Shown: one piece after another, positions 1-64,000 of the stretch
Layout: every line of letters starts with the position of its first letter
Numbering within the stretch: the stretch's first letter is position 1
Position numbers and translations under genes: made by a program
From: a virus
Taxonomy: Duplodnaviria > Caudoviricetes
IMG/VR virus record: IMGVR_UViG_3300031993_000041
Coordinates: 1-64,000 of that record
Length of the DNA: 64,000 bases
Reading direction: 5' to 3' (one strand)
The notes under the pieces: model-generated
The model's database searches: none
The model's input: the letters and a program-made list of their open reading frames with translations, nothing else
What the model was told of the DNA's origin: nothing

Positions 1-889
1 CGTATTTGTTCTGCATACCATAAATTACTCCTTGTGCTACTGTATTCTCGCTCGGATATGTCTCGTCTATTTTTTTTGAGTTGTAAACGATATATGTCAA
101 ATCTGTAGTATTTGTAAATATAATATCATCGTTGATATATGATATTGATTTTGAGCAAAATCCGCCAAGACCATTATTGTAGAAGACATTTCCGCCAATA
201 TATAATGTCTTGAAATAAGGAATGTCGTTAGTGTAGTTATGCAGTTCGCCATATATGCTAAAATCGTCCAAATCACCTATTGTTACGGCTTGTTGACGCA
301 AATTTCCGACTATGCTTACAGAATAAAGACCAGTATCTTCTTGTAATTGCAAGTCATTTACGTTGCCGACGATTGATATATATTTTGTATAATTACCGCT
401 ATACAACTTACTGTCAATCATACAATTTGTGATATTACCAACGATTTCAATATAACTATTATAAGAACCGCTATTATTGTTCATTGATAAGAATTTACAG
501 TCGTGTGTATCGCCTACAACATTCCCATTTAAAATGAATCTTACATTATTTTGTATACCAGACTTTTGGATGCAATAGTTAGCCGATGAATGTAAGTATA
601 TATCGCCGTTGATTGTAAGAAGATTGTTTCCTTGCGTGATAAGGTTTGAAACATAATGATGTAGTGACGAATTTATTACTCTTGCGTTATTACCACAAGC
701 CAAAGTGCCTCCAATAACAGAAAAATCTTCTAATTCTCCGTTAGATATACTTTTTGCTGTTATGTCAACATTAAGAGTAACCGTATAGCCATTCAACCAT
801 ACGTCATCATCAGCAGCAGGAACTACACCGCCGTCCCAAGTTGAACTACTGTTCCAGTTTCCATTTTGTATCGCTCGCTTATTCGCCAT
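1..889 (-). CDS. Putative tail-fibre/virion protein with G8-like N-terminus and beta-helix-like repeats (3' end beyond window edge)
   Basis: Not in ORF track. I read an open frame from ATG at 889 to the window edge: MANKRAIQNGNWNSSSTWDGGVVPAADDDVWLNG..., with repeated (I/V)xG(N/D)(I/V) units and YPSENTVAQGVIYG near the edge. AT-rich. Confidence 0.6.
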   Translation of the reverse strand, partial: MANKRAIQNGNWNSSSTWDGGVVPAADDDVWLNGYTVTLNVDITAKSISNGELEDFSVIGGTLACGNNARVINSSLHHYVSNLITQGNNLLTINGDIYLHSSANYCIQKSGIQNNVRFILNGNVVGDTHDCKFLSMNNNSGSYNSYIEIVGNITNCMIDSKLYSGNYTKYISIVGNVNDLQLQEDTGLYSVSIVGNLRQQAVTIGDLDDFSIYGELHNYTNDIPYFKTLYIGGNVFYNNGLGGFCSKSISYINDDIIFTNTTDLTYIVYNSKKIDETYPSENTVAQGVIYGMQNKY

Positions 890-891
890 AG

Positions 892-1059
892 TTATTTCGT
901 GTTATAGTTTCTAATCAGTTCTTCAAGAGCATTGATAAACTTTTGCTCTTTCTCTGTTTTAACAGACACTGTCGCTTTCTTTGAAACTGTTGAGTTTATC
1001 AAGAAAAGAAAACTGTCCTTACTTTCAGTAATGTTGATTAAAATCTGTTTTTCTTCCAT
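892..1059 (-). CDS. Hypothetical 55-aa protein
   Basis: Manual translation MEEKQILINITESKDSFLFLINSTVSKKATVSVKTEKEQKFINALEELIRNYNTK; AAGTT-ATG start context seen at other genes here; fills the gap between neighbours. Confidence 0.6.
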   Translation of the reverse strand: MEEKQILINITESKDSFLFLINSTVSKKATVSVKTEKEQKFINALEELIRNYNTK

Positions 1060-1062
1060 AAC

Positions 1063-2124
1063 TTATATAATTTTATATTTCTTTTTAATTTCAGACCAAA
1101 TCTGATTTTCTTCTATCTTAGTGTTGAGTACCTCGCCTATAGGGCTTACCTGTGAATAATATACCGTCCATACAGGTTCGTTCACCTTACTGCCGTACTT
1201 CGCTTTCCCGTTCACCATAAAGTTTCTGCCGCCAGAATCGGTGTACGTGAATCCCTGGTATATACAGCCGTCATCATACAGTATGACTACAGGCGTCGCT
1301 ATTTTCTGTTCAACTTCTTTCTTCACAAAGCTTTTCTGCGTATCGACGTTTATATCGATGTTCATAAGAGATGAAAGCCTTGCCTTCAAGATTCCTTTCG
1401 AATCCCTGTAGAAGGTCACTGTTCCGTTATCGTTTTCTGGGTTCCTTACATTCTTAAGAGCCTCGTCTATCTCCGCGATAAGCACGCCGTTTTCAAAGCA
1501 AGGCATGAAGGTATTCATGACCATAGAGAAGTCTATCTTAAAATCTTTTTTCGTCGTAGACGTGAATTCCACAGGATATGTCTGCGTATATGATTCAAGC
1601 GGTTTTATTGCGGCGTCGACATTGAACAGACCGACATCAACGGTGAACGCATGAATTCTATGATACAACTTCGATACCACCGATTCTATACATTTGAACA
1701 GCTCGTTTACGTTTGATACGACAATAGTACTTTTGAATGTCAGCGATACCGGAACGAATTCGGTAGTGATACTGCACTCACGCATTACGCCGTTGCACAT
1801 CCTTTTGAATTTGCTTTCCACAAACTTGTTTGTGTTCTTGTTAGTCTCTATCGCTAAGCTTTCAAGTTGTATGACGCATCTTGGAACTGTTTCGTAGTCG
1901 AGCTTCGCAATATCAAGGCCTTCGTAGGCATATATGAATTTGTCCCTTAAGAACTGTTCCTGGCCGGTGACCGAGAACAGGCAAGGGATGTCGACTTTAC
2001 GTATTTCTGTTTCCGATACCTGCTGGTAGAAATACATAAGGTTTTTCATCTCCATAAGAAGCGACCCTATCATTCGACGAACCATTACATCGTCATAATT
2101 GAATTTTTCATTAAATTCAGACAT
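1063..2124 (-). CDS. Tail sheath stabiliser/terminator, T4 gp15-like
   Basis: RRMIGSLL...IRKVDIPCLFSVTGQEQF...VPRCVIQLESL...VPVSLTF pattern typical of gp15 homologues; CATAAATA late-type promoter upstream. Confidence 0.6.
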   Translation of the reverse strand: MSEFNEKFNYDDVMVRRMIGSLLMEMKNLMYFYQQVSETEIRKVDIPCLFSVTGQEQFLRDKFIYAYEGLDIAKLDYETVPRCVIQLESLAIETNKNTNKFVESKFKRMCNGVMRECSITTEFVPVSLTFKSTIVVSNVNELFKCIESVVSKLYHRIHAFTVDVGLFNVDAAIKPLESYTQTYPVEFTSTTKKDFKIDFSMVMNTFMPCFENGVLIAEIDEALKNVRNPENDNGTVTFYRDSKGILKARLSSLMNIDINVDTQKSFVKKEVEQKIATPVVILYDDGCIYQGFTYTDSGGRNFMVNGKAKYGSKVNEPVWTVYYSQVSPIGEVLNTKIEENQIWSEIKKKYKII

Positions 2125-2243
2125 GTCAAAAATGTTTAACTAACATATTTATGGTTCACTCCAAATCTCATCAAACAAGCAAGGGAAAGTTTCCAATATA
2201 AGTTATTAACAGAATATCTGATATTTCCTGCATAAGTTTCTTG

Positions 2244-2251
2244 TATAAATA
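2244..2251 (+). promoter_or_regulatory. T4-late-like promoter TATAAATA (representative; (T/C)ATAAATA also at 2146-, 14497+, 34101-, 35283-, 37105+, 37129-, 39480+, 46967-, 51459-, 59384-, 62073-)
   Basis: Octamer 12-35 nt upstream of structural, lysis and terminase gene starts, always in sense orientation. Confidence 0.75.
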
Positions 2252-2268
2252 GTAAAAGGAAAGTTAGC

Positions 2269-3735
2269 ATGACAGAAAGTTACGACATAGTTCAGATATT
2301 CGCTGCGACGAAGAAACTGCAGGAAATGAACACTGCTCCGAAAGATTCTCCTGCGAATGACAGGCTGTACAGTTCTTCGATAAGCCCGATAATATCTATC
2401 AACGGCATAAACCTTGACGTTCCTGACGTCATTTCGTTCGAGATGCAGATGACGGCATTCGTACCTACGGTAAAAGTTACGTTCAAGGATACGTCAGGCA
2501 TATTCGAGTCAGACTACCTCATTACGAATGACAGCATAATAAGCGTGTTTATCTCGCCTTATGTCTCGCAAGAGCTTCTGCCTATACGGTGCGATTTTAC
2601 GGTATCGTCGTCAGAAGTAACTGGTAAGGAATATTGGGGCACTAATGATGTAAAGATTAGAAAGCTTACAGGCCAGCTCAGAATTCCTGCCTTCTTCAAG
2701 AGGACGTCAAGGGTTTCCGACGATACGTCCTTCAACACCCTCGCAAGCGCCGCAAGGGATTACGGACTTGGATTCTCATCAAATGTCGAGGATACCGATG
2801 ACAAACAAATATGGGTTAATTCGAATTCAGGCTGCCGTATGTTCATAGAGAGTATAATAAACCACTCATACTCCGATGACAATTCTTTCTTCACCGGTTT
2901 CGTTGACTGGTTTTATGACCTCAACTTTGTGGAAGTGAACAGGATATTCTATAACGCGTCAAGGCAGTCGAAGGGAAGCGGCAAGACAATGAAGGTATAT
3001 GCAGTGCAGCTGCCAACAGCAAAGGCTACCGAAGAGGACACTGTTCCTTATAAAGATACGGAATACGCCCTGACAAACGCGTTGTCTGAAAACGTCTGGA
3101 ATAACTACATTGAAACGTATTCTGTCATTATGAGGAACCAGACGACTGAAGGCTACAGGAAATATGTCCAGTATTATGACTATGTCAATGACGAATTCAT
3201 AAGCGAGTATGTAGACCCTATAACAGCAGCCGGCGAAGGCGAGATACCAGTTTCCAAGTCAAGGCTTGATACAGGCGACGCCAACGAGAACCTCAGGGAA
3301 GAAAACATATCGCTTACCGATTACGGCTTTATTACCGACAGCGTGCATAAAAACTATTATTTCGCCGAGACCCAGAATCAGTTCAATATGAATATGTGCA
3401 AGGGATTCGGAATCAAGGTGACGCTGCAGGCATACAATCCATACATAACAATGTATTCAGGTATAAGGGTGAACATCTATGATTACAATACCGGTATCGC
3501 GACTATGAAGAAAGCAGGCGACAACGAAGACCTTTCACCGTCTATGGGCGAAAGCGACGGCAGGGAATCAGGTATGGATGCAAATATGTCCGTATATAAC
3601 GAATCATTGTCAGGCATGTATGTCGTTACGGGCATACGGCTTATATACAACAAGCAGACAGGCATTATGAAAGAGGAGCTCACGCTCAACCGCAGGGAAA
3701 TGAAGCCGCCGACAAGAAGTCTTGTCCGGCAATAA
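2269..3735 (+). CDS. Putative baseplate hub protein (gp27/late control D-like)
   Basis: VPTVKVTFKD N-terminus and LSGMYVVTGIRLIY...EELTLNRRE C-terminus typical of hub proteins; TATAAATA at 2244-2251. Confidence 0.5.
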   Translation: MTESYDIVQIFAATKKLQEMNTAPKDSPANDRLYSSSISPIISINGINLDVPDVISFEMQMTAFVPTVKVTFKDTSGIFESDYLITNDSIISVFISPYVSQELLPIRCDFTVSSSEVTGKEYWGTNDVKIRKLTGQLRIPAFFKRTSRVSDDTSFNTLASAARDYGLGFSSNVEDTDDKQIWVNSNSGCRMFIESIINHSYSDDNSFFTGFVDWFYDLNFVEVNRIFYNASRQSKGSGKTMKVYAVQLPTAKATEEDTVPYKDTEYALTNALSENVWNNYIETYSVIMRNQTTEGYRKYVQYYDYVNDEFISEYVDPITAAGEGEIPVSKSRLDTGDANENLREENISLTDYGFITDSVHKNYYFAETQNQFNMNMCKGFGIKVTLQAYNPYITMYSGIRVNIYDYNTGIATMKKAGDNEDLSPSMGESDGRESGMDANMSVYNESLSGMYVVTGIRLIYNKQTGIMKEELTLNRREMKPPTRSLVRQ

Positions 3736-3753
3736 ATATAAAAACGACATTCA

Positions 3754-6700
3754 ATGGCTAAGAAACAGAAATATGAAAAGATATATGACGCGAGCTCATA
3801 TATGCTTTTGAGGACAAATCCGATACTCACTACAAATGTAAAGCTTGTATACGACGACACCTGCGATGACGTCTATATGAGCGCATACCGTACAGGAAAG
3901 ACTTTATCAGAAGGAAAATATCAGAAATTCCATATAAACGCTGACAGTTCTTTTTATAACGAAGACATAAGGAGATTCTGGAATCATGGTAAAGTCGAGC
4001 TTCCGAGGGAAGTCGTGTACAAGGGGAACCAAGTAGTAAAGGATACGTCTTTCATCAATGATGCTTCGATACAGTTTGAAAGGATGTATACGTCGAAGGC
4101 GTACAGAATGAACGACGGAAAGTTTGCTGCCGAATCAACAATATATCTCAAGAAACAGCTTCCGGACTATATAGTCATATTTAAGATGAAAGGTCCGACA
4201 ACCCTTGCTCATAATGAAAAGGGAGAACTTGTGGAACCTGTAAGCTATGATTTCGTAAAGTCTATGGAAATAGTGAAGACGATAGACATTACCGAGAATA
4301 CCCGTTTTGGACGCTATATAAGAAGATACGTGAACCAAGAGGAATTCTATGATTCTCCGTTTTTGCTTAACGGCAACTCTTTGCTTATAAGAGGTATCGA
4401 TTACAAAAGCGGCTCACTGACTTCCATAACAAAGGATATTTCTAATGTAATACGCCAGGACGCATGCCTTAACGTTGAAAACTGGAAATTCGCGTCAATG
4501 TTCTACGAGAACAATATGGTTGAAATGAACATTCTGAATATCCAAGTCGTATTCGATGACGAACTTGCTGAGCCTTTCGATGTCAACAGATATTTCATAA
4601 TGTTTTGTAACAATATCGAACTTCTGAAGCTTACGCCTGACAGATACGAACTTGTTGACATACCGCATAAAGGCATAGATTATTCAGTCCTTGACTCAAG
4701 CATAACGGTAAACGGCAATAAGACATCTGGTCCGTTATTGAAATTCTCAGACTATGAAGACATACAGGGATTAGTCGAAGAAGGCAAGCCATTGCTGCTT
4801 GACTACAGTGCAAGCGGAAATCAATATCCGAATAAATGCTTCTATACGATGTCTGACAAATATGGCAGGCTGCATGAGGTAAAGCTTCCGGCAATGGCGA
4901 CTTTCGGACAGTATAACAAAGAATATGAATGTATCGAACGTGAAATAGATGCTGAAAAGTTCTGTTCTATGGAAGCTAAATCGTTTCCTGTCAGATACAA
5001 GGCGCTTGAAAGCGAAGCTCATGACGTATTTTGCTTTACGACATATAAGGAAAACTTTTCATTTGTCAGCGGAAGCTGGCTGAAAGTCATAGACACGCTA
5101 TATACCGAAGATGATGACGAATACTGTCCTATAAGCGTCGATTCGTTTTTGAGCGTCGAAGATTTCCAAAAAGCAATAAATGAAAAGAGTTCGTTATTGA
5201 CTGTATATACATACGAAAGCGAAGACAAGATATATGTCTGTCTTAAGAATGCTATGCAGGGCAGCAGACCTTCGATAAAGGTCCTGGTGTCAGAGGAATT
5301 TATGCAGAGCATAACTCCAGAGCTTTCAACATACGAAAAGGTCCAAGCTGGATACTTTCTTAATATGACAGGCGGAACCGATGACGGCCTGAAAGCGATT
5401 GCCGTCAAAAGCTCTCTTGTCAAAGTATTCACGGACGGCAGGAACAGATATGTCGGAATCAATACAGGAAACGAGAATTCTGAAGAAAGCGAAGGTGCAT
5501 GCAGATTCGCAAAAATCATATATGTCAACCGTATGGTATTCGATGACAAGCTGACAGCCTCGAATAACACCGACTATAATTTCACGTTCCTTGAACATAG
5601 TGATGAGAAGACCGGCAGGAATGAACTTGAAGACTATATTTTCCTTACGATAGAATCACCATTGAAAGAACAGTCTGGTACAGTTGAGATATACACGGAA
5701 TTCAAGCCTGTTGTCGGAATGCTGAGCTTCTTCCCAGTAAGGGATATGTTCTCATATAATGATTATGTCGTTTCAGAAGTCGGCAGTGATGTCTCTTTCA
5801 GGTCAGAGGTCGAAAATATAGTTAAGGAAACAGTAAGAAGTAATATCAATGAAGTAAATGTCAATATTACCACTGATGCCGATAACGATGACCTCAACAG
5901 AAGAGGCACCCTTATAGAAAATGCAACGATTATGAGAGATGGTAATATGGTTATGGCAAACATCACAGATAAACCTGACCATCTTTCGACATTGATATTC
6001 ACGACAGATAAAGGAAAGCCTACTGGTAAAGTTGGAGGCGAATATACATATCATGGAGCAAAGAGCAGCATAACACCAATAACAGATTCTGCTATTATAG
6101 GCTTTATGGATATTGTGGATGTGAGGGTCAAAGATAAATTCAAGTATTACCTCAGTCCAGTGAACATAAAGAATTCCGGATATACATGTCAGTTGTTCGA
6201 TTCAAATGAGCAGAGCCTTGACTCTGAATACGGCTATTATGTTGAGAACTACATACCTGAACTTGCAGACGTAAACAGAACTATGAAGGTGATTCCTTTG
6301 TTCTGTTACAGGAATCAAGGTCTTGACGGTCTTTCATATAGGATGAATCTTAATTTTACGAAGATATTCAGGGAAACGAATATCTGTCCAGCCTTGTCTC
6401 TTAATAAGGTGTCAATACTTGACTATACACATGACATAGGATTTTACCTGAACGAATACTACAGCACGAATAACACCCAAGGCAGGGTATATGTCGAAGC
6501 AAAGAAACATTTCGACAGTACCGAGGAATGGATGCAGTTTACTGTCAAAGACTGGGTAAACAAGTTTGTAACAGATGACAACGCTTATTATGATTTATTC
6601 GAAAGCGAGAACCCATATTACCAAAGGTCTATATTTTTCTCCGAAATCTATAATACCGACCTTGGATGCGAGGCGCTGCTTAAAGGCATTAAGTTCAAAA

Positions 6701-8175
6701 TCGGCGAAGCCTATGCCGATGGCACCGCCGCAGACAATTCAGGCTATTTCTGCGGATGGAAGATAACGATACTCAATATACCGATATTCAATGTCGAGGA
6801 ATCAGAAGACTATTCAAAGCTTTCCTGCATCATAAACTACAGGACGAAATACATCCTGTTCCTAAGATTCTTTGAACTGCTTGAAAACGAAGATTCAGAG
6901 TTTATAGAAGACAGCGAAGATGAAAAGGCTATCGAACCGAAAACCTTTACGAGGTCTCTCTTATACATACTCGCTTCAAAATCAGTTGAATACAGTTCTT
7001 ACCAGACAAGGAATGCCTATTCGTTCAAAGAAGCCGTGAACAACATCGAATATAATTTGTTTATAACTGAAGACTCAGAAGAAAGCGAACCTGTTGATGA
7101 AGAGCGTCTGCCTGTCATCAAGGTAGAAGAACCGAAACTGTATAATATCAATGACTTCTTCAAACCTGTAGAAAAGATAGATACCACATACCAGGGAGTC
7201 AACAGATATGTGGACATCCAACAGATAGAGAACCCTGGTGTGCTTTCCATCTACAGATATAACGGAGAATACGAAGTGCAGGCGAAAGACATTATGTATT
7301 TCGTTAATTCTCCGTATGGAAAAAGCGTTGAAAAGAAACTGCCGTATTCGAATACGTTTATCAATATGAGCGTTATGGAGGACCCAGGAGGATTCAACAT
7401 ACCTTTCATATTGAATGAAAGCTATCATAGGCTCATATCAGAAGGAATCACGTTTACAGGCGATACGAAGTATCCGTCAAAGCCGACATATCCTGTAGCT
7501 TATAAACAGACTGATATATTCAAAGACAATCTCTGCACCGACTATTTCATACGTACGACAAATATCTATGACGAAACGTATGACGTGCTTGAGAATATGA
7601 ACAGGCCTGTTGCGAAAGAATCATACGCATATTTCGGCTCTCGCGTTATAAAGCTCCCAGACGCGATAAAAATCGATACCCTTGATACAGGAAGCATAGA
7701 TATGTCAAAACGCGATGTAAGCGATTATATCTATAAAGAAATGAATAAAGACGTCGTTTATAGGGAAACTGATGACGAAATAGAGATTTATCTGCTGCTG
7801 AACAACAGGCTTACAGGCAAAATCATAGACGATACACCTTTGTATGACACACTTATTAAGGGTATGGCCTATGACGAAGCTGAGGATAAAGGCTATCCGT
7901 TCATGGAGGAATATATCAGGAAAAATATCCTTCAATGTTATGCAGTCGGTACGATAAACGTCTACTTGAAACGTACGGTTTCAGACGATGTCAAGAACGA
8001 TTACTCCGATGGAGTTCTCGTACCTGACACCGATAAGGAACAAAAAGGTTATGAGCTGCTTGAAAATCCAGTCTTAAAGGATACAAGGAATCATCTTATT
8101 AAGAAGATTGTAATAACGAAAGAAAAGCATACCGCATATTCTTTCAGCTTCTCGATAGACCTTGTGACCAAATAA
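3754..8175 (+). CDS. Large (1473 aa) probable virion structural protein
   Basis: Long uninterrupted ORF co-oriented with the baseplate gene; no enzyme motifs recognised. Confidence 0.45.
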   Translation: MAKKQKYEKIYDASSYMLLRTNPILTTNVKLVYDDTCDDVYMSAYRTGKTLSEGKYQKFHINADSSFYNEDIRRFWNHGKVELPREVVYKGNQVVKDTSFINDASIQFERMYTSKAYRMNDGKFAAESTIYLKKQLPDYIVIFKMKGPTTLAHNEKGELVEPVSYDFVKSMEIVKTIDITENTRFGRYIRRYVNQEEFYDSPFLLNGNSLLIRGIDYKSGSLTSITKDISNVIRQDACLNVENWKFASMFYENNMVEMNILNIQVVFDDELAEPFDVNRYFIMFCNNIELLKLTPDRYELVDIPHKGIDYSVLDSSITVNGNKTSGPLLKFSDYEDIQGLVEEGKPLLLDYSASGNQYPNKCFYTMSDKYGRLHEVKLPAMATFGQYNKEYECIEREIDAEKFCSMEAKSFPVRYKALESEAHDVFCFTTYKENFSFVSGSWLKVIDTLYTEDDDEYCPISVDSFLSVEDFQKAINEKSSLLTVYTYESEDKIYVCLKNAMQGSRPSIKVLVSEEFMQSITPELSTYEKVQAGYFLNMTGGTDDGLKAIAVKSSLVKVFTDGRNRYVGINTGNENSEESEGACRFAKIIYVNRMVFDDKLTASNNTDYNFTFLEHSDEKTGRNELEDYIFLTIESPLKEQSGTVEIYTEFKPVVGMLSFFPVRDMFSYNDYVVSEVGSDVSFRSEVENIVKETVRSNINEVNVNITTDADNDDLNRRGTLIENATIMRDGNMVMANITDKPDHLSTLIFTTDKGKPTGKVGGEYTYHGAKSSITPITDSAIIGFMDIVDVRVKDKFKYYLSPVNIKNSGYTCQLFDSNEQSLDSEYGYYVENYIPELADVNRTMKVIPLFCYRNQGLDGLSYRMNLNFTKIFRETNICPALSLNKVSILDYTHDIGFYLNEYYSTNNTQGRVYVEAKKHFDSTEEWMQFTVKDWVNKFVTDDNAYYDLFESENPYYQRSIFFSEIYNTDLGCEALLKGIKFKIGEAYADGTAADNSGYFCGWKITILNIPIFNVEESEDYSKLSCIINYRTKYILFLRFFELLENEDSEFIEDSEDEKAIEPKTFTRSLLYILASKSVEYSSYQTRNAYSFKEAVNNIEYNLFITEDSEESEPVDEERLPVIKVEEPKLYNINDFFKPVEKIDTTYQGVNRYVDIQQIENPGVLSIYRYNGEYEVQAKDIMYFVNSPYGKSVEKKLPYSNTFINMSVMEDPGGFNIPFILNESYHRLISEGITFTGDTKYPSKPTYPVAYKQTDIFKDNLCTDYFIRTTNIYDETYDVLENMNRPVAKESYAYFGSRVIKLPDAIKIDTLDTGSIDMSKRDVSDYIYKEMNKDVVYRETDDEIEIYLLLNNRLTGKIIDDTPLYDTLIKGMAYDEAEDKGYPFMEEYIRKNILQCYAVGTINVYLKRTVSDDVKNDYSDGVLVPDTDKEQKGYELLENPVLKDTRNHLIKKIVITKEKHTAYSFSFSIDLVTK

Positions 8176-8892
8176 TCACAAAAGATATTTTTCGAGAGTC
8201 TCTCTAAAATTCTGATTGCAGAAAGTCATTGTCGAGAAGGCAATGATTTTACTACTTTTAGGGAAGTCTCCTCCGTTATACGGCTCTATTACGCTATGGT
8301 AATGCCTGTATATATCGAGACTATCAGTAAACTTGACATGTACGCCTCTGCTGAGAACGTAATTGTAGTAGAGGATGTATATGACGACGCTTGTAAACTC
8401 GACATCATAATTCGAATATCCGCACATGTCAATAAACAGTTGCTTATTGAATATTACAGGCTGATGAGGGTTTATTATGACAGGATTCTTAAACCTGTTA
8501 AGAGTATTATAGACTCTTGACTGATACAAGCCGGTGCCGGACACGGTAGTCTTCAGAATCGGCATGATTTCAGACGGGTCCGTCTCCCTTATGAAAATCT
8601 GGTCATCGGATATGAACAAGAATTCATCTGAAACATCTGGATATGTGTCGAGGACTGTCTTTATCTTATTGATAATATTCGCGTCCTTTGCCGGATATGG
8701 GTCGTCGCAGTCGACGAAAAATACCCTGTCCTTATATTCGTCTGGTATACTTATCCTCGCCTTTGACGAGATAAAAACTCTGTCTGCTCCTTTGAAGTAC
8801 TTCAGCACGCCTATAACGCATAATTCCGCCTCATAGCCGTTGCCGAGCGATGTCTTAGCTAAATTATTATTTAACGGCAATATTACATCCAT
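8176..8892 (-). CDS. Stealth-like / GT-A-fold glycosyl- or phospho-sugar transferase (start probably MDVILPL at 8892)
   Basis: MDVILPL...EAELCVIGVLKYF..ADRVFI...CDDPY..K.ANII.KI...DVSDEFLFISDD pattern with DxD-like motif; later HQP motif. Confidence 0.55.
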   Translation of the reverse strand: MDVILPLNNNLAKTSLGNGYEAELCVIGVLKYFKGADRVFISSKARISIPDEYKDRVFFVDCDDPYPAKDANIINKIKTVLDTYPDVSDEFLFISDDQIFIRETDPSEIMPILKTTVSGTGLYQSRVYNTLNRFKNPVIINPHQPVIFNKQLFIDMCGYSNYDVEFTSVVIYILYYNYVLSRGVHVKFTDSLDIYRHYHSVIEPYNGGDFPKSSKIIAFSTMTFCNQNFRETLEKYLL

Positions 8893-8896
8893 TGCA

Positions 8897-10183
8897 TTAC
8901 TCCTCCTCAAGTCTCATTCTGCTGTAGTCGACATTTATGCCTGTATATACACCTGTTTTCTCACCGTCACGGACTTTTACAATCTTCAGCTTATATTTGT
9001 TATCCTCTTTCATCTGGTCTGATTGTATGATACCGAAAATGTTGTCAGCCGTGTAACCTATCGCCATAGATTCAGACAAGTGCTTGAGGTCGAGGTCGTC
9101 GTTTATTTCGTAACTGCCTCTGTTCGTCTGGCATGCCGTTATACAAACAAGCTCTCTTTTAATCGCAAGAGCCCTCAGGTCCTGCGATATGAATTTCAGG
9201 TTTGTGAACGAGTCAGAAGAGTTAATGTTCCTGAAGTTGCCCATAATACCGAGGTAGTCGACAATAAGAACATGTACCTTGAACCCGAATTTCTCTTCGA
9301 TGTTCCTGATATAGTTGTCAATGTCAACTGTCGTACAGCTGCCGGTAGGATATTGCTTGATATAAAGCTGTCCTATCTTGCCAAGCGTAGACGCACGGAG
9401 TTTCGACAATTCATTTGCAACACCTGACTTCGTAGACACAAGCAGGCTGTATTCGTCACCGGTCATATTAAACAGGTTCCTTGCGATACGCTTCTCTACG
9501 CTCTGCTCCGACATTTCACAGCTTATGAAAACAACATTGTAGCCTTTCTTGATGTAAAACGCGGCGTCATTACACAAGAATACCGATTTACCGATATTCG
9601 TTTTACCGAGATAGCTTGTCAGCGTTCCAAACTCAAGGTCGTTTATCTGTGTCGAAACCTTCTCGAAGGTATACGGCACCGTTCTTGCCGTCCTGGGCTT
9701 ATGAGTATTCTCATCAAAGAAGTTCGTACCGAAATCGCCGTCAAATGATATTGACCTCGTATTGTCTATTATGTCTATACATTTGTTAACGACTTCATTC
9801 GCGTTCTGTAACGATATTTCGGTAGTGGAGTAGAAATCCACAGCCTTCTCCATATTCTTTTTAAGCGATACCATCTGTATGTAGCCTTCGGTAATGCTCT
9901 TCAGCCATTCATCATCTTCTGGGTCCTCGCTGTATATCTGCGATATTGCTTCGTTTACTGATATGTCGATATTACCTTCTTTCTTCATAATGATTGCATT
10001 ACGGAGCTGCTGCTCAGAAGGGACTTCCGAATATTCGTTAAAGAAATTGATAATCATCGCAAGAAGGTCATTCAAGACCTTGTACTTAAACAATTTCTTT
10101 CCTGTATATTTCAGGTACTGCGGATGCTGCAGAATGTAAGAGAGAATGACAATCTCAGTATGCGGGTCTATTTCTCCTATCAT
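8897..10183 (-). CDS. dnaB: Replicative DnaB-family helicase (T4 gp41-like)
   Basis: Walker A GKTNIGKS, SCEM, VLIVDYL, TACQTNR, ESMAIGYTAD, KVRDGE. Confidence 0.92.
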   Translation of the reverse strand: MIGEIDPHTEIVILSYILQHPQYLKYTGKKLFKYKVLNDLLAMIINFFNEYSEVPSEQQLRNAIIMKKEGNIDISVNEAISQIYSEDPEDDEWLKSITEGYIQMVSLKKNMEKAVDFYSTTEISLQNANEVVNKCIDIIDNTRSISFDGDFGTNFFDENTHKPRTARTVPYTFEKVSTQINDLEFGTLTSYLGKTNIGKSVFLCNDAAFYIKKGYNVVFISCEMSEQSVEKRIARNLFNMTGDEYSLLVSTKSGVANELSKLRASTLGKIGQLYIKQYPTGSCTTVDIDNYIRNIEEKFGFKVHVLIVDYLGIMGNFRNINSSDSFTNLKFISQDLRALAIKRELVCITACQTNRGSYEINDDLDLKHLSESMAIGYTADNIFGIIQSDQMKEDNKYKLKIVKVRDGEKTGVYTGINVDYSRMRLEEE

Positions 10184-10326
10184 AGTTATTCATTGGTTTT
10201 ACGATTTCTGGACTAATTATTTTTGTGAAGTCAATAAATTGCTTCATCTTTTTCTTTGAGAAAAGCGATAATTGCTTTTCAGTTATTCTGTCTGTCTCTG
10301 TCATTTTTTCGCTTATTTACTTGGGT

Positions 10327-10349
10327 TATGAGTATATGAAAACAACAGA
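10327..10349 (-). terminator. Putative intrinsic terminator hairpin
   Basis: AGAGTGC/GCACTCT inverted repeat downstream of 10389..11177. Confidence 0.45.
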
Positions 10350-10388
10350 GTGCCGTTCTCACAGCACTCTGCAAAGGATTTCGGAAGA

Positions 10389-11177
10389 TTATCCGAACAT
10401 TTGTTTCATAGTCATAATAAGTGAAATAAGCTGGTCTGATTCAAGCGCGAATATCTCTGGAATGTCGCTTTCTTTTATGCCTTTAAGCGAATTCGTGAAT
10501 GCGTAGAAATTTTTCACAACCTCACCTGCGACTTTGTTATCTTTATTGATTGCCTTGAATTTGTTTATTTTGTCGATAGCGCGTTTACGTATTTCATCAG
10601 GAATACCGTTGAAATCATCGCATGTCTCAACTTCGATGTTTGCGACAGGAGTCTCAAGTTTCGTAGGAGTACATTCGACTGAATCAGCATTTGTCTCGTC
10701 GCATAGTGCTGGGAGAAGCTCTTCAAGTATAGAAGAAAGCATTGGGTGGATTCTGATGTCGATATGTTTGTTTGCAGCTTTCGCTTCGTCTATCATTGCG
10801 TGGATATTCTTCATAGTCTCAGTCTTGGCCATTTCATTAAATGATTTTATCTGAGACATATCAAGAGGATTGATTACTTTCTGGTTTGATTCGTGGTCAA
10901 GCTCGACATGACAGAACGGGATGTACAAAGAAGCTTTCTCGTTGAATGAATGCAAGTAATATACGTTGCTGTCATTAGTTCTGACAAATGTATAGTTTTC
11001 AGCAATCATATTAAACAAGCCTTTCATACCTTCATTCACCTTTACTCTTTCACCGCTCTTCGAAAGAATGTTATGAGTCGCAAGCTGTTCGTCGCAGTCA
11101 GTTATTCCGTACTTGCTGAATGCTGCCTTGTCAGTGTCATTGTAATACACTTTATTAAGAAAATTCATACCTTCCAT
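10389..11177 (-). CDS. Hypothetical protein
   Basis: 262-aa ORF, co-oriented, normal codon style. Confidence 0.6.
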   Translation of the reverse strand: MEGMNFLNKVYYNDTDKAAFSKYGITDCDEQLATHNILSKSGERVKVNEGMKGLFNMIAENYTFVRTNDSNVYYLHSFNEKASLYIPFCHVELDHESNQKVINPLDMSQIKSFNEMAKTETMKNIHAMIDEAKAANKHIDIRIHPMLSSILEELLPALCDETNADSVECTPTKLETPVANIEVETCDDFNGIPDEIRKRAIDKINKFKAINKDNKVAGEVVKNFYAFTNSLKGIKESDIPEIFALESDQLISLIMTMKQMFG

Positions 11178-11242
11178 AGTTATAAATTTAAAATTTTGAA
11201 ATCTATTCCTTATATTTATTGTTTTGTTGTTTATGGATTATC

Positions 11243-11272
11243 AGGGCCTGCATAAATTACTACGCAGGCCTT
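11243..11272 (-). terminator. Putative terminator hairpin after the TS homologue
   Basis: GGCCTGC...GCAGGCC inverted repeat. Confidence 0.45.
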
Positions 11273-11289
11273 GAAATCCAAATGGTTGC

Positions 11290-11928
11290 TTAGACGTTCA
11301 AATTAAATTTCGCGTCTCTGTTTCCTGCGATAAGCTCCTTAGTCGGCTCGATATTGTTCTCGTACACGTGAGCGTTTCCAAAGAAAATCGTAATGTTGTC
11401 AAGAGGGACATCTATCTTTTTGGCAATCAAGTACAATTGGAAAATGTCGCTTGGAAGGCCTATGGAAGCGTCCGAACTCCTGATGTAAACAGTCTCAGTC
11501 AGTTTGCCGTCGTTAATCTGGAATTGAATAAGCGACAGGCAAGGCAGCTGGTTCGTCTCTATATTCGTAGCGCCGCCGTAGAACACATACGTTTTCGAAT
11601 TGCCTTTCTTTTCATTGATTTTCCTGATAAGTTCAGGCAATGCCTTGAAAAACGTAGGATACGTGTTCTGAAGCGTCGGATAACAGTAGTCCCACCAGCG
11701 GATTCCAACAGCCTGGTACGATTCGACAGCTGTTTCGCCTTTAAGCCACAGCTCGAGCTCAGCCTCAAGTTTTTTCTTCGCGATGGCCTTGCTTTCGAAT
11801 GTTTCCATAATATCTTGCTCGGTAAGAGTAAGCTTTTCGTTCAAAAGGTATTTAATATTACCTTTCTTGTTCTTCTGCTCCCTGCCTTCAGCAAGGATTT
11901 TTGAAAGTAAATCAAGATATTTTGACAT
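11290..11928 (-). CDS. Short thymidylate-synthase-family enzyme with dCMP-type active site (possible dCMP methylase/hydroxymethylase)
   Basis: LPC catalytic Cys, QF, RSSD..GLPSD (Asp where ThyA has Asn177), GNAHVY. Confidence 0.8.
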   Translation of the reverse strand: MSKYLDLLSKILAEGREQKNKKGNIKYLLNEKLTLTEQDIMETFESKAIAKKKLEAELELWLKGETAVESYQAVGIRWWDYCYPTLQNTYPTFFKALPELIRKINEKKGNSKTYVFYGGATNIETNQLPCLSLIQFQINDGKLTETVYIRSSDASIGLPSDIFQLYLIAKKIDVPLDNITIFFGNAHVYENNIEPTKELIAGNRDAKFNLNV

Positions 11929-11940
11929 AACTTATAAAGA

Positions 11941-12423
11941 TTAGAATTCAACAAAGTAGTCAAGAACGATAAGAGGAATATCGCTGTCGCTCATCATATC
12001 AGAGAAATTCATCTGCATATTTCTGATGTCGACTTTCTTGATAGTCACTTCCGTCTGTTGTCTCATAAAGCCGTCGAGCACTTCTCTCTCGAATTTCTGA
12101 TAGTTTTCGATTTCTTCTTTGTACTGCTCGTTAACTCGTTTCAGCTCTTCTTCAATCAGGTCATTCTTTTCCTTGTCTGTGTTTTTCACGACATAAGAAG
12201 CAGCTGCCTGATAACGTTTGAATCCGTCAATGACTTTCGCGTTGTCTTTCTGGATTTCGTCAAACTTCTTGCTGACGTCAAGAATTGCTTCCGACATGCT
12301 CCGCGCATTTGAACAATAGATTAGTTTGTAAAGGAACTTTTTAAGGTTTCCGTTTTCAACGTTGGCGAAAAAGTCCTTGACTGCAAGGAGGTCGCCATAA
12401 CTCAATTTTACTGTATTATCCAT
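11941..12423 (-). CDS. Hypothetical coiled-coil protein
   Basis: 160-aa charged helical ORF in operon. Confidence 0.6.
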   Translation of the reverse strand: MDNTVKLSYGDLLAVKDFFANVENGNLKKFLYKLIYCSNARSMSEAILDVSKKFDEIQKDNAKVIDGFKRYQAAASYVVKNTDKEKNDLIEEELKRVNEQYKEEIENYQKFEREVLDGFMRQQTEVTIKKVDIRNMQMNFSDMMSDSDIPLIVLDYFVEF

Positions 12424-12426
12424 ATT

Positions 12427-13941
12427 TTATATATTAAAAATTGTTTTTTCATTCTTAAAACTCTGGCCGTCGTAAAGCTTCTTGCGCTCTGCGGCGTGCC
12501 TGTAGCTTATACATCCGGAATATAAGTTGTCGCAAATATCGTAGATATATGCGTAATCTTTGTCGTCGCCTTTTCTCAAAAGCCTTCCGACAGACTGCAG
12601 AATTATTGTCGGCGACTTATACGATTCAGTAAGTATGAGGTAGTTGAGGCTGGTAATGCTTATACCGGTGCTGCATGTACCGTATGTCGCTATTATCACG
12701 GAATTTTTCGACTGCTCGACCTGCTTCTTTATTGCGTCACGCTTCTCTACCGTCGTCTCTCCGCTGATGACGAGCACATTCCTTTTCCTGAATACGTCAC
12801 GCATACGGTCCCTCATCTTTTCAAGGTACTTTATATGCTGGCACAATATCAGCACGTTTCCGTTGCATTCTGAAACGAGTTCTATGATATGAGCAAGCCT
12901 CTTATCGTCTTCGAGTACATATTCCCTTTCAGCCGTCCATAGCTTTGTGCTCACCTGGCGCTTGTAGTCTTCGTCAGCTCCTTTCAGCATCTTTTTGATA
13001 TTCTTCATATCATTAAGGTTTTCATCGTTCCTCTTCTTGTAATCGAGAACCCTCTGGTATATCATACAATCCGAAATATATCCGGAATCCTGGAGGTCTT
13101 TCGCCTTAATGTTTATGACAAGAGGTCCGAGGACGCATGCGGTATGAAGAGCCGGGGAATATTTGAAGTCAAGGTCTATCGTTCCAGACATCCCTATCTT
13201 ATACCTGCAGCTGCAGTTCTCGACTATCTTTGTCTCAGACTTGCAAATAATTTTATGGCATTCATCTATAACCACGCAGTCAAACTTGTTATAATAATAT
13301 ATGTCTTTCGTCGCCATTGTCTGATATGTACTGACAACGACGTTAGCCTGGTCTGAAATATCTTCTTGGCCTGCATAAAGTCCGCAAAACCTGAATTTTC
13401 CAGCTATGAAGCTGTCGAAATCTTTTTTGGCCTGCGTCACGAGTGATGTCGTTGGCACGACCATAAGAATTCTTTTCGCTCTTCCGGTATCAAGTAAGTA
13501 AGAAAATATAAGAAAGGCTATAAGTGTCTTTCCGGCACTTGTCGCAAGCATTGTCGTGCAGCGCTTGTATTTCACGGCCTTGTGAGCAGCCTCTATCTGG
13601 TATTCCCTTGGTTTGAAGTCGGAATCCTTCATAAGGTTTTCCACGTATTTCTTGAAGTCGTCGTATTCTATCATATCTATAGAAGGCTTGACGACATCGA
13701 GAAGGTTCGACTGAATGCCGGCATTCTTAAGGACCTTGTTAAGGTACGACCAGCTTCCGAAAGGTATATATCTTCCGCTGATATACTTGAAGTTGCCGTC
13801 CCATGACCCCCTCCTGTATGCCATAGAATACTTATAGGCCTTTGTTGGCTTCGTATACGCGCCAAGCAAAAGCTTATACTCGAACTGAGAGCATTCCTCT
13901 ATTTCTATAAAGTTATCCCCTAATCTATGCCTAAACTTCAT
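12427..13941 (-). CDS. uvsW: UvsW-like superfamily 2 DNA helicase
   Basis: PREYQ, LATSAGKT, VVIDECH, GMSGT, ATYGTCSTGISI, QSVGRLLR. Confidence 0.92.
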   Translation of the reverse strand: MKFRHRLGDNFIEIEECSQFEYKLLLGAYTKPTKAYKYSMAYRRGSWDGNFKYISGRYIPFGSWSYLNKVLKNAGIQSNLLDVVKPSIDMIEYDDFKKYVENLMKDSDFKPREYQIEAAHKAVKYKRCTTMLATSAGKTLIAFLIFSYLLDTGRAKRILMVVPTTSLVTQAKKDFDSFIAGKFRFCGLYAGQEDISDQANVVVSTYQTMATKDIYYYNKFDCVVIDECHKIICKSETKIVENCSCRYKIGMSGTIDLDFKYSPALHTACVLGPLVINIKAKDLQDSGYISDCMIYQRVLDYKKRNDENLNDMKNIKKMLKGADEDYKRQVSTKLWTAEREYVLEDDKRLAHIIELVSECNGNVLILCQHIKYLEKMRDRMRDVFRKRNVLVISGETTVEKRDAIKKQVEQSKNSVIIATYGTCSTGISITSLNYLILTESYKSPTIILQSVGRLLRKGDDKDYAYIYDICDNLYSGCISYRHAAERKKLYDGQSFKNEKTIFNI

Positions 13942-14486
13942 TTCCTTAATATAGATTGTATATAATAAACAACGTTTTTCAGGTTTATCGGGTCAGAAAC
14001 TGTATTTTCTTTTATGATTATGTCATATTCTTCAGGATTGGCAAGCGTGTAGAGCTTTTCTTCAGCTACCATTAAATTTTCCATTTTTTCTCTGGATGCT
14101 GGGTCTTTTATCCTTGATATGCGTTTCATGTGCGATGTTTCGTCAGCATTGACAAAGATTGTTCCGAAATCGCGGAATTCAGGATAATCCGAAAGCATGT
14201 CAGTAGTCACCATGGCAAGCTTCGCGTATTTTATGTCTTTCTGCTTTATGCCGTAAAGATAGCCGTCGTGTTCGTACAGTCGACGTATCTTCTCATATCT
14301 CTCCATCTTCTTGAGCTTGTCGGTGTCGACATACGCGTATCCGAGCGTATCAGCCTTTTCAGGATTGTCGGTGTAGATTTCCAGCAACGAGTTAGAATAG
14401 AAAGGCAGCTTCATGAGTTCTGAGACGAATTCAAGCTTGCCGCTGTAAGTTTTTCCGAGTATGACTACTTTTGATTTTCCGCACAT
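13938..14486 (-). CDS. Guanylate-kinase-like nucleotide kinase
   Basis: N-terminal P-loop ILGKTYSGK; HDGYLYGI segment typical of the GMP-kinase fold. Confidence 0.6.
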   Translation of the reverse strand: MCGKSKVVILGKTYSGKLEFVSELMKLPFYSNSLLEIYTDNPEKADTLGYAYVDTDKLKKMERYEKIRRLYEHDGYLYGIKQKDIKYAKLAMVTTDMLSDYPEFRDFGTIFVNADETSHMKRISRIKDPASREKMENLMVAEEKLYTLANPEEYDIIIKENTVSDPINLKNVVYYIQSILRK

Positions 14487-14529
14487 TGTCTATAACTATA
14501 AATAAATTAGTAATTACTATATCATATTT

Positions 14530-16188
14530 ATGCGAAGAGTTTATAACCAAGAATTTGAGTCAGTTGCCGGGATATATAAGATTTCGTATACCGGCGACCG
14601 AACTTTATATTTCTCCATATCTGAAGACGGGAAAATTTTTTCTGAATGGCTCGAGGCGACACATGCAAACCTTTCGAAGTTCGCGAGGCCGGAAAACCAT
14701 AAAATATATATTGTCCTTGGACTGCAGCTGGAATCGTCTGAGGAATCGGAATCATCAGAAGACATAGATATTGATATAGAAATCGAGACCGTCAGCATGA
14801 AAGGAGATACAAACGAATGCGTCGTATCCAAAACGAAGGTGTCATCCGGATGCGGCCCTGGCGAAAGCTCAATATTCGTGGATTCTGAAAAACTCGGCGT
14901 AGCTGACGCGAAACCGTTCAGCCCTTATACAGCGACATCTGCAGCGGCGGCTCTTACGGAACAGCTCAACAAAGCGATAAATGAAGCCCTTGGCGTAACG
15001 GTCAAATACTTTAAGACGAAACCTGACACGAGGACAGAAGACTATATCCTCAACGAATACAGCCTAAGGAATGTCGTCGACCATAAATGCGTGAAGATTA
15101 TGATACCTAACAACGCCCTACCGTCTACCGACATCCAATTTAACCCGCTTATGATGGACTACCCGACGATGTTCACGGTACACATACTTAAAAAACATTT
15201 CAGGGAGATATTCGGAGAAAAATCTCATCCGGATACCGGAGACTATATCTATGTCGACACCATCTTCCATAACATGTATGAAATCAATAGTGTCATAGAC
15301 GATACGAGATATGAAGAAGTGTCGAGCTATTGGATAGTCTCGCTTAAACAGTTCGAAAAGAGGGCTGAAAGAATATACAAGGATGATGAAGAAGGCAAGG
15401 AGCTTCTTGACGATACTATGATGGTAATATCAGGTACAGGCGATTTCTATGAAGAAAGCCTTGAAGACAAAGCGCATGACTCTATGGAGAAAGCCGCTCA
15501 CACAATGCAGGAAAAAGTTTCATACAATGACGGCAACGGATACGACCAACTACGGACTCATATCGATTCAAAAGTAAAAATTACTGAAGACATCCTCAAA
15601 AACAGGATGACGGTAATATCAGAGAACCAATATGATATGTCAGGCGCGAAAGAAATGATTGCTGTCACTTACAACGAGCAAGTGGATATGTCTTCAAAAG
15701 ACAACCAAAGAACCTTGTCTTTCATATTCAGTATGAATACCGCCAAGAACTGCTCTCTGTTCAGAGCCGACTCTGAAGAAGGATATATGTCTATAAGCGT
15801 AAAGGACTACACACTGACAGCCGACATAAACGGTACAAGCTACAAATATCAGAATGTAAGCTCCGACACGTTATACGGAATCGTATACATGTACAATAAC
15901 GGAATATCGGTCATGCACCTTTATGAGTTTACGCCTGTCGGAGTTATGAACTATGCCGAAAAGAAAGTCTCCGAAATATCGAAGAATATCAAAAGGTTCT
16001 CATTGAAGAATTCCACAATATCGTTATGCGGATTCGACGGTTTCATAACAAATCTGAGGATACTTGGAAAGACATTGTCTGAAGAAAATATCACATTGCT
16101 TCTGACTCAGACCCTTATTAAGGACTCTCATCTGCTTTTACTTGCAGACAATGCCAGGAAGAGACTTAACGCCACATCGGTCTATTAG
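14530..16188 (+). CDS. Neck/head-tail adaptor protein, T4 gp14-like, with C-terminal beta-sandwich extension
   Basis: GVTVKYFKT.PD...DYILNEY...F.VHI.K..F.EIFG...PD.GDYIY..MYEINSV pattern; TATAAATA at 14497-14504. Confidence 0.6.
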   Translation: MRRVYNQEFESVAGIYKISYTGDRTLYFSISEDGKIFSEWLEATHANLSKFARPENHKIYIVLGLQLESSEESESSEDIDIDIEIETVSMKGDTNECVVSKTKVSSGCGPGESSIFVDSEKLGVADAKPFSPYTATSAAAALTEQLNKAINEALGVTVKYFKTKPDTRTEDYILNEYSLRNVVDHKCVKIMIPNNALPSTDIQFNPLMMDYPTMFTVHILKKHFREIFGEKSHPDTGDYIYVDTIFHNMYEINSVIDDTRYEEVSSYWIVSLKQFEKRAERIYKDDEEGKELLDDTMMVISGTGDFYEESLEDKAHDSMEKAAHTMQEKVSYNDGNGYDQLRTHIDSKVKITEDILKNRMTVISENQYDMSGAKEMIAVTYNEQVDMSSKDNQRTLSFIFSMNTAKNCSLFRADSEEGYMSISVKDYTLTADINGTSYKYQNVSSDTLYGIVYMYNNGISVMHLYEFTPVGVMNYAEKKVSEISKNIKRFSLKNSTISLCGFDGFITNLRILGKTLSEENITLLLTQTLIKDSHLLLLADNARKRLNATSVY

Positions 16189-17198
16189 CCTTTTATGAAA
16201 GACATATCGTCGTCAAGCTTGTGGTGCTTGAACAGCGTCGCCTGCCGTACATCGGTCTCCTGCTGCTGTTCAGGCTTATAAATCCCAGCAACCTTCAGAT
16301 ATGAGTTCTTCGAAGGCAGGAAGAATTCGTTAGTATTGATATTAAGCTCTTGAGATTCAGACATTTTCCGCATGATGACTGAATCAATAGCAGACTCTGA
16401 AAGCACAGTAAGTCTGATATTCGTTTTAAGCGTTTCTGGGACACTTTCAGGCTCGACCTTAGTACTTTTACCAAGAAACGGCAAAATTGCTTTAGATGCG
16501 TCCGAAACGTGCTCCATGATGTAATCAGACACATTTCCGTCCGTATTCTGCTTTAACGCCTGATAAATCTTTTCAAATTTCACGTCGCCAATTCCATATA
16601 TGCCTGGTACTTCGTCAGACTTGCAGCCGCATATAATTTTCTTCGCTCTTTCCTTGTCAGCAATAACAGTCTTAGTGGAATGCTTCACGTTAATGACTTC
16701 CGGCAACATAAGGGAGTCTGGCGTTATCAAAGTATTGTTTATGGCGTCGTACCTGAAACACGTATCAGATATTAGCTGGTTGAAATCATTGTCGCCTGAG
16801 ACTATGACAGATACATACTTGTCATTCTTCACCTTATAGAAAATGACGTCGTCAGCCTCGCAGTTCTCGCAGGAAATAATTCTCGTGTTTATTCTTCTGA
16901 GGAAATCCTCAAAACGCATAGAGACAATCTGCATATTGTCGAAATTTATTCCCTTGTCGTCGTTCTGGCGTTCTTTCTTATATTCAGTCATATAATTCTT
17001 ACGCCAGCTGACGTGGTCTTTAACGAAGTAGACCTCGTTGCACGCCCCGAAACGGTTAAGCATGTTAAACATCGATATAGCGAGACTTTCATAATAAGTG
17101 TCTCTTTCGCTGTCTGTAGCAAGTTCTGGATTCGTACCTGTTGCGAAAAGTATCCTGTAATAGAAATTGCTTGCGTCTATGTAAATGTTTGTCCTCAT
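16185..17198 (-). CDS. rnh: 5'-3' exonuclease / T4 RNase H-like flap nuclease
   Basis: IDASN, EADDVI, SGDNDFNQL, GCKSDEVPGI (H3TH), GIG. Confidence 0.87.
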   Translation of the reverse strand: MRTNIYIDASNFYYRILFATGTNPELATDSERDTYYESLAISMFNMLNRFGACNEVYFVKDHVSWRKNYMTEYKKERQNDDKGINFDNMQIVSMRFEDFLRRINTRIISCENCEADDVIFYKVKNDKYVSVIVSGDNDFNQLISDTCFRYDAINNTLITPDSLMLPEVINVKHSTKTVIADKERAKKIICGCKSDEVPGIYGIGDVKFEKIYQALKQNTDGNVSDYIMEHVSDASKAILPFLGKSTKVEPESVPETLKTNIRLTVLSESAIDSVIMRKMSESQELNINTNEFFLPSKNSYLKVAGIYKPEQQQETDVRQATLFKHHKLDDDMSFIKG

Positions 17199-17200
17199 CC

Positions 17201-18178
17201 TTATTTCTTATGTTCAGTCAAATGTTGTCTTATCGTGTTTATGCAGGCGAGGAGCGCAATGACTTTGTCGAATGATGCAGGCAACTGAGCGCTGTAAGTC
17301 TGTACGTCTACTACCATGATACCAAGAAGTTCAGGGCGTTCAGCAAGAATTCTGTCAAGGAATTCGTGGTTGAGCCATTCAAAGAACCCGTTAATGTCGC
17401 TGACCTTCATCACCACATCCTTATAGACTTCAGGGAATTTCAAGGAAAGGTCTGTCGTCATACGCCACATGAAATCAGCGTCAACGTAACCGTTAATGAA
17501 TTCCTTTACATCATCGACAGTCATATCGACACCACCTCTGTTCTTGAACACGTTAAGGCATTGGTATACCTTTCTCATATCCGGCAAGAATGACTTCAGC
17601 ATAAGGTCAGACGCATCTTCAGAAACCTTTATCCCTTCAGCGTTACAGACTATCTGCAGAAGTTTCTTGAAATTAGGATATATCTCAGCAAGCTCGTCCT
17701 TGGTGATGTCAAACTGCAGGCAAAGACATCTGCTGACTATGAAATCAGGTATCTTGTTGAAATAATTGCAGGTGAATATGAACCGTGTGTTAATCGAATA
17801 TTCCTCGATAAGCGAGCGTAACGCCGTGAAGGCATTTTTCGTAAGCATGTCTGCCTCATCGATGAACACTATCTTGACGGCGCTGTCTGAATCTATCGAC
17901 AAGGAACGCTCTGACGCGAATGCCGTTATTTTCTCACGTATGGTATCAATACCGTTGTCAGCGGAACCATTGATATACAAGTAATGTGACTTCGACTGAC
18001 GTATGATTGCCTTTGCGACCGTTGTCTTTCCGCAACCGGGAGCTCCGTAAAACACGTAATTAAGTATCTTGTCATTCGCCTCGTGCGGAAGCTTGTCTTG
18101 TATACGCTTAGGCAATACGACATTTTTTACTGCCTTCGGACGGTATTTCTCCGTGAATAATTCGTTTTTTATACTCAT
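17201..18178 (-). CDS. Clamp loader AAA+ subunit (gp44/RFC small)
   Basis: EKYRP, GAPGCGKTT, IDEAD, FIFTCN, SRC. Confidence 0.92.
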   Translation of the reverse strand: MSIKNELFTEKYRPKAVKNVVLPKRIQDKLPHEANDKILNYVFYGAPGCGKTTVAKAIIRQSKSHYLYINGSADNGIDTIREKITAFASERSLSIDSDSAVKIVFIDEADMLTKNAFTALRSLIEEYSINTRFIFTCNYFNKIPDFIVSRCLCLQFDITKDELAEIYPNFKKLLQIVCNAEGIKVSEDASDLMLKSFLPDMRKVYQCLNVFKNRGGVDMTVDDVKEFINGYVDADFMWRMTTDLSLKFPEVYKDVVMKVSDINGFFEWLNHEFLDRILAERPELLGIMVVDVQTYSAQLPASFDKVIALLACINTIRQHLTEHKK

Positions 18179-18191
18179 AGCATATTTTGCT

Positions 18192-18383
18192 TTATATTGT
18201 TTTACAATTAGCGTGCCGGTTTTCCATCAACATCTTATACCTTGCAGGCAAAACTACAGATACGTTGCAGTTATCACAGCATCTGCCGTCATTACGTACA
18301 GGCTCCGGATTGTTGCCGTAACCGAGAAACCATCTTCTGCAGATACAGCATTGCTTTGGCTTATTTTCTGTATTTCCTCCCAT
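18192..18383 (-). CDS. Small Cys-rich zinc-binding phage protein
   Basis: CCIC...GYGNNPEP...GRCCDNCN...PAR. Confidence 0.65.
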   Translation of the reverse strand: MGGNTENKPKQCCICRRWFLGYGNNPEPVRNDGRCCDNCNVSVVLPARYKMLMENRHANCKTI

Positions 18384-18745
18384 TACTTGTTCATTTTTTC
18401 GTAGTACTTATTCACTTTTTCCTGGTATTCAAGGATTTCTTCGTATTCCTTGGTATTGAAGTGTTCGTTACAAAGCTTTTGAAGTCTTTCAATATCTTCA
18501 AGCGTGAACAAATCTTTGAAAGTGTCGTTGTGCATGCAGATAAGCCCTGATGTTGCTCCAACCGAAAAACTGATAGGGCCGATTATCGGAAGCGTAAACT
18601 TGACAACGCAAATATAGCTATTGGAATACGGTGGACAAAATTTCATGTTGAGAGATTTGTCATTATTGAAAATCATCTCTTTCAACGCTTCCGTGAATTT
18701 GTTCAAGTTTCCGAGCATTTGCTCGTTAAGAGTTTGTTTTGCCAT
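18383..18745 (-). CDS. Hypothetical protein
   Basis: 120-aa ORF, AAGTT-ATG start, promoter motif upstream. Confidence 0.6.
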   Translation of the reverse strand: MAKQTLNEQMLGNLNKFTEALKEMIFNNDKSLNMKFCPPYSNSYICVVKFTLPIIGPISFSVGATSGLICMHNDTFKDLFTLEDIERLQKLCNEHFNTKEYEEILEYQEKVNKYYEKMNK

Positions 18746-18757
18746 AACTTTATCGTT

Positions 18758-19801
18758 TTAGTTTTTTATTTTGTTTGTATATAAAAAACAACGTTTTCCT
18801 GAATCTTTGTCTCTTTTTATCAGAAGCCTCTTGAAAAGTTTTCGTCCATTCAATGTCGGCGTCGTATATCCGATTATCTTAAACTGACAACAGCAGTATT
18901 TGTTAATGAATGTTATCGGCACTCCCATAACGTCGTAGTAATTGCAAGGTATCTCGCTTACCTTCGAAACCTCTATGGCTTCGCAGTCGTCATATTTCAT
19001 ATAAATGTTTTCGTCATATTTCGCCGTTAATTCCATAGGTTCATTGCACTTTGACGACGATACATTTGAAAACCAGACGACACCTGGCACTCGTACCAGC
19101 CCTCTGTCATATCCATCTAAAAGACTTTCGTAAGCGCTTCTAATAAAGAAGTCGGCTCTTCCTTCAAATGTGTTGTCGATATGTACATTACCGTTTATGA
19201 TTTCCTCTATGACCTCATCCCTGATGACAGAAATTTGGTTGCCTATGATTATGAACTTTTTCTGATATGCTATCAGCTGCTTAAAGAAATCAGAAAATTT
19301 GCTAATAGGCGGATTCGTCACTATAATATCTGACTCCGACAGAATATCAACGCATTCGTCTGACATAAAATCACCATTGCCTTCAAGCTTTGTGACTTTA
19401 CCACCATATTTTTCTATTAGTTCCTCGCCATATAAATTCAGGCCTTCATAATAACAGACATTAGGAACAGAATCGACTTCAAGCTTTAAGGCTTCTTGTT
19501 TTTCAATATCACCGTCTTCAAATAAGTCAAGCTGCTTATATCCGCCATCATAGCATGTTGCATAAAGCTTCTTCAAACCAAGACTATTGAAGTTCACTAA
19601 GAAATACTTGACAAAATCGCTCTTATATGGGTTATCGCAGTTGCAATAGACTACCTTGCCTCTGAAACTATGCTTGTATCGACTCATCTCCGATTCTATA
19701 TCTGATATATCAGTATAAAATTCGTCACGCTTTGACATTCGTGCGTATTTTCTTCTTTTACTAATGTATGGCATTTTCGTTGTTATTTTTAATCTCGTCA
19801 A
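18758..19801 (-). CDS. Adenine-specific DNA methyltransferase, EcoRI family
   Basis: DEFYT, GKVVYCNCDNP, LGLKKL, GNGDF.S.EC, DIIVTNPP(I)S, GVPITF. Confidence 0.85.
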   Translation of the reverse strand: MTRLKITTKMPYISKRRKYARMSKRDEFYTDISDIESEMSRYKHSFRGKVVYCNCDNPYKSDFVKYFLVNFNSLGLKKLYATCYDGGYKQLDLFEDGDIEKQEALKLEVDSVPNVCYYEGLNLYGEELIEKYGGKVTKLEGNGDFMSDECVDILSESDIIVTNPPISKFSDFFKQLIAYQKKFIIIGNQISVIRDEVIEEIINGNVHIDNTFEGRADFFIRSAYESLLDGYDRGLVRVPGVVWFSNVSSSKCNEPMELTAKYDENIYMKYDDCEAIEVSKVSEIPCNYYDVMGVPITFINKYCCCQFKIIGYTTPTLNGRKLFKRLLIKRDKDSGKRCFLYTNKIKN

Positions 19802-20054
19802 TTATCCTGCAGAATTTACAGCAGTAAAAATTCTCGACTTTAAGTTTCTTTAATGATATAAGCATCTCATTATATGTCACCGTGCGGTATTCGTCCAACA
19901 TATATTTCTCGAGGCTTGAGTCTTTTATCGTAGAAATAATCATAAGGAGCTCATGTCTGAAATAATACACGCTGTTGTTCCTCACCAAAATGTATATGCA
20001 CGGGAGCGGCAGCACCATCAATATGAGATATAAGATTAGAATAATCGTCTCCAT
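19761..20054 (-). CDS. Hypothetical protein with N-terminal TM helix
   Basis: Hydrophobic N-terminus; V.YNEMLISLKKLK motif. Confidence 0.55.
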   Translation of the reverse strand: METIILILYLILMVLPLPCIYILVRNNSVYYFRHELLMIISTIKDSSLEKYMLDEYRTVTYNEMLISLKKLKVENFYCCKFCRIIDEIKNNNENAIH

Positions 20055-20057
20055 AAA

Positions 20058-21053
20058 TCAGATATAAATTATAAACATTGAATCATCTGTAAAGTATTTT
20101 TCAATAACCTCATTAAGCTTCTGTTCGGTTATGACATCCTGGGTGATGAGGTCATTTATGTCTTTAATCTTTTTATTTTTTATGTTCCAGTCGTCAAGGA
20201 ATTTCTTCCACATGAATACTTTGCGGCCGTTGTCAAGAGCCCTCACGGCATATTTCCGGCCTGTCGCGTCGTTGTCATACAGGTATCTCGCCTCTGGATA
20301 GCTTTCGAACAAGTCAAGGTCCCTGCCGGCTCCTGAGACCGCTACGGAATTCTGTATGAAGACCGAATCGATAAAGCCTTCAAGGATATAGAATGGCTTC
20401 GAAAAATCCGTATAAAACCTTCCGAACAACAGGCTGACATTGTCGATGTCATCTTTTCTTTCGTCTTCAAAAGGCTTTCCGTGTATCTGCTCATATATCT
20501 TTGAATACGGCTGCGAGAGATATTTCGGACCCGCATTTTTGTCAAACGTCCTTATCTGCATACCTACGACCTTCTCGCCGTTGAGGTTAAGCATAAACAG
20601 GCGTCCGTTGCCGTACATGAACGGCGAGAAATCAGTTATCCTTCTGCCTTCAAGGTATTCCTTCATCATAGGGTTCCGTTCAGCCGGGACACATCTGTAA
20701 GCTTTCATAATGTCATCCTTGCTGAAGCCGATGTCAGACTGAACTTTAAGAGTTTTCTTTTCCGTATGCTGCTTCGTTGCCTTCGAGTATTCCTCATACG
20801 TCATTCCTGCATCGCTAAGGCTGTATCCGAAATCTGCAAGGAATTCTCGGAATCCCTTATGCTCACCGCAGTTGAAACAGTGGTAAACATAAGAATCTTT
20901 ATAAAGGTTTCCTCTTTTCTTAAAGATATTCTTCGAGTCTCCGCAGTACGGGCATGCAAAATTAAACCTTTCAGAAAAGGCATACACTTTCTGCTTCTGC
21001 TTTTCCTGAAAGGTTTTTTCAAGAATCTCTTCTATAACTTGTTTGGCATCCAA
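20058..21053 (-). CDS. DNA primase (T4 gp61-like)
   Basis: CPYCGD...CFNC zinc finger; TOPRIM EGFIDS and YDND..G; KDIND. Confidence 0.9.
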   Translation of the reverse strand: MDAKQVIEEILEKTFQEKQKQKVYAFSERFNFACPYCGDSKNIFKKRGNLYKDSYVYHCFNCGEHKGFREFLADFGYSLSDAGMTYEEYSKATKQHTEKKTLKVQSDIGFSKDDIMKAYRCVPAERNPMMKEYLEGRRITDFSPFMYGNGRLFMLNLNGEKVVGMQIRTFDKNAGPKYLSQPYSKIYEQIHGKPFEDERKDDIDNVSLLFGRFYTDFSKPFYILEGFIDSVFIQNSVAVSGAGRDLDLFESYPEARYLYDNDATGRKYAVRALDNGRKVFMWKKFLDDWNIKNKKIKDINDLITQDVITEQKLNEVIEKYFTDDSMFIIYI

Positions 21054-21331
21054 TTCGAAGGCATTTTGAAATCGTTCCTCATTGAATTGATTTTGTTGTC
21101 CATCTTACTTTCATAGCTGTTCATCATTGAAGAGACATTAGGAATCTGCTGGTTATTCTCCTGCTCATCCTGCTGTTTCTTTTCATCCTCTTTGAGTTTT
21201 ATATACTCTTCGAGAAGGTATTCAGCCTCATAATAGAATAAACTGTTTACATCCGTTACTGAATAATGCAGCTTATCGGCAAGAATGACATACATTCTAT
21301 ACAAGTCCGTAATCTGATTCATCTGAAACAT
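21032..21331 (-). CDS. Baseplate hub assembly protein (gp51-like)
   Basis: Short ORF after the gp26-like gene with L...LHYS..DV..L.YYE..YL pattern. Confidence 0.5.
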   Translation of the reverse strand: MFQMNQITDLYRMYVILADKLHYSVTDVNSLFYYEAEYLLEEYIKLKEDEKKQQDEQENNQQIPNVSSMMNSYESKMDNKINSMRNDFKMPSNWMPNKL

Positions 21332-22259
21332 CTGGAATAAAGATGTCTTGGAAGTTTCCTGGAAAGGTGACAGGAATAGTCAGCCGCCCTCCGCAAACGG
21401 GACATTCTATTTCAGTTGTCAGATTTTGTCCATACTGGTCGACTTTTTTGGCGAGCCTGTAGATTACGTTGAATTTCTCGATGTCCCATCCAAGTATGTT
21501 TGAAGAGAAATCAAGAATCTGTTTTTCCGTAAGGTCTTCCCATTTTATCGTCAAAGGCACGATTTGAAGAGCGCCCTTGCTGTATTTCTCCTGATGGGTT
21601 TCTTTATCAACGGCGTAATCGAAGGCTTTCGCATGACTTCCGATAGTCGACGGCTTCATCTCTATTGTTTCGCCGTTCTTCATACGGAACCTGAAAACTT
21701 TGTCGATTTCATTGTAATACTTCATAATCGACTCATCTTCCTGGTAATTGATAGTCAAATCGCTGATACGAACCTTCATGAAAGGAACCGCCTTACAGCC
21801 TGCCGACTCACATGAACCTGCAGGGACGTCAAGCGTTATTGTCGCGCTTGGGTATGTAAGCTCGCGGATAAGGAACAAAAGATACATTTCATCGCATTTC
21901 AGCAAATCGCGGTAATTACCCAAAGTATCTCCGTATTTAATTCGTGTACAGGTTTCAAGCATTGTGTTCAAGCCGTTATATACGTCTACTATGTTTGTCT
22001 CATCGGTAGACGTCACGTCATTGACCTCTTCAATCCTCATAGGACGTATGGCTATCGTCATATTGCTTGCATAAAATTTACCTTTTGAAGGCAGTTTCTC
22101 AAAAGGCACGTTATGAAAGCCTCTCTTGTCTTTCATCGCTTCAACCTTCTTGATAATGTCTTGGGTAGCCCTGTCATTATGCTCTACCTTGTAGTCGTCA
22201 TCGACAGTATTCGTCTTAGCTGCCTCTTGTTTTAACAAATCGTTGTATCCTTCTGACAT
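21297..22259 (-). CDS. Baseplate hub subunit (gp26-like)
   Basis: LPSKGKFY, IRPMRIEE, D..YLLFLIRELTY, CPVCG...F..IF. Confidence 0.7.
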   Translation of the reverse strand: MSEGYNDLLKQEAAKTNTVDDDYKVEHNDRATQDIIKKVEAMKDKRGFHNVPFEKLPSKGKFYASNMTIAIRPMRIEEVNDVTSTDETNIVDVYNGLNTMLETCTRIKYGDTLGNYRDLLKCDEMYLLFLIRELTYPSATITLDVPAGSCESAGCKAVPFMKVRISDLTINYQEDESIMKYYNEIDKVFRFRMKNGETIEMKPSTIGSHAKAFDYAVDKETHQEKYSKGALQIVPLTIKWEDLTEKQILDFSSNILGWDIEKFNVIYRLAKKVDQYGQNLTTEIECPVCGGRLTIPVTFPGNFQDIFIPDVSDESDYGLV

Positions 22260-22267
22260 GACAAAAA

Positions 22268-23011
22268 TTATTTAAGTAATTTATTTCGGTTTTCTGCTTG
22301 AAGCTTTTCAATTGCCTCGTTCGCGAAATCAAAGAATCCTTTCATCTTAAATTTCGGAATGATTGAATCATAAAGAACCGACTGCAATGCAGAGATTTCA
22401 GCTGTAAGCTCTGAAAGCTCTTTGTTATCGATTTTCTTCACTTCTTCAAATACTGTCTTGAATGAGGCGGCTATGTCAGCTGCGGTCTTTATGAATGTTT
22501 TCGCTTCATAATATCCTTTGCCTGAAGTTGACTCGATAAGCTGTGTAACGATATGCGCGTCAACAGCTTTTATTTTTACCGGTATGACATCCTTGCCGGT
22601 ATTCTCAGGAAGGTTTGCGACATTTCTTGCCGTAATGTACATTTCTTCAAGTTTTGCAACCTGTCCTGCTTTCAGGTAGGCATCTTTCAAAGAATTCCAT
22701 TCAATGCTCTTTCCATAGATGTCAAGCATTTTCTTCATAGACTTGATGTTAAGCTGTACGACATATTCAAGCCCTTGAATGTCCTCGATGTTCTTCGCCT
22801 GAAGTTCAGACTGCTTCTCGATAAGGCCTCTGATTTCATTATCAAGTTCTTTCGTCAAAGCTGCCGCGTCTTCTTTCGTATTGACTTCATAGCTTTTGTC
22901 AATATAAGACTTTACTTTTTCCGCAAGCTTTGAATTCTGTGTTTCTTCCTTCTCGCTTGACTCAACTACGGCAGTGCCTGCCATTTCATCTGTATTTTCT
23001 TTCTTGCTCAT
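22268..23011 (-). CDS. Hypothetical helical protein
   Basis: 247-aa ORF; promoter motif at 23050-23069. Confidence 0.6.
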   Translation of the reverse strand: MSKKENTDEMAGTAVVESSEKEETQNSKLAEKVKSYIDKSYEVNTKEDAAALTKELDNEIRGLIEKQSELQAKNIEDIQGLEYVVQLNIKSMKKMLDIYGKSIEWNSLKDAYLKAGQVAKLEEMYITARNVANLPENTGKDVIPVKIKAVDAHIVTQLIESTSGKGYYEAKTFIKTAADIAASFKTVFEEVKKIDNKELSELTAEISALQSVLYDSIIPKFKMKGFFDFANEAIEKLQAENRNKLLK

Positions 23012-23067
23012 ATTAAATGGTTTTATAAATTAAACAATTCTTACTGAAATATATAATAAACAACGTT

Positions 23068-24681
23068 TTACAAAGAAATCTCAACTTTTGAGAAGCCATC
23101 TTCTTTATTTACGGCATATTTCCTTTTTATCAAAGGATTGTCGACGCTTGCATGGTGTATGAGGAATATCTCCATATTCAAGTCCTTGCCGATGTCGTCA
23201 AGCAATCCGATAATCATATCTATTATGTCTACGGATATTGAAGAAAATACCTCGTCGCAGAATATCACGTTCAAATCTGGAAGGATTCTCCTCAGGTAAT
23301 AAAGGAAAGACATTGTCGCTATAAAGTCGATTCTTCTCTTCTCGCCTGTAGACAATGAAACATATTTCTGCAGGTATCCGTCATGATACAGTTCCACAGA
23401 ACAATCGGAATTATATCTGATAAGGAAATCTGGCGAATATCTGTCACAGAGCTTCTTCATAATCTCATTCAGGTTGTCGATGTAATCCGAATAGATATAG
23501 GACTTGAACGAATAAGGCGAGCTTGACAACAGCTTCGCGCAGATGTCGTAAATCGTTTTCGCACGCTTAGACTTGTCTGAAATACCTTTCAGCTCCTCAA
23601 TATGTTTCATAATGTCTTCAGTGCCGCCGGTATCCTCTTTGCTCTGTTTGATTGTATCTTCGATATGCCGTATTTTCGCGAGGCATGAGTCCTTTTCAGA
23701 CCTTGCAGCTGTTATTTCATTTCCGCACTCGTATTCTTCGTTCTCAGCCTTTGTAATTGAGATTCTGACAGCCTTTTCCTTCTCTTCGATTCCTTCAATT
23801 TCTTTTTTCAGCTTCTGGAGTTCCTCTTGTCCAAGGCTGTCAGGAAGTTTCTGTCCGCAGAATGGACAGATGTCCTTGCTTCCCATCTCATATCTTTCAC
23901 GGTGTGTCCGGAGCTCGTTCATAATGTTACCAAGCTCGTTGCGAAGTTTCACGGATTCGCCGTTCCTCTCTTTTTTCTTCGCAGCAATTTTTTCTATATG
24001 TGCGTCAATAACTTTTATCTTCTGTTCAAGCTCGGCTATTTCTTTTTGCGAGTCTATCTCCTTTGCCTCAGCTATCTTTCTTTTCTTTTCCTCTATCGAC
24101 TCCAGAATTCCGGCAAGGCGCGCTATCTCGCTGTCTTTCGCCGTAAAGTCTGACGCGTATTCTTTCGATTTCACTTTTATTTCAGAAAGCATAGCCTCTA
24201 TGAAGCCGAGGTTAAACATACTGTCTATGAAAGCTCGTTTGTCTGCCTCATTTAAGGTAAGCATGCTCTTATACGTGCCGATATTAAGAATTATCAGGTT
24301 CGTAAACAGGTCACGGTCTATACGTACGTACCTTGACAGGATTTCTTCCTTAGACGTCTGCATCGCGTCATTGACATCAGCGCCGTCTATTTTTAGGTCG
24401 AATACCTTCGGGGCAAGTCCGCGACGTATGAATATATTATGGCCGTCGGCCTCCATGTCAAGTTCGATTACGGCTTCTTTGTTGACCCTGTTAGGCAAAG
24501 TGTCGAGCGTATATCCTTTCAGCTCGCCGTAAAGCGCGAATGTTATCGCCTGGGCTATCGTAGTCTTTCCACTACCGTTCGAGCCTGTTATCAATGAGAC
24601 ACCTGAGCCATTGAACACGACTTCAGTCCACTGATTGCCGTAGCTCCTAAAATTCTTAAACCTTATCTTGTTGAATTTCAT
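23068..24681 (-). CDS. sbcC: Rad50/SbcC-like recombination ATPase (T4 gp46)
   Basis: FKNFRSYGN, GSNGSGKTT, coiled coil with CPFC hook, LSTGE, IFCDE, H-loop. Confidence 0.92.
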   Translation of the reverse strand: MKFNKIRFKNFRSYGNQWTEVVFNGSGVSLITGSNGSGKTTIAQAITFALYGELKGYTLDTLPNRVNKEAVIELDMEADGHNIFIRRGLAPKVFDLKIDGADVNDAMQTSKEEILSRYVRIDRDLFTNLIILNIGTYKSMLTLNEADKRAFIDSMFNLGFIEAMLSEIKVKSKEYASDFTAKDSEIARLAGILESIEEKKRKIAEAKEIDSQKEIAELEQKIKVIDAHIEKIAAKKKERNGESVKLRNELGNIMNELRTHRERYEMGSKDICPFCGQKLPDSLGQEELQKLKKEIEGIEEKEKAVRISITKAENEEYECGNEITAARSEKDSCLAKIRHIEDTIKQSKEDTGGTEDIMKHIEELKGISDKSKRAKTIYDICAKLLSSSPYSFKSYIYSDYIDNLNEIMKKLCDRYSPDFLIRYNSDCSVELYHDGYLQKYVSLSTGEKRRIDFIATMSFLYYLRRILPDLNVIFCDEVFSSISVDIIDMIIGLLDDIGKDLNMEIFLIHHASVDNPLIKRKYAVNKEDGFSKVEISL

Positions 24682-25090
24682 TGTTTTGTTTTTGTAAAAG
24701 TTGTCTTATAAGTTCATTGTTTGACTTCCGCAATTTTTCTATTTCCTTGTCTTTCTTCTCAAGTTTCTTTTTCAGGTTTCCATATAGCTCCTCACGACTT
24801 GTTTCCCTGAAGACTCTTTCCCTGTCTGCCTTGCTGAATTCGTTGTTAAGCTTAGCTTCAAGCTCCTTCCCCTTCGCTATAAGGACTTTATTCTTATACC
24901 TGCATTCGTCAAGTTCAGATGTGAGCACGCCTATTTCAGTCATTGCATCCTTCAACAGCTTCTTGAGAGTCGCTGTTTCCGGAATCTTCATAACATCGTA
25001 CCTGCTATTCCTATTTTTATTCTTCTGAATCGTCATCGTCGAAGTTGTTATTGTCAAGACGCTCGAAAAGTCTTTGTATGTCAGCATCAT
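24656..25090 (-). CDS. Hypothetical coiled-coil protein (true start probably near 25036 or 24991)
   Basis: Charged heptad pattern; 5' part of the tracked ORF overlaps the upstream gene. Confidence 0.55.
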   Translation of the reverse strand: MMLTYKDFSSVLTITTSTMTIQKNKNRNSRYDVMKIPETATLKKLLKDAMTEIGVLTSELDECRYKNKVLIAKGKELEAKLNNEFSKADRERVFRETSREELYGNLKKKLEKKDKEIEKLRKSNNELIRQLLQKQNNEIQQDKV

Positions 25091-25490
25091 CCATATCGGC
25101 GGCGAAATCGTGAAATCTTGCGTTCATATATCCGTACAACATGCGGAACTGTACAAGAGGCATACATACTATGTCTCCGTTAAGGACAAAGTATACCATT
25201 TCAGTCAAGCCGAAATCCATACCGTTGTCGACGCCTCCTCTTTCAAGCAAGAAATCCCTTACTTTCAGAGGGTCTTTGGCATATCCCCGCACGACGTCGA
25301 TATTGTCTATATCGACAAATGGCTTTATCGACACAATCATTCTTTCAGCCATTTGAGGGTCTTCGCCGAATGTCTTGTTACGAAATTCGAAATAAGTCAT
25401 AATGCAGTCGGCTATCGTTTCGCCTTCCGCCACTATGCTTACCATAGAAAAATGCTTTTGAAATACCTTAGAAGTTATTTTATATTTCAT
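25017..25490 (-). CDS. Hypothetical protein (start moved to MKYKITSK)
   Basis: The tracked start lies inside the repeated promoter motif; ATG at 25490 fits the spacing of other genes. Confidence 0.6.
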   Translation of the reverse strand: MKYKITSKVFQKHFSMVSIVAEGETIADCIMTYFEFRNKTFGEDPQMAERMIVSIKPFVDIDNIDVVRGYAKDPLKVRDFLLERGGVDNGMDFGLTEMVYFVLNGDIVCMPLVQFRMLYGYMNARFHDFAADMDDADIQRLFERLDNNNFDDDDSEE

Positions 25491-25530
25491 GTTCGTTTTA
25501 TTTCTTACGTTTCCTATAAAAAACAACGTT

Positions 25531-26058
25531 TTACAGGCTTTGATATTTTACGATGTCGCCGTTCGCTATCGCTGACTTATCGCATAAATCCATAACTTTA
25601 TCAATATCAGCCCAGCAGATGTCCGCCGAATACGTTATATTTTTTATATTTATTTTCTTTATAGCCTTGCCGGCATCAAAGTACTTGTTGAAAACCTGGA
25701 GTGTTGACTTCTTGTTAATTTCAGGCATGTAGCAGTCGGTCACCTCAGGAAAGATGCTTTCCAATTCTTTCGATATGTTTTTATAGAAAGTCTTTATGAT
25801 TATATCGGCGAATTTCATCCGCTTCATCAAAGGCAGCTTGCACATGTCAAGGCATAAAATGTCTCCTGACGACATCTCATAGCTGACGCACAGACAGAAT
25901 ACCTGCCTGTTATACATCGCTTTCGTATTAAGGTTTCGCTCGATGTAATAAAGCCGGCCCGGGAAGAATATCGCGTTCTCCTTCGTCTTTAAGACAGATT
26001 TCAAATCAGTCTTTGCGTTCCTAACAGCGTTATATCTCTCTTCTAAATTATAGTGCAT
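25531..26058 (-). CDS. Possible DNA end-protector (gp2-like) protein
   Basis: FFPGRLYY motif; position beside the gp4 homologue. Confidence 0.4.
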   Translation of the reverse strand: MHYNLEERYNAVRNAKTDLKSVLKTKENAIFFPGRLYYIERNLNTKAMYNRQVFCLCVSYEMSSGDILCLDMCKLPLMKRMKFADIIIKTFYKNISKELESIFPEVTDCYMPEINKKSTLQVFNKYFDAGKAIKKINIKNITYSADICWADIDKVMDLCDKSAIANGDIVKYQSL

Positions 26059-26060
26059 TG

Positions 26061-26549
26061 TCAGATTAAGTTAGATTTTTCAGTAAGGAATACGAACTTA
26101 TAACCGTTTTCCTGACACCATTTTTTAACCGCTTTTGTCTTGCAGCTTATCCGTATATAGTTTTCAAGCCTCATCTTATACCGTTTCAATGCAGCTGCAG
26201 AGTTGTCAGACGGCTGTCGCGGCTTCGATAGCTGGGAATGCGGTTTCACTTCAACGATATATTTCAGAGCTTCTCCATCCCTTATATATACGAAATGAAA
26301 ATCAGGATAATAGGTATGTATTTTATTGTCAAGCTCAGACCAGTATTTCACAGAAAGCCCTTCAGACGACCATTCTATTACGGCGTCCGTAGTATCAAGC
26401 CAATACATGAATTTTTTCTCCCAACTGCTCCTGTAGATAATTTTTGTCGGGTCTCCTTTGTACTTATCAAGATTCTTAGGCGTATAATAACCCTGGTGAA
26501 ACTTTGATTTCACAGACGGCCTTAGGAATTCTTTGATAGTCCTATCCAT
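26061..26549 (-). CDS. Head completion nuclease (T4 gp4, TnsA-like)
   Basis: KYKGDP..I.YRSSWE..FM..LD...V.EWSSE, YYPDF, VEVKP, K..A...WC....YKF...TE. Confidence 0.88.
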   Translation of the reverse strand: MDRTIKEFLRPSVKSKFHQGYYTPKNLDKYKGDPTKIIYRSSWEKKFMYWLDTTDAVIEWSSEGLSVKYWSELDNKIHTYYPDFHFVYIRDGEALKYIVEVKPHSQLSKPRQPSDNSAAALKRYKMRLENYIRISCKTKAVKKWCQENGYKFVFLTEKSNLI

Positions 26550-26552
26550 CGC

Positions 26553-26804
26553 TTAGCTGATTTTTAAGACGATGTCGTCAGCGTCAGTGCCAGATATAAA
26601 TGAGCAGTTGTCAGACTTATTGAAATAAGCTGCATCCGCAAACAGGTAACACTGGCTTCCGATAGCAGATATGTCTATACGATATTCTGCTATGATGCGA
26701 TTCTTCTCTTTTGAGAAAACCTTCAAAGCCTCTTCATAAGGGGCATTCTCTATCGCTGTCTTTACGACACCATTCTCCTTAATTGTTACTTTATACGTTT
26801 TCAT
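26553..26804 (-). CDS. Hypothetical protein
   Basis: 83-aa ORF in series. Confidence 0.55.
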   Translation of the reverse strand: MKTYKVTIKENGVVKTAIENAPYEEALKVFSKEKNRIIAEYRIDISAIGSQCYLFADAAYFNKSDNCSFISGTDADDIVLKIS

Positions 26805-26815
26805 TGTTTTGTATT

Positions 26816-27076
26816 TTATAATGGATAATTTTCCCTTATCTTTGTATACAAGGCTTTAAGAAACTCATAATCAGGTTTGTCTTTCCTCATAATATCAAGG
26901 ACAGTATCAATCTTATAGCAAATAGCACCGGCAGTTGTTTCTTCAGTTACGCTCATTTCTTCCATTTCTTCTACTGACTCGCTAAATTCTTCAATCAAAT
27001 CTATTGTGAATTGAGAGAATAATAATAAACGAGATGTATCTACCTCCTTAATAATTTCTTTAATTTTCATTTTCAT
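26816..27076 (-). CDS. Hypothetical protein
   Basis: 86-aa ORF; promoter motif at 27089-27107. Confidence 0.55.
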   Translation of the reverse strand: MKMKIKEIIKEVDTSRLLLFSQFTIDLIEEFSESVEEMEEMSVTEETTAGAICYKIDTVLDIMRKDKPDYEFLKALYTKIRENYPL

Positions 27077-27105
27077 ACCTTTGTTTTTTATATAAAAAAC
27101 AACGT

Positions 27106-30100
27106 TTAGTTAGAAACTTTGAATTCATATCTGAATGTACTTTCAGTTGTACACATAGTATTATCCGGTACCAGACGAATTTCTACAAACCTCGGATTCC
27201 CTTCTTTTATATTACCATCTCTTTGGTATCTTTCCTTGAAAGCCTTCATATAACTTGTGACAAGTGCTGAATTCTTTATATTGATTCCGCTTATCTTTCC
27301 ATTACTGCCAAGATGTATCTTACAATGCTCATTTTCATACTTGCCGTCTCGCGTATTTAATATCGTGTAATACTCATCTTCGCTTCCATCGCCTTTGTTC
27401 ATTCGAACTTCATAGTGATATACAAGCTCCCTTGATTTTGTTCCGTCAGTGTTTTGGGTATATATGCCATTTATAGAAGGAGGGTAAGTATGAAAACCAC
27501 CAAATCCTGATATTTGATTATCTCCCTTATATACAGAACATGAATATGAAAGTCCGTCACCTGGATTCTCTCTGTCAAGACATTCCTTATCAAGTTTAAT
27601 CTTGAAATCAATCCTTACAGGGAAAAAATACATATTTTGGTATCTATGCTCACGAGCATCTATTATCTTATTACCTATTTCAAGTACTGTATTTTCCGGA
27701 GAGCCATTCTTGTTAAAAAGAGAAAAAGTATCACTAACATTGTCAATCTGAAAATTTGTCTGCATATTGAAAAGACGGTTAAAATAGTTTTTCTTACCAA
27801 CATTATCCGATGGCAAGAAAGACTCAAAATAATAAGGATTTTCTTCATCAGTGCCTATCTTGCCTTTTATGGCAAGATTCATATCAAAGAAAAGATTCGA
27901 ACCATCTGAATATACAAGGTTGCTTACAGCTTTATCTGACGTAAATTTGTTAAGGTCAAGCTCGCCGTTTTCTGTTATCGCGTTCTTAAATATTTCTTGC
28001 CTAACCTTAAAACCATCTAACTGATAATAAATTATTTTAGAAGATAGTGCATTTACATAACAGAGAGCAAAACCATTAGCTATATTCTCCTTATCATAAA
28101 GATTATTCCTTGCAAGTATCTTCTTACGTATCTCTGCTCTCTTCCTTTTCTTATCATCTTCTGAACCAGGTATACGGCTAAATAAATAATCCCAATAATC
28201 ACTTCTATATCTATGCGCTGTCCTTGTAATGTGGAAAAGTGCACTACTATATGTGTATTTGCTGTCGTCAACATTACTATGGTACAGTAAGTCGTATAAT
28301 TCCATTGATATTAAAGCATTATTGTCAGGAACTGTGATTTCATTAGTCAATTCCCTTATATACAACTGCTTTCCTTGTTTTGATTCAGGGAATTCATCCG
28401 TCTTAATAATATGCGCCTGTATATCTTGTACGTCAAGTATCTTACATATATCTCCTGATTTTGTTTCAGTTATACGTAAATCGTATTTATACATAAAAGG
28501 CAAATCATTCTGTTCAGGCCAGTTATATTGCGTAAGCAATAAAAATTCATCTCCCTCTGGTATATATTCAAGACCGGTTTCTGCTTTTATGCCATAATTC
28601 TTGCCCTCAGCAATACCATATATTCCATAAATGCCATCCCAAGCCTTATAAACCTGTGCAGGATTCTGTCCTAATACATATAAGTATTTGTTAGGACCTT
28701 CTATTTTTCCTTTTTTCGAAAGGTAGTCAGTAAACAAAGAAGGGCATTCAGGACATAAAAGCCGTCCAGTCCAAAAGTCTGGAGCACAATATCTTTTAGC
28801 AGCATACGTATCTACATAGATATTATTATTTGGAAAATCTGCAAATGAAGTAGTCTCTCCTAAAGTAATACCAGTGTCTGCTTTATTCATAAACATCATC
28901 ATAAATCTACGCTTAGACGTAGAACTTGAAAACGTACTTGGTGTTATTGGAGTACCTTGTGCATTATGATAAGTATACCTTGTATAATCAGTGCCATCAA
29001 ACAATTGGTTTAGTACCTCTTGACAGTATTCATGTGGAGTTTCAAAGTTATAATCTTTTCTATGGTTAACCCAGTAAGTATATAAATCTATACCAAGCAC
29101 ATGCAATGGGTATTCGTCATTAAACATCCTTCCATAATCATGCCATTTTCTATCTTCTGAAAAATAGCCAGTCTTCTCATCAACAAAGAACCTTCTATGA
29201 TTAGTATTCCAAGAGCTTTGAAACCATAAATCTTCAGTATTCGTCCAAGGATAATTTTGGCTTCCCTTTACGACAATATTATCAGCAAATCCAGCCGTTA
29301 ATGAGTCAGCTCTGAAATCATCAAAAATAAATTCCTGCCAGCCAAATGCGCCTCCTATCTTAAAATTTTTAAAATAAGGCGAATTTCTATAATTATTTAT
29401 ATAGCTACTGTAATCATATATATCAGAAAGATGTATGTAAACTTTATTATTTACTTTTTCTTTGTCCTTATTTATATTATCCTGATTATAATTAGCCCTG
29501 CCTGCAGGTAATGATAAAGGATTCTCTTTTGCACTCTGGTCTGTATCTTGTATTATCCCAATATCATAATCTTCTTGTGAAAGAAAGTCACACTTATAAT
29601 ATTCTTCAGACTTACCATAAATAAAATTTCTATAGATTATAGAACTCACGCAATATGACCGTGAAGATTGTCCTGCATAATCCTCTATAATATATCTTTG
29701 GTACGTATTTCTGTCACAATTTGGGAACAGGTATCCGGAATATCCACTACCCTGTAATGACAAGCTATTGCTTCTGTCTGGTATAAATATCAGATTTCCG
29801 CTGCCCGCTATTGTAAAATGTCTTCCCCAGTTTTGAGGTAAAGATTCTTTTCTTTTCGCTTCTATATCATCAAGGCTTATATTCTTATATTCGCTATAAC
29901 CAAATCTGTCCAAGGGTGTCTTCGAATGTTCAAGGTAATGATGATACCTCGTAAAAAAAACATACATATAGGCAGTACAATTCAGTATCACTTTAGGATT
30001 CTCAATATCGCTGCCGTCTTCTGCCGTTTCACATTCAACACTATGTATCGTAAGTGACGACCCATTTCTTATATAGCTTTCTATTTTAGAATATAAAGGG

Positions 30101-30162
30101 CTTAAAGACTCTCTATATATAATGGGAGTAACTTTACCTAACAACCTATCTTCTATGACCAT
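27106..30162 (-). CDS. Large hypothetical protein (1018 aa), probable baseplate/receptor-binding component
   Basis: Directly downstream of the gp6-like gene; Tyr/Asn/Gly-rich; visibly more AT-rich than flanks. Confidence 0.45.
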   Translation of the reverse strand: MVIEDRLLGKVTPIIYRESLSPLYSKIESYIRNGSSLTIHSVECETAEDGSDIENPKVILNCTAYMYVFFTRYHHYLEHSKTPLDRFGYSEYKNISLDDIEAKRKESLPQNWGRHFTIAGSGNLIFIPDRSNSLSLQGSGYSGYLFPNCDRNTYQRYIIEDYAGQSSRSYCVSSIIYRNFIYGKSEEYYKCDFLSQEDYDIGIIQDTDQSAKENPLSLPAGRANYNQDNINKDKEKVNNKVYIHLSDIYDYSSYINNYRNSPYFKNFKIGGAFGWQEFIFDDFRADSLTAGFADNIVVKGSQNYPWTNTEDLWFQSSWNTNHRRFFVDEKTGYFSEDRKWHDYGRMFNDEYPLHVLGIDLYTYWVNHRKDYNFETPHEYCQEVLNQLFDGTDYTRYTYHNAQGTPITPSTFSSSTSKRRFMMMFMNKADTGITLGETTSFADFPNNNIYVDTYAAKRYCAPDFWTGRLLCPECPSLFTDYLSKKGKIEGPNKYLYVLGQNPAQVYKAWDGIYGIYGIAEGKNYGIKAETGLEYIPEGDEFLLLTQYNWPEQNDLPFMYKYDLRITETKSGDICKILDVQDIQAHIIKTDEFPESKQGKQLYIRELTNEITVPDNNALISMELYDLLYHSNVDDSKYTYSSALFHITRTAHRYRSDYWDYLFSRIPGSEDDKKRKRAEIRKKILARNNLYDKENIANGFALCYVNALSSKIIYYQLDGFKVRQEIFKNAITENGELDLNKFTSDKAVSNLVYSDGSNLFFDMNLAIKGKIGTDEENPYYFESFLPSDNVGKKNYFNRLFNMQTNFQIDNVSDTFSLFNKNGSPENTVLEIGNKIIDAREHRYQNMYFFPVRIDFKIKLDKECLDRENPGDGLSYSCSVYKGDNQISGFGGFHTYPPSINGIYTQNTDGTKSRELVYHYEVRMNKGDGSEDEYYTILNTRDGKYENEHCKIHLGSNGKISGINIKNSALVTSYMKAFKERYQRDGNIKEGNPRFVEIRLVPDNTMCTTESTFRYEFKVSN

Positions 30163-30180
30163 AGTATTCTATTTTAAAGG

Positions 30181-31947
30181 TTATTTGTACATTTCTTTTA
30201 GTATAGCATTAAGTTTCTTATCCGTATCGGAGCTGTAAACGTCTGAAGGAACGTCATCAGTAAAGAATATGTTGAGGTTGGACAGGGTATCAGGATTATA
30301 TGTCGTATCGAACTTATTGCCGTTCGCATCTTTCCAGCCGCCGCGTGGTATCAAGACAATGCCGTCCGGAACTATAAGGTTGTCCATTTCATCGAATCCG
30401 ATACGAGGGTCAGTACCTTGCTCCACTTTTATTATTTTCTTGACTATGCCATAAACGTCATTTATGGTATCATACTCACGTGTATAATCAGTATAATATC
30501 CGTTCTTTTTCGCGTCTTCGTTTCTTTCATATATAAAGAACACCTGGCATGTATCGACTCCTTCAACAGATTCCACTATCGAAATAATGTCGGACCTCGC
30601 AATAATATCCCTCCTTCTGATATTCTTGTAATATGTGTTGAGCTTGTCGTATATCGTCGAGCGAACACTATTCTTATCTGCAGTATCAAAAGCTCTTACG
30701 AGAATGTTAATGATATAATGCTCTATTATGAGGGAATCTATTACGATATTCGTATTTACCACAGAATAGCCAGAATTGATTATAAGCGACTTTATGTTAT
30801 CGATTTCATCAGGCTTCGGAAGCATCCTTTCTTCAGGCACAGTGAAATAATCATAACCTTCTGAATAATATCCGTCGATATTCTTTAATAAAGTTATATA
30901 CACTATGCCTGCGTCATCCCTGTATCCTTCTTTTGTCACATTCACGTCAACAAAAGAATAGTCGTCATACCTCATCAGATATGACCTGTAATTATCTGCT
31001 GTCGCAAGAACAAAGCTACGGCTTGTCTTAGGCGCTATAAGCTTTGTAAAATTCAAGTCTTCATAATCAGAACCTGACCTTGCGTTTTCAAGTACTCTGA
31101 CGCTCAGGTTCTCGTTGAGGTCAATCTCTTCGCCTTTTGAAGAAACACCTTGTCCGTCAAACGTAAATTCAACAGTTGAAAGGTCCATATTACCGACAGC
31201 GCCGTCTGTCAATACATATTTTACGCGAATGACAGCTCCTGCTGTAGGTATCTTTCCAAAATTACCGTTTCCGAAAAATACCGTAAGGCCTGCTGTCATG
31301 CCAGTCTTCAAAATATATGACTCTTCGCCTTCGTTCATGTCATACAAAGATTCTTTCTTATTCCACTTTTCATCGTTGACATATACATCAACTTTCCAAT
31401 GGTCGGTCATCTTCTTTGTAATGACATCAAAACTCTGCAGCATCGAACCATCTGAAACGAATACCTGCTCTTCAACAACACCTTGTATTATCTCGACATT
31501 TACTCCCTCAGAGGATTTCGTGTTAATTGTAATGCTGTCCTTGCCGGCATTTATAAAGTATTTCAGCTCAGAATTCGGAACTGAAAGAGTCATACCGTCC
31601 TGAATCCTGATATAAGAGCCGTCTATACCGGAGGCCGTGGCGTTAGCCGCTATGTTGATTACAGCTTTTGCAGAAGAACCTCTGAACGCATTATGTCCAT
31701 TCAAACTTGCAAGGCCGTATATACCTGCAGGACTTGTCGCAGTTTCTATATTAAGGTTCTCTTCGGCATGAGAAAGATATGTCATAAACATTTCGAACAG
31801 GTTGGATATAGTCATAAGAATCTGGCCGAACGGACTTGACGCAGTGAACACCTGCTGAGATTGTCCATACAGCTCAGTAACTTTATCAACTGCCTGTTGT
31901 ATGATTCCGGCGGCCGTTATCCTTGACCTGTCAAAAAAACTTCCCAT
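30181..31947 (-). CDS. Baseplate wedge protein (T4 gp6-like)
   Basis: GIYGLASLNGHNAFRG..A, VFFGNGNFGKIP..GA.I.V.Y..TDG..GN, LATADNY. Confidence 0.8.
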   Translation of the reverse strand: MGSFFDRSRITAAGIIQQAVDKVTELYGQSQQVFTASSPFGQILMTISNLFEMFMTYLSHAEENLNIETATSPAGIYGLASLNGHNAFRGSSAKAVINIAANATASGIDGSYIRIQDGMTLSVPNSELKYFINAGKDSITINTKSSEGVNVEIIQGVVEEQVFVSDGSMLQSFDVITKKMTDHWKVDVYVNDEKWNKKESLYDMNEGEESYILKTGMTAGLTVFFGNGNFGKIPTAGAVIRVKYVLTDGAVGNMDLSTVEFTFDGQGVSSKGEEIDLNENLSVRVLENARSGSDYEDLNFTKLIAPKTSRSFVLATADNYRSYLMRYDDYSFVDVNVTKEGYRDDAGIVYITLLKNIDGYYSEGYDYFTVPEERMLPKPDEIDNIKSLIINSGYSVVNTNIVIDSLIIEHYIINILVRAFDTADKNSVRSTIYDKLNTYYKNIRRRDIIARSDIISIVESVEGVDTCQVFFIYERNEDAKKNGYYTDYTREYDTINDVYGIVKKIIKVEQGTDPRIGFDEMDNLIVPDGIVLIPRGGWKDANGNKFDTTYNPDTLSNLNIFFTDDVPSDVYSSDTDKKLNAILKEMYK

Positions 31948-31963
31948 CTTCTTATATTTTTAA

Positions 31964-32485
31964 TTATTTATTCTGTTGCTGGCTCTGCTGATTCTGGTTT
32001 TGATTCTGCTGGCTTTGCTGATTCTGATTTTCTTTTTGTTCCGAGCTTTCAGATTGTTCCGAACTTTCAGACTGCTCAGAGCTTTCAGATTCTTCGGCAG
32101 CCTTTATATAAGGGTCTATATTTTTTACGAATGTATCTGGAGAATCATTAGTATATGTTGTGAATACAGGCGTCGTGCCGTTCATTATCGATATGACGTC
32201 ATTTATATTATTGTCAATACATCTTATCGTATATTCAGTTTTCTTGTCTGAAAGCATCTTAAAAATGTCGTCAGCATTCATCCATCTTTTCGCAACTTCA
32301 CTATACATCGTCCTCGGACTCTTACGTATACAGTTGTTTATCATATCAGCAGTTACTTCGTCTTTTGGGTCCGTATGTAAAAGATACCTTATGAACTGCA
32401 CAAATTTACCTTTGACGTCCTTATATACCGGAGTCGCTGTTATAAACTCCGAAAATGTCTTTAATTGTTCGTTTATTGCATCCAT
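31964..32485 (-). CDS. Hypothetical protein with SEQSES repeats and Q/N-rich tail
   Basis: C-terminus EESESSEQSESSEQSESSEQKENQNQQSQQNQNQNQQSQQQNK. Confidence 0.6.
   Translation of the reverse strand: MDAINEQLKTFSEFITATPVYKDVKGKFVQFIRYLLHTDPKDEVTADMINNCIRKSPRTMYSEVAKRWMNADDIFKMLSDKKTEYTIRCIDNNINDVISIMNGTTPVFTTYTNDSPDTFVKNIDPYIKAAEESESSEQSESSEQSESSEQKENQNQQSQQNQNQNQQSQQQNK
31975..32095 (-). repeat. 18-bp coding tandem repeat (about 3 copies) plus Gln/Asn microrepeats
   Basis: ttccgagctttcagattg / ttccgaactttcagactg / ctcagagctttcagattc on the plus strand. Confidence 0.75.
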
Positions 32486-32508
32486 GACAATATATTTTAA
32501 TTCTTATA

Positions 32509-34074
32509 CTATTTATTTTGAATTATGTTAAAGAGGTTATCGACATCTGCGAACATTACAGGGTTTATGTCTACGGTGTCGTATGTCATCTTCAGCGAGC
32601 ATTGAACACTTTCGGATTTCAGGTTTGTGTTAACGTCATGAAGTCCGTCAAAGCCGGTTTCGATAATCTTGCATCCAGTCAGATATACCTCTACTACCGA
32701 TATATGCTCCGACAACAGCTTCAATACATAATCATTAAAGTCTTCGTCGACGCCGTTGATATTCGCTCTCCTGTCAGTTGTCTTATTCATAAAGTCAATC
32801 AGGCTTTTTCCTATCATAGACCTGTTGTTTCTGAATGACCTGAAGTCATAGATGAATAAAGACATATTGAATTTCCTGAGATTCGACGGAATTTTCTCCC
32901 TTTTATATTTCGTATCTCTTACTGCTTCATTGTAAGACATAAGCATCCTCGTAATCGTCATTTTCACGTCTTCAAGCAGTTTCAGCGTCAATTCATTCTT
33001 CATCTCACCTGAAAGGTTGTATGCGGCGTTAAAAATATCCTGTACTCCTTCCACAGATGTTATGACATATTGCCTGTTGTCATTGATATTCTTTATAGTC
33101 TGATAAAACCTTATAAGGTTCATTACGGAATTCGGAGAACTAAGCACTTGTCCGTCATTCGTTTCAGGCGTTCCGCTGAGCAAACTTTTTGTATTCGACG
33201 CCTTGTCTACTTCTTGCTGCTTAAGCTCAGTATATATATTAAGTTCTTTCCTGAGTTCTTCTATTCTGTTGTCAAGAGCGGCAACCTCATTTTTAGCAGA
33301 CTCTATCCTTGCCTTATACATACTGTATTGCTCAGGAGGCACAGCGCTCGCTGCAGCTCGGAGGTCTCTTGTTTCCGAAAGAACGTCAAGCGTGTCAGTT
33401 ATGCCAGATATTGATACCTCTGCCTGCTTTATCTGATATAATGAAACAAGGTCAAGGGTATCGTCTCGTAGGTCTTCAAGACGCTTAATTTCTTTTTCCA
33501 GATTTTTTATGATTTGGTCATATTCGTCTGCTTTCGAGCTAACTATCTGAGGTTCAGCTGCTTTGTCCTTACTGCCGCTGACATATACCATGTCAGAAAG
33601 ATAAAGATATTCAATAGCGCCGTACGGTTCGACATAAAGCTCTCTTTCTCTTTTTCCAAGTATCGGACCGACAAGCTTCTTCTGGATTTTCTCCATAAAA
33701 TTAGTGCCGAAAGAATTATTATAACCATCGCATAGGCTCGCAAGCTTGCTTGACACTATACGTGATTTGTCGGTATAATCGTCTATTCTTTCAAACAGAT
33801 AAAGGTCCTTAAACAGAGGAGAGGTGTCGAAATCTATGTAAAACGAAAACCCTGTAAGCAAAGGGTCTGTCATTACGATGTCGTTAACAAACTTGTTCAA
33901 GTCTGAACGCGTATGTATCGAAGTCGAATTAAGGCCTATGCCGCCTGTATAATTACGAACGAGTGATTCAGCGTATTTGCTTTCATATTCCCTGTTAACT
34001 TCGTTCTTTACAGACTCAGCTTGTTCCTTCGTCCTCTTTGTGTCATCGTATGTCCGTTTTTCAAAAATTCCCAT
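32509..34074 (-). CDS. Probable tail-tube-fold/baseplate structural protein with central coiled-coil insertion
   Basis: DPLLTGFSFYIDF N-terminus; ITSVEG...LEDVKM.I...P.NLRKFNMSLFIYD C-terminus; TATAAATA at 34101-34108. Confidence 0.45.
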   Translation of the reverse strand: MGIFEKRTYDDTKRTKEQAESVKNEVNREYESKYAESLVRNYTGGIGLNSTSIHTRSDLNKFVNDIVMTDPLLTGFSFYIDFDTSPLFKDLYLFERIDDYTDKSRIVSSKLASLCDGYNNSFGTNFMEKIQKKLVGPILGKRERELYVEPYGAIEYLYLSDMVYVSGSKDKAAEPQIVSSKADEYDQIIKNLEKEIKRLEDLRDDTLDLVSLYQIKQAEVSISGITDTLDVLSETRDLRAAASAVPPEQYSMYKARIESAKNEVAALDNRIEELRKELNIYTELKQQEVDKASNTKSLLSGTPETNDGQVLSSPNSVMNLIRFYQTIKNINDNRQYVITSVEGVQDIFNAAYNLSGEMKNELTLKLLEDVKMTITRMLMSYNEAVRDTKYKREKIPSNLRKFNMSLFIYDFRSFRNNRSMIGKSLIDFMNKTTDRRANINGVDEDFNDYVLKLLSEHISVVEVYLTGCKIIETGFDGLHDVNTNLKSESVQCSLKMTYDTVDINPVMFADVDNLFNIIQNK

Positions 34075-34099
34075 GTTGAAATCGATATAAATGCTTATA

Positions 34100-34342
34100 C
34101 TATTTATAGTCGACTTCTTTCCAGAAATCCAAAGGACATTTTTCTTCCGGGAATAATATCTTAAGTCTTATGAAACATCCGCATAAACCGCACCTTCTGA
34201 ATATAAGTCCACGGCGTGACAGGCAAAAGTCGCACATGAGCATGCGTTTCTCCCTTACATATTTTGGTGTAATAATACAACCGTTCTTAAATTCCTTGAG
34301 AACAGCTGACACAAAAGCTGATATTTTGCTATGCTTATTCAA
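34100..34342 (-). CDS. Small Cys-rich protein
   Basis: R..MCDFC...RCGLCGCF..LK....E.CPL..W. Confidence 0.6.
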   Translation of the reverse strand: MNKHSKISAFVSAVLKEFKNGCIITPKYVREKRMLMCDFCLSRRGLIFRRCGLCGCFIRLKILFPEEKCPLDFWKEVDYK

Positions 34343-34769
34343 TTGTTATATTGATATTCGTTTGCCCTCGCAGCTTTGACAGAAGTTTTTCCATTACAAC
34401 CCTCGAATTGATAACTCCCCCCTTTATCTTATTTTCGCCGACAATGATACATCCAAGGCTGTCTTCCGCTGTGTTTCCGCTATGTATCCTAATCCCTGAA
34501 AATCCTATTACGCCATTTATGAGAGGCAATGTCTTCTTAAATTTAGACGAGTATGTCAGAGTGACTTTATATTTACCTGAAGGTATCGCCGTCTTACCAT
34601 ATACCTTTTGCTTCTTGATTTGCTGCAGGGTCATTTCCTGTGTAAGCCCTCTGTCCGCGTCTTCAATCGTATCACAAAAGTATACGTTGTCAATATACAT
34701 TTTACCGATAGTGTACGACTCTTTCTTATACAGACGCACAACTTTAATCTCAATAGATTTTTTAGCCAT
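34335..34769 (-). CDS. DUF5675-family protein (putative peptidoglycan peptidase)
   Basis: TIGKMYID..YFCDTIED, TAIPSGKY, F.GIRIHSGNT..DS.GCI.VG; next to holin. Confidence 0.8.
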   Translation of the reverse strand: MAKKSIEIKVVRLYKKESYTIGKMYIDNVYFCDTIEDADRGLTQEMTLQQIKKQKVYGKTAIPSGKYKVTLTYSSKFKKTLPLINGVIGFSGIRIHSGNTAEDSLGCIIVGENKIKGGVINSRVVMEKLLSKLRGQTNINITIE

Positions 34770-34780
34770 ATTATGAAGAT

Positions 34781-35263
34781 TTAAATTTCGCTTTCGTCAT
34801 CTTGACTGTCATCAGAACCAAGTTTCTTCTCAAGTTCCTTCTCAAGATATTTCTTTATTTTCGGCAGAACCGGTATGTTAGGCCAGATTATCATCATATT
34901 TGCAAGAATCGATAAAGTCTCAGATATGAACAGTGCTGATGACACTATATTTCCAAGCATGTCTATTCCTACAAATTTATCAAGGCCTCCAGCTATAAGG
35001 TATCCCAATGAATAAAATATGATTTTTCCGACAACATTCTTGACCCTCGCAGACCTTAGGTTTCCTTTCTTCGCATTTATCACCATTGCCATTATCCAGT
35101 CGACTACAACAAGTATGAATACGAATACAACCTCATCTTTATATGGTATCAGAATTGATAGTAATAATGTTGATATATATATGAAAAATTCTTCGATGTT
35201 TGACAGAACTCCGCCAAACACATCTTTAAACTTAATCGCCGCATTTATAAAACTCTCTTTCAT
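34781..35263 (-). CDS. Phage holin (holin_4_1-like)
   Basis: Three TM segments; V.VDWI, S...KNVVGKII.Y, E.LSI..N; acidic C-tail. Confidence 0.72.
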   Translation of the reverse strand: MKESFINAAIKFKDVFGGVLSNIEEFFIYISTLLLSILIPYKDEVVFVFILVVVDWIMAMVINAKKGNLRSARVKNVVGKIIFYSLGYLIAGGLDKFVGIDMLGNIVSSALFISETLSILANMMIIWPNIPVLPKIKKYLEKELEKKLGSDDSQDDESEI

Positions 35264-35292
35264 TTTATTTTTCTCCTTTACATATTTATGAA

Positions 35293-37101
35293 TTATGGCG
35301 CGACGAACTTCTTCGTATCCTTAACTACTTCTTTTATAGCAGCTTCCGTTATCGCGTTACCTGTCGTGTCACGTCCACCGACCAAGACATCGTAAAGAGC
35401 GTTCGATATAGGATAGCGCTCGTCTTTGCCATTTGCGTTTGCTGTTTTCTTTTTCTGATTTGTTTCAATAGGTATGTAGATTCTGCCACGTCCTGCATTG
35501 AATATCGACTGCATACCAGCAATATCCCTCGGCATACCGTGAGCAAGCGTTACCGTAAAGGTTATCTCTGTAGGGAAGTCATCTTTTCCCAACTCATCAT
35601 TGAAAGACATAGATACATCCTTCAATATAAGATTGCCTATGACGGCAGTAGGATTCAAAGGATTTCCTATGACAAGATGCCAGCATCCTACAGGGTCACC
35701 CGACAACAAGGCTTTCGGTATATTGCCAACTGTCTGGTCGCTTCCGTCTCCAAGAATATTCGACATCAAGGCTTCAAAACTGCCTGCTATGAAATCTTTT
35801 GCAAGCGCGAGCCACTTCGCTACACCTTCTTTTCCGCCGACGCTGCTGCCTCCACCGCCTTTTTGTTTCGGCATGAGGTTATCAGATATATCCTTGAAGA
35901 TACTTTTGACATACCCTCCGTAATCACCGGAAGCAAGCAGTTTCTTATCACCAAGTTCAGGAGCCGCTGGAGAATTCGTATAATGAATCGCTCCTCCCCA
36001 GAATGTAGCGTAATTGCCTGTAAGAAGCATAAAGTTACTCATAAGGTCAAGGAACGCTGTTTTAGGGTTTACAAACTGAAGGCTCCTTATGTCATACTTG
36101 AATGTCAGCTTGATGTCATGATTAAACGTAATACCAGGCATTCTCCACTGTACGCTGTCTATCCTGTTCTGAGGTCCTATCTGGTCACGATAGTTTTGAT
36201 AGAACAAATCCTTTAATCTGTTCTTTGCGTTATATTTTTGTTCAGTCGCACCGACTCCAGTCATAGTATCTACTACGCCTCTTGCGATGACATCTGCTGC
36301 TTTCGGGTATTTACCTGCAAGGTCACCGACTTTCGGTATATTACCGAACCATTTCGTAAACTGCTTGTCCATAGGTCCGTTAGGGTCCTGCATAGTCTGT
36401 ATCTCTGATTTCCTTTCTTCCCAGTTCATACCGAACGTCATACTAAGAAGTTCTGACAACTTATTTGTATCATTGATATATGTACATGCCGTCGCTATCG
36501 CCCTATGCCTTTTCGGATATTGATTCAGTTCATTTATCTTATCTGCATTTATTCCAAGTCCAAACATCATATCGGTCGTAGGCATTGTATATCTGCGAAG
36601 GGTTATAAGCCTGTTATTCGTTATCTTGCCGTAATCAGAACAGAAAATGAAGTCTTGCAGCCTGTAGCTTGCAAGTCCGTAAGGGTCAAGAGAGCTGCTT
36701 TTGCCGTTATAGGTATCTATGATATTTTCTACAGTAGGGTTGTTTCTTTTCTTTAAGAATTCCTTAAATTCATCATTTGCTTTCATACATGCCAGGTAAT
36801 CAGAGTAATTCGTATAGAAATCACTCATGATTTCTTCATCACTTTTATTTTCTTCCGTAAGAGGAGATGCTATGCTCTTTAAGGACCGGCAGTTTACTGT
36901 CATTTCATCCCTGAATATACTTTGAGGAGCCCTTACGTTTTTTCCGCCAACCGTCAGCTCTGCCGCAACAGACTTGTCAGTTCCTTCGGCGATTTTCGTA
37001 GTCATGAATTGCCTTTTACCGTTTGCTGCTGAAGCTAAATCTGTTGTGCTCGCGTTCAACGGTGAAATATTCATTAAACTGTCATAATAGAAACCTGCCA
37101 T
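35293..37101 (-). CDS. Probable baseplate/tail-tube-cap structural protein (gp48-like)
   Basis: NNRLITLRRY..P, FNHDI.L.F.Y, WHLVIGNPLNP..VIGNLIL..V...F.DELG.DDFP; late promoter upstream. Confidence 0.5.
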   Translation of the reverse strand: MAGFYYDSLMNISPLNASTTDLASAANGKRQFMTTKIAEGTDKSVAAELTVGGKNVRAPQSIFRDEMTVNCRSLKSIASPLTEENKSDEEIMSDFYTNYSDYLACMKANDEFKEFLKKRNNPTVENIIDTYNGKSSSLDPYGLASYRLQDFIFCSDYGKITNNRLITLRRYTMPTTDMMFGLGINADKINELNQYPKRHRAIATACTYINDTNKLSELLSMTFGMNWEERKSEIQTMQDPNGPMDKQFTKWFGNIPKVGDLAGKYPKAADVIARGVVDTMTGVGATEQKYNAKNRLKDLFYQNYRDQIGPQNRIDSVQWRMPGITFNHDIKLTFKYDIRSLQFVNPKTAFLDLMSNFMLLTGNYATFWGGAIHYTNSPAAPELGDKKLLASGDYGGYVKSIFKDISDNLMPKQKGGGGSSVGGKEGVAKWLALAKDFIAGSFEALMSNILGDGSDQTVGNIPKALLSGDPVGCWHLVIGNPLNPTAVIGNLILKDVSMSFNDELGKDDFPTEITFTVTLAHGMPRDIAGMQSIFNAGRGRIYIPIETNQKKKTANANGKDERYPISNALYDVLVGGRDTTGNAITEAAIKEVVKDTKKFVAP

Positions 37102-37140
37102 TATTATAAATATATTTAGAATCCAATATATTTATGTAAA

Positions 37141-39477
37141 ATGCTTATAGTCTTTCTTTCGTGTCTTTCAGAAGACACCTATCAGAATATCAAAGAATTT
37201 AGGACAACGGCGGAACAGCTTGGTGCTGATTTCCTCCATATCAATTTATATAAGGATAAAGTCGAGGCAAAGGGAGATGACTTTATAGTCAACGGCAAAA
37301 AATATGATTTGTCCGAGGCGGTCGTACTTAAAAGAAAATGGGCAATGTCGAAATACGGCCTCGAAGAACCGAAGAAGAAACTTGCAAGCTTCAAGAAAAT
37401 CTTCACGAAATACAAAGTTCCTATCATAAACACGGCGAAAGCAATCGAACTGTGCCGCTCAAAATGGATGACATACAATGTACTTCTTGAAAATGGCGTG
37501 CAAACTATTCCTACAATAAAAGTAAATGCTGAAAATCTTGGTAGCATTCTTGAACGGACTATATTCCCATGTGTCGTTAAACCTGATGAAGGTACAAAGG
37601 GTAAGGATGTAATCTGCTTTAATTCTATGTTTGAGGCAATGTCTAAAATGCAGTCGTTGTTTCAGAAATACAAATTCATGCTCCTTCAGCCGAAAATCGA
37701 CATAGAAAGCGATATACGAATGCACGTAGTCTGTACAAAGGCGAAAAGAACATCAGACCCTGAAGATTATGAGGTAATAGGAGCGATGAAGAGAACTGCT
37801 CCAGACAACGACTTCAGAACGAATTTCAGTATTGGTGGTTCGATACAGTTATATGTGCCGACACCTGAAGAATCTCTTACGGCAATACAGGCTGCAATCG
37901 CGACAGGCTGCAGGTGGTGCGGCGTAGACTTGCTTTATGACAAGTCAGACAACAAAGTCAAAGTGATAGAGGTAAACTCTTCACCTGGAATAACCGGCAT
38001 AAACTCATTATATGCACCTGGGGAAAAGAACATCACATACAGGTTGCTCTCTGTGCTTTCTGGCTATTTCAGCAAAGACTATGAAATATCTGAAGGAAAG
38101 AAAACGATAGTATCGTTCCATGAGCATATAAAGCTTGACGGCATAGATATGATTGGTTGCTTTGATACAGGTAAAGAAGGAAATACTGCATCCCTTACCG
38201 TCGAGGACCTTAAAGACAACGGCGACACCGTTACTTTCAAGCTTCTCGGAAAAGAGATTACAAAAAAGAAAGACGGAACTGTCACTATCGGATATAAAGG
38301 TGCCCAGACAAAAATTAAGAGGATATGCGTCTGGATGAAAATCAGCATTAACGGCAAAGAAAAGAAAATACCTGTTACATTAAAGGAATTTAATTCGAAG
38401 ACTGACAGAGAAAGTGTTAAGAAGCAACTGACGATAGGAACCGACATCATCCATGATTTTGGTTTCATCGTATCACCAGACAGGAAAAAGACGTTCCTTC
38501 TCGGCGAATCTAAAGAGACTGACTGGAAACAAAGGGTATGCTTTCTTAGAAGCGAATGGCCTGACAACTTGAAGGATATTACGATTTCAAGGCTTGTCCG
38601 CGACTTGTTCTATTTCCCGAATATAAAAGATGAATATGATAAAGGACTTACGAAAGACATGCCTTTAATCAATTACATCAATGACGGTTCGAAAAATATA
38701 GAGTTCTATAAAAAGAAATACTCACAAATGAAGAACTTAAAAAATAATTTTGATGTTCTGTCTATATGTAATGACAAGCTTGAATTCTATAAAAGCTTTA
38801 TGTCATGCGGATTCATACCTGCAACATACGATGAAGAAACCATCAGAAAAGTTCCTTATGACCAGAAAATAATAAAGAAACCAGCAAGGGACACGCACTC
38901 CGGCATAGGCATAACTCTTACCGATAAGGGTGACATCATACGCAACGGCATGAACCCAGAATACATCTACTCGCAATATATAGATGTGAAAGACGAATAC
39001 AGGATACTGCTGTATAATAATGAAATTATGCTCTGCTACAGAAGAAGGCCTATGAATAAAGTCTCAAACAAGCTGCCTGAAGAACGCGTACGTTTCGTAT
39101 ACGAGCCAATCGAGCCTGATGCAGAATTTCTGAAAAAGATACATGAGATTTCTGATGTCATCTACAATAAGATAGACTGCAACGGTTTGATAGGTCTTGA
39201 CATTATGGTCGACGGCGACGGTAAAATGTGGTGCCCTGAAATAAACTCCAGAAGCGGTCTGTGCGCCATAGATTTCATCATACTGTATTTCTTTGTCTTG
39301 AAGCACGAGCTTGGTATCAACATATCAGATGATATGATGAGGTACTGCTATGACAACTACCTTCAAGATTTTACAAAAAACTACAGACAGAGGCTTCTTA
39401 AATATTTCGAGCCATCTGAAAATAATATCGACTTTACCGATTACGACAAATTCAAAAACTACTGCAACAAGCTGTAA
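37141..39477 (+). CDS. Tri-domain protein: RimK-like ATP-grasp ligase + retropepsin/RimK-associated protease-like domain + second ATP-grasp
   Basis: VVKP..G.KG, DIR, FRTNFSIGG, GVDL, EVNSSPG; FDTG; then DKLEFY, KKP...SG.G, YSQYID..EYR, GLDI, EINSRSG. Confidence 0.78.
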   Translation: MLIVFLSCLSEDTYQNIKEFRTTAEQLGADFLHINLYKDKVEAKGDDFIVNGKKYDLSEAVVLKRKWAMSKYGLEEPKKKLASFKKIFTKYKVPIINTAKAIELCRSKWMTYNVLLENGVQTIPTIKVNAENLGSILERTIFPCVVKPDEGTKGKDVICFNSMFEAMSKMQSLFQKYKFMLLQPKIDIESDIRMHVVCTKAKRTSDPEDYEVIGAMKRTAPDNDFRTNFSIGGSIQLYVPTPEESLTAIQAAIATGCRWCGVDLLYDKSDNKVKVIEVNSSPGITGINSLYAPGEKNITYRLLSVLSGYFSKDYEISEGKKTIVSFHEHIKLDGIDMIGCFDTGKEGNTASLTVEDLKDNGDTVTFKLLGKEITKKKDGTVTIGYKGAQTKIKRICVWMKISINGKEKKIPVTLKEFNSKTDRESVKKQLTIGTDIIHDFGFIVSPDRKKTFLLGESKETDWKQRVCFLRSEWPDNLKDITISRLVRDLFYFPNIKDEYDKGLTKDMPLINYINDGSKNIEFYKKKYSQMKNLKNNFDVLSICNDKLEFYKSFMSCGFIPATYDEETIRKVPYDQKIIKKPARDTHSGIGITLTDKGDIIRNGMNPEYIYSQYIDVKDEYRILLYNNEIMLCYRRRPMNKVSNKLPEERVRFVYEPIEPDAEFLKKIHEISDVIYNKIDCNGLIGLDIMVDGDGKMWCPEINSRSGLCAIDFIILYFFVLKHELGINISDDMMRYCYDNYLQDFTKNYRQRLLKYFEPSENNIDFTDYDKFKNYCNKL

Positions 39478-39504
39478 AACATAAATAAAGTAAATAAGAA
39501 GGTA

Positions 39505-40569
39505 ATGGAAATAAGGGATTTGATATTATATAAGAAAAAAGACGAATTCATAAAAGACTTCAAAAACGCTCGATTCATACTGCGCAGGAAATATACGTAT
39601 CCTGTCCTGCAGTTTATGAAGAAAGACGGCGAATCTTCTTTTTACCTTTCGTCGTCTATATGCAGTCCTGTCGAAATGACTTATGTCGAAAAGACTATGA
39701 CTTCGATATTCAATCCATATATATCATACCTTGAAACAGCAGCTGAACGCGAAGGAGCGAACATACCTGACGGATGGAGGTTCATTTTCATGTGCTCAGA
39801 TAATTCGTCAATGCTGCTTAAACAAGTTGTCACAGGAAAGACTGTAATACAAGATAACGACAGCCTCAAATTCTGGGCAGGCGTTTTTGGCACGGATTAT
39901 AACGGCTCAGTCTTCGACTCAAAAGATTCAGCAGAAAGCGGCGACATCAACAAAATTATAGCAGACATATTATACGACAGCGACACTTCTAAAAAGAGCA
40001 AGCTGCTCGAGGCGCTCGGCCTGCAGCCTGACGAAAACGACTATTACCTTGTGATAAAAGATAAAAACGAAATATCGGTAGTCATATCGGACGGAGCAAG
40101 CAATATCACTAAAAAACTTGTCAGTGATATGAATTCCGATACGATATATGTCATCTTCAAAGACTTTATAAAATTCTGCGAATCTGAAGACATTAAGACA
40201 TATCTCGAGGATGTCGAAGACAAGAACCCTGTAAGTGTCACTATCGACCTCATCGCCGACATGTTCGCGAAATTCTGTAAAGGCAGATATTGGACAGGCA
40301 TACTTGAAGCAAACACGCTTTCAAAATTTGATATAAACCTTGTAAACATACATAACAAGGAAACTGCAGAATTCCTTAATGAACATAAACCGTTAAGGAC
40401 ATTATTGAAATATATCCTTAAAGTCCTATGCACGTCTTATTACATCATAAAACCGAACGGTATTTACAGTGAGGATTTCGTGGCAGAGGTCAGCAGCTTT
40501 AAGGAAAAGCTCGGCAATATGGTCAAAGACCATATTTTGAACCAAGAACGTCTTACGGTTAAAATTTAA
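39505..40569 (+). CDS. Hypothetical jumbo-phage protein
   Basis: 354-aa ORF with CATAAATA upstream; at most a degenerate ligase-like N-terminus. Confidence 0.55.
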   Translation: MEIRDLILYKKKDEFIKDFKNARFILRRKYTYPVLQFMKKDGESSFYLSSSICSPVEMTYVEKTMTSIFNPYISYLETAAEREGANIPDGWRFIFMCSDNSSMLLKQVVTGKTVIQDNDSLKFWAGVFGTDYNGSVFDSKDSAESGDINKIIADILYDSDTSKKSKLLEALGLQPDENDYYLVIKDKNEISVVISDGASNITKKLVSDMNSDTIYVIFKDFIKFCESEDIKTYLEDVEDKNPVSVTIDLIADMFAKFCKGRYWTGILEANTLSKFDINLVNIHNKETAEFLNEHKPLRTLLKYILKVLCTSYYIIKPNGIYSEDFVAEVSSFKEKLGNMVKDHILNQERLTVKI

Positions 40570-40574
40570 ACGCT

Positions 40575-41279
40575 ATGCTTACGATTAACAATAAACAGGA
40601 AAATAAGACACTTCACGGACAAGGGACTTATTCGCTTACATTGTCATTATTCGACCAGTACAAAATGTTTACTGTACATGGCAATAACGGTAATACTCTG
40701 AAGCTTGGCAGCACAGGTACGATGTTCCTTCATTTCATAGACGATAAAGACGATATAGCCATAGAAGAATGTAAAGACGTTTCCGGATACGACAAATCGG
40801 CAGGGGAAGTTGTTTTCTTTATCTCTGCGGATAACGCGAAGAAAATCAGGAAAATGAATACCCAATCCTATCACATAACCAGCAGATATGTTGACAACAA
40901 TGCAAAATCTGCTGAAACAGAACTCTTTACTGGCAAGTTCAAGTCATCAGACTCGAATGAAAGCGATACGGCTTCGTATATCAATATGCTTAATGACGAG
41001 ATAAAAGAGAAAAACGCTTTAATATCTGCAGACAACGAGGAGCTTGAAAAGTTGAGACAGCAGGTCTCAGAACTTACTGAAGAAAATGAGAAGCTCAAGG
41101 CCAATGTGCTTTCGATGTCGACCGAACTGTCGTCATATAAAGAAAACTCTGACAGCGTCATTAAAAGCATAGAGCTTTCCGACTATATCCACGCTCTTGC
41201 GGTTAAAGGTAAAAACCAGAAGCTTAATGAAACACAGATGTCCAATATAGCGAACTCAATGTTTGCAAAAAACATATAA
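40575..41279 (+). CDS. Hypothetical protein with C-terminal coiled coil
   Basis: 234-aa ORF in operon. Confidence 0.6.
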   Translation: MLTINNKQENKTLHGQGTYSLTLSLFDQYKMFTVHGNNGNTLKLGSTGTMFLHFIDDKDDIAIEECKDVSGYDKSAGEVVFFISADNAKKIRKMNTQSYHITSRYVDNNAKSAETELFTGKFKSSDSNESDTASYINMLNDEIKEKNALISADNEELEKLRQQVSELTEENEKLKANVLSMSTELSSYKENSDSVIKSIELSDYIHALAVKGKNQKLNETQMSNIANSMFAKNI

Positions 41280-41282
41280 GCT

Positions 41283-41759
41283 ATGGAATTCAAGGCAGTG
41301 AACTCAGAAGCAGAGATAAAGAAAATAGTTGAAGACTCAAAGCCTGACAAAGGAAAAGACACCGGTTTCTGGATGTTCGATGAAGATTTCAAGAAAGACC
41401 CAAATTCATACCTTAGCATAAACAAAAAGCCTTGGTACATTCTTTATGATAAAGTTATCGAGAACGACGAAATAGTCGGTATTGTCGCATACAGTCTTAA
41501 AAGGGAGAAAGACGCTCTCTTCATCCTTACGTTCCAAAAAGACAAAACGAAGAAATGCGATAATTTCGTGAGTAAGATAATGCCTCATTACAAAGAGCTC
41601 GCGAAGAAAAATAACAAGTCAAACATAGAACTTGTGGCATATAACAACGAGCTGAAGCAATACTACATAGACAAACATGGTTTCAGGGAAATCTTGAAAA
41701 CACCGGTAGACGAAAGTCTTATGACTTATTCTCAATTTAAGGACGTTTTTAGAAATTAG
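41283..41759 (+). CDS. GNAT-fold acetyltransferase-like protein
   Basis: IVGIVAYS, IEL.A.N..L..YY..HGF, matching GNAT beta4/alpha4 elements. Confidence 0.5.
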   Translation: MEFKAVNSEAEIKKIVEDSKPDKGKDTGFWMFDEDFKKDPNSYLSINKKPWYILYDKVIENDEIVGIVAYSLKREKDALFILTFQKDKTKKCDNFVSKIMPHYKELAKKNNKSNIELVAYNNELKQYYIDKHGFREILKTPVDESLMTYSQFKDVFRN

Positions 41760-41810
41760 AAGGCATTTTACCTTAAATCAGGAAAAAATGCCCCAGAATC
41801 AATAAAAACT

Positions 41811-42416
41811 CTATTTAAGCTTGGCTGGGTCGATATACTTGAAGCCATAATCTCTTTTCCTCATAGGTTCAAGCTGTTTGTCAAGAAATTCTATGGATTT
41901 CAGCATAATGTTTTTCTGATGTTCGCTGAAGAACCATCTTGAATCAACACATTTGTTATACCAGTCAATTATCTTCGTTCCTTTCTCTTCTGCCGTACTT
42001 GCCCAGTCAGCCATCATTTCATAAATGTACCTGTCAGGCATTTTCTCGCAATGTACTCCTACTGTATTATGGTCGTCAGTACTTTTTCCCCAATATTCGC
42101 AGTGATGTCTGTTTGTCTTTACATGTTTTCTTACGACAGCGTTTATCTCGTCAATATCTTCGTCTGACAGCTTATCGCCGTCGGCAAGCCTAAGGCATTG
42201 CTTTACAAGATTCTCTGGTTCAAGCTTGTCTAAATCGTGTTCTAAGACTTCTTTGTAATTGATGTCTTGCTCTGGAATAATGCCTGATTTGGCAAGCTGT
42301 GCGTAAAAATATATGACTCTCTCGATGTGGTCGTTGATTCTTTTAAGCATAATACCACTCTTAAGCTTGTCTTCATAAGATTCAATGATTTGCTTATTTG
42401 TATTTGTCGTTCCCAT
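41811..42416 (-). CDS. DUF5662 / HD-like phosphohydrolase
   Basis: H...V, EHDLDK, HVKTNRHH.EYW, MP..YI.EM.ADW. Confidence 0.75.
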   Translation of the reverse strand: MGTTNTNKQIIESYEDKLKSGIMLKRINDHIERVIYFYAQLAKSGIIPEQDINYKEVLEHDLDKLEPENLVKQCLRLADGDKLSDEDIDEINAVVRKHVKTNRHHCEYWGKSTDDHNTVGVHCEKMPDRYIYEMMADWASTAEEKGTKIIDWYNKCVDSRWFFSEHQKNIMLKSIEFLDKQLEPMRKRDYGFKYIDPAKLK

Positions 42417-42419
42417 AGT

Positions 42420-43037
42420 TTATGCAAAAAGACTGTTACACAAAGTCTGTTCGGAATCTTCAGGTATCATATTCGTATGTGATTTCATATACGTGCGGCA
42501 TAATGTCTTTATCGATGACGGGAGGTAATCTGTCATAAAGATTTTGATGTCAAACGAAAAGTAGCTGTAGATGAACGAGAGCGAGATTACGGGATTTATG
42601 TTGTGTGCTTTTTCGACAAGGTAGAAGAACATTTCTCTGAGGACTCCGTAAGTGACGGTAGCTGTGGAATCCGTCATATACGCATTGTATTGCTTTGACG
42701 ATGTAAGGATATTTTGGAGGTCTTTGTATACGTGCATGCCGTTTAGCCGGTCGAAGTCAGTGTCTTCTGTAATGATAGGCGCAATCTTCGCTGTCATATT
42801 CAGCTCTTTCTCATAAGTGCCGCCGGTAAACTTCCTTGTCCTTGACGTCTTGACCTTCTCATCTTTCGTCTTTTCATCGCTCTTCTTGCTTGCAAGCATG
42901 ACATTCTCATAAATTTCGTCACGGATTTTATCGTCGATTTCCGATACGTCCTGCCCGTTTTGTATACAGTCATCTATAATCTGCAGGTATCTGTCCTGCG
43001 ATATATAGTCAAATATGTTGATGTCTTCTTTTGTCAT
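42420..43037 (-). CDS. Hypothetical protein
   Basis: 205-aa ORF in series. Confidence 0.6.
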   Translation of the reverse strand: MTKEDINIFDYISQDRYLQIIDDCIQNGQDVSEIDDKIRDEIYENVMLASKKSDEKTKDEKVKTSRTRKFTGGTYEKELNMTAKIAPIITEDTDFDRLNGMHVYKDLQNILTSSKQYNAYMTDSTATVTYGVLREMFFYLVEKAHNINPVISLSFIYSYFSFDIKIFMTDYLPSSIKTLCRTYMKSHTNMIPEDSEQTLCNSLFA

Positions 43038-43039
43038 AA

Positions 43040-43864
43040 TTAAAACCTCCCGTATGTTAAGTTTCCGGAGTACGGAGAAAAAGTATATTCACAAAAATAA
43101 ATATGATTTCCGTCATAAAGAAAATCTATCCTTGCAAATTTAAGATAATTGCCTTGATATTTGGATAATATGTCAGCATATTTTTTCATTTCGGCAACAA
43201 TCTTCTCATCGCCAAGCGACATCTTTTTCATAATAGGCATTGAACCTATATAGTATTCAGTCTTCTTGTTGTCCCAAGTACCGTGGTATATATGGAGGAC
43301 ATGGTTTCTGTCAGCCTTCATTTGCAGGTCTACTGCCAGACATTTTCCGTCTTCGTAGAAAAACTGGTAGTCTATCATATTCCTGCCTATGACCTTCTGT
43401 ATAATCCAACCTCTGTCTATTTTGTCATATTGCCATTCCCACCCGGATATGCAGGCATAGTTAAGCGTAAGGCATTCATTTACGTTTTCTATGATTTTTC
43501 GCAGCTTGTCTTCATTGTCATCAGGCCTGAAAATCCAATTCCAACCAGAGGCATGTCCGCATTTTATGATGTATTCGCCAATAGGAAGATTCCTCAAATC
43601 CTCCATAAGCAAAGGACGCCTGCCCATAGATACAGTAGGTATAAGCAGGTTCATCAGTCCTGCCTGCTTCAATATCGTCGGAGCATTCAGCTTGTCGCTC
43701 AGGAACGGTTTGTATTCAGACATATCGTCAAGCTTGTACGCTATCACCCTTTCAGGGAATTTGTTTTTGTCGAGCTTGTAGTAGTCTATGCCGTTCCTCA
43801 TTAGCCATTCGACTCCGTATTTGAATTTATCTTTTGCCGTAAGGCATTCGTCATAAGATGTCAT
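43040..43864 (-). CDS. TupA-like ATP-grasp protein
   Basis: LSDKL, YIIKCGHASGWN, IDYQFF, ARIDFL, IYFCEYTFSPYSG. Confidence 0.75.
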   Translation of the reverse strand: MTSYDECLTAKDKFKYGVEWLMRNGIDYYKLDKNKFPERVIAYKLDDMSEYKPFLSDKLNAPTILKQAGLMNLLIPTVSMGRRPLLMEDLRNLPIGEYIIKCGHASGWNWIFRPDDNEDKLRKIIENVNECLTLNYACISGWEWQYDKIDRGWIIQKVIGRNMIDYQFFYEDGKCLAVDLQMKADRNHVLHIYHGTWDNKKTEYYIGSMPIMKKMSLGDEKIVAEMKKYADILSKYQGNYLKFARIDFLYDGNHIYFCEYTFSPYSGNLTYGRF

Positions 43865-44244
43865 TTCTTTTTATTTTTAATTTGAGCTTCTTCGAAGCTG
43901 CCAACACATTCATTATATTTTTCAGGTGCTATGACTTTAAGGAATTCTATATCCCTGTAGCCGGTCTCGAACACGTTTATAAGGTCTTTCCTTTCTCCCC
44001 AGTTAACAGTGTCGCCTGTAAACTTAAGATACTCAGGCATTTTCGTACCAGACATCAGAAGTATCGCGAATACGTCAGCAGCGGCTTTCGCAGGCGTATT
44101 GAATTTATTAAGTTCATTCGCGATGTCAGGATAATTGCAGGCGGCATATCTGCGGACATACTGCATCCCTGCAATCTTGTCTTGCTCTGAAAGCCCTATG
44201 CCCTTGCCCCTGTAAAATGTCTGTAAAATCTCATATATCGTCAT
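43861..44244 (-). CDS. Hypothetical protein
   Basis: 127-aa ORF coupled to neighbours. Confidence 0.55.
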   Translation of the reverse strand: MTIYEILQTFYRGKGIGLSEQDKIAGMQYVRRYAACNYPDIANELNKFNTPAKAAADVFAILLMSGTKMPEYLKFTGDTVNWGERKDLINVFETGYRDIEFLKVIAPEKYNECVGSFEEAQIKNKKK

Positions 44245-44256
44245 AATTCAAAATGT

Positions 44257-44718
44257 TTAGAAACCTTCTTTCCATTTAATAGCGTCATACCTGTTTTTCA
44301 CGGCATAGGCGAAACTGTCTATCGTCTTGACACAGTCACCAAGGAACGCAATATATCTTTCGTACAGGTCAACAAGCTCTTTCTCGTCTTTGAGCCTGTT
44401 GTCAAGCTGTTTGTTCCTTTCTGTCGGAGAAAGCTTTATATCCGCGGAAAAAATGAGCTTCTTATATTCTTTCTCATATTTTTCATCGAGCTCCGACCCT
44501 GCCTTGAACAAAAGTCCCTTAATAGTGAATACCTCTGATACGATTCTTTCACGGTATGAAAGCGCTGTTGCCTCCGCTATGTTCAGCTGGTCAAGCCTGT
44601 CTGATTTCAGTTTGTCTATGACATTGCCGCTTATCTGGTCAAGCCAGTCATTCTTGCGCTTCTCTATTTTCTCAATAAGCAAGGCATTCTTTGATTTCTG
44701 TTCATCAGCCATAATCAA
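44257..44718 (-). CDS. uvsY: UvsY-like recombination mediator
   Basis: Helical protein ending YIAFL.DCVKTIDSFAYAVKNRYD, the UvsY C-terminal pattern. Confidence 0.6.
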   Translation of the reverse strand: MIMADEQKSKNALLIEKIEKRKNDWLDQISGNVIDKLKSDRLDQLNIAEATALSYRERIVSEVFTIKGLLFKAGSELDEKYEKEYKKLIFSADIKLSPTERNKQLDNRLKDEKELVDLYERYIAFLGDCVKTIDSFAYAVKNRYDAIKWKEGF

Positions 44719-45662
44719 CTAATCATTAAATAATCCATAACAATTTTTAGATTCTCCTCCATGAACAGCATCAGCTGCTCGCGAGTATGGAAAGCAAGCA
44801 AATGGTATTCGTTATTTTCGCAGTATATGCCATATACTTTGTTCTTTGTCTTGTATATGACAAACTTGTCTATATTTGAATCTTTCCATTCATCATCCGT
44901 TACGACGCCCCCGAAACGTTTGTCATTCGCCATAATCTGCGTAATCAGTGCGAACGCCCTCGACGACTTGGCATATTTCTTTTCTGAAAAAACATAATGT
45001 TTCTTGTCCACGGATTCGGCTTTCCTGTAGTCTCCGTCGCAGGTTATCCAGTATCCAGAGACTGTCTTGCTGTCATCTTTCATAAACGGCAATTTGTCAA
45101 GGCTTATAAGCTTGCCTTCTTTCTTATCCCATTTGAACCCGCTTTTTTCGATGTCCTTGTTCAGAAGTTCTATTTCCTGATATGTCGCAGGGCGGCAGTT
45201 GTTATAGATGACGCTTGCCTGGGTTTCATGCTCTCCGTTATCATACAGCACATACAAGCAATTAAGGACCGTAAACTTATAGCTGTCATTCGCATTTTCA
45301 AAGATAAGCAGGTCTCCGTCATTACGAAGAACGTCTCCATACTTTGCATCTTTCACGACATCCCATAACCTGAATTCCTGTATTTCATCCTTCGTGAAGC
45401 AAAACTTGTTGTCATTAAAGTCGACTATAATATAGCTGTCGTACTCAGTGATAGCCTTAACGATTCCGGTCCGGTCGCTGAACCATTTATTTTTAGACGT
45501 TGACCTCACATAGTCGCCTATTTTAAAAAGCGGTTCGCTGATTTCAGGTATTTCTTCTTCAGGTTTCCCTGCCGTTGTATCTGAATCAGAAGACTTATAC
45601 CTATTGACAGGTGTGATTATATACTCTTCTCCGTCAATAGTTATCTTTTTTAATTCTCCCAT
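44715..45662 (-). CDS. Hypothetical multidomain protein; C-terminal domain paralogous to 46388..46954
   Basis: FKIGDYV (KOW/SH3-like); C-terminal ANDKRFGG.VTD.EW...LAFHT.EQ...LMI. Confidence 0.65.
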   Translation of the reverse strand: MGELKKITIDGEEYIITPVNRYKSSDSDTTAGKPEEEIPEISEPLFKIGDYVRSTSKNKWFSDRTGIVKAITEYDSYIIVDFNDNKFCFTKDEIQEFRLWDVVKDAKYGDVLRNDGDLLIFENANDSYKFTVLNCLYVLYDNGEHETQASVIYNNCRPATYQEIELLNKDIEKSGFKWDKKEGKLISLDKLPFMKDDSKTVSGYWITCDGDYRKAESVDKKHYVFSEKKYAKSSRAFALITQIMANDKRFGGVVTDDEWKDSNIDKFVIYKTKNKVYGIYCENNEYHLLAFHTREQLMLFMEENLKIVMDYLMIS

Positions 45663-45731
45663 TGTAAATTTGATTTTTATATATAAAAAACAACGGGACT
45701 AAGTCAAATTTCGGCCACGTCGCAAAAATCT

Positions 45732-46310
45732 TTAAAATTTTTCTATGATTGCCGTCAGGAATCCAACCATAAGCCCTGACAACGATATAAGTTCGATGTA
45801 ATATACCATGTGTTCGTCTCCGCTCCGCTTGCATTGTATAACCGTAAAAATATCGAATCCAGCGATTATTACGAGCAGAGCGACTATATTCCAGCTGAAG
45901 AAGCAGACTGCAAGTCCGAGAAGCCCTAAGGTTATCGCGCTGACTGCCCCTATCATGTGCGGTATCAGGAATTTATTCCCGGAATTAACGCTTGGATTTA
46001 CGGTCATCACTGTAAACATTACGCCGACTATCACATACAAAGCGCTCTGGCCTATGCAGATTATCGAAAATATGCTTGAATACATAAACATCTGAAACAA
46101 CCATCTGACATCAATCATATAGTAGGTCTGACTGATTGACGGAGGAAGAATTTTAATTTTCCTGTTGTCCTTGCCTATATCATTGATATGCCACAATGTA
46201 TACATGTTATACACTATGAACCAGAAGACTCCATAGATGAGACTGACGACCGCCACAGGCATGTTGTATTCAAAAGGCGAATAACGCAAAAAATCAAGAA
46301 CTGTTTCCAT
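45732..46310 (-). CDS. Integral membrane protein (about 5 TM)
   Basis: Multiple hydrophobic segments; PPSISQTYY, H..GA. Confidence 0.7.
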   Translation of the reverse strand: METVLDFLRYSPFEYNMPVAVVSLIYGVFWFIVYNMYTLWHINDIGKDNRKIKILPPSISQTYYMIDVRWLFQMFMYSSIFSIICIGQSALYVIVGVMFTVMTVNPSVNSGNKFLIPHMIGAVSAITLGLLGLAVCFFSWNIVALLVIIAGFDIFTVIQCKRSGDEHMVYYIELISLSGLMVGFLTAIIEKF

Positions 46311-46387
46311 TGTCTTAAAAATTAAAAGGTTTCACTGTCTATTTATGCCAGACAATGAAACCTTCCAACCAACAAACTTAAAACATC

Positions 46388-46954
46388 CTAAATCATAAGG
46401 AATTTATTCACGAGCGAATAATATTCGTTATAGAATAAAGAGCGCTGCTCTTTTGTATGGAATGCCAGAAAATAATACTCCGAATACTCAGTTTCCAAAA
46501 TGAATTGGCAGCTTGTACGTTTTATGACATATTTAGGCATATCTGAATCAGCCCATTCAACATCAGTCACAAAGCCACCGAAACGTTTGTCATTTGCGAT
46601 AATCTGCGAAATCTGCGCCATCGCTACTGCAGAACATGCTAATTCTCTATTTGCGAACGTAAAATGGCTGTTTGGATTATTGAAAGTGTCACACTTAACG
46701 GATTCTTCGATAGACTCGCAACGTTTGTAATCTACATAAAATCCAAGGAAACTGTTATCCTTATTATCAGACCATCTTTCTTTTTTCCTGATGACAATAT
46801 TATTAAGGCTTGATTCCTTATCAACTTCGTATCCGTCGGGAATGTTCGCCTCAATATATTCATTAAGCTTAGCTTCGAGTTCTTTCGAAATCTTCGAGCA
46901 TAAACGCTGTATCTGAAGGTCTTCCGTTATGCTGTTTTTATTTTCTACGTCCAT
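46388..46954 (-). CDS. Hypothetical protein, paralogue of the 44715..45662 C-terminal domain
   Basis: A.AMAQISQIIANDKRFGGFVTDVEW...YFLAFHTKEQ...FLMI. Confidence 0.7.
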   Translation of the reverse strand: MDVENKNSITEDLQIQRLCSKISKELEAKLNEYIEANIPDGYEVDKESSLNNIVIRKKERWSDNKDNSFLGFYVDYKRCESIEESVKCDTFNNPNSHFTFANRELACSAVAMAQISQIIANDKRFGGFVTDVEWADSDMPKYVIKRTSCQFILETEYSEYYFLAFHTKEQRSLFYNEYYSLVNKFLMI

Positions 46955-46983
46955 ATTTTATTTTTATATTTATACATCTTAAA

Positions 46984-47295
46984 AAGAAACATCTGAAACA
47001 GAAACCGCCACCGAGAATAATAGAGATGTTTTTATTGGTTTCTTCATCCGACAGCTTGCCGTATTCATTCTCATACCGACATAGCCAGTCGTCAGATGTT
47101 TCTTGCCGTGACAACCACCGGCTGTGGTATCGTCGCTCTAAATGGGACACGGATATATTTTCCCGAAAAGACACCGGCGATGGTGAAGTCGTTCGCAGTA
47201 CTATACGACAGTAAATGCTGCCGGTTTATTTCAGGCATACGGTACGACTCAGACCTTAATGCCTTACACGCAGATATGTATCATTTCAACCTGCC
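46984..47295 (-). ncRNA. Unclassified structured RNA downstream of tRNA-Gln
   Basis: Perfect 13-bp helix AAGAAACATCTGA/TCAGATGTTTCTT plus AGGCAT/ATGCCT, CCGGC/GCCGG, GTCGT/ACGAC, CCGTG/CACGG and ACCAC/GTGGT helices. Confidence 0.45.
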
Positions 47296-47298
47296 TTG

Positions 47299-47371
47299 CT
47301 GTCGCTCAAGGTCTCGAACCTTGACATTCCTGGTCCAGAGCCAGGCGTGTTACCAATTACACCAAGCGACA
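47299..47371 (-). tRNA. tRNA-Gln(CTG)
   Basis: TGTCGCT/AGCGACA acceptor, CCTGG-CTCTGGA-CCAGG anticodon arm, CAAGG-TTCGAGA-CCTTG; no encoded CCA. Confidence 0.95.
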
Positions 47372-47406
47372 ATGAAAAGATTATATCTTATTTCAATGCT
47401 CTCTTC

Positions 47407-47463
47407 AAAAATTCAGTCTTAAATATCCGCCTCACGGCAGGTGAACTTGGCTGAATGTTCTTT
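47407..47463 (-). ncRNA. Small structured RNA motif, copy A (copy B at 51502-51560)
   Basis: AAGAACA-P1-RAGTTCA-CC(T)GCC-GTGA-GGCGG-ATATTTAA-P1'-U-tract; covaries with copy B. Confidence 0.65.
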
Positions 47464-47559
47464 CAAGTAGAATTATCTCAAGAATCAATCAAAAATCTTA
47501 TATAAAAAACAACATTTTACAGAAAATCCTGTAAGAAATCCAAAATATTTTCATACTTG

Positions 47560-47633
47560 TGTGTCAGGCTGGATTCGAACCAGCGACTGCCGGCTCCACA
47601 AACCGGTGCTCTGCCAACTGAACTACTGACACC
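47560..47633 (-). tRNA. tRNA-His(GTG), encoded G-1 opposite A73
   Basis: G-GTGTCAG/CTGACAC-A, CCGGT-TTGTGGA-GCCGG, GCTGG-TTCGAAT-CCAGC. Confidence 0.92.
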
Positions 47634-47639
47634 ATGTAG

Positions 47640-47715
47640 TGGGCCCAGCTGGGCTTGAACCAGCGACCACTTGATTATGAGTCAAGCGCTCTAACCTATA
47701 CTGAGCTATAGGCCC
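47640..47715 (-). tRNA. tRNA-CAT, probably Ile2 (lysidine type)
   Basis: GGGCCTA/TGGGCCC-A, CTTGA-CTCATAA-TCAAG; the body resembles Ile2 rather than elongator Met (inference). Confidence 0.85.
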
Positions 47716-47803
47716 GAATTGCCGTCGAAGGATTTTACATCTGACTACCGTCAGACACTGGGCTGAGCGACCTTTCCCATTGTACCCGGAATACAAGTCT
47801 GTG

Positions 47804-47889
47804 CGGAGAAAGCAGGACTTGAACCTGCACGCCTTACGGCTACTGGAGGTTTAGCAAACCTCTTCCTTACCAATTAGGATTATTTCTCC
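47804..47889 (-). tRNA. tRNA-Ser(GCT)
   Basis: GGAGAAA/TTTCTCC-G, GAGGT-TTGCTAA-ACCTC, long variable arm. Confidence 0.95.
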
Positions 47890-48021
47890 ATGAAGATTTT
47901 ATTAAACAATACCGCTTCACGTACGGCAGTTGCAGTTCTAATTAAGAACCCGACGGAATTCCGTGACGATGCGAACATCCGAATTCTCTCAAAGCCTTTC
48001 GCACAGGCTGTTGAGGTATCG

Positions 48022-48095
48022 CGGGGGTGGGAGGATTCGAACCTACGGCCTAATGATTAACAGTCATTCGCTCTAACCTGCTGAGCTACACCTCC
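48022..48095 (-). tRNA. tRNA-Asn(GTT)
   Basis: AATGA-CTGTTAA-TCATT; one mismatch each in the acceptor and T stems. Confidence 0.9.
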
Positions 48096-48110
48096 TTATA
48101 TTTGTTTTTG

Positions 48111-48192
48111 TAGGATTGAAGAGAATCGAACTCTTACGCCTTGCGGTACCAGGTCCTTAGCCTGGCGCGTCTACCAGTTCCGCCACAATCCC
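48111..48192 (-). tRNA. tRNA-Leu(AAG)
   Basis: GGGATTG/CAATCCT-A, CCAGG-CTAAGGA-CCTGG, class II variable arm, AAGAG-TTCGATT-CTCTT. Confidence 0.93.
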
Positions 48193-48275
48193 ATGTAACG
48201 GCGCTTTTATTATTTTCTCATGCAGATTCGCCGAAATCTATAACTGCATTCAGCAAGGCGCTACCTTGTCATTCG

Positions 48276-48350
48276 TCGTGATAGATGGATTCGAACCACC
48301 GACCTTCTCGTTATCAGCGAGATGCTCTAAACCACCTGAGCTACATCACG
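48276..48350 (-). tRNA. tRNA-Ile(GAT)
   Basis: CGTGATG/TATCACG-A, TCTCG-CTGATAA-CGAGA. Confidence 0.95.
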
Positions 48351-48363
48351 GTATCCAATATAG

Positions 48364-48438
48364 TTGCGAGGATGGGACTTGAACCCATGACCTTCGGTTT
48401 ATGAGACCGACGAGCACTCCATCTGCTACCACCTCGCT
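48364..48438 (-). tRNA. Initiator-type tRNA-fMet(CAT)
   Basis: Unpaired 1:72 (A:A), A73, TCGGT-CTCATAA-ACCGA; fMet-like body. Confidence 0.88.
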
Positions 48439-48604
48439 GTGAACTACCACAAACTAAAGATTTGCTGGCTTCTTGCTTCACAGCCGTTGCTTTGACTAAT
48501 GTCAAAGTCTTACATCAGCTCCACAAGTGTACTCGACAGTCCCTGCCGAGGTTTTATACTCTTATTAACTGAGTTTACTTTTAGGTTTTACTTGTACAAG
48601 ATTT

Positions 48605-48633
48605 ATAGTACAAAACAATTACCAATTTGTCAA
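48605..48633 (-). promoter_or_regulatory. Sigma70-like promoter TTGACA-17nt-TACTAT upstream of the fMet-His tRNA block
   Basis: Exact TTGACA, 17-nt spacer and TACTAT, overlapping TATAAAT. Confidence 0.5.
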
Positions 48634-48741
48634 TGTACTTTTATTATTTATATATGAAAATATATTATTTTTCGAAAATACACGCAATTCTTCCAAGAAG
48701 CTAAATATTTTTGGTTTTCTCGCTAAAAATTATATAAAATG

Positions 48742-48766
48742 ACAGGATTCTTTAGCAAGACCTGTC
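48742..48766 (-). terminator. Putative terminator hairpin
   Basis: GACAGG...CCTGTC inverted repeat followed by ATTTT on the minus strand. Confidence 0.45.
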
Positions 48767-48931
48767 AGCTTGCCCGGCAAACGTTCCGGCTGCAATTTCT
48801 TACAGATTTTCGATTTCCTGCTACATACGCCTCACAGGAATTATTTCACCAACAGTTTCTATAAAATAAGATGTTCATTATGGCAAATTAAACATCTGTG
48901 TTACTCCCGGCGCCGGTTTTACACTCATACT

Positions 48932-49210
48932 TTACTTGATTTCATCAATATAAACTATGCAATCAAATACATCGTCAGGCATATCGTTAACAAGATTGTC
49001 AACTACCACACGGTATCCTTTCATATACATAATATCGCAGAAATCAGAAAGACTTCTGAAATAATACTTCCATTCGCCATGGCCATTGATACCTCCTGTT
49101 AGATGAACCTTCAGAGAACCGTTTTCAGCATTCGTTTCAGAAATGCTTAATTTCGAGCCAGCCTGTATACAGGCTACTTCGATGTCACAATGTAATTTTT
49201 GTAAATCCAT
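48932..49210 (-). CDS. Hypothetical 92-aa protein embedded in the RNA island
   Basis: Protein-like composition, AT-rich leader, ATG start. Confidence 0.6.
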   Translation of the reverse strand: MDLQKLHCDIEVACIQAGSKLSISETNAENGSLKVHLTGGINGHGEWKYYFRSLSDFCDIMYMKGYRVVVDNLVNDMPDDVFDCIVYIDEIK

Positions 49211-49352
49211 ATTAAAAAGTTTTAGTTAGCTTGAAAAATGAGCAGCAATCATCATAAACGACGTGCAAAAAGTTCAATCTGCTCCAGCGGCGACCTACAA
49301 ACCAGATGCCTGAGAATATAGCCATCGCTGCTGTTACTTTTCTTTTTGACAA

Positions 49353-49425
49353 GTTGACTTCCTGGATTCGAACCAAGATAGCAGCCGTTTTAATAGCACT
49401 GTCTTAACCGTTAGACGAAAGTCAA
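49353..49425 (-). tRNA. tRNA-like gene with non-pairing anticodon stem (pseudo or undetermined)
   Basis: TTGACTT/AAGTCAA, GTCT/AGAC D-stem and CTTGG-TTCGAAT-CCAGG intact; anticodon arm GTGCT-ATTAAAA-CGGCT does not pair canonically. Confidence 0.75.
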
Positions 49426-49516
49426 AAAACCAAAGAGCTACCTGCAAATAACCTTTGGAAAACCACTAATGACATCAGTGAGCTTGCAGACTTTGATGGC
49501 ATTTACCAAGTTTTTG

Positions 49517-49588
49517 TACCTCAGCCGGGAATTGGACCCGAATTACATGGTTGAAAACCATGTGTCCTAACCATTAGACGACAGAGGC
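49517..49588 (-). tRNA. tRNA-Glu(TTC)
   Basis: CATGG-TTTTCAA-CCATG; T-loop TCCAATT (C55 variant). Confidence 0.88.
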
Positions 49589-49740
49589 AGAAAAAGTTCT
49601 TTAACTCATTTGCACATTTAACGGCTACTTTTAAGAACTTCCGGCCTGAAAGTAAGCTTTCAGGTCTCTTATAAGAAATTTTGCCTTACTCCAGTCACCA
49701 CTTCCGGCCCGGGTGAAGGCCCCTGGAGAGTGTTTCGTTG

Positions 49741-49813
49741 TGGACACGGGGTGACTCGAACACCATCTTCCTGAGTGCAAATCAAGCGCATTAGCCAATT
49801 ATGCTACCGGCCC
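49741..49813 (-). tRNA. tRNA-Ala(TGC)
   Basis: CTTGA-TTTGCAC-TCAGG, G3:U70, A73; two acceptor mismatches. Confidence 0.85.
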
Positions 49814-49825
49814 AAATTAAATTTA

Positions 49826-49937
49826 CTGCGTCAGCGGGATTCGTACCAAACATTGTGTGACTGCTCTTCCGGATTATTCTCGCACTCCCACGTCCGGCAA
49901 ATTGTGGGTTGTAGGTCAGCCATTCCCACATAACGCA
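49826..49937 (-). ncRNA. Oversized tRNA-like RNA E1 (112 nt)
   Basis: TGCGTTA/TGACGCA acceptor, TGTGGG/CCCACA D-position arm, CCGGA/TCCGG extended arm, weak T-arm with TACGAAT loop. Confidence 0.45.
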
Positions 49938-49942
49938 ATATT

Positions 49943-50133
49943 AGAAAAGAGTTTTTCGACCTCACTCTGCAGAGCCTGCACAGCTGCTACCCTGTTTCAA
50001 CGGGGATTTTCAGCGGAATCCCTCACACTGGCGGCTTACAATCTATCATGCCGACGATTTATGCTGTCTGTTTTAATTCTGACAGCCAGAAGAATTCCCT
50101 TATGCGCAGGGATTTAGATGAGTTACCTTTTCT
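49943..50133 (-). ncRNA. Unclassified multibranch structured RNA (~190 nt)
   Basis: Closing AGAAAAG/CTTTTCT; CCCT/AGGG, CTGG/CCAG enclosing CTGTC/GACAG and CGGC/GCCG, GGGATT/AATCCC. Confidence 0.45.
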
Positions 50134-50167
50134 TTTGTAGGAGGAACCACCAAGAAATAAACCTACC

Positions 50168-50283
50168 TGGGTGATGCTTGAAGGAATCGAACCTTTGTAT
50201 TGGATGAACTTTAATCATTACAGAGGGTATTACCCTTAGACCATAGAAGTTCATCCAGCTTGCCCACTTTGCAAAAAGCATCA
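50168..50283 (-). ncRNA. Oversized tRNA-like RNA E2 (116 nt) with long anticodon-position arm and possible encoded CCA
   Basis: TGATGCT/AGCATCA-C-CCA, TTGC/GCAA D-stem, perfect 11-bp TGGATGAACTT/AAGTTCATCCA, AAGG-TTCGATT-CCTT. Confidence 0.75.
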
Positions 50284-50287
50284 AAAA

Positions 50288-50414
50288 ATCACCGTGCTAT
50301 CCTTACACTTTATGCCGCTATCTTTTACTGCTCTATAGCAGTCGTGCTTTACTCATATTACGTAACTATGAACACAGTTTCACGACCATTGCAGACTCGA
50401 ACTGCACTTGTGAC
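50288..50414 (-). ncRNA. T-arm-first (permuted, Y-RNA-like) tRNA mimic candidate
   Basis: GTCAC - TGCAG-TTCGAGT-CTGCA - GGTCGTG/CACGACT closed helix - GCTAT/ATAGC - GTGAT. Confidence 0.35.
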
Positions 50415-50424
50415 TTTATTTTTG

Positions 50425-50768
50425 TGGAGGTGCGGAGATTCGAACTCCGGTCCTGCAAACCGTCAATACAAGATATTATTTACATGTTTAGGATAACAGA
50501 TTAAGGTTCTGTTCCAAAACCTCTGCTCTCGCAGCTCCACCACCTGATTTAATCTAACCAGGAAATCTTAAAGGCTATTAAGCAGCCATTCTCATTGCTA
50601 CTGGAGCGATGCGGATGTCTGCTACTCTGTTTGCGAAGTCTACAACCTTGTTGCTTACTTTGCTGAAAGTATTTTTTACCTTTATTTTCTGACCGTTGTT
50701 TTAGGTGAACCGTTCAATCACCACATGTACCTCATACCACTAATCTACAGTCAAAACCATACACCCCC
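50425..50768 (-). ncRNA. ssrA: tmRNA
   Basis: 5' GGGGGTGTATGGTTTTGAC; 3' GGAC-CGGAG-TTCGAAT-CTCCG-CACCTCC-A with G3:U70; tag frame ending MRMAA-TAA-TAG. Confidence 0.95.
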
Positions 50769-50869
50769 AAAAAAGTTTGTGAAGCCCTACCACATAGCCA
50801 ATTTAATAATGAGAATCGAACTCATGTTTCCCCATAGTTCCAAAATCCATAGAGAAATATGGAAATTGT

Positions 50870-51190
50870 TTATAATTTAATAATTATCGGGTGAACTACA
50901 ACACCCTCTATCCCATTGTTGAAAACCTTTGGGAATGCTTTTCTCATGATGTTATAACTTCCGTTCACGTCGGCGTTTATCTTGTTCCCATTTTCTGAAA
51001 CAAACAAGCCACGACGAACACGCTTGCCTTTATAAACATCATGCTTTTTAATTTCTTCCAAATCAAGGAAACTGCACTTGGATGTGTAGCTTTCCTCGTT
51101 TGTAATTACTTTTATCCCCACTTTTTCGCATTTGTATGAAATCATATCAACAAATCTACTGTGGGGTCTAAAGCTCACAAACTTATTCTT
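50870..51190 (-). pseudogene. tnpB: 5'-truncated IS200/IS605-family TnpB remnant
   Basis: PHSRFVDMISYKCEKVGI.V...EESYTSKCS.LD...GKRV.RGLF...INADVNGSYNI...GIEGVVVHP; homology stops near 51190 and no REC/WED or RuvC-I part is present. Confidence 0.88.
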
Positions 51191-51501
51191 AAAATTAAAA
51201 ATCCTATACAGCCCTCGACAGTATTCGCCCTGTTGTAGCCACCCTTTGGTCTCAATACTCTTAGTATCACGCGAGTAGGTCGAGCGTAAAAGACACATCC
51301 TCACAGATTATTATTTTCAACCCTTCATCCTCGAATGCTTTGAAGGAAAAACCTGCTCCACCTCGGATTTTTATAACATTTATCTCGTTGTTGTTAGTTT
51401 ATGGACAAACTTTTCCATTTCCCTACAACATACTAAAAATTCCTTATGTCAAAGAACTTATTTATAGTATCCGCAAAAATAGCAGAGATTCTATACGTCT
51501 T

Positions 51502-51560
51502 AAAAAATGGACCTTTAATGTCCGTCTCGCGACAGGTGAACTCGGTCCAAGATGTTCTTT
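51502..51560 (-). ncRNA. Small structured RNA motif, copy B (copy A at 47407-47463)
   Basis: AAAGAACA-TGGACC-GAGTTCA-CC(T)GTC-GCGA-GACGG-ACATTAAA-GGTCCA-TTTTTT. Confidence 0.65.
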
Positions 51561-51639
51561 GGAAACAAAACCACAAAGTACATAATTATGAAATCGTACC
51601 ACACTATGTTACCATAGCCAGCAAAACGCGATAAAAGAA

Positions 51640-52170
51640 TTACACTTGTATCATCCGCTAAAAGCAGACTTAGGTCCAGCCTATCGTGATTTATATGTCT
51701 GTTGTGGTCTGGAGCACACCATCACCATATCGAAATTCTTGCAAGTGAACATAATAAAACTTATTGTATCGTAGTTTAATGTGGGTCACGCGACCACTCC
51801 AAGCTCATTTTACTATGTTAATTTCAACTTAGGCAATCTGCAAGGGCTCGCCTTACAGACGTTCTGCTATTCAATATATTCGCAGAATGTCTTCCGTCTG
51901 CTCTCTACACCTTTATGAGCTACTTGACAAGTCAAGCTGGTATCTGTCATATTCCGATTTCGAGTGCTTCTCATGATATGCCTATTTTATACACACTCTT
52001 CTCCATTAGACTACTTGCTCAATTTAGCTCGGTGTTATCTGCGACTTATTTGTTTGTCTTTACAGCGATTTTTCATCTTTACAGGGCTTAGCACCTTGAC
52101 AGACTTCCACCGAATTTGGAAGATTCTACTCCGGCGTTTCCACCGGAGCACACAATAAATCTATTTCAAT
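51640..52170 (-). ncRNA. Large ornate ncRNA (~500 nt), ROOL/GOLLD-class candidate
   Basis: No credible ORF; closing GATTTAT/ATAAATC and TTGTG/CACAA; long-range TCTGTCA/TGACAGA, AGCTCAT/ATGAGCT and GGAG/CTCC; hairpins CTCCGGTG-GAAA-CGCCGGAG, CTTCCA/TGGAAG, CAGACG/CGTCTG, GGTC/GACC. Confidence 0.6.
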
Positions 52171-52185
52171 GTACTCTTCATTTTG

Positions 52186-52324
52186 AGCGTACTTGAGGAT
52201 TCGAACCTTCTGATACAAGTTAGTCGACGTCTCATGTATCATTGAATAGTTAAGCTGCCCACAACATATATCAGAAATTTCGAAGGTACTTCTGTAAATT
52301 TCATCAACCTATTCCAGCATACGC
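52186..52324 (-). ncRNA. Oversized tRNA-like RNA E3 (139 nt)
   Basis: GCGTAT/GTACGC, ~70-nt D-position domain closed by GAATAG/CTATTC, TGATACA/TGTATCA arm, GA(A)GG-TTCGAAT-CCTC. Confidence 0.7.
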
Positions 52325-52332
52325 ATAATATA

Positions 52333-52462
52333 GTGCCTACCCAGGGATTCGAACCACCGTTCCATTGCTTTTATGTACAATATTAAACAATAGAACCTTC
52401 AAAGCCTTCACGTAAATAAACTTAAGCGCGCCTCATTTTATTTGCGTGAGAAGGAGTAGACA
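52333..52462 (-). ncRNA. Oversized tRNA-like RNA E4 (130 nt)
   Basis: TGTCTACT/GGTAGGCA, D-position domain CCTTC/GAAGG + TCACG/CGTGA + AAATAAA/TTTATTT, TTCTATTG/CAATGGAA arm, CGG(T)GG-TTCGAAT-CCCTG. Confidence 0.75.
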
Positions 52463-52487
52463 TAATTTCAATGTACTCTTAATTTAG

Positions 52488-52661
52488 AAACATAATGAGG
52501 AGTCGAACCTCTACCTCCGTCTAATACATCTGGGAAGATTTGCAACTCTTCGCAGAATCCATAGACCTCAGTATCACCCTACCCGTATCTTAGCACTGCC
52601 TTCCTCGAATACCGCGAATCTCTTCAGGCGAGCCACACTTACATACGTCGTGAATTATGCC
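52488..52661 (-). ncRNA. Oversized tRNA-like RNA E5 (174 nt)
   Basis: GGCATAAT/ATTATGTT, D-position domain TCAC/GTGA + CGTAT/ATACG, arm TAC/GTA + GTCTA/TAGAC + TCTG/CAGA + GAAGA/TCTTC, GAGG-TTCGACT-CCTC. Confidence 0.72.
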
Positions 52662-52702
52662 GTGGGATAAATCATTACATCAGAGCCTTGCAAAACGTCT
52701 TA

Positions 52703-52900
52703 TTGTCAAAACGTATGGAGTCGAACCATATTCTTCCATGTCCTTTCATATCGTGGTCCTTCTATATTGGATGACGGTCCGTACTAAAAAGTTTTGCAAT
52801 CACTTTGTTTCCAGAAGCCGGAAGAAATTCGCGAATCTTCATTTCACGATACGGGATGTTCTGCCAGTTAAACTACAATTATCGTCAGACAACCCTGACA
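52703..52900 (-). ncRNA. Oversized tRNA-like RNA E6 (~198 nt)
   Basis: TGTCAG/TTGACA, canonical D-arm TA-GTTT-AACTGGC-AGAAC-A, >100-nt anticodon-position domain closed by TATCGTG/CACGATA, perfect TATGG-TTCGACT-CCATA. Confidence 0.7.
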
Positions 52901-52970
52901 TAATGATTATATTTCAATGTACTTAAAATCTTTAATTATCTGTCTCACGACAAATGTACTTTATTTTTCG

Positions 52971-52989
52971 TATATAAAAAACAACGTTT
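52971..52989 (-). promoter_or_regulatory. Recurrent promoter-like motif AAACGTTGTTT(T/A)TTATATA (representative copy; others at ~13959, 18779, 23050, 25515, 27089, 45680, 47499, 55957, 58249, 60706)
   Basis: 11 near-identical copies, all on the minus strand and just upstream of gene or RNA starts. Confidence 0.8.
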
Positions 52990-52998
52990 CTACAGAAA

Positions 52999-53391
52999 TT
53001 ATTTATTTTTTTCATTTTTTTCTTCCTGCAACGGTATTCCGCCGTTTATGGTGTCTGTACCTGTTGAAGTATATATGACTCCCCTTAGCGGACAATTTAA
53101 GCAATCCTTAAACGGATTCGTGCAGTCGGTCCAATCCTTACAGTTCTTTGGAAACGTTCTAATCGAAGGATAATCAATTAGAGGCGGTTTGTCGTCTACG
53201 ACTATTTTCCTAAACTCGGTTTTTGCTATTTCCGAATCTTCGAAATCCTTCGTGGTATATTCGATTCTGTCTCGGTCATCGCATTTCATAATAAATTCGA
53301 GGACGTCTTCAGGATTATTAAAGCAGTCAAGATATTCTTTCTTCTTGCTTTCATCCTTTTCAAAAACTCTGTAAACAATATAAATCTTCAT
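52999..53391 (-). CDS. Hypothetical protein with C-terminal Cys cluster
   Basis: CKDW.DC.NP.KDCLNCP. Confidence 0.65.
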   Translation of the reverse strand: MKIYIVYRVFEKDESKKKEYLDCFNNPEDVLEFIMKCDDRDRIEYTTKDFEDSEIAKTEFRKIVVDDKPPLIDYPSIRTFPKNCKDWTDCTNPFKDCLNCPLRGVIYTSTGTDTINGGIPLQEEKNEKNK

Positions 53392-53409
53392 AGCCTTTTA
53401 TTATTTAAT

Positions 53410-53610
53410 TTATTCAATAGAATTTCTGTTTATCTTATAACAATTGCTCACCGTGCATGCCTTGCCTGTATGAGCGCATTCCGTTACTGATGTTTTCTTG
53501 TCAATGCGACGAAGCCTCGACTCGTTACACCTGAAACGGTATGTCATGTAATCGGATGCGGTAAGAACCTGTTCTTCCTTCTCCTTATTCCATTTGCTTA
53601 TCTTTGTCAT
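53410..53610 (-). CDS. Hypothetical small protein
   Basis: 66 aa, Cys-containing, in series. Confidence 0.55.
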   Translation of the reverse strand: MTKISKWNKEKEEQVLTASDYMTYRFRCNESRLRRIDKKTSVTECAHTGKACTVSNCYKINRNSIE

Positions 53611-53631
53611 AGCACAAACTTATTTATTGTA

Positions 53632-53844
53632 TTATTTTTCAAATTCTTTTTGAATCATTTCAATTTTATCTTTTGCCCATGAGAGGCTTCCAACAGGCAA
53701 AACCTTACAAGGCAGTTTCTTTTTCCTATCCTCTTTCCCAAGCTTGTATGCCTGCCATAACAGATATGTCGATTTAGTTACCTTAATCTTTTTACCTATA
53801 TATCCCAATATATAGTACTGTCCTTGTATGCCTAAGATATTCAT
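53632..53844 (-). CDS. Hypothetical small protein
   Basis: 70 aa in series. Confidence 0.55.
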   Translation of the reverse strand: MNILGIQGQYYILGYIGKKIKVTKSTYLLWQAYKLGKEDRKKKLPCKVLPVGSLSWAKDKIEMIQKEFEK

Positions 53845-53850
53845 ATCTAC

Positions 53851-54225
53851 CTAATATTCGAAACAGTCAGTATATGCCATTGAAACGCTGGTGATGAAAT
53901 CTTCAAGCTCATTCGAATTCTTCACGGTATAGAAACTGTCTTTATCAAAAGTCATGTCATTGCCTTCGTCATCCATTATCCTGAAATTTTTGGACAGTTC
54001 TTCGAATTCCAGCAGCGTATCGCCGTAATTGAATTCGACTGTAATCGTATCGGTCTCATAATAGTATTTGTAATAAGACTTGACATCATACTCTTCCATA
54101 GGGACAGCCTCGAATAAGATGTATCCGTTCTCACGGTCTACTTTCTTTTCCTCGATGACGTCATCAAGAAAGATATGCTTGATTACAGAAACTCTTTCCT
54201 CAGTCGTTAATTCATTCAGCTTCAT
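53851..54225 (-). CDS. Hypothetical acidic protein
   Basis: 124 aa in series. Confidence 0.6.
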   Translation of the reverse strand: MKLNELTTEERVSVIKHIFLDDVIEEKKVDRENGYILFEAVPMEEYDVKSYYKYYYETDTITVEFNYGDTLLEFEELSKNFRIMDDEGNDMTFDKDSFYTVKNSNELEDFITSVSMAYTDCFEY

Positions 54226-54508
54226 CGCAAGGCTTGTTTAGTTTTTTCTTAAACTCTTCGATAGACCCTTGAATGTCTACGAAATTAGCATATCCTTTGT
54301 CTATCATGACAAGAAGATTCTGGAACTGCTTGAGCTCTTTTTCAAATGCCTTGCAGGCGCTTTCTATCATCGTCTGCTCGCCATGCCTTACGCCTTCTTT
54401 AAACCAGCCGCCGTAATACCAGCCTCCGGTTTCCACCCTGCCATCCGAAGTCTTTCTTTTCTCTCGGATTTCTTCGACTTTCTTTTCTATTTGTTCATCT
54501 GTCAACAT
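54212..54508 (-). CDS. Hypothetical protein
   Basis: FKEG...EQ.MI.SAC..FE.....EEFKK pattern of small Bacteroidales-phage proteins. Confidence 0.6.
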   Translation of the reverse strand: MLTDEQIEKKVEEIREKRKTSDGRVETGGWYYGGWFKEGVRHGEQTMIESACKAFEKELKQFQNLLVMIDKGYANFVDIQGSIEEFKKKLNKPCDEAE

Positions 54509-54531
54509 AACTGTTTTATTTTAAGGTTAAA

Positions 54532-54885
54532 CTAATCTTCTTCAAGTTTGACGTTCTTGCAGACGAAATCATAAAACTTGTCGGCAAGCTCTTCCATCTC
54601 GCTTATACCAAGGTCAGCCATTATGGTAAACTCGCATCTCTCATCGACATTACGGCTGACGTCTATAATCTTCTCAAGAAGGTAATCATCCTTGTCGTGA
54701 TATTTTCTGACGTCATATATACAATACAGTAATTGGCTTACAGCGCGCACGTCACCATATTTGTCTTTCTTCCGTCTTACAGCCTTATAGAAATACCAGT
54801 CAGAACCATGCACGACGCCATTAGACTTTTTGAAGCCGTTATCATAAAGAGTCTTCTCAAATTCGTTATATCCTTGTTCTGTCAT
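54532..54885 (-). CDS. Hypothetical protein
   Basis: 117 aa in series. Confidence 0.6.
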   Translation of the reverse strand: MTEQGYNEFEKTLYDNGFKKSNGVVHGSDWYFYKAVRRKKDKYGDVRAVSQLLYCIYDVRKYHDKDDYLLEKIIDVSRNVDERCEFTIMADLGISEMEELADKFYDFVCKNVKLEED

Positions 54886-54899
54886 AACAGTCTTTGTTA

Positions 54900-55289
54900 T
54901 CAGTTTTCCGTAATCTTATATTTCCTATAAACATCTGTACCTTCTTCGACACGTATCGCAAGTCCCTTCTCAAGAAGTCCGTTGCAGTCGAAGTGTTTGC
55001 GATACATCCATTCAGCTGCAGCTATCGGATTTTCTCTGGACAGCTTTTCATATTCTTCCCTCTCCTTAGGTGTCATGTCTTTCGTATGCCTCAGGAAAGG
55101 GAGGACAGACGTCACGTTGAATCCGATATTATATTTCGAGACATTAACCTTGTATTCATTCGATATTGATTTCAGGGTATATGTCTTCTTATTGCCAATA
55201 CTTAGAATCTTGCAGCCGTATGGAATCCGGCATGACAAATCTCGTAGCAACAGTTTTTCTTCAGGTTTGATAAAGTATTTCGCAGCCAT
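54900..55289 (-). CDS. Hypothetical protein (start moved to MAAKYF)
   Basis: KLLLRDLSCRIPYG...LPFLRH..DMT.KE.EEY...WMY..HFD..GL.EKGLAI motif; the tracked start overlaps the upstream gene. Confidence 0.7.
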   Translation of the reverse strand: MAAKYFIKPEEKLLLRDLSCRIPYGCKILSIGNKKTYTLKSISNEYKVNVSKYNIGFNVTSVLPFLRHTKDMTPKEREEYEKLSRENPIAAAEWMYRKHFDCNGLLEKGLAIRVEEGTDVYRKYKITEN

Positions 55290-55299
55290 AACTGTTTTA

Positions 55300-55608
55300 T
55301 TAAAGTTCTTTTTTGTCTTGCATGTCAATCTGCCGTATCCGTTCCTGGCAGATATGTATGATTTTCTCGTAATCAAGCTTTCTGCTCTCACCCTCTTTCG
55401 TACGCAAGACTCTTTTAAGAATGTCGCCGTCCCAGGGGTTCAGCTCATACTCCTGCCAGATATGCCATGGCTGTATAATGTGCTGCGCATAGTCGCTCTT
55501 GCCTACGTTATGGTCTTGACAGTTTCCGTTATCAATTCTAAGAATTCCAAGGTTCACAAGCCTTACAATTCTTTTATAGTTTATATTTACAAATTCTTTG
55601 GCATCCAT
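55300..55608 (-). CDS. DUF3310 (SaV-like) family protein
   Basis: NVG.SDY..H.IQPW.IW..Y.LNPW.GDI.KR.LR.K....LDYEKI.H. Confidence 0.78.
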   Translation of the reverse strand: MDAKEFVNINYKRIVRLVNLGILRIDNGNCQDHNVGKSDYAQHIIQPWHIWQEYELNPWDGDILKRVLRTKEGESRKLDYEKIIHICQERIRQIDMQDKKEL

Positions 55609-55612
55609 TATA

Positions 55613-55945
55613 TTATTTTATTTTAAATCCGTTTTTATTCGTCGTTTCAATTACGGCATAATCATAGAACAACATAAGATTCTCCCTATACTTGGAATAA
55701 TCATCAATAATCTTACATATCTGCATTGAACTCAGACTTCCCTCCTCCCACTTATACTTTAATTCGAAAAAAGTTATCATCTTACCAGCGTATGTCAGTC
55801 TTTCCCTTATTACTGATTCATCCACATCATAGGTTGGTCCTTGAATGTTTGAACTGTTCGTAATACATGACAGAATCACATACTTGCATTTTTCATAGTC
55901 AGCCTTCATCCGGCGGCGTAACTTACGTACTGTAAATATCTCCAT
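55613..55945 (-). CDS. Hypothetical protein
   Basis: 110 aa; promoter motif at 55957. Confidence 0.6.
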   Translation of the reverse strand: MEIFTVRKLRRRMKADYEKCKYVILSCITNSSNIQGPTYDVDESVIRERLTYAGKMITFFELKYKWEEGSLSSMQICKIIDDYSKYRENLMLFYDYAVIETTNKNGFKIK

Positions 55946-55974
55946 AATTATTTTTATATATAAAAAACAACAAA

Positions 55975-56215
55975 TTAAGCTTTACTAAAAACAGAATTGT
56001 ATTTTTCCATCATTTTCTTTCTCTCTTCTTCAGACAGTGACGCAAGATACTGATAGCTAAGCTTCTTACACATGTGACGGTCATCCTTACATCTATTAGA
56101 CCAAGGATACATACACTCTTGCAAGACTTCTTTGTCTGGATTATCGGTGTATGGTGCAATACTTGTAGTTGTTTTGCTTCTTCTCCGGATATAATCTTCC
56201 TTTTCCCTTTCCCAT
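55975..56215 (-). pseudogene. Frameshifted small gene (apparent extra G after ATG)
   Basis: AAGTT-ATG at 56215 gives only 24 aa; removing one G from ATGGGAAAG gives MEREKEDYIRRRSK...CMYPWSNRCKDDRHMCKK...FSKA* ending at 55975. Confidence 0.5.
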
Positions 56216-56220
56216 AACTT

Positions 56221-56547
56221 CTATTTTTTATTGTTTATTTTCATGTTCATTACTTTGAGACAACGATGCAATTCTGAGAAATACTTGACATCTGTCTCAA
56301 AGTCACGATATTTGCCATCACGATAGCCGTACTCATAACTTCTTATTGTCAGAACCCAGAAATCTTGATGATGTCTTTTGTATAATACAACCAACTTTGA
56401 AGGGATGCCTCTTGTATACCTTCTTGCTGACTGAAACAATAGTGTCACACCATCATTGTCACTCTGTTCGAAGAATTTGAACACTTCATTGTCGTCACAT
56501 ACACGGATTTTCTTCAGTTCTTCTTTTGTTATCAATTTACTACTCAT
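56221..56547 (-). CDS. Hypothetical protein
   Basis: 108 aa in series. Confidence 0.6.
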   Translation of the reverse strand: MSSKLITKEELKKIRVCDDNEVFKFFEQSDNDGVTLLFQSARRYTRGIPSKLVVLYKRHHQDFWVLTIRSYEYGYRDGKYRDFETDVKYFSELHRCLKVMNMKINNKK

Positions 56548-56590
56548 AACTCACTTTGTTTTAATCACAACATTTCCTATGACTTCAATT

Positions 56591-56815
56591 TTAGATTTCT
56601 TCAGAACGTTCCTGTTCTTCACTCTCTTCTGTATCGTAATCACTTGTTTTAACGATATAAATGACGGCGCCAAGCAAAAAGCCTATGACATATAGCGAAA
56701 GCAAGATATACATAGGTATAAACACCTGATACCACGTCATCGTCGTCAAATCAAAAAGCTTTAAGAATATAAGCATAACCTGTATGACAGGCAATATTGG
56801 AAATCCTCTCTCCAT
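56591..56815 (-). CDS. Small membrane protein
   Basis: Two hydrophobic helices (IFLKL..L..MTW..VFIP), acidic tail. Confidence 0.7.
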   Translation of the reverse strand: MERGFPILPVIQVMLIFLKLFDLTTMTWYQVFIPMYILLSLYVIGFLLGAVIYIVKTSDYDTEESEEQERSEEI

Positions 56816-56849
56816 AATCTTAATTTTTAATTGTCTTTAATTGTTCTCA

Positions 56850-57026
56850 CTAAAATAGAATCTTATAGATTATCAGAACAATAATGGCTCCGACGACTCC
56901 GCAAATTATTTCTTCAGAATATTGACTGAAATATTCAGAATCAGTCCAAAGCCTCGTGACTATTTCATCAGCTTTGCCTATATAATCACGAGGATTGTCA
57001 CAAAATCTCTTCAGAATCTCTTTCAT
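56850..57026 (-). CDS. Hypothetical 58-aa protein with C-terminal TM
   Basis: Manual translation MKEILKRFCD...ICGVVGAIIVLIIYKILF followed by TAG TGA. Confidence 0.55.
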   Translation of the reverse strand: MKEILKRFCDNPRDYIGKADEIVTRLWTDSEYFSQYSEEIICGVVGAIIVLIIYKILF

Positions 57027-57037
57027 CTTATTTACGC

Positions 57038-57331
57038 TTAATCCGTCATTCTGAAATAATACTCAGCTTCTTCGCCTTTAAGATGTCTGCCTGCATACGT
57101 ATCAGCCTTGCGCCATAATGTATCATATACAGTCGCAAGAGCTTCGTTCCCTGTGTCGTAATGCTGCCATATCTTATGGTTGAGCACTATTATCAAATCG
57201 GTAAGATACCTGTAGTCACTTTTCCATTCTTTAAACGCGCGGTTAAACGTATCCTTAACTGCATTTACTCCGAATCTGTCCGCAATGGAGAAATCCATCC
57301 AGAACGTCGTTGAAAATTTTTCCTCTGCCAT
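57038..57331 (-). CDS. Conserved hypothetical phage protein
   Basis: TFW.DFSIAD.FG..AVKDTF.RAF.EWK.DY.YLT.L..VLNHKIWQHY. Confidence 0.75.
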   Translation of the reverse strand: MAEEKFSTTFWMDFSIADRFGVNAVKDTFNRAFKEWKSDYRYLTDLIIVLNHKIWQHYDTGNEALATVYDTLWRKADTYAGRHLKGEEAEYYFRMTD

Positions 57332-57343
57332 AATTCTCTGGTT

Positions 57344-57769
57344 TTAATTGTTATTACTTAGTTCGCTGATAAAAATTCTTACTCTTGTATTGCCATTCAG
57401 GAATCGGGTGCAGTCTATCTCATACCTCTTATTTCCTTCCAAATCTTCGAAACAACACGACCCATTTTCTCCTAACTTGAAATATGTTGTCTTACGCCCG
57501 AATCCATCAATGATATTATACCCATTTGAAAGCGGGAGCAACTGAGAGTCATAATTCCCCAATTTATTGAAAATGGCTTTGTTAAGAATATCAAATGTCC
57601 AGAGCTTAGTCTTAGGGAATACAAATTCCCTGAAGAAACTGTACTTGGTATCCCAACTGCATACTTTCTTAGCCTTGCTGTAGTATTTGTCCACAGCTGC
57701 TATCACTTTGTTCCAGGAATCGAGGGCTTCTTCTCTCGAATATTCCTTATCCTTCATTACGTATGTCAT
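57344..57769 (-). CDS. Hypothetical protein
   Basis: 141 aa; first gene after the TAnnTTTG promoter. Confidence 0.6.
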   Translation of the reverse strand: MTYVMKDKEYSREEALDSWNKVIAAVDKYYSKAKKVCSWDTKYSFFREFVFPKTKLWTFDILNKAIFNKLGNYDSQLLPLSNGYNIIDGFGRKTTYFKLGENGSCCFEDLEGNKRYEIDCTRFLNGNTRVRIFISELSNNN

Positions 57770-57789
57770 TGTTTTAAGTTTTGTTTAGA

Positions 57790-57823
57790 CAAATATATGT
57801 TGATATTTTCTATTTTTAACAAA
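57790..57823 (-). promoter_or_regulatory. Bacteroidota sigma-A-like promoter (TTTG ... TATATTTG)
   Basis: TATATTTG at 57790-97 and TTTG at 57820-23 (22-nt spacer), overlapping the inverted repeat TTTTAAC/GTTAAAA. Confidence 0.5.
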
Positions 57824-57908
57824 AATTGTTAAAAATTTTTGAAGGATGTTCTTAACTACTTGGTTACCAATAAGAAAAATTTTAACCTTTACCTATGATT
57901 TTATCGAT

Positions 57909-58229
57909 TTAGAGAATACAGTCTCTCAGTATTCTCCATTTCTGTTCGTAGTCATAAATGTGGAAATCGTCCCATTTAATAAGTTTCGTGCCTTTGTCTT
58001 GATTCTTGTGGTTATAGTCAACTTGATATAGGCCGTTATAGTCGAAAAAGAATTTATCAAGAATCTTGCATACGAAATGCCCCTTTATGACATCATAATA
58101 GATTTCACCGTTAAAACGGTCTTTCAGGATGACTGCAAAATAATAGCAGTTTCCAGATGTCCAATTACAATCTTTAAACCTGCTGCAGAATTCTGCAACT
58201 TCTTTTTCAAGTTCTTTTAATATATCCAT
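57909..58229 (-). CDS. Hypothetical protein (start moved to MDILKE)
   Basis: W..GNCYYFA.ILK.RF.G.IYYD...GHF motif; the tracked start lies in the promoter motif. Confidence 0.7.
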   Translation of the reverse strand: MDILKELEKEVAEFCSRFKDCNWTSGNCYYFAVILKDRFNGEIYYDVIKGHFVCKILDKFFFDYNGLYQVDYNHKNQDKGTKLIKWDDFHIYDYEQKWRILRDCIL

Positions 58230-58272
58230 GTCTTCATAATTTTTAATATATATAAAAAACAACAAATAAAAA

Positions 58273-58296
58273 GAAAGCGCCTGAATTCAGACGCTT
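58273..58296 (-). terminator. Putative intrinsic terminator
   Basis: AAAGCG/CGCTTT hairpin with a T-rich tail on the minus strand. Confidence 0.55.
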
Positions 58297-58338
58297 TCCT
58301 CCCAAGTATTAACTATAAAAATTATGTTATGGCCGATG

Positions 58339-59355
58339 TTATTCTACGACAGCTTGTTTGGCAATCATCGTACAGAACTGTTTGAAATTAGGATAATTTT
58401 CAAGAAGTTCCTGATGTTTCTTCATATATCTTTCAGCATTTTCTTTGAAAGAAGCTGCAGCATCATGTGCAAGGCCTGCGCTGAATGTCAAGTTGTATTT
58501 ACAGAACGGGGTACCTTCTTTCAGAAGCTCATTGGTATTAAGCAATACCTTGAATGCTTTCTCATTCTGCTTAGCGAATTTCTTTACAGTTTCACCGTCT
58601 GCTTCAAGTATTGAATGGAATTCAGTTGTACCGTTGTTTGTCTTGCAGACTTTCAACACAACATCGTTAACAACAAGTTTCGCAATTTGTTTAGCTGCTG
58701 CCATTCTTTCTATATCGCCTGACAGATTAAACTTGTCTTCGTTTTCTTTGAAGAATTTAGACATAGGCATCCACATATCAGCGACAACATAAATCGTAGC
58801 AGCTCTCTGATTATTTTCGTGTTTTCCGGATAAGTCCTTAAACTCGATTTTGTCAGGTATATCATTACCAGTCTTAATATAAGCCATTGGGAACAAGCTA
58901 TAATATCCTTTTTCCAAAGCTTGCTTTATTGCCTTCTCGCCTTTGCTTACTATGTCATCGACAGTCACGCCGCCGGTATATCCAGTGAAGAAAGCAACTT
59001 TCAACTTGCCGCCTTTCTTTTTTGCAAGCTCTCTGACCTGTGCATATTCGCCTGTCGTAGGTACGATAAGTTCAACTTCTTTGAAATAGTCCGTACCGAA
59101 CAGGCCTTCATTGATATTCCTGCTTTCTCTTAAGAACTGCTTATAAGTCAACAGTCTGCCTGTCTTGCTTTCAGACATTCCTTGTTTCTGGCAGTTATTC
59201 CAGAAGTCAACCTCATCACTGAATCCTTTCAGCAATTCAATTTTTTCTCCAGGCGATACAGGTATTCCTGCATTCGAAATAACTAATTCATCGTCGTTCC
59301 AATTTACTATGAATTTTTCTCCATCGCTTTCGCGTACAAATATTCTCGTTTCCAT
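58339..59355 (-). CDS. Hypothetical late protein, possibly virion-internal
   Basis: CATAAATA upstream; internal LLTYKQFLRESRNINE motif. Confidence 0.6.
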   Translation of the reverse strand: METRIFVRESDGEKFIVNWNDDELVISNAGIPVSPGEKIELLKGFSDEVDFWNNCQKQGMSESKTGRLLTYKQFLRESRNINEGLFGTDYFKEVELIVPTTGEYAQVRELAKKKGGKLKVAFFTGYTGGVTVDDIVSKGEKAIKQALEKGYYSLFPMAYIKTGNDIPDKIEFKDLSGKHENNQRAATIYVVADMWMPMSKFFKENEDKFNLSGDIERMAAAKQIAKLVVNDVVLKVCKTNNGTTEFHSILEADGETVKKFAKQNEKAFKVLLNTNELLKEGTPFCKYNLTFSAGLAHDAAASFKENAERYMKKHQELLENYPNFKQFCTMIAKQAVVE

Positions 59356-59471
59356 TATTAAGATATTTTAAATTTACACATTTTATTTATGATTTAATGA
59401 AAAAGAGGGAGAACAATCTTGTTTCTTCCCTCTCCCCCTAAAAAAACAATTATGAAAACAACTTGATATAA

Positions 59472-60677
59472 CTATTCTTCAGTTAAGTCTTCATCGTCAT
59501 CATCAGCATCGTCAACGAGTTCTTCAAGCTCTTCGTCGCTGCTCTTGCTGTATGCAAGCTCTTTCTTAATGATTTCGTCTATCCTGTGAAGGCGTTCATC
59601 AGTGAAAACTTTGTCCGACCAGAGCTCCTTGATTCCGAATGCCTCTCCGGAATCAGTACATATATATCTTCCGGAATCGCTTCTTAAGAAATACTTCACG
59701 GTACCGTCTGCGCATGTGACTTTCTTGCAGGCATTCTTCTCAGCGTCTTTCATCTTTTCGTATTCTTTCTCCGTAATGAATTTTCCTCTGTCAGCGCCGC
59801 AATTTTCCCATGACACATATTTCTCAAGACCGATATATGGATTCATACCGCGTATATACGATATATTGAACTCTATCGGTGTCGGTATGCAGAACCTGTT
59901 CTTATTCGGCATCGCGAATACACGGATACCGGTCTGAACATTCCCTTCTTCTTTAAGCTTGCCTTTGCTGAGGTTAAGTATGATACTCGCCCCGTATACT
60001 GAACCCTTTCCTCCTGACTGAATCTTGCCTCCGAACATATCCTGCGAATCATATACATGATTCGTGAATATCAAAGTCGAATTAAGTATGCCAAGCTTCG
60101 CCATACATATCCTGAATATCGACCTCATCAGCTTTGCTCTCGTCATATCTGATTTGTCGCTGTTCGATTTAGCGTCTTCAATCTCTTTCGCCGTAGGCAA
60201 GTTTCCTGCTGAGTCGAGGCAGACAAGCAGTTTCGGAATCTCAGCTCCCTTGTCTTTTTCTTCGATGAGGTAGTCAAGCATTGATGTCATCTTCGTACGG
60301 AATTCCTGTATTGTCTGTACAGGTTCGTATCTTACCTCCTTCGTATTGATGCCGAAATTAACGAACTGCTCGAAATCAACGGCATTCTCACTGTCAAACC
60401 AGATAACACTGTATCCCTGCTTCTGAGCTTCCCTGCATATATTCAACATCAGAAAGGTTTTTCCAGTGCTGGGGTCGCCACTTAAACTTGTACTTCTGTT
60501 ATTCGGAACGCCTTTGAATATTGAGCCCGTCAGACAGGCATTCAGCATGTAGTTGCCCGTTGAGATGTAGTCAGTAATAGTGGAAATCGTACCATCGCTT
60601 ACAAGACCTCCATATTTCGATGTCTTGCTCATAAACTTGTTAAGGTCGTTGAACGTGATTTGTTTTTTCTCAGCCAT
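59472..60677 (-). CDS. recA: RecA/UvsX recombinase
   Basis: ISTG...LN, GDPSTGKT, FDSENA, LDSAGNL, D(M)TRAK, TNHVY, GG.G..Y.AS. Confidence 0.93.
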   Translation of the reverse strand: MAEKKQITFNDLNKFMSKTSKYGGLVSDGTISTITDYISTGNYMLNACLTGSIFKGVPNNRSTSLSGDPSTGKTFLMLNICREAQKQGYSVIWFDSENAVDFEQFVNFGINTKEVRYEPVQTIQEFRTKMTSMLDYLIEEKDKGAEIPKLLVCLDSAGNLPTAKEIEDAKSNSDKSDMTRAKLMRSIFRICMAKLGILNSTLIFTNHVYDSQDMFGGKIQSGGKGSVYGASIILNLSKGKLKEEGNVQTGIRVFAMPNKNRFCIPTPIEFNISYIRGMNPYIGLEKYVSWENCGADRGKFITEKEYEKMKDAEKNACKKVTCADGTVKYFLRSDSGRYICTDSGEAFGIKELWSDKVFTDERLHRIDEIIKKELAYSKSSDEELEELVDDADDDDEDLTEE

Positions 60678-60722
60678 ATCGCATTAAAATTAAAAATATT
60701 GAACTTATATAATAAACAACGT

Positions 60723-61481
60723 TTAGTAGCCTAATTGATACCTTAAATCGCGAATATTCGCGTATATCTTGTCATCTCTCATTATCGAACATAGGAAATA
60801 CTCTGAAAAATGGGTAAATCGTATATCGTCGAATTCTATATTCATGATGGAATTTATATCTATGCCTTCCGATTTGAAGTATTCCCTTACAAGTACCGGA
60901 TTTATCCATTGGAAGGTGCCGTCAAGATAGCTTCCGCCGGTAAGCCTTGCTATATACGGGTATTTCATAGCATATCTCGCATACTGCCCTTTCCAAAGCC
61001 ATTTTCTGTACCATTCGACATCTTTGAGCTCGAGATGGGCGCCAGCCATCGGATATGTTCTTACGGCATGCAGCGTCTCATCGGCAAAACATCCACGGTA
61101 CAAGACGTCTATCCATTTCTTTCTTGACCCGACAAACCAAGGGTCTTCCCGCCTTACGCCCTTGAAATGACAATAGAAGACAGGTTCGAAGCCTGTCTCG
61201 ATATATTTGAATATCTTACCGTAATACGCCGGATATTCCCCTTGCCACTGTACATTATCAATATCCGTAATGCTGTAGTTTGACACAATGTTTTCTTTTA
61301 TGATTCTATGTACGAATCCGAGAACATCGTCAGACTTCCTGTCGTATGACACCACGAAATCGATATTATGGAATATGCTTCTGAAATCATACTCCTTAAT
61401 ATACTTAAAATGCAGCTTTTCGAACTCGTTCAGTTCGAGGATGCTTCTGTCCTTAAAATACCAATAGATAACCGCCCTCAT
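60723..61481 (-). CDS. Hypothetical protein with YxHxKG motif (putative glycosyltransferase-like)
   Basis: PVFYCHFKGV, W, G.FQW, R...SEYFL pattern. Confidence 0.45.
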   Translation of the reverse strand: MRAVIYWYFKDRSILELNEFEKLHFKYIKEYDFRSIFHNIDFVVSYDRKSDDVLGFVHRIIKENIVSNYSITDIDNVQWQGEYPAYYGKIFKYIETGFEPVFYCHFKGVRREDPWFVGSRKKWIDVLYRGCFADETLHAVRTYPMAGAHLELKDVEWYRKWLWKGQYARYAMKYPYIARLTGGSYLDGTFQWINPVLVREYFKSEGIDINSIMNIEFDDIRFTHFSEYFLCSIMRDDKIYANIRDLRYQLGY

Positions 61482-62054
61482 TTAATTGTCTCCTCTCGCT
61501 GTCGTACTTTTTACTATTTCTATAAGCTGTCTGTTCGTAGATATAAGCTTTGACGGGTCTGTTCCTTCTTCCCTGACTACTTTCGCCTCTTCGACCGTCT
61601 TTATATCTTCTATCAATTCCTTGTATCCGGTTTCCGTGTTCTTTATAAGGCTCTGCTCGAGCTTGATGAGGTCAAGCATCGTCCTCTGTGTGTTCGCAAG
61701 ACAGTCATACAACTTCGGATTGAAGTCAATGTCTATTTGGTCAAGTATGCTGCTGACGACATCCTCGCAGATGTTTATCTGGCGTATGAGCGTCGCGATA
61801 TTGGCGGTGGAAACGATGTTCTTCGCCATAAGGTACTGCTGGTCACCAATAATACCTGCCTGGACATACTGCCTAAACATCGAATCCATGAGATTCTTTG
61901 CCTTTCTCTCAGCTTCCGCCTTCTTGTTATTGACATCGACGCCAAGGGTCGTAGCAGGTTTGGGCTTGTCGAATATCATCTCATCCTTGTTATTCTTCAT
62001 GTCCTCCTGCATTCTGTCTGCAAGGTTTACCAAGTCATCTAATTCTGAATCCAT
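61482..62054 (-). CDS. Terminase small subunit (gp16-like)
   Basis: NPKLYDCLANTQRTMLDLIK pattern; TATAAATA at 62073-62080. Confidence 0.6.
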   Translation of the reverse strand: MDSELDDLVNLADRMQEDMKNNKDEMIFDKPKPATTLGVDVNNKKAEAERKAKNLMDSMFRQYVQAGIIGDQQYLMAKNIVSTANIATLIRQINICEDVVSSILDQIDIDFNPKLYDCLANTQRTMLDLIKLEQSLIKNTETGYKELIEDIKTVEEAKVVREEGTDPSKLISTNRQLIEIVKSTTARGDN

Positions 62055-62075
62055 AGTTTCTAAATTTTTATTTAT

Positions 62076-64000
62076 TTATAGGAAGAGTGACCCTTGGTAA
62101 GTCAGAGACGCGTCAAAAGCCTCCACATGACAAGATGTCAGAATTCTGTTGACAGGTGCGAGATACAGCTTTTCGAACATCGCCTCACGGTCTATCGTCG
62201 CACCGATGTCCATAAGCGTCCTCTCATTCACTTCAGTATCCTGAGAAAATGCAAGAACGTCTATCATATCTTCATCAGTCTCGTCTCCCCTCGACACCTT
62301 GCATATAGCCCTGCTGTTCTTCAGTATCGCCATACGAACCTTGTCTCCGTCCTTTATTCGTGAATACCTGTTTGACAAACCTGGTTTCTTACTGATAAGA
62401 TAATTCCAGAGTACTGCACCTTTCACGGTAGGCGGAGTCTTATTCATAATATGTATATTGCCTGTATCGCTTATGACATATTTCTCGTAGGTGTTAAGTG
62501 ACGAAAGCTCGCAGATGTCTGTTATAGGAGCCTGCATAAAGATTTTCTTCATCTCCCTCAAATGCTCTATGATGTTGTCAGGCGTTATGACACCAAGCTT
62601 GAGCGAATATAGAAGGGTCTTTGAATATAGGTCACGCAGAAATTTTGTATACGTGCTCTTAATATTCTCGAGACCAGTGCTCTTAATCTTCGTATACGGC
62701 TGGTAGTAAACATTTGGGTCGGTCCAGCGTATATCCTGAACATATCTGTTCTTTCCTGTCCATATACCAGAATGGCAGTATGACTCGAATTCAAAATTAA
62801 GAAGTTCCCCATTTGCGTTGTACCTTCTGCTGTAATCAGCAAGAACCTCCTTAAAGAAATCCTTGAGAAATACCCTGTAAAGACACATCGCGAAATAACA
62901 TGGGTCTGGGTCTATAAGCTCTATCGACTTATATCCTTCTATATTCTCGTTCTGGACTTCTTTGAAAAACTTAAGAGCCTGCTCCTCTGTCTCCAATCCC
63001 TTCGCAGAACAATAGATGCTATACTCATTCATAGAAAGCTTCCATACCTTATTCTTCATCCAATCAGTGCTGTTAATGACCTCATATACTGAATAATAGA
63101 TGGAATCCGTCGCGATATAGACGCTGACATTACCTGTAACTTTCCCTATTACGCTGGTATTCATCTTTTTATGGACATCTGTCTTTTGCTGCCATGTTGT
63201 CTTGAACATTTCGTTAAGAAGCTTTTCAACATAAAGGATACAATCCTTGCCTTGCAGCGTGATGGATTCAGCAATGTTTATATCGAAGAACCTGAAACTT
63301 TCGAAACCAAAAGCTCCGTATGTCGCGTTAATGATTGTCTTCGCCGCCCATTGCTTGTCATCATTGATGTGCATTTGCTTATACAGCTCGTCAAGGTATT
63401 CTTTGAATTCCTCCACGGTTATTGATTCCCGTTTGACGTCGCTTGTCTTGTTATAGTATTCAAGCAGTTTGTCGATACCTGGATTCGTAAGCATCAGCTC
63501 ACGGCCTTCTTCGTATTTCTGCTTGTATATCTCCATAACCTTCTTATATCCCTTTCTTTGCAGATAAAGGTCTTTAAGCATCTTAGGCAACACACCTTCT
63601 TCTTTCTTGTATACGGCTCCTGACGCACATCTGATGAATCCCAATTGGATTTCCTTGAATCCGCCTCGTTCCTCCTGACGTACGTATGTTTCAGGCGATA
63701 TGTTGAATTGACGCATGATGTTAGGATACAGGGATGCGAAGTCACAAGCCATACAGTAGAAATGCTTTCCGAGCACAGGCTGCTTGAAGAAGGCACCTTC
63801 ATAAGAACTCTCCTTCTTATTCTTATTCTCGACAACCGGGATAACCCTGCCTTCTTTCGCGTAATAGAACCTTATGGCGTCAGCGACAAGCAATGACCTT
63901 GTAGCACTTTCAGAAGCCTTCGACCTTGTCAGCGATGACATACCAATACCAGTCGTCAGCGATTTCGTGACATTATGAATCTGTTGAACAACCACGGAGT
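62076..64000 (-). CDS. Family B DNA polymerase, C-terminal part (5' end beyond window)
   Basis: DFASLYPNIMRQFNISPET, KTIINATYGAFG, YIATDS, K.RY; the frame is open to the edge. Confidence 0.93.
   Translation of the reverse strand, partial: SVVVQQIHNVTKSLTTGIGMSSLTRSKASESATRSLLVADAIRFYYAKEGRVIPVVENKNKKESSYEGAFFKQPVLGKHFYCMACDFASLYPNIMRQFNISPETYVRQEERGGFKEIQLGFIRCASGAVYKKEEGVLPKMLKDLYLQRKGYKKVMEIYKQKYEEGRELMLTNPGIDKLLEYYNKTSDVKRESITVEEFKEYLDELYKQMHINDDKQWAAKTIINATYGAFGFESFRFFDINIAESITLQGKDCILYVEKLLNEMFKTTWQQKTDVHKKMNTSVIGKVTGNVSVYIATDSIYYSVYEVINSTDWMKNKVWKLSMNEYSIYCSAKGLETEEQALKFFKEVQNENIEGYKSIELIDPDPCYFAMCLYRVFLKDFFKEVLADYSRRYNANGELLNFEFESYCHSGIWTGKNRYVQDIRWTDPNVYYQPYTKIKSTGLENIKSTYTKFLRDLYSKTLLYSLKLGVITPDNIIEHLREMKKIFMQAPITDICELSSLNTYEKYVISDTGNIHIMNKTPPTVKGAVLWNYLISKKPGLSNRYSRIKDGDKVRMAILKNSRAICKVSRGDETDEDMIDVLAFSQDTEVNERTLMDIGATIDREAMFEKLYLAPVNRILTSCHVEAFDASLTYQGSLFL

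Follow-up and report, generated by a model that had tools for sequence, protein, structure and literature searches.

The analysed window, a stretch of 64,000 nt, belongs to an 88.9-kb IMG/VR record of viral origin, a phage that also encodes a T4-type UvsX-like recombinase. It contains a 5.7-kb RNA-gene island with 11 tRNAs, a tmRNA, tRNA-like RNAs and a large conserved ncRNA. An earlier note on this DNA had reported two copies of an RNA motif at 47407-47463 and 51502-51560, and both were found at these positions. The strings quoted in it were the reverse complement of the window, hence the element lies on the minus strand, which is also the coding strand of the tRNAs, tmRNA and ORFs near the two copies. 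A TnpB relic, the tmRNA and 10 tRNAs are located between them. The proposed covariance-model search was run with a model (R1) built from copies A and B, and revealed a third copy, C, in the same island. The copies and the features around them are as follows.

47298-47371: tRNA-Gln
47380..47408, minus strand: sigma-70-like promoter TTGAAG-N17-TATAAT, 10/12 matches
47390..47401, minus strand: boxA-like motif GAGCAUUGAAAU, 17 nt past the core of copy A
47407..47463, minus strand (47463->47407): copy A, complete module, 72.1 bits with covariance model R1
47499..47515, minus strand: phage promoter-like motif AUGUUGUUUUUUAUAUA
51502..51560, minus strand (51560->51502): copy B, complete module, 71.3 bits with covariance model R1
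51595..52174, minus strand: conserved structured ncRNA of about 580-600 nt, with block-wise homology to locus L029 (10704-11300) and to locus L030
51775..51800, minus strand: copy D, a doubtful relic (family D5), with a 20-nt partial relative at 51775-51794, 17/20 identical to copy B
52911..52922, minus strand: boxA-like motif GUACAUUGAAAU, 9 nt past the core of copy C
52925..52964, minus strand (core 52961->52932): copy C, eroded, 25.3 bits with covariance model R1, E 2.6e-4
52971..52987, minus strand: promoter-like motif of the AUGUUGUUUUUUAUAUA type, directly upstream of copy C

The two complete copies share one architecture, in which a basal (outer) stem of 6-7 bp encloses a 7x8-nt internal loop and a 5-bp inner stem. 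The 5' tail described earlier is indeed conserved, but its sequence was corrected to AAAGAACAU (9 nt), and a 2-nt indel between the copies precedes the outer helix. Copy A consists of this tail, a 7-bp outer helix with one C.A mismatch, the loop strands AAGUUCA and AUAUUUAA, the inner hairpin CC(U)GCC-GUGA-GGCGG and U5. Copy B has the same tail, a 6-bp outer helix, the loop strands GAGUUCA and ACAUUAAA, the inner hairpin CC(U)GUC-GCGA-GACGG and U6. The GNRA tetraloop (GUGA in A and GCGA in B), the bulged U and the U-tract, placed directly 3' of the outer helix, are thus present in both, as had been noted. In the 30-nt consensus core, RAGUWCA on the 5' side and AYAWUWAA on the 3' side flank a hairpin of 5 bp that carries an extra U and a GNGA tetraloop; a degenerate pattern of the core, allowing up to 3 mismatches, hit exactly two sites, A and B, and none in 100 shuffles.

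Copy C retained a 30-nt core (AAGUACA, UU(U)GUC-GUGA-GACAG and AUAAUUAA); a true outer helix is missing, and the U-tract is down to U4. Copy D, located inside the large ncRNA, is a GGUC-GCGU-GACC hairpin followed by ACAUUAAA, the same 3' loop strand as in copy B, and was missed by covariance model R1 even at E<=10. The distances between copies ranged from 260 to 4095 nt, with 1.1-1.4 kb separating C from D or B.

In the outer and inner helices of A and B, 22 of 24 pair cells were standard pairs. Both partners had changed in 4 of the 12 pairs, three of them in the outer helix, so that the outer helix differs in sequence and still pairs, as claimed before, apart from the C.A mismatch of copy A; the fourth is the C-G to T-A swap of the inner helix, which likewise kept its pairing. 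With the 3' partner displaced by 1-3 columns, pairing fell to 12-46%. The observed covariation values were attained by 34 of 500 shuffles, a statistic that is thin because only two full copies, both in one genome, contribute to it. Differences between A and B were concentrated in the outer helix (8/14 positions, against 6/43 elsewhere; Fisher p 0.003) and, more generally, in paired positions (10/24, against 4/33 unpaired; p 0.014). Across A, B and C, all 15 cells of the inner helix were paired, with two compensatory pairs. The loop strands of copy C were identical to those of copy A at 6/7 and 7/8 positions, and therefore the conservation of the internal loop, whose loss in a larger alignment would have marked an ordinary terminator, held in the third copy. 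Copies A and B had folding z-scores of -2.3 and -1.3, which gave the fold only moderate thermodynamic support. Since paired positions changed at a higher rate than unpaired ones and yet remain paired, the data point to selection acting on both the structure and the loop sequence.

Copies A and B have the geometry of intrinsic terminators, with an A-rich tail, a hairpin and 5-6 U on the coding strand, and base pairing between the tail and the U-tract is possible, as it is in terminators of the L-shaped or bidirectional kind. A simple terminator scan did not call the module, and in copies C and D no hairpin is followed by at least 5 U within 0-2 nt. GNRA tetraloops are common in terminators, and the two full copies, 4.1 kb apart, occur in one genome and nowhere else among the matches listed. 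The geometry of A and B, their type of tetraloop and their confinement to one genome would suit plain intrinsic terminators duplicated within the island, in which the conserved loops reflect shared ancestry and serve no added function. We consider this unlikely, although it deserves more weight than any other alternative, as the substitutions are uneven, falling far more in the stems than in the loops and tail, and as copy C retained the loop strands and the hairpin after losing the terminator features.

Copy B lies 34 nt past the 3' end of the large ncRNA, which had no Rfam match and is homologous in two related phages (L029 and L030). There, the ncRNA ends at an ordinary terminator, GGGTTTCACA(A/G)ACCC followed by T8 or T4. 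The counterpart of this hairpin in the window has decayed to CGATTTCATAATTA and copy B comes next, occupying the site of the ordinary terminator of the two relatives and replacing it. In L030, the ordinary hairpin is followed by a GTACATT(G/A)AAAT motif and then by the next RNA gene, and the same order, with the module in place of the hairpin, was found at copies A and C.

At copy A, the -35 box of the sigma-70-like promoter overlaps the end of the U-tract, and the promoter ends 8 nt before tRNA-Gln; the counterpart at copy B, read from the sequence, is only TTTAAG-N17-TATTTT. The promoter-like motif found upstream of A and C occurs about 14 times on this strand, in most cases 10-25 nt ahead of an ATG start codon, and this recurrence suggests a promoter role. 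A position at the 3' end of a unit was observed for copy B; copy A, with the motif 35 nt upstream, may or may not share it. With the motif ahead of the module, as at A and C, a short sRNA gene or a 5' leader is a better fit than a site closing the upstream unit.

Judged from its sequence, the element is most likely an intrinsic terminator, or else a leader hairpin, of a structured type whose core probably binds a protein. The explanation that we favour, tentatively and at somewhat less than an even chance, is that the two-storey hairpin marks the borders of transcription units, with A and B acting as terminators and the core probably being a protein recognition site. The complete form, in which an A-rich tail and a clamp helix of 6-7 bp surround the 30-nt core ahead of U5-6, would cause Rho-independent termination. 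Copy B would close the transcription unit carrying the conserved ncRNA of about 600 nt, and copy A would separate the main tRNA run and the promoter-like motif from the sigma-70-like promoter and tRNA-Gln. Copy C, which lacks the clamp helix and has just four U, should be unable to terminate, and its core is nonetheless conserved. Because the core is conserved beyond the needs of termination and persists in C, where the terminator parts are gone, a protein probably recognises it; this protein could render termination conditional, or act on the RNA end by stabilising or processing it. No candidate core-binding protein was identified. The large 7x8-nt loop, the 6-7-bp stem, the mismatch in A and the modest z-scores make for a weak terminator on paper and speak against this explanation, as do the negative outcome of the terminator scan, the promoter-like motif ahead of the module at A and C, and the conserved core of copy C. 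Of the functional small RNA or ligand- or protein-sensing attenuator suggested earlier, the part that is supported is a structured RNA-level element under selection. The evidence points first to termination at unit borders; a protein-sensing attenuator or antitermination role of the conserved core is plausible.

Composite terminator/promoter layouts are known from T4-like phages (PMC4122927), in which they form the PeSL cassettes (PMC4122927, PMC2839356). Like intrinsic terminators and PeSLs, the module has, on the coding strand, a hairpin with a U-tract right behind it and an A-rich 5' side. As in PeSLs, a sigma-70-like promoter comes right after copy A, and the element is repeated at unit borders within one phage genome. 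Unlike the simple and short stems of PeSLs, the module encloses a conserved 30-nt core in its stem, it is present in only 2-4 copies, none of them outside the RNA-gene island, and in one copy the core is kept without the terminator.

The arrangement at A and C also resembles the leaders of rrn operons and lambda nut sites; in this reading, the core would be a boxB-like hairpin that, together with a boxA-like motif such as GUACAUUGAAAU, loads either Nus factors or an N-like protein of the phage. RNA polymerase would thereby be able to transcribe across the long island, which is untranslated and, at 5.7 kb, an obvious Rho target. With its 5 bp and GNRA loop, the hairpin falls into the size class of lambda boxB. 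Both copies lie between the promoter-like motif and untranslated RNA genes: this motif is followed by the core hairpin, then, after 9-17 nt, by the boxA-like motif and finally by a tRNA(-like) gene, so that the hairpin stands a few nt upstream of the boxA-like motif as in rrn and nut leaders. The homologous motif of L029, GTTCTTTGAAAT, matches the gamma-proteobacterial consensus GYTCTTTAANA (PMC5725501) at 10/11 positions (GTTCTTTGAAA). The motif in the window (GTACATTGAAA), however, agrees at only 7/10 specified positions and departs at 3. Moreover, hairpin and motif also occur apart, as boxA-like motifs without any hairpin were found at 52476, 52174 and 48638, and the motif is absent at copy B, where the hairpin is present. 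The U5-6 tract right behind the clamp helix is a terminator feature, and both helix and tract are foreign to nut and rrn leaders. An N-like protein was not identified; the arginine-rich N-terminus of the ORF at 55613-55945 is the sole hint of one. An rrn- or nut-like antitermination leader appears rather improbable.

The module could also act as a processing signal, with RNase III or a phage endoribonuclease cutting a coaxial stack equivalent to about 20 bp and freeing tRNAs and ncRNAs from their polycistronic precursors. The succession of lower stem, conserved internal loop, upper stem and tetraloop, as well as the placement of the copies between RNA genes, recalls the early RNase III sites of phage T7 of the R1.1 type, irregular two-stem hairpins between polycistronic genes, for which conservation of the loop sequence is typical. 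The helices of the module (6-7 bp and 5 bp) are much shorter, though, its 7x8-nt loop is larger and nearly symmetric, copy C has no lower stem and the 3' U-tract stays unexplained. We regard such a processing signal as quite improbable.

The motif had no match in Rfam 15 at the gathering threshold. At E<=10, scans of 5.2-kb, 75-nt and 77-nt queries gave no family either, the sole output being a chance snoRNA match of 8.7 bits. No homologue was found among the matches listed from IMG/VR, JGI metagenomes, GTDB genomes and GenBank phages, and the element is most likely lineage-specific. The earlier inability to assign it to a named riboswitch or ribozyme was borne out, as neither class was matched even when the scan was restricted to 75-77 nt. 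Conserved unpaired nucleotides between covarying helices, followed by a terminator, would be expected of a ligand-sensing riboswitch or a self-cleaving ribozyme, and the tail could, sterically, form a GAAC/GUUC pseudoknot with the 5' loop strand, a pairing read from the sequence and present in one fold. The element is, on the other hand, very small, half of it is absent from copy C, and there is no metabolic gene to regulate, since RNA genes or a pseudogene lie downstream. Such a function is hardly to be expected here.

A solitary CRISPR-repeat mimic, that is an RNA anti-CRISPR (Racr), was considered as well, in which the core would imitate a hairpin-type class 1 repeat of the I-E/I-F-like kind and sequester a Cas6-type nuclease. 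The module shares with I-F and I-E repeats (RF01317) the GUUCA flank, a 5-bp GC stem (CCGCC/GGCGG or CUGCC/GGCGG) and an A/U-rich 3' strand of exactly 8 nt. Over the first 20 nt of the I-F repeat of P. aeruginosa, whose sequence was confirmed from papers, the string GTTCAC(C)TGCCGTG-AGGC(G)G agrees at 18/20 positions, with two indels. GUUCA with the CCGCC/GGCGG stem is also common to real I-F arrays, one of them from a rumen Selenomonadales MAG. Solitary repeat units on mobile elements, with a promoter within 250 bp upstream, act as RNA anti-CRISPRs (PMC10651486). Copies A and C are solitary and viral, the putative promoter lies just upstream within that distance, and a Pfam and PHROGs scan of the 10 ORFs nearby revealed no cas genes.

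Against this, CRISPR-DR4 and all other CRISPR-DR models gave no match at E<=10, even with the 75-nt query, whereas true I-F repeats in locus L090 scored 46.4 bits with CRISPR-DR4 (RF01317). That model comprises 28 nt with a 5-bp stem, a 5-nt loop and the handle CUUAGAAA; the module differs in the extra U of its stem, in having a tetraloop in place of a pentaloop and in its 3' handle. In a blind genome-wide alignment, the I-F match scored 26, which is not above the best chance hit, as the null scores had a mean of 22.8 and a maximum of 29. The matches listed from the genome and metagenome scans included no array of such a repeat, and no CRISPR spacers matching the phage were found. A mimic is accordingly very unlikely. 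The identity of the copies as an I-F array was rejected because of their irregular spacing and because the neighbouring ORFs scanned included no cas genes.

Finally, the same-strand hairpins with an extra T, bracketing the TnpB relic and RNA genes, could be read at the DNA level as ends of an IS200/IS605-type transposon, as att sites flanking the island or as an operator. Transposon ends of this type were rejected, as the right end of the relic is a breakpoint at 50834 shared by three related loci, and not copy A. The relic retains only residues 579-676 of a 676-aa protein (the last 98), there is no TnpA gene and the related TnpB loci carry no such hairpin. A DNA-level role is extremely improbable, given that GNRA loops and U-tracts are strand-specific features of RNA.

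The two motif strings quoted in the earlier note proved to be real and are the reverse complements of window positions 47407–47463 and 51502–51560; the element is therefore located on the minus strand. Both copies are complete modules, composed of an A-rich tail, an outer (clamp) helix, a 30-nt core and a U-tract. The core consists of an inner hairpin with an extra U and a GNGA tetraloop, flanked by the strands RAGUWCA and AYAWUWAA. A covariance model built from copies A and B (R1) was run over the window without filters, and the following copies were considered.

47463 to 47407, minus strand: copy A, complete module (R1 72.1 bits)
51560 to 51502, minus strand: copy B, complete module (R1 71.3 bits)
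52964 to 52925, minus strand: copy C, eroded, core retained (R1 25.3 bits, E = 2.6e-4)
about 51800 to 51775, minus strand: copy D, doubtful relic (absent from the R1 output at E ≤ 10)

A degenerate 30-nt core pattern with up to three mismatches matched the sequence at A and B only, and 100 shuffles gave 0 matches.

The element has a definite sequence, two helices that covary and a core conserved in three copies. In the gap-free alignment of the hairpin and U-tract of copies A and B, standard pairs occupied 22 of 24 pair cells, and sliding the 3' partners by 1–3 columns reduced pairing to 12–46%. The compensatory changes described previously were borne out, both sides being altered in 4 of 12 pairs, of which the outer helix accounts for three and the inner helix for one. 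With two sequences, the shuffle control was not extreme, as the observed values were reached in 34 of 500 cases. Positions changed between A and B were concentrated in the outer helix (8/14 versus 6/43 in the rest of the module; Fisher p = 0.003) and in paired rather than unpaired positions (10/24 versus 4/33; Fisher p = 0.014). Such uneven substitution with the pairing kept indicates that the helices drift in sequence while the tail, the loop strands and the U-tract are held.

Copy C reads AAGUACA, UU(U)GUC-GUGA-GACAG and AUAAUUAA. The claimed conservation of the internal-loop strands extended to this copy, with 6/7 and 7/8 positions identical to A. In its inner helix, one change is from C-G to U-A and another from C-G to U.G, and across A, B and C all 15 inner-helix cells were paired, two pairs being compensatory. 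Copy C has no real outer helix and a U-tract of four U only; the U-tract noted earlier at both copies is indeed present in A and B, and together with the clamp helix and the A-rich tail it was seen there and not in C or D. Copy D, a 20-nt relative inside a large ncRNA, is identical to B at 17 of 20 positions, including the entire ACAUUAAA strand, and is doubtful as a true copy. The conserved unit is thus the 30-nt core, in which a hairpin stands between two fixed single-stranded flanks. Watson–Crick pairs across the internal loop were rejected, as they are not kept among the copies. The K-turn, loop E/sarcin-ricin, T-loop, tetraloop receptor, Y-RNA Ro site, preQ1-type pseudoknot and Cas12a repeat were discarded since their signature nucleotides are absent from the element, and a sigma-70 promoter within the core was discarded since the hexamers do not fit.

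The element had been left without a named family, and Rfam agreed: no match was obtained at the gathering threshold or at E ≤ 10 for the window, the island, each copy alone or scans of 75–77 nt. The R1 covariance model gave no match in seven related viral records or their loci (L029, L030, L031 and four others), and scans of IMG/VR, the JGI metagenomes and the GTDB genomes with a strict core pattern were likewise negative. The loop-strand pattern matched 26 IMG/VR sequences, which were rejected as homologues and regarded as chance because every one of them lacked the hairpin. BLAST of copies A and B against 50,697 GenBank phages returned no homologue, only short chance matches. An architecture scan (clamp helix, GNRA hairpin and T-tract) of the genome and related loci matched copy B alone. 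Of the flanking ORFs used as queries, the one of 130 aa found no relatives and the one of 188 aa found relatives without the array. As far as can be seen from these searches, the element appears confined to one phage genome, an 88,875-nt IMG/VR virus (the window being its first 64 kb; CheckV completeness 32%, GC 39.4%).

The motif is less remarkable than the RNA island around it. All ORFs of at least 100 aa taken as genes between 41.8 and 60.7 kb are on the same (minus) strand as the island.

about 53.0 to 47.3 kb (window 47298–52900), minus strand: RNA-gene island of 5.7 kb, with 11 tRNAs, a tmRNA and almost no protein genes
52705–52796, minus strand: tRNA-like sequence, low-score call
50422–50768, minus strand: phage tmRNA (Rfam 86 bits), predicted tag unusually long and ending in ...APVAMRMAA
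50168–50283, minus strand: tRNA with a 36-nt insert
49353–49425, minus strand: tRNA with an odd anticodon loop, in which ARAGORN reads a 2-base anticodon
51595–52174, minus strand: structured ncRNA of about 580–600 nt, conserved block-wise in three phages, no Rfam match

The island also contains at least four tRNA-like sequences whose T-arms are canonical and of GGTTCGAATCC type (T-arm words near 52195, 52343, 52497 and 52715), uncalled by ARAGORN and Rfam. Near its 5' end the ncRNA has a covarying hairpin of GAAA type, and it also has a closing helix ACCACA...UGUGGU. Its counterparts, homologous in blocks to window 52174 to 51595, were located in two related IMG/VR phages, at L029 10704–11300 and L030 about 8330–9035 (L029 and L031 are parts of one 183-kb contig; L030 comes from a 124-kb contig).

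In both L029 and L030 an ordinary terminator forms the 3' end of the ncRNA, with T8 or T4 after GGGTTTCACA(A/G)ACCC. The window bases matching that terminator are decayed (CGATTTCATAATTA) and copy B is located 34 nt further on. Behind its ordinary terminator L030 has AAAACA and next GTACATTAAAAT, and this order of terminator, motif and next unit is also the order at copies A and C. The complete module thus seems to do a terminator's job at unit borders, and the substitution by copy B seen against the relatives is the strongest evidence for it. The element is real, neatly structured and without a known family, and its most likely job is an ordinary one. The reading we favor, at a little short of an even chance, is a hairpin of terminator or leader type whose core is a putative factor-binding site: A and B would terminate transcription, and a protein bound to the core might render termination conditional, shield the 3' end or guide processing. 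A plain terminator that had been duplicated is unlikely, as is, to the same degree, a core serving as a dedicated protein-recognition hairpin of an undescribed kind, either as an antitermination/attenuation switch for the tRNA/ncRNA island or as a decoy for a Cas6-type nuclease. As the core is embedded in a terminator, binding and termination would be coupled in either version of the latter. The probability left over by the favored reading and the plain terminator is shared by a processing site, a riboswitch or ribozyme, a DNA-level element, an antitermination leader and a CRISPR decoy.

Two recurrent motifs accompany the copies. The first, (CUGUAAA)ACGUUGUUUUUUAUAUA or, as DNA, (CTGTAAA)ACGTTGTTTTTTATATA, is about 24 nt long and occurs at about 14 minus-strand sites genome-wide, usually just past a stop codon and 10–25 nt ahead of the next ATG; judging by this recurrence, it probably represents a promoter class belonging to the phage itself. 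One occurrence stops 35 nt short of copy A, and another stands directly before copy C. The motif is palindromic and is found on both strands at 27078–27105 and 45667–45696. The second, boxA-like motif, GUACAUUGAAAU, has three exact occurrences in the island and none elsewhere in the genome, with variants after copy A and before tRNA-fMet; it lies 9 nt past the core of copy C and 17 nt past that of copy A.

45680–45696, 55957–55973 and 58249–58265, minus strand: example sites of the promoter-like motif
52911–52922, 52465–52476, 52163–52174, 48627–48638 and 47390–47401: motif GTACATTGAAAT, RNA genes directly after
L029 10704–10715; L030 9024–9035 and 8333–8344: motif GTACATTGAAAT in the relatives

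The boxA-like motif suggests a Nus-factor-type antitermination of the untranslated island, and for copies A and C an antitermination leader made of a hairpin and then boxA is a reasonable competing reading. The L029 homologue GTTCTTTGAAAT agrees with 10 of 11 positions of the gamma-proteobacterial boxA consensus GYTCTTTAANA (PMC5725501), but the window's version agrees with only 7 of the 10 specified positions of this consensus, and the leader would leave unexplained the U-tracts, copy B and the motif copies without a hairpin. On the plus strand the tail reads UGUUCUUU, boxA-like in look and antisense to every gene there; the simpler reading is a terminator acting in both directions, of which the tail is the U-rich side. 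The U-tract of copy A overlaps the -35 of a sigma-70-like TTGAAG-N17-TATAAT promoter, and the -10 box of this promoter stops 8 nt short of tRNA-Gln. T4-like composite terminator/promoter cassettes show the same layout of stem-loop, U-tract and sigma-70-like promoter as copy A, but their stems are simple, unlike this element (PMC4122927).

The hairpins were also considered as transposon ends, given a relic in the island.

50834–51304, minus strand: TnpB-like relic of 144 aa, in which the last 98 residues (579–676) of a 676-aa OrfB_IS605/TNB-domain protein survive

The surviving residues are 94% identical to the 676-aa protein of a related phage (L029 4267–6297), and the 3' 334 nt of the gene are common to both related phages at 90–94% identity. 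The transposon-end reading was rejected: only residues 579–676 of 676 remain, there is no TnpA, and the right end of the relic is at 50834, a breakpoint shared with three related loci. Every copy of the TnpB end breaks at one point, 36 nt beyond the stop codon, and in L031 a 114-nt piece of this 3' end (6004–6116) lies just ahead of tRNA-Met. Such a pattern is what one would see if an omegaRNA/right-end segment were kept beside tRNA or tmRNA genes.

The core could also be a decoy for an uncatalogued CRISPR repeat family, which would make it an RNA anti-CRISPR. Copy A matches the first 20 nt of canonical P. aeruginosa repeats (I-F sequences as quoted in papers) at 18 positions with two indels. 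GUUCA and a CCGCC/GGCGG stem are common to the core and real I-F arrays, one of them from a rumen Selenomonadales MAG, and the solitary, promoter-proximal position is that of published solitary repeat units (PMC10651486). However, those real repeats reach 46 bits with the Rfam I-F model, which gives nothing for the phage copies, and the 3' handle is a different one. When the repeat was aligned blindly with the whole phage, the score was no higher than the best match in shuffled genomes, and neither an array with the core as repeat, among the matches listed, nor a phage match among the spacers of the fetched arrays was found. On these grounds the element does not qualify as a type I-F/I-E repeat. 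The matches listed from an array-style scan of genomes for three copies of AGTTCACC were tandem repeats and I-F arrays of the ordinary kind, all lacking the core, and those listed from a scan of metagenomes for three copies of GTTCACCTG were tandem repeats only. In the rumen Selenomonadales MAG (RUG024) the type I-F array comprises 24 repeats (L090 1–1411; CRISPR-DR4, 46 bits), so hairpin-repeat I-F systems exist in rumen Bacillota-type hosts; the ORF sizes in the adjoining region (L090 1540–8000) fit Cas6f, Cas7f, Cas5f, Cas8f and Cas2-3.

How large phages control and punctuate the transcription of tRNA/tmRNA arrays is poorly understood, and in this island the usual set is joined by tRNA-like RNAs of excess size and by a large ncRNA of unknown kind. 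If the favored reading is true, a terminator hairpin with a sequence-specific core would be a compact case of conditional termination in an untranslated operon, and the 30-nt core could serve as a bait or handle for finding its reader protein. Were the core a nuclease decoy instead, RNA-based anti-defence would be widened to include a new type of repeat. Because a single genome supplies the evidence, the practical value is that of a defined, testable candidate, not of a new class. One candidate reader is encoded by a 110-aa ORF at 55613–55945 (minus strand) with the promoter-like motif ahead, because its arginine-rich N-terminus (VRKLRRRMK, residues 6–14) superficially resembles the RNA-binding motif of lambda N. 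Odd anticodon loops also occur in the 24-tRNA array of the related phage (L031 5618–5690 and 6211–6283), where one tRNA has the opal-reading anticodon UCA and another has an anticodon of four bases (tgta).

Follow-up and report, generated by a model that had tools for sequence, protein, structure and literature searches.

The RNA elements considered here belong to the tRNA/tmRNA island of an uncultured phage that is large and T4-like, and at least four of them, conserved and 116–174 nt long, retain a tRNA top half yet cannot decode. On balance, E2, E4 and E5 are probably non-decoding, oversized tRNA-like RNA genes of the same kind as rnaC, the species 1 RNA of phage T4; E3 fits this reading less cleanly and E6 in part, and the reading draws on sequence comparison and predicted folds. 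New here are a 13-nt motif that is private to the island and heads each of its units, and the swapping, deletion and interruption of elements between close relatives.

Layout of the RNA island

Within the window, by which the whole 64-kb stretch of DNA that was analysed is meant, 11 tRNA genes (47298–49813) and a tmRNA gene (50422–50768; 86 bits in Rfam) are encoded on the minus strand, which is common to them and to all of the elements E1–E6 (Table 1). This agrees with the preliminary description, in which the elements were said to be co-oriented with, and spaced like, true tRNAs. The absence of a 7-nt anticodon loop from every element was likewise borne out, with none of them reaching the Rfam tRNA threshold. 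The count given there of at least six tRNA-like RNAs was too high, as E1 fails and E6 is without an acceptor.

Table 1. Coordinates of the RNA elements, motif copies and flanking features
Feature	Position	Strand	Description
tRNA/tmRNA context	47298..50768	minus	11 tRNA genes and tmRNA gene (ARAGORN and Rfam)
E1, conserved structured RNA	49826..49937	minus	Just upstream of tRNA-Ala; long closing stem
E2, 116-nt tRNA-like RNA	50168..50283	minus	Normal D-arm and T-arm, 8-bp acceptor, encoded CCA
Orphan T-arm hairpin	50390..50406	minus	Directly 3′ of tmRNA; 5-bp stem, TTCGAGT loop
AGTACATTGAAAT, copy 3	52163..52175	minus	Heads a further non-coding unit of ~800 nt (52160-51344)
E3, 139-nt RNA	52186..52324	minus	6-7-bp closing stem, 11-bp arm, weak T-arm
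E4, 130-nt tRNA-like RNA	52333..52462	minus	8-9-bp closing stem, T-arm
AGTACATTGAAAT, copy 2	52465..52477	minus	Heads the E4-E3 unit; E4 begins 2-3 nt past the motif
E5, 174-nt cloverleaf-like RNA	52488..52661	minus	8-bp acceptor, 4-bp T-arm
E6, structured RNA	52703..52900	minus	5′ hairpin, tRNA-type D-arm, long branched arm, T-arm
AGTACATTGAAAT, copy 1	52911..52923	minus	Heads the E6-E5 unit

The phage's own tRNAs bear a T-arm word, GGTTCGANTCC, identical to that of the elements. With up to one mismatch allowed, it occurs 17 times in the 64-kb window against 2.8 occurrences expected; exact copies number nine, every one of them on the minus strand within the RNA island (47.5–52.7 kb), and five of these nine fall outside real tRNAs, in E2–E6. 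Rfam returned no family for E1 or E3–E6, either at gathering thresholds or at E up to 10. When the region was compared with 50,697 phage records by blastn, the sole matches were one to tRNA-Ala and one to TnpB, a remnant of which is present in the island. The small proteins neighbouring the elements matched no Pfam or PHROG family, and a CCA-adding enzyme was not found in two partial genomes (32% and 49% complete).

T-arm hairpins that belong to no element were observed at 50390–50406 and 50809–50825, both of them absent from the preliminary description. The former has no acceptor partner upstream and is probably the remnant of a further tRNA-like element; in relatives, its site is occupied by different tRNA-like elements.

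Folds of the individual elements

E2 had been described as tRNA-like, with a normal D-arm and an expansion confined to the anticodon arm, and the acceptor, the D-arm (a 4-bp stem with GG in the loop) and the T-arm were all found, together with a perfect 11-bp helix that bears an apical domain and replaces the anticodon arm. Its fold z-score is −3.7, and its acceptor match has a chance p of approximately 0.015 in a low-power test of 7-bp complementarity against shuffled sequence. As a tRNA it falls short of the Rfam gathering score of 29, reaching 21 bits with an insert of 49 nt, and ARAGORN calls it only when an intron is assumed, as tRNA-Phe with anticodon AAA and a 36-nt intron. Such a call, along with those that ARAGORN makes over E5 and E6 at relaxed thresholds, is what would be expected if the elements were tRNA precursors in which the long insert is an intron and whose processing yields ordinary decoding tRNAs. 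The calls other than that for E2 are forced and arbitrary and were discarded. The intron position proposed for E2 is non-canonical, its insert prolongs the anticodon stem and creates no bulge-helix-bulge, and E3–E5 yield no cloverleaf by any single excision. With E values up to 10 allowed, the search of 49200–53100 retrieved neither a group I intron nor a ribozyme, and the RtcB ligase was not found in either partial genome; a protein-based tRNA splicing pathway is not known in bacteria. It is therefore highly improbable that the elements are spliced, and the known family that the preliminary description had given as an example of a refuting match, the intron-containing tRNAs, was not encountered.

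E5 and E4 also stood up as tRNA-like RNAs. Five variants of E5 share a consensus fold in which an 8-bp acceptor and a 4-bp T-stem meet two further domains at a four-way junction, an 80-nt one at the D position and a 62-nt arm at the anticodon position; the end pairs of the acceptor change from G-U to A-U between variants, and the acceptor match has p 0.09 in the same low-power 7-bp complementarity test against shuffled sequence. Its folding is not better than that of shuffled sequence (z −0.3). The interior of E4 consists of a 41-nt hairpin followed by an 11-bp arm, which is capped by a loop of 16 nt. The closing stem, whose acceptor match reaches p 0.04 in that low-power test, covaries, with U-A replaced by C-G and, twice, U-G by U-A, while an A-U pair of the hairpin becomes G-C in two variants. 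Pairing holds in 98% of the cells of the E4 alignment, where 12 additional pair types were counted vs 2–7 in slid controls, and the shuffle control gave only 41/500. The T-stem of E4 is a clean 5 bp in relatives (L101), and the “bulged T-stem” is thus not a conserved trait. In E2 (8 + 4 bp), E5 (8 + 4) and E4 (8 + 5), the T-arm with its UUCGANU loop abuts the closing helix in a stack of 12–13 bp, and the D and anticodon positions are occupied by hairpin domains that are unrelated to one another and include no anticodon loop. A combination of this kind, a closing helix plus T-arm of ~12 bp with a UUCGANU loop, is found partly in E3 and in neither E6 nor E1.

For E3, the status of tRNA-like element held up in part. 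The end pair of its closing stem is G-C, A-U and G-U across three variants, and its fold z-score is −3.7; the T-stem, however, has only 3–4 bp, the closing stem does not abut it, and the acceptor is unsupported by the 7-bp complementarity test against shuffled sequence, which has low power. The statement that E3, E4 and E5 are unrelated in sequence holds with one exception: over their last 47 nt and the trailers that follow, E3 and E5 are 83% alike.

As modelled, a rod-like alternative fold of E3 is possible: RNAalifold pairs its T-loop with an upstream UUCGAA in a 17-bp helix, and the single-sequence minimum-energy fold also pairs the T-loop upstream. In E4, RNAalifold pairs the T-loop region with an upstream UUUGAAGG, and a T-loop change from A to U coincides with an upstream change from U to A. 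On this basis, the elements could be small structured RNAs without tRNA mimicry, their UUCGAA “T-loop” being paired within a long rod and the T-arm word being a relic of tRNA descent. We consider this unlikely, as the apparent covariation in E4 sits in an indel stretch where the alignment is ambiguous, and as the exact 11-nt T-arm word is retained in five otherwise unrelated elements, with T-loop substitutions among relatives only at the position that is free to vary in tRNAs. Moreover, in the folds predicted for E5 and E2, the T-arm is a free hairpin that stacks on the closing stem. The same applies to two further elements of this plan in relatives, of which one (L101, 12898–12997) scores 35.8 bits against the Rfam tRNA model, a tetraloop standing where the anticodon loop would be and the variable arm measuring 34 nt, and the other (G001, 32853–32990) has a 7 + 5 top half.

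E6 is tRNA-like in some of its parts. The D-arm and T-arm are real, with a consensus fold over six variants in which a T-stem U-A becomes G-C and a D-stem U-G becomes C-G, and a 9-bp arm is preserved through one-sided changes. No convincing acceptor stem accompanies them: the 5′ strand proposed for it instead makes its own conserved hairpin, and the proposed pairing is no better than chance (p 0.2–0.3) and leaves a 2-nt gap to the T-stem. The folding of E6 is not better than that of shuffled sequence either (z +0.4). E1 has to be removed from the group, since its TACGAAT loop is flanked by fewer than 3 bp and a T-stem is absent; with 80% identity in G001 and two compensatory pairs, it is a conserved structured RNA, but not a tRNA-like one.

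Conservation, units and turnover

Relatives that are alignable across E6–E3 come from independent samples (L016, L101–L104, L107 and L017). Three flanking proteins used as queries against viral contigs led to no close relative. Searches with the tmRNA word and with a T-arm-plus-motif pattern gave one relative only, G001, which was also the only related sequence among 70 matches in one metagenome scan; E3–E6 are not detectable in it by blastn. Against the alignable relatives, four-fold synonymous sites are 75% identical (352/470). Each of the four elements exceeds this value, with 83–87% for E6 (83–88% when E4 and E6 are taken together), 92–94% for E3 and 96.6–99.4% for the nearly invariant E5, and the motifs and trailers are 100% identical. 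Because this identity exceeds that of synonymous sites and because the stems covary, E3–E6 are judged to be under purifying selection. The substitutions break 15 pairs as compared with 21.3 when the same changes are placed at random (p 0.03, with minimum-energy folds of the window sequences only). Covariation among homologues, whose absence from the expanded arms the preliminary description had named as refuting its proposal, was found: compensatory and one-sided changes preserve pairs in the closing stem and hairpin of E4, in the closing pair of E3 and in the T-stem, D-stem and long arm of E6; they amount to few events, since the relatives are close (83–99% identical).

The island nevertheless contains clear remnants, such as the orphan T-arm, the IS-interrupted E1 of L101, where a remnant of an insertion sequence splits the element, and E2, of which just a decayed 3′ piece is left in L101 and which is without a homologue for testing. 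E4 and E3 are missing from L107, and TnpB insertion sequences occupy different positions in each relative. All of this could be taken to mean that the elements are tRNA pseudogenes in decay, broken by insertion or recombination in an unstable island and having no function of their own. The conservation of E3–E6 (83–99% vs 75% at four-fold sites) disfavours such a history, and the stem substitutions retain pairing. The inserted domains, furthermore, are conserved as much as the tRNA-like ends. Decay is accordingly a very unlikely explanation, and E3–E6 are, as judged from sequence conservation, selected RNA genes and not decaying pseudogenes.

The motif AGTACATTGAAAT is present in three exact copies in the window, and its core is confined to the RNA island in both the source record and G001. 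It is 100% conserved at the unit boundaries of L016, L101 and L107, and in the last of these, copy 3 directly follows E5 because E4 and E3 are missing. At the unit ends, neither an intrinsic terminator nor a promoter of the sigma-70 type was found. From this placement, we infer that AGTACATTGAAAT may function as a promoter. It would then drive each of the two-element units, E6-E5 and E4-E3, which could be transcribed as dimeric precursors in the manner of the T4 tRNA dimers. Host RNase P and the 3′-trimming, CCA-adding and T-loop-modifying enzymes would recognize the acceptor/T minihelix, and in this way excise and stabilize each RNA, leaving the variable domains as putative working parts that may bind a host or phage partner.

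A more far-reaching and distinctly doubtful proposal is that the island is a fast-evolving array of cassettes, i.e. units with their own promoter and one or two RNAs that share the top half and differ in cargo; the units would be gained, lost and swapped by recombination at the T-arm, trailer and motif. The RNAs would serve, in an arms race, as decoys or sponges for host defence nucleases directed at tRNAs or for other tRNA-binding proteins. For experiments, the island offers usable material in the form of defined units, a candidate promoter and natural deletion variants, with one RNA nearly invariant while units come and go between strains.

Relation to T4 species 1 RNA and other known systems

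With canonical tRNAs (RF00005), the elements share the T-arm word, the orientation and spacing of the array and, for E2 and E6, a normal D-arm. They differ from them in the anticodon loop and in their match to the model, below gathering for E2 and lacking for E1 and E3–E6, and from intron-containing tRNAs in having no intron-family match or bulge-helix-bulge. For annotation, the consequence is that tRNA finders overlook such elements or miscall them as intron-containing tRNAs. The tRNA-like domain of tmRNA resembles them as an acceptor/T module with no anticodon arm, and a true tmRNA lies in the island; the elements, in contrast, have no message region or pseudoknots and give just stray partial matches to the tmRNA model.

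YrlA-type RNAs, which are handled by tRNA enzymes, are similar in being non-decoding, 100–150 nt long and imitations of the acceptor/T/D region of a tRNA, and differ in ending in a Ro-binding stem and not in an acceptor. The elements might be tRNA-mimicking partners of a Ro/Rsr-type protein, as YrlA and the Y-RNA-like RNAs are, given that YrlA-type RNAs are tRNA mimics and that a gene for a TROVE protein is present in some jumbo phages (PMC7824862), or, with a TnpB remnant so near, guide RNAs of the neighbouring TnpB elements. Both possibilities are very improbable, as Rfam gave no match to Y-RNA-like families, a TROVE gene was not found in either partial genome (32% and 49% complete), and E3–E6, which have no sequence in common with the IS copies, are present with or without an IS nearby.

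The closest parallel to the proposed tRNA-like genes is rnaC (139 nt; NC_000866, 70908–71046), a stable RNA of unknown role from the tRNA region of T4 (PMC3014915, PMC9697503); T4 rnaD (species 2) was ruled out as a model, as it has no T-arm. A comparison of rnaC with four Tevenvirinae homologues gave one plan with 13 covarying pairs, and these genes sit inside tRNA arrays with spacers of ~6 nt. Short-spacer placement in a tRNA cluster, on the strand of the tRNAs and with a length of 110–200 nt, is common to rnaC and the window elements. As in E2, E4 and E5, the closing helix of rnaC is stacked on a T-arm, here of 5 bp with a UUCGAAU loop. The consensus folds of rnaC and E3–E5 follow the same order, in which an acceptor-like stem leads to a large D-position hairpin, then to a long one that takes the anticodon position and finally to the T-arm, with neither a 7-nt anticodon loop nor a variable loop. 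Since the rnaC plan matches that of E3–E5, the earlier statement that no named family has this plan was wrong.

The two groups also differ. A covariance model built from the five Tevenvirinae rnaC genes (R1) detected no homology to E1–E6 at E up to 10, its best match in the window being an odd tRNA at 49352–49433 (12.9 bits). The top half has 8 + 4 or 8 + 5 bp here vs 7 + 5 in rnaC, although relatives of the window also have 7 + 5 versions, and an encoded CCA is a further difference, found among the elements in E2 only. In the phage analysed here, moreover, several mutually unrelated elements share one island, two-element units and a private 13-nt motif. The elements are thus new examples of a known puzzle, that of species 1 RNA, which has been known since the 1970s and after 50 years is still without a known function; should the arms-race decoy proposal be true, the T4 RNA would gain a function as well. 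The occurrence of several unrelated RNAs of the same design in a phage distant from T4 points to a strategy general among phages and not to an oddity of T4.

Composition of the RNA island

The source record (88.9 kb in IMG/VR; 32% complete according to CheckV) encodes a family B DNA polymerase, a UvsX-like recombinase and helicases, and since identical genes are carried by metagenome contigs of 236-239 kb, it derives from a large T4-like phage. In the window, where standard-code ORFs are dense, the tRNA genes, the tmRNA and the six oversized tRNA-like candidates E1-E6 form an RNA island lying entirely on the minus strand, which bears out the co-orientation with tRNA genes noted in the preliminary description. 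The ARAGORN-predicted tag of the tmRNA is unusually long (33 residues, ending in MRMAA), and this gene is 90-95% identical to its counterparts in a close-relative contig, L101, and a further relative, G001. One tRNA whose anticodon loop is oversized (8-9 nt) is conserved in relatives (L101 13903-13975 and G001 32992-33066); it is given no name by ARAGORN and 33-41 bits by Rfam, and could be a frameshift-type or other non-standard decoder.

A 13-nt motif, AGTACATTGAAAT, occurs exactly three times, heading an E6-E5 unit, an E4-E3 unit and a third, non-coding unit. Its core is confined to the RNA island (four copies in this record, three in G001, always on the RNA strand), and at unit boundaries it is invariant in relatives. 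Neither a sigma-70-type promoter nor an intrinsic terminator was detected at the unit ends, and the motif is a putative promoter. About 35 nt upstream of its first copy, TACATTTG exactly matches the Bacteroidota -7 box TAnnTTTG, a hint that the host may belong to this phylum. At the start of the third unit is a hairpin showing covariation among relatives; the unit is just 77-86% identical to them and has weak matches in G001 (64.6-65.2 kb), likewise downstream of the motif. Rfam gave no group I intron match in it at E up to 10, a test that lends no support to a group I ribozyme there. The sequence separating E2 from E1 shows 92% identity to L101 and is partly conserved in G001 (79%), so that it is likely another structured RNA.

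Features of the RNA island and its surroundings (8+4, closing helix plus T-stem, in bp; scan, 7-nt T-loop with at least 3 flanking pairs)
Feature	Position	Strand	T-stem in scan	Description
tRNA genes (n = 11)	47298-49813	minus		ARAGORN/Rfam
Large-loop tRNA	49353-49425	minus		
E1	49826-49937	minus		80% conserved in G001, 2 compensatory pairs
E2-E1 stretch	49938-50167	minus		non-coding, no T-arm
E2	50168-50283	minus	4 bp	8+4 bp, normal D-arm, CCA encoded
Orphan T-arm hairpin	50390-50406	minus		5-bp stem, TTCGAGT loop; just after tmRNA; no acceptor partner
tmRNA	50422-50768	minus		Rfam 86 bits
Orphan T-arm hairpin	50809-50825	minus		5-bp stem, TTCGATT loop; just past IS remnant; no acceptor partner
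TnpB remnant	50870-51304	minus		C-terminal, 144 residues (Pfam Cas12f1-like_TNB)
Third motif-headed unit	51344-52160	minus		non-coding, ~800 nt
E3	52186-52324	minus	3 bp	weak T-stem, separated by a gap from closing stem
E4	52333-52462	minus		8-9-bp closing stem, 41-nt hairpin, 11-bp arm with 16-nt loop, T-arm
E5	52488-52661	minus	4 bp	four-way junction (consensus fold): 8-bp acceptor, 80-nt D-position domain, 62-nt arm, 4-bp T-arm
E6	52703-52900	minus	5 bp	D and T arms; the strand proposed as 5' acceptor folds into a conserved hairpin of its own
TACATTTG	52950-52957	minus		

The tRNA-like top half

All six elements had been described as ending in a T-arm followed by an acceptor-like strand. 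The T-arm word GGTTCGANTCC occurs 17 times with at most one mismatch in the 64-kb window, against 2.8 expected; of its nine exact copies, which all fall in the RNA island and on the minus strand, five lie outside tRNAs, in E2-E6. Neither E4 nor E1 has a T-stem passing the scan in the window; E4 has a clean 5-bp T-stem in relatives, whereas E1, which has none, is a hairpin-closed structured RNA and no tRNA mimic. The scan also picked up the two orphan T-arm hairpins, which resemble remains of tRNA-like elements that have recombined.

When the 7 nt 3' of the T-stem were compared with shuffled upstream sequence, complementarity reached p 0.015 for E2, 0.04 for E4, 0.05 for E1, 0.09 for E5 and 0.2-0.3 for E6, and for E3 a better match exists than the pairing originally proposed. 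A top half, i.e. a closing helix stacked on a T-stem, is upheld in E2, E4 and E5, is weak in E3 and fails in E1 and at the acceptor of E6; the normal D-arm ascribed to E2 and E6 is present in both. Fold z-scores were -3.7 (E2), -3.7 (E3), -3.2 (E4), -1.9 (E1), -0.3 (E5) and +0.4 (E6). For E3, RNAalifold favours a rod-like fold, its T-loop paired to a UUCGAA further upstream, and E4 has a comparable alternative. In Rfam only E2 scores (tRNA, 21 bits, sub-threshold), a 49-nt insert replacing its anticodon loop, and no family is matched by E1 or E3-E6; ARAGORN names E2 a tRNA only on the assumption of a 36-nt intron, and the position of that intron is not the canonical one.

Conservation and turnover among relatives

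Relatives from other samples (L016, L101-L104, L107, L017) were found in Logan, ENA and JGI contigs via the 130-residue protein adjoining E6, and align with the window over the E6-E3 region. Against L101, L016 and L107, identity is 96.6-99.4% for E5, 92-94% for E3, 86-88% for E4, 83-87% for E6 and 100% for motifs and trailers, compared with 75% at four-fold degenerate sites between the window and L101 (352/470, eight genes), so E3-E6 are under purifying selection.

Covariation is seen in the closing stem of E4 (U-A to C-G; U-G to U-A twice), in its hairpin (where two variants have A-U to G-C and three further changes are one-sided), in the E3 closing end pair (G-C, A-U or G-U by variant) and in the T-stem (U-A to G-C) and D-stem (U-G to C-G) of E6, whose 9-bp arm is kept; E5 varies by hardly more than an acceptor G-U to A-U. 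When E4 was scored against an imposed tRNA-like structure, pairing held in 98% of cells, with 12 extra pair types versus 2-7 with slid partners; shuffles matched its covariation score in 41/500 trials. On window-only minimum-energy folds, L016 substitutions break 15 pairs versus 21.3 at random placement (p 0.03), and T-loop substitutions are confined to a position variable in tRNAs. This evidence is real, but the closeness of the relatives makes it thin.

The island also turns over. L107 lacks E4 and E3, with the junction inside a 47-nt repeat common to the E5 and E3 ends; in L101, most of E2 is swapped for a different 100-nt element (Rfam tRNA 35.8 bits; a tetraloop at the anticodon-loop position; a 34-nt variable arm), and E1 is interrupted by an IS remnant. 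G001 has an element of its own (138 nt, 7+5 top half, two long hairpins). Directly 3' of its tmRNA, G001 carries two degenerate tRNA-Glu-like genes (32625-32687 and 32779-32847; Rfam 27.7 and 31.7 bits) with poor acceptor stems or anticodon arms; in form they stand midway between genuine tRNAs and the oversized elements. In relatives, TnpB (full-length) or IS607-type copies occur at differing sites in or around the island, and one L101 remnant lies within E1 (loci of this group: L016 4033-5292; L101 8102-9912, 13291-13480 and 14139-15401).

Proposed processing and comparison with T4 rnaC

The elements are non-decoding, structured RNAs under selection that carry a tRNA top half and are arranged in motif-headed units. 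The original observation is confirmed, and its interpretation supported, in part; their plan is not nameless. Since RNase P, RNase Z and the CCA enzyme recognise the acceptor/T minihelix, and T4 makes dimeric tRNA precursors, each unit may be transcribed as a dimer from which host tRNA enzymes would cut out and stabilise the elements, whose cargo domains could then bind a putative partner. The turnover fits a possible function as decoys for host defences that target tRNAs. Other identities were considered and found unsupported: Y-RNA-like mimics (no Rfam family, no TROVE match in two partial genomes), tmRNA parts (Rfam search) and TnpB guide RNAs (comparison of relatives).

The preliminary description knew of no named family with the plan given for E3-E5, a claim contradicted by T4, whose tRNA cluster end carries rnaC (species 1 RNA, 139 nt) and rnaD. 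The rnaC fold (z-score -4.6) has that plan: its acceptor-like stem is followed by a 65-nt hairpin at the D position, one of 10 bp at the anticodon position and a 5-bp T-arm whose loop reads UUCGAAU. Homologues occur in 748 phage records, the gene lies between tRNA genes in four further Tevenvirinae genera, and 13 pairs of the consensus fold covary. According to reviews (PMC3014915, PMC9697503), RNAC and RNAD originate in the tRNA region of T4 and have no known role. The rnaC covariance model detects none of E1-E6; the elements are further RNAs of the rnaC design, without demonstrable kinship to it.
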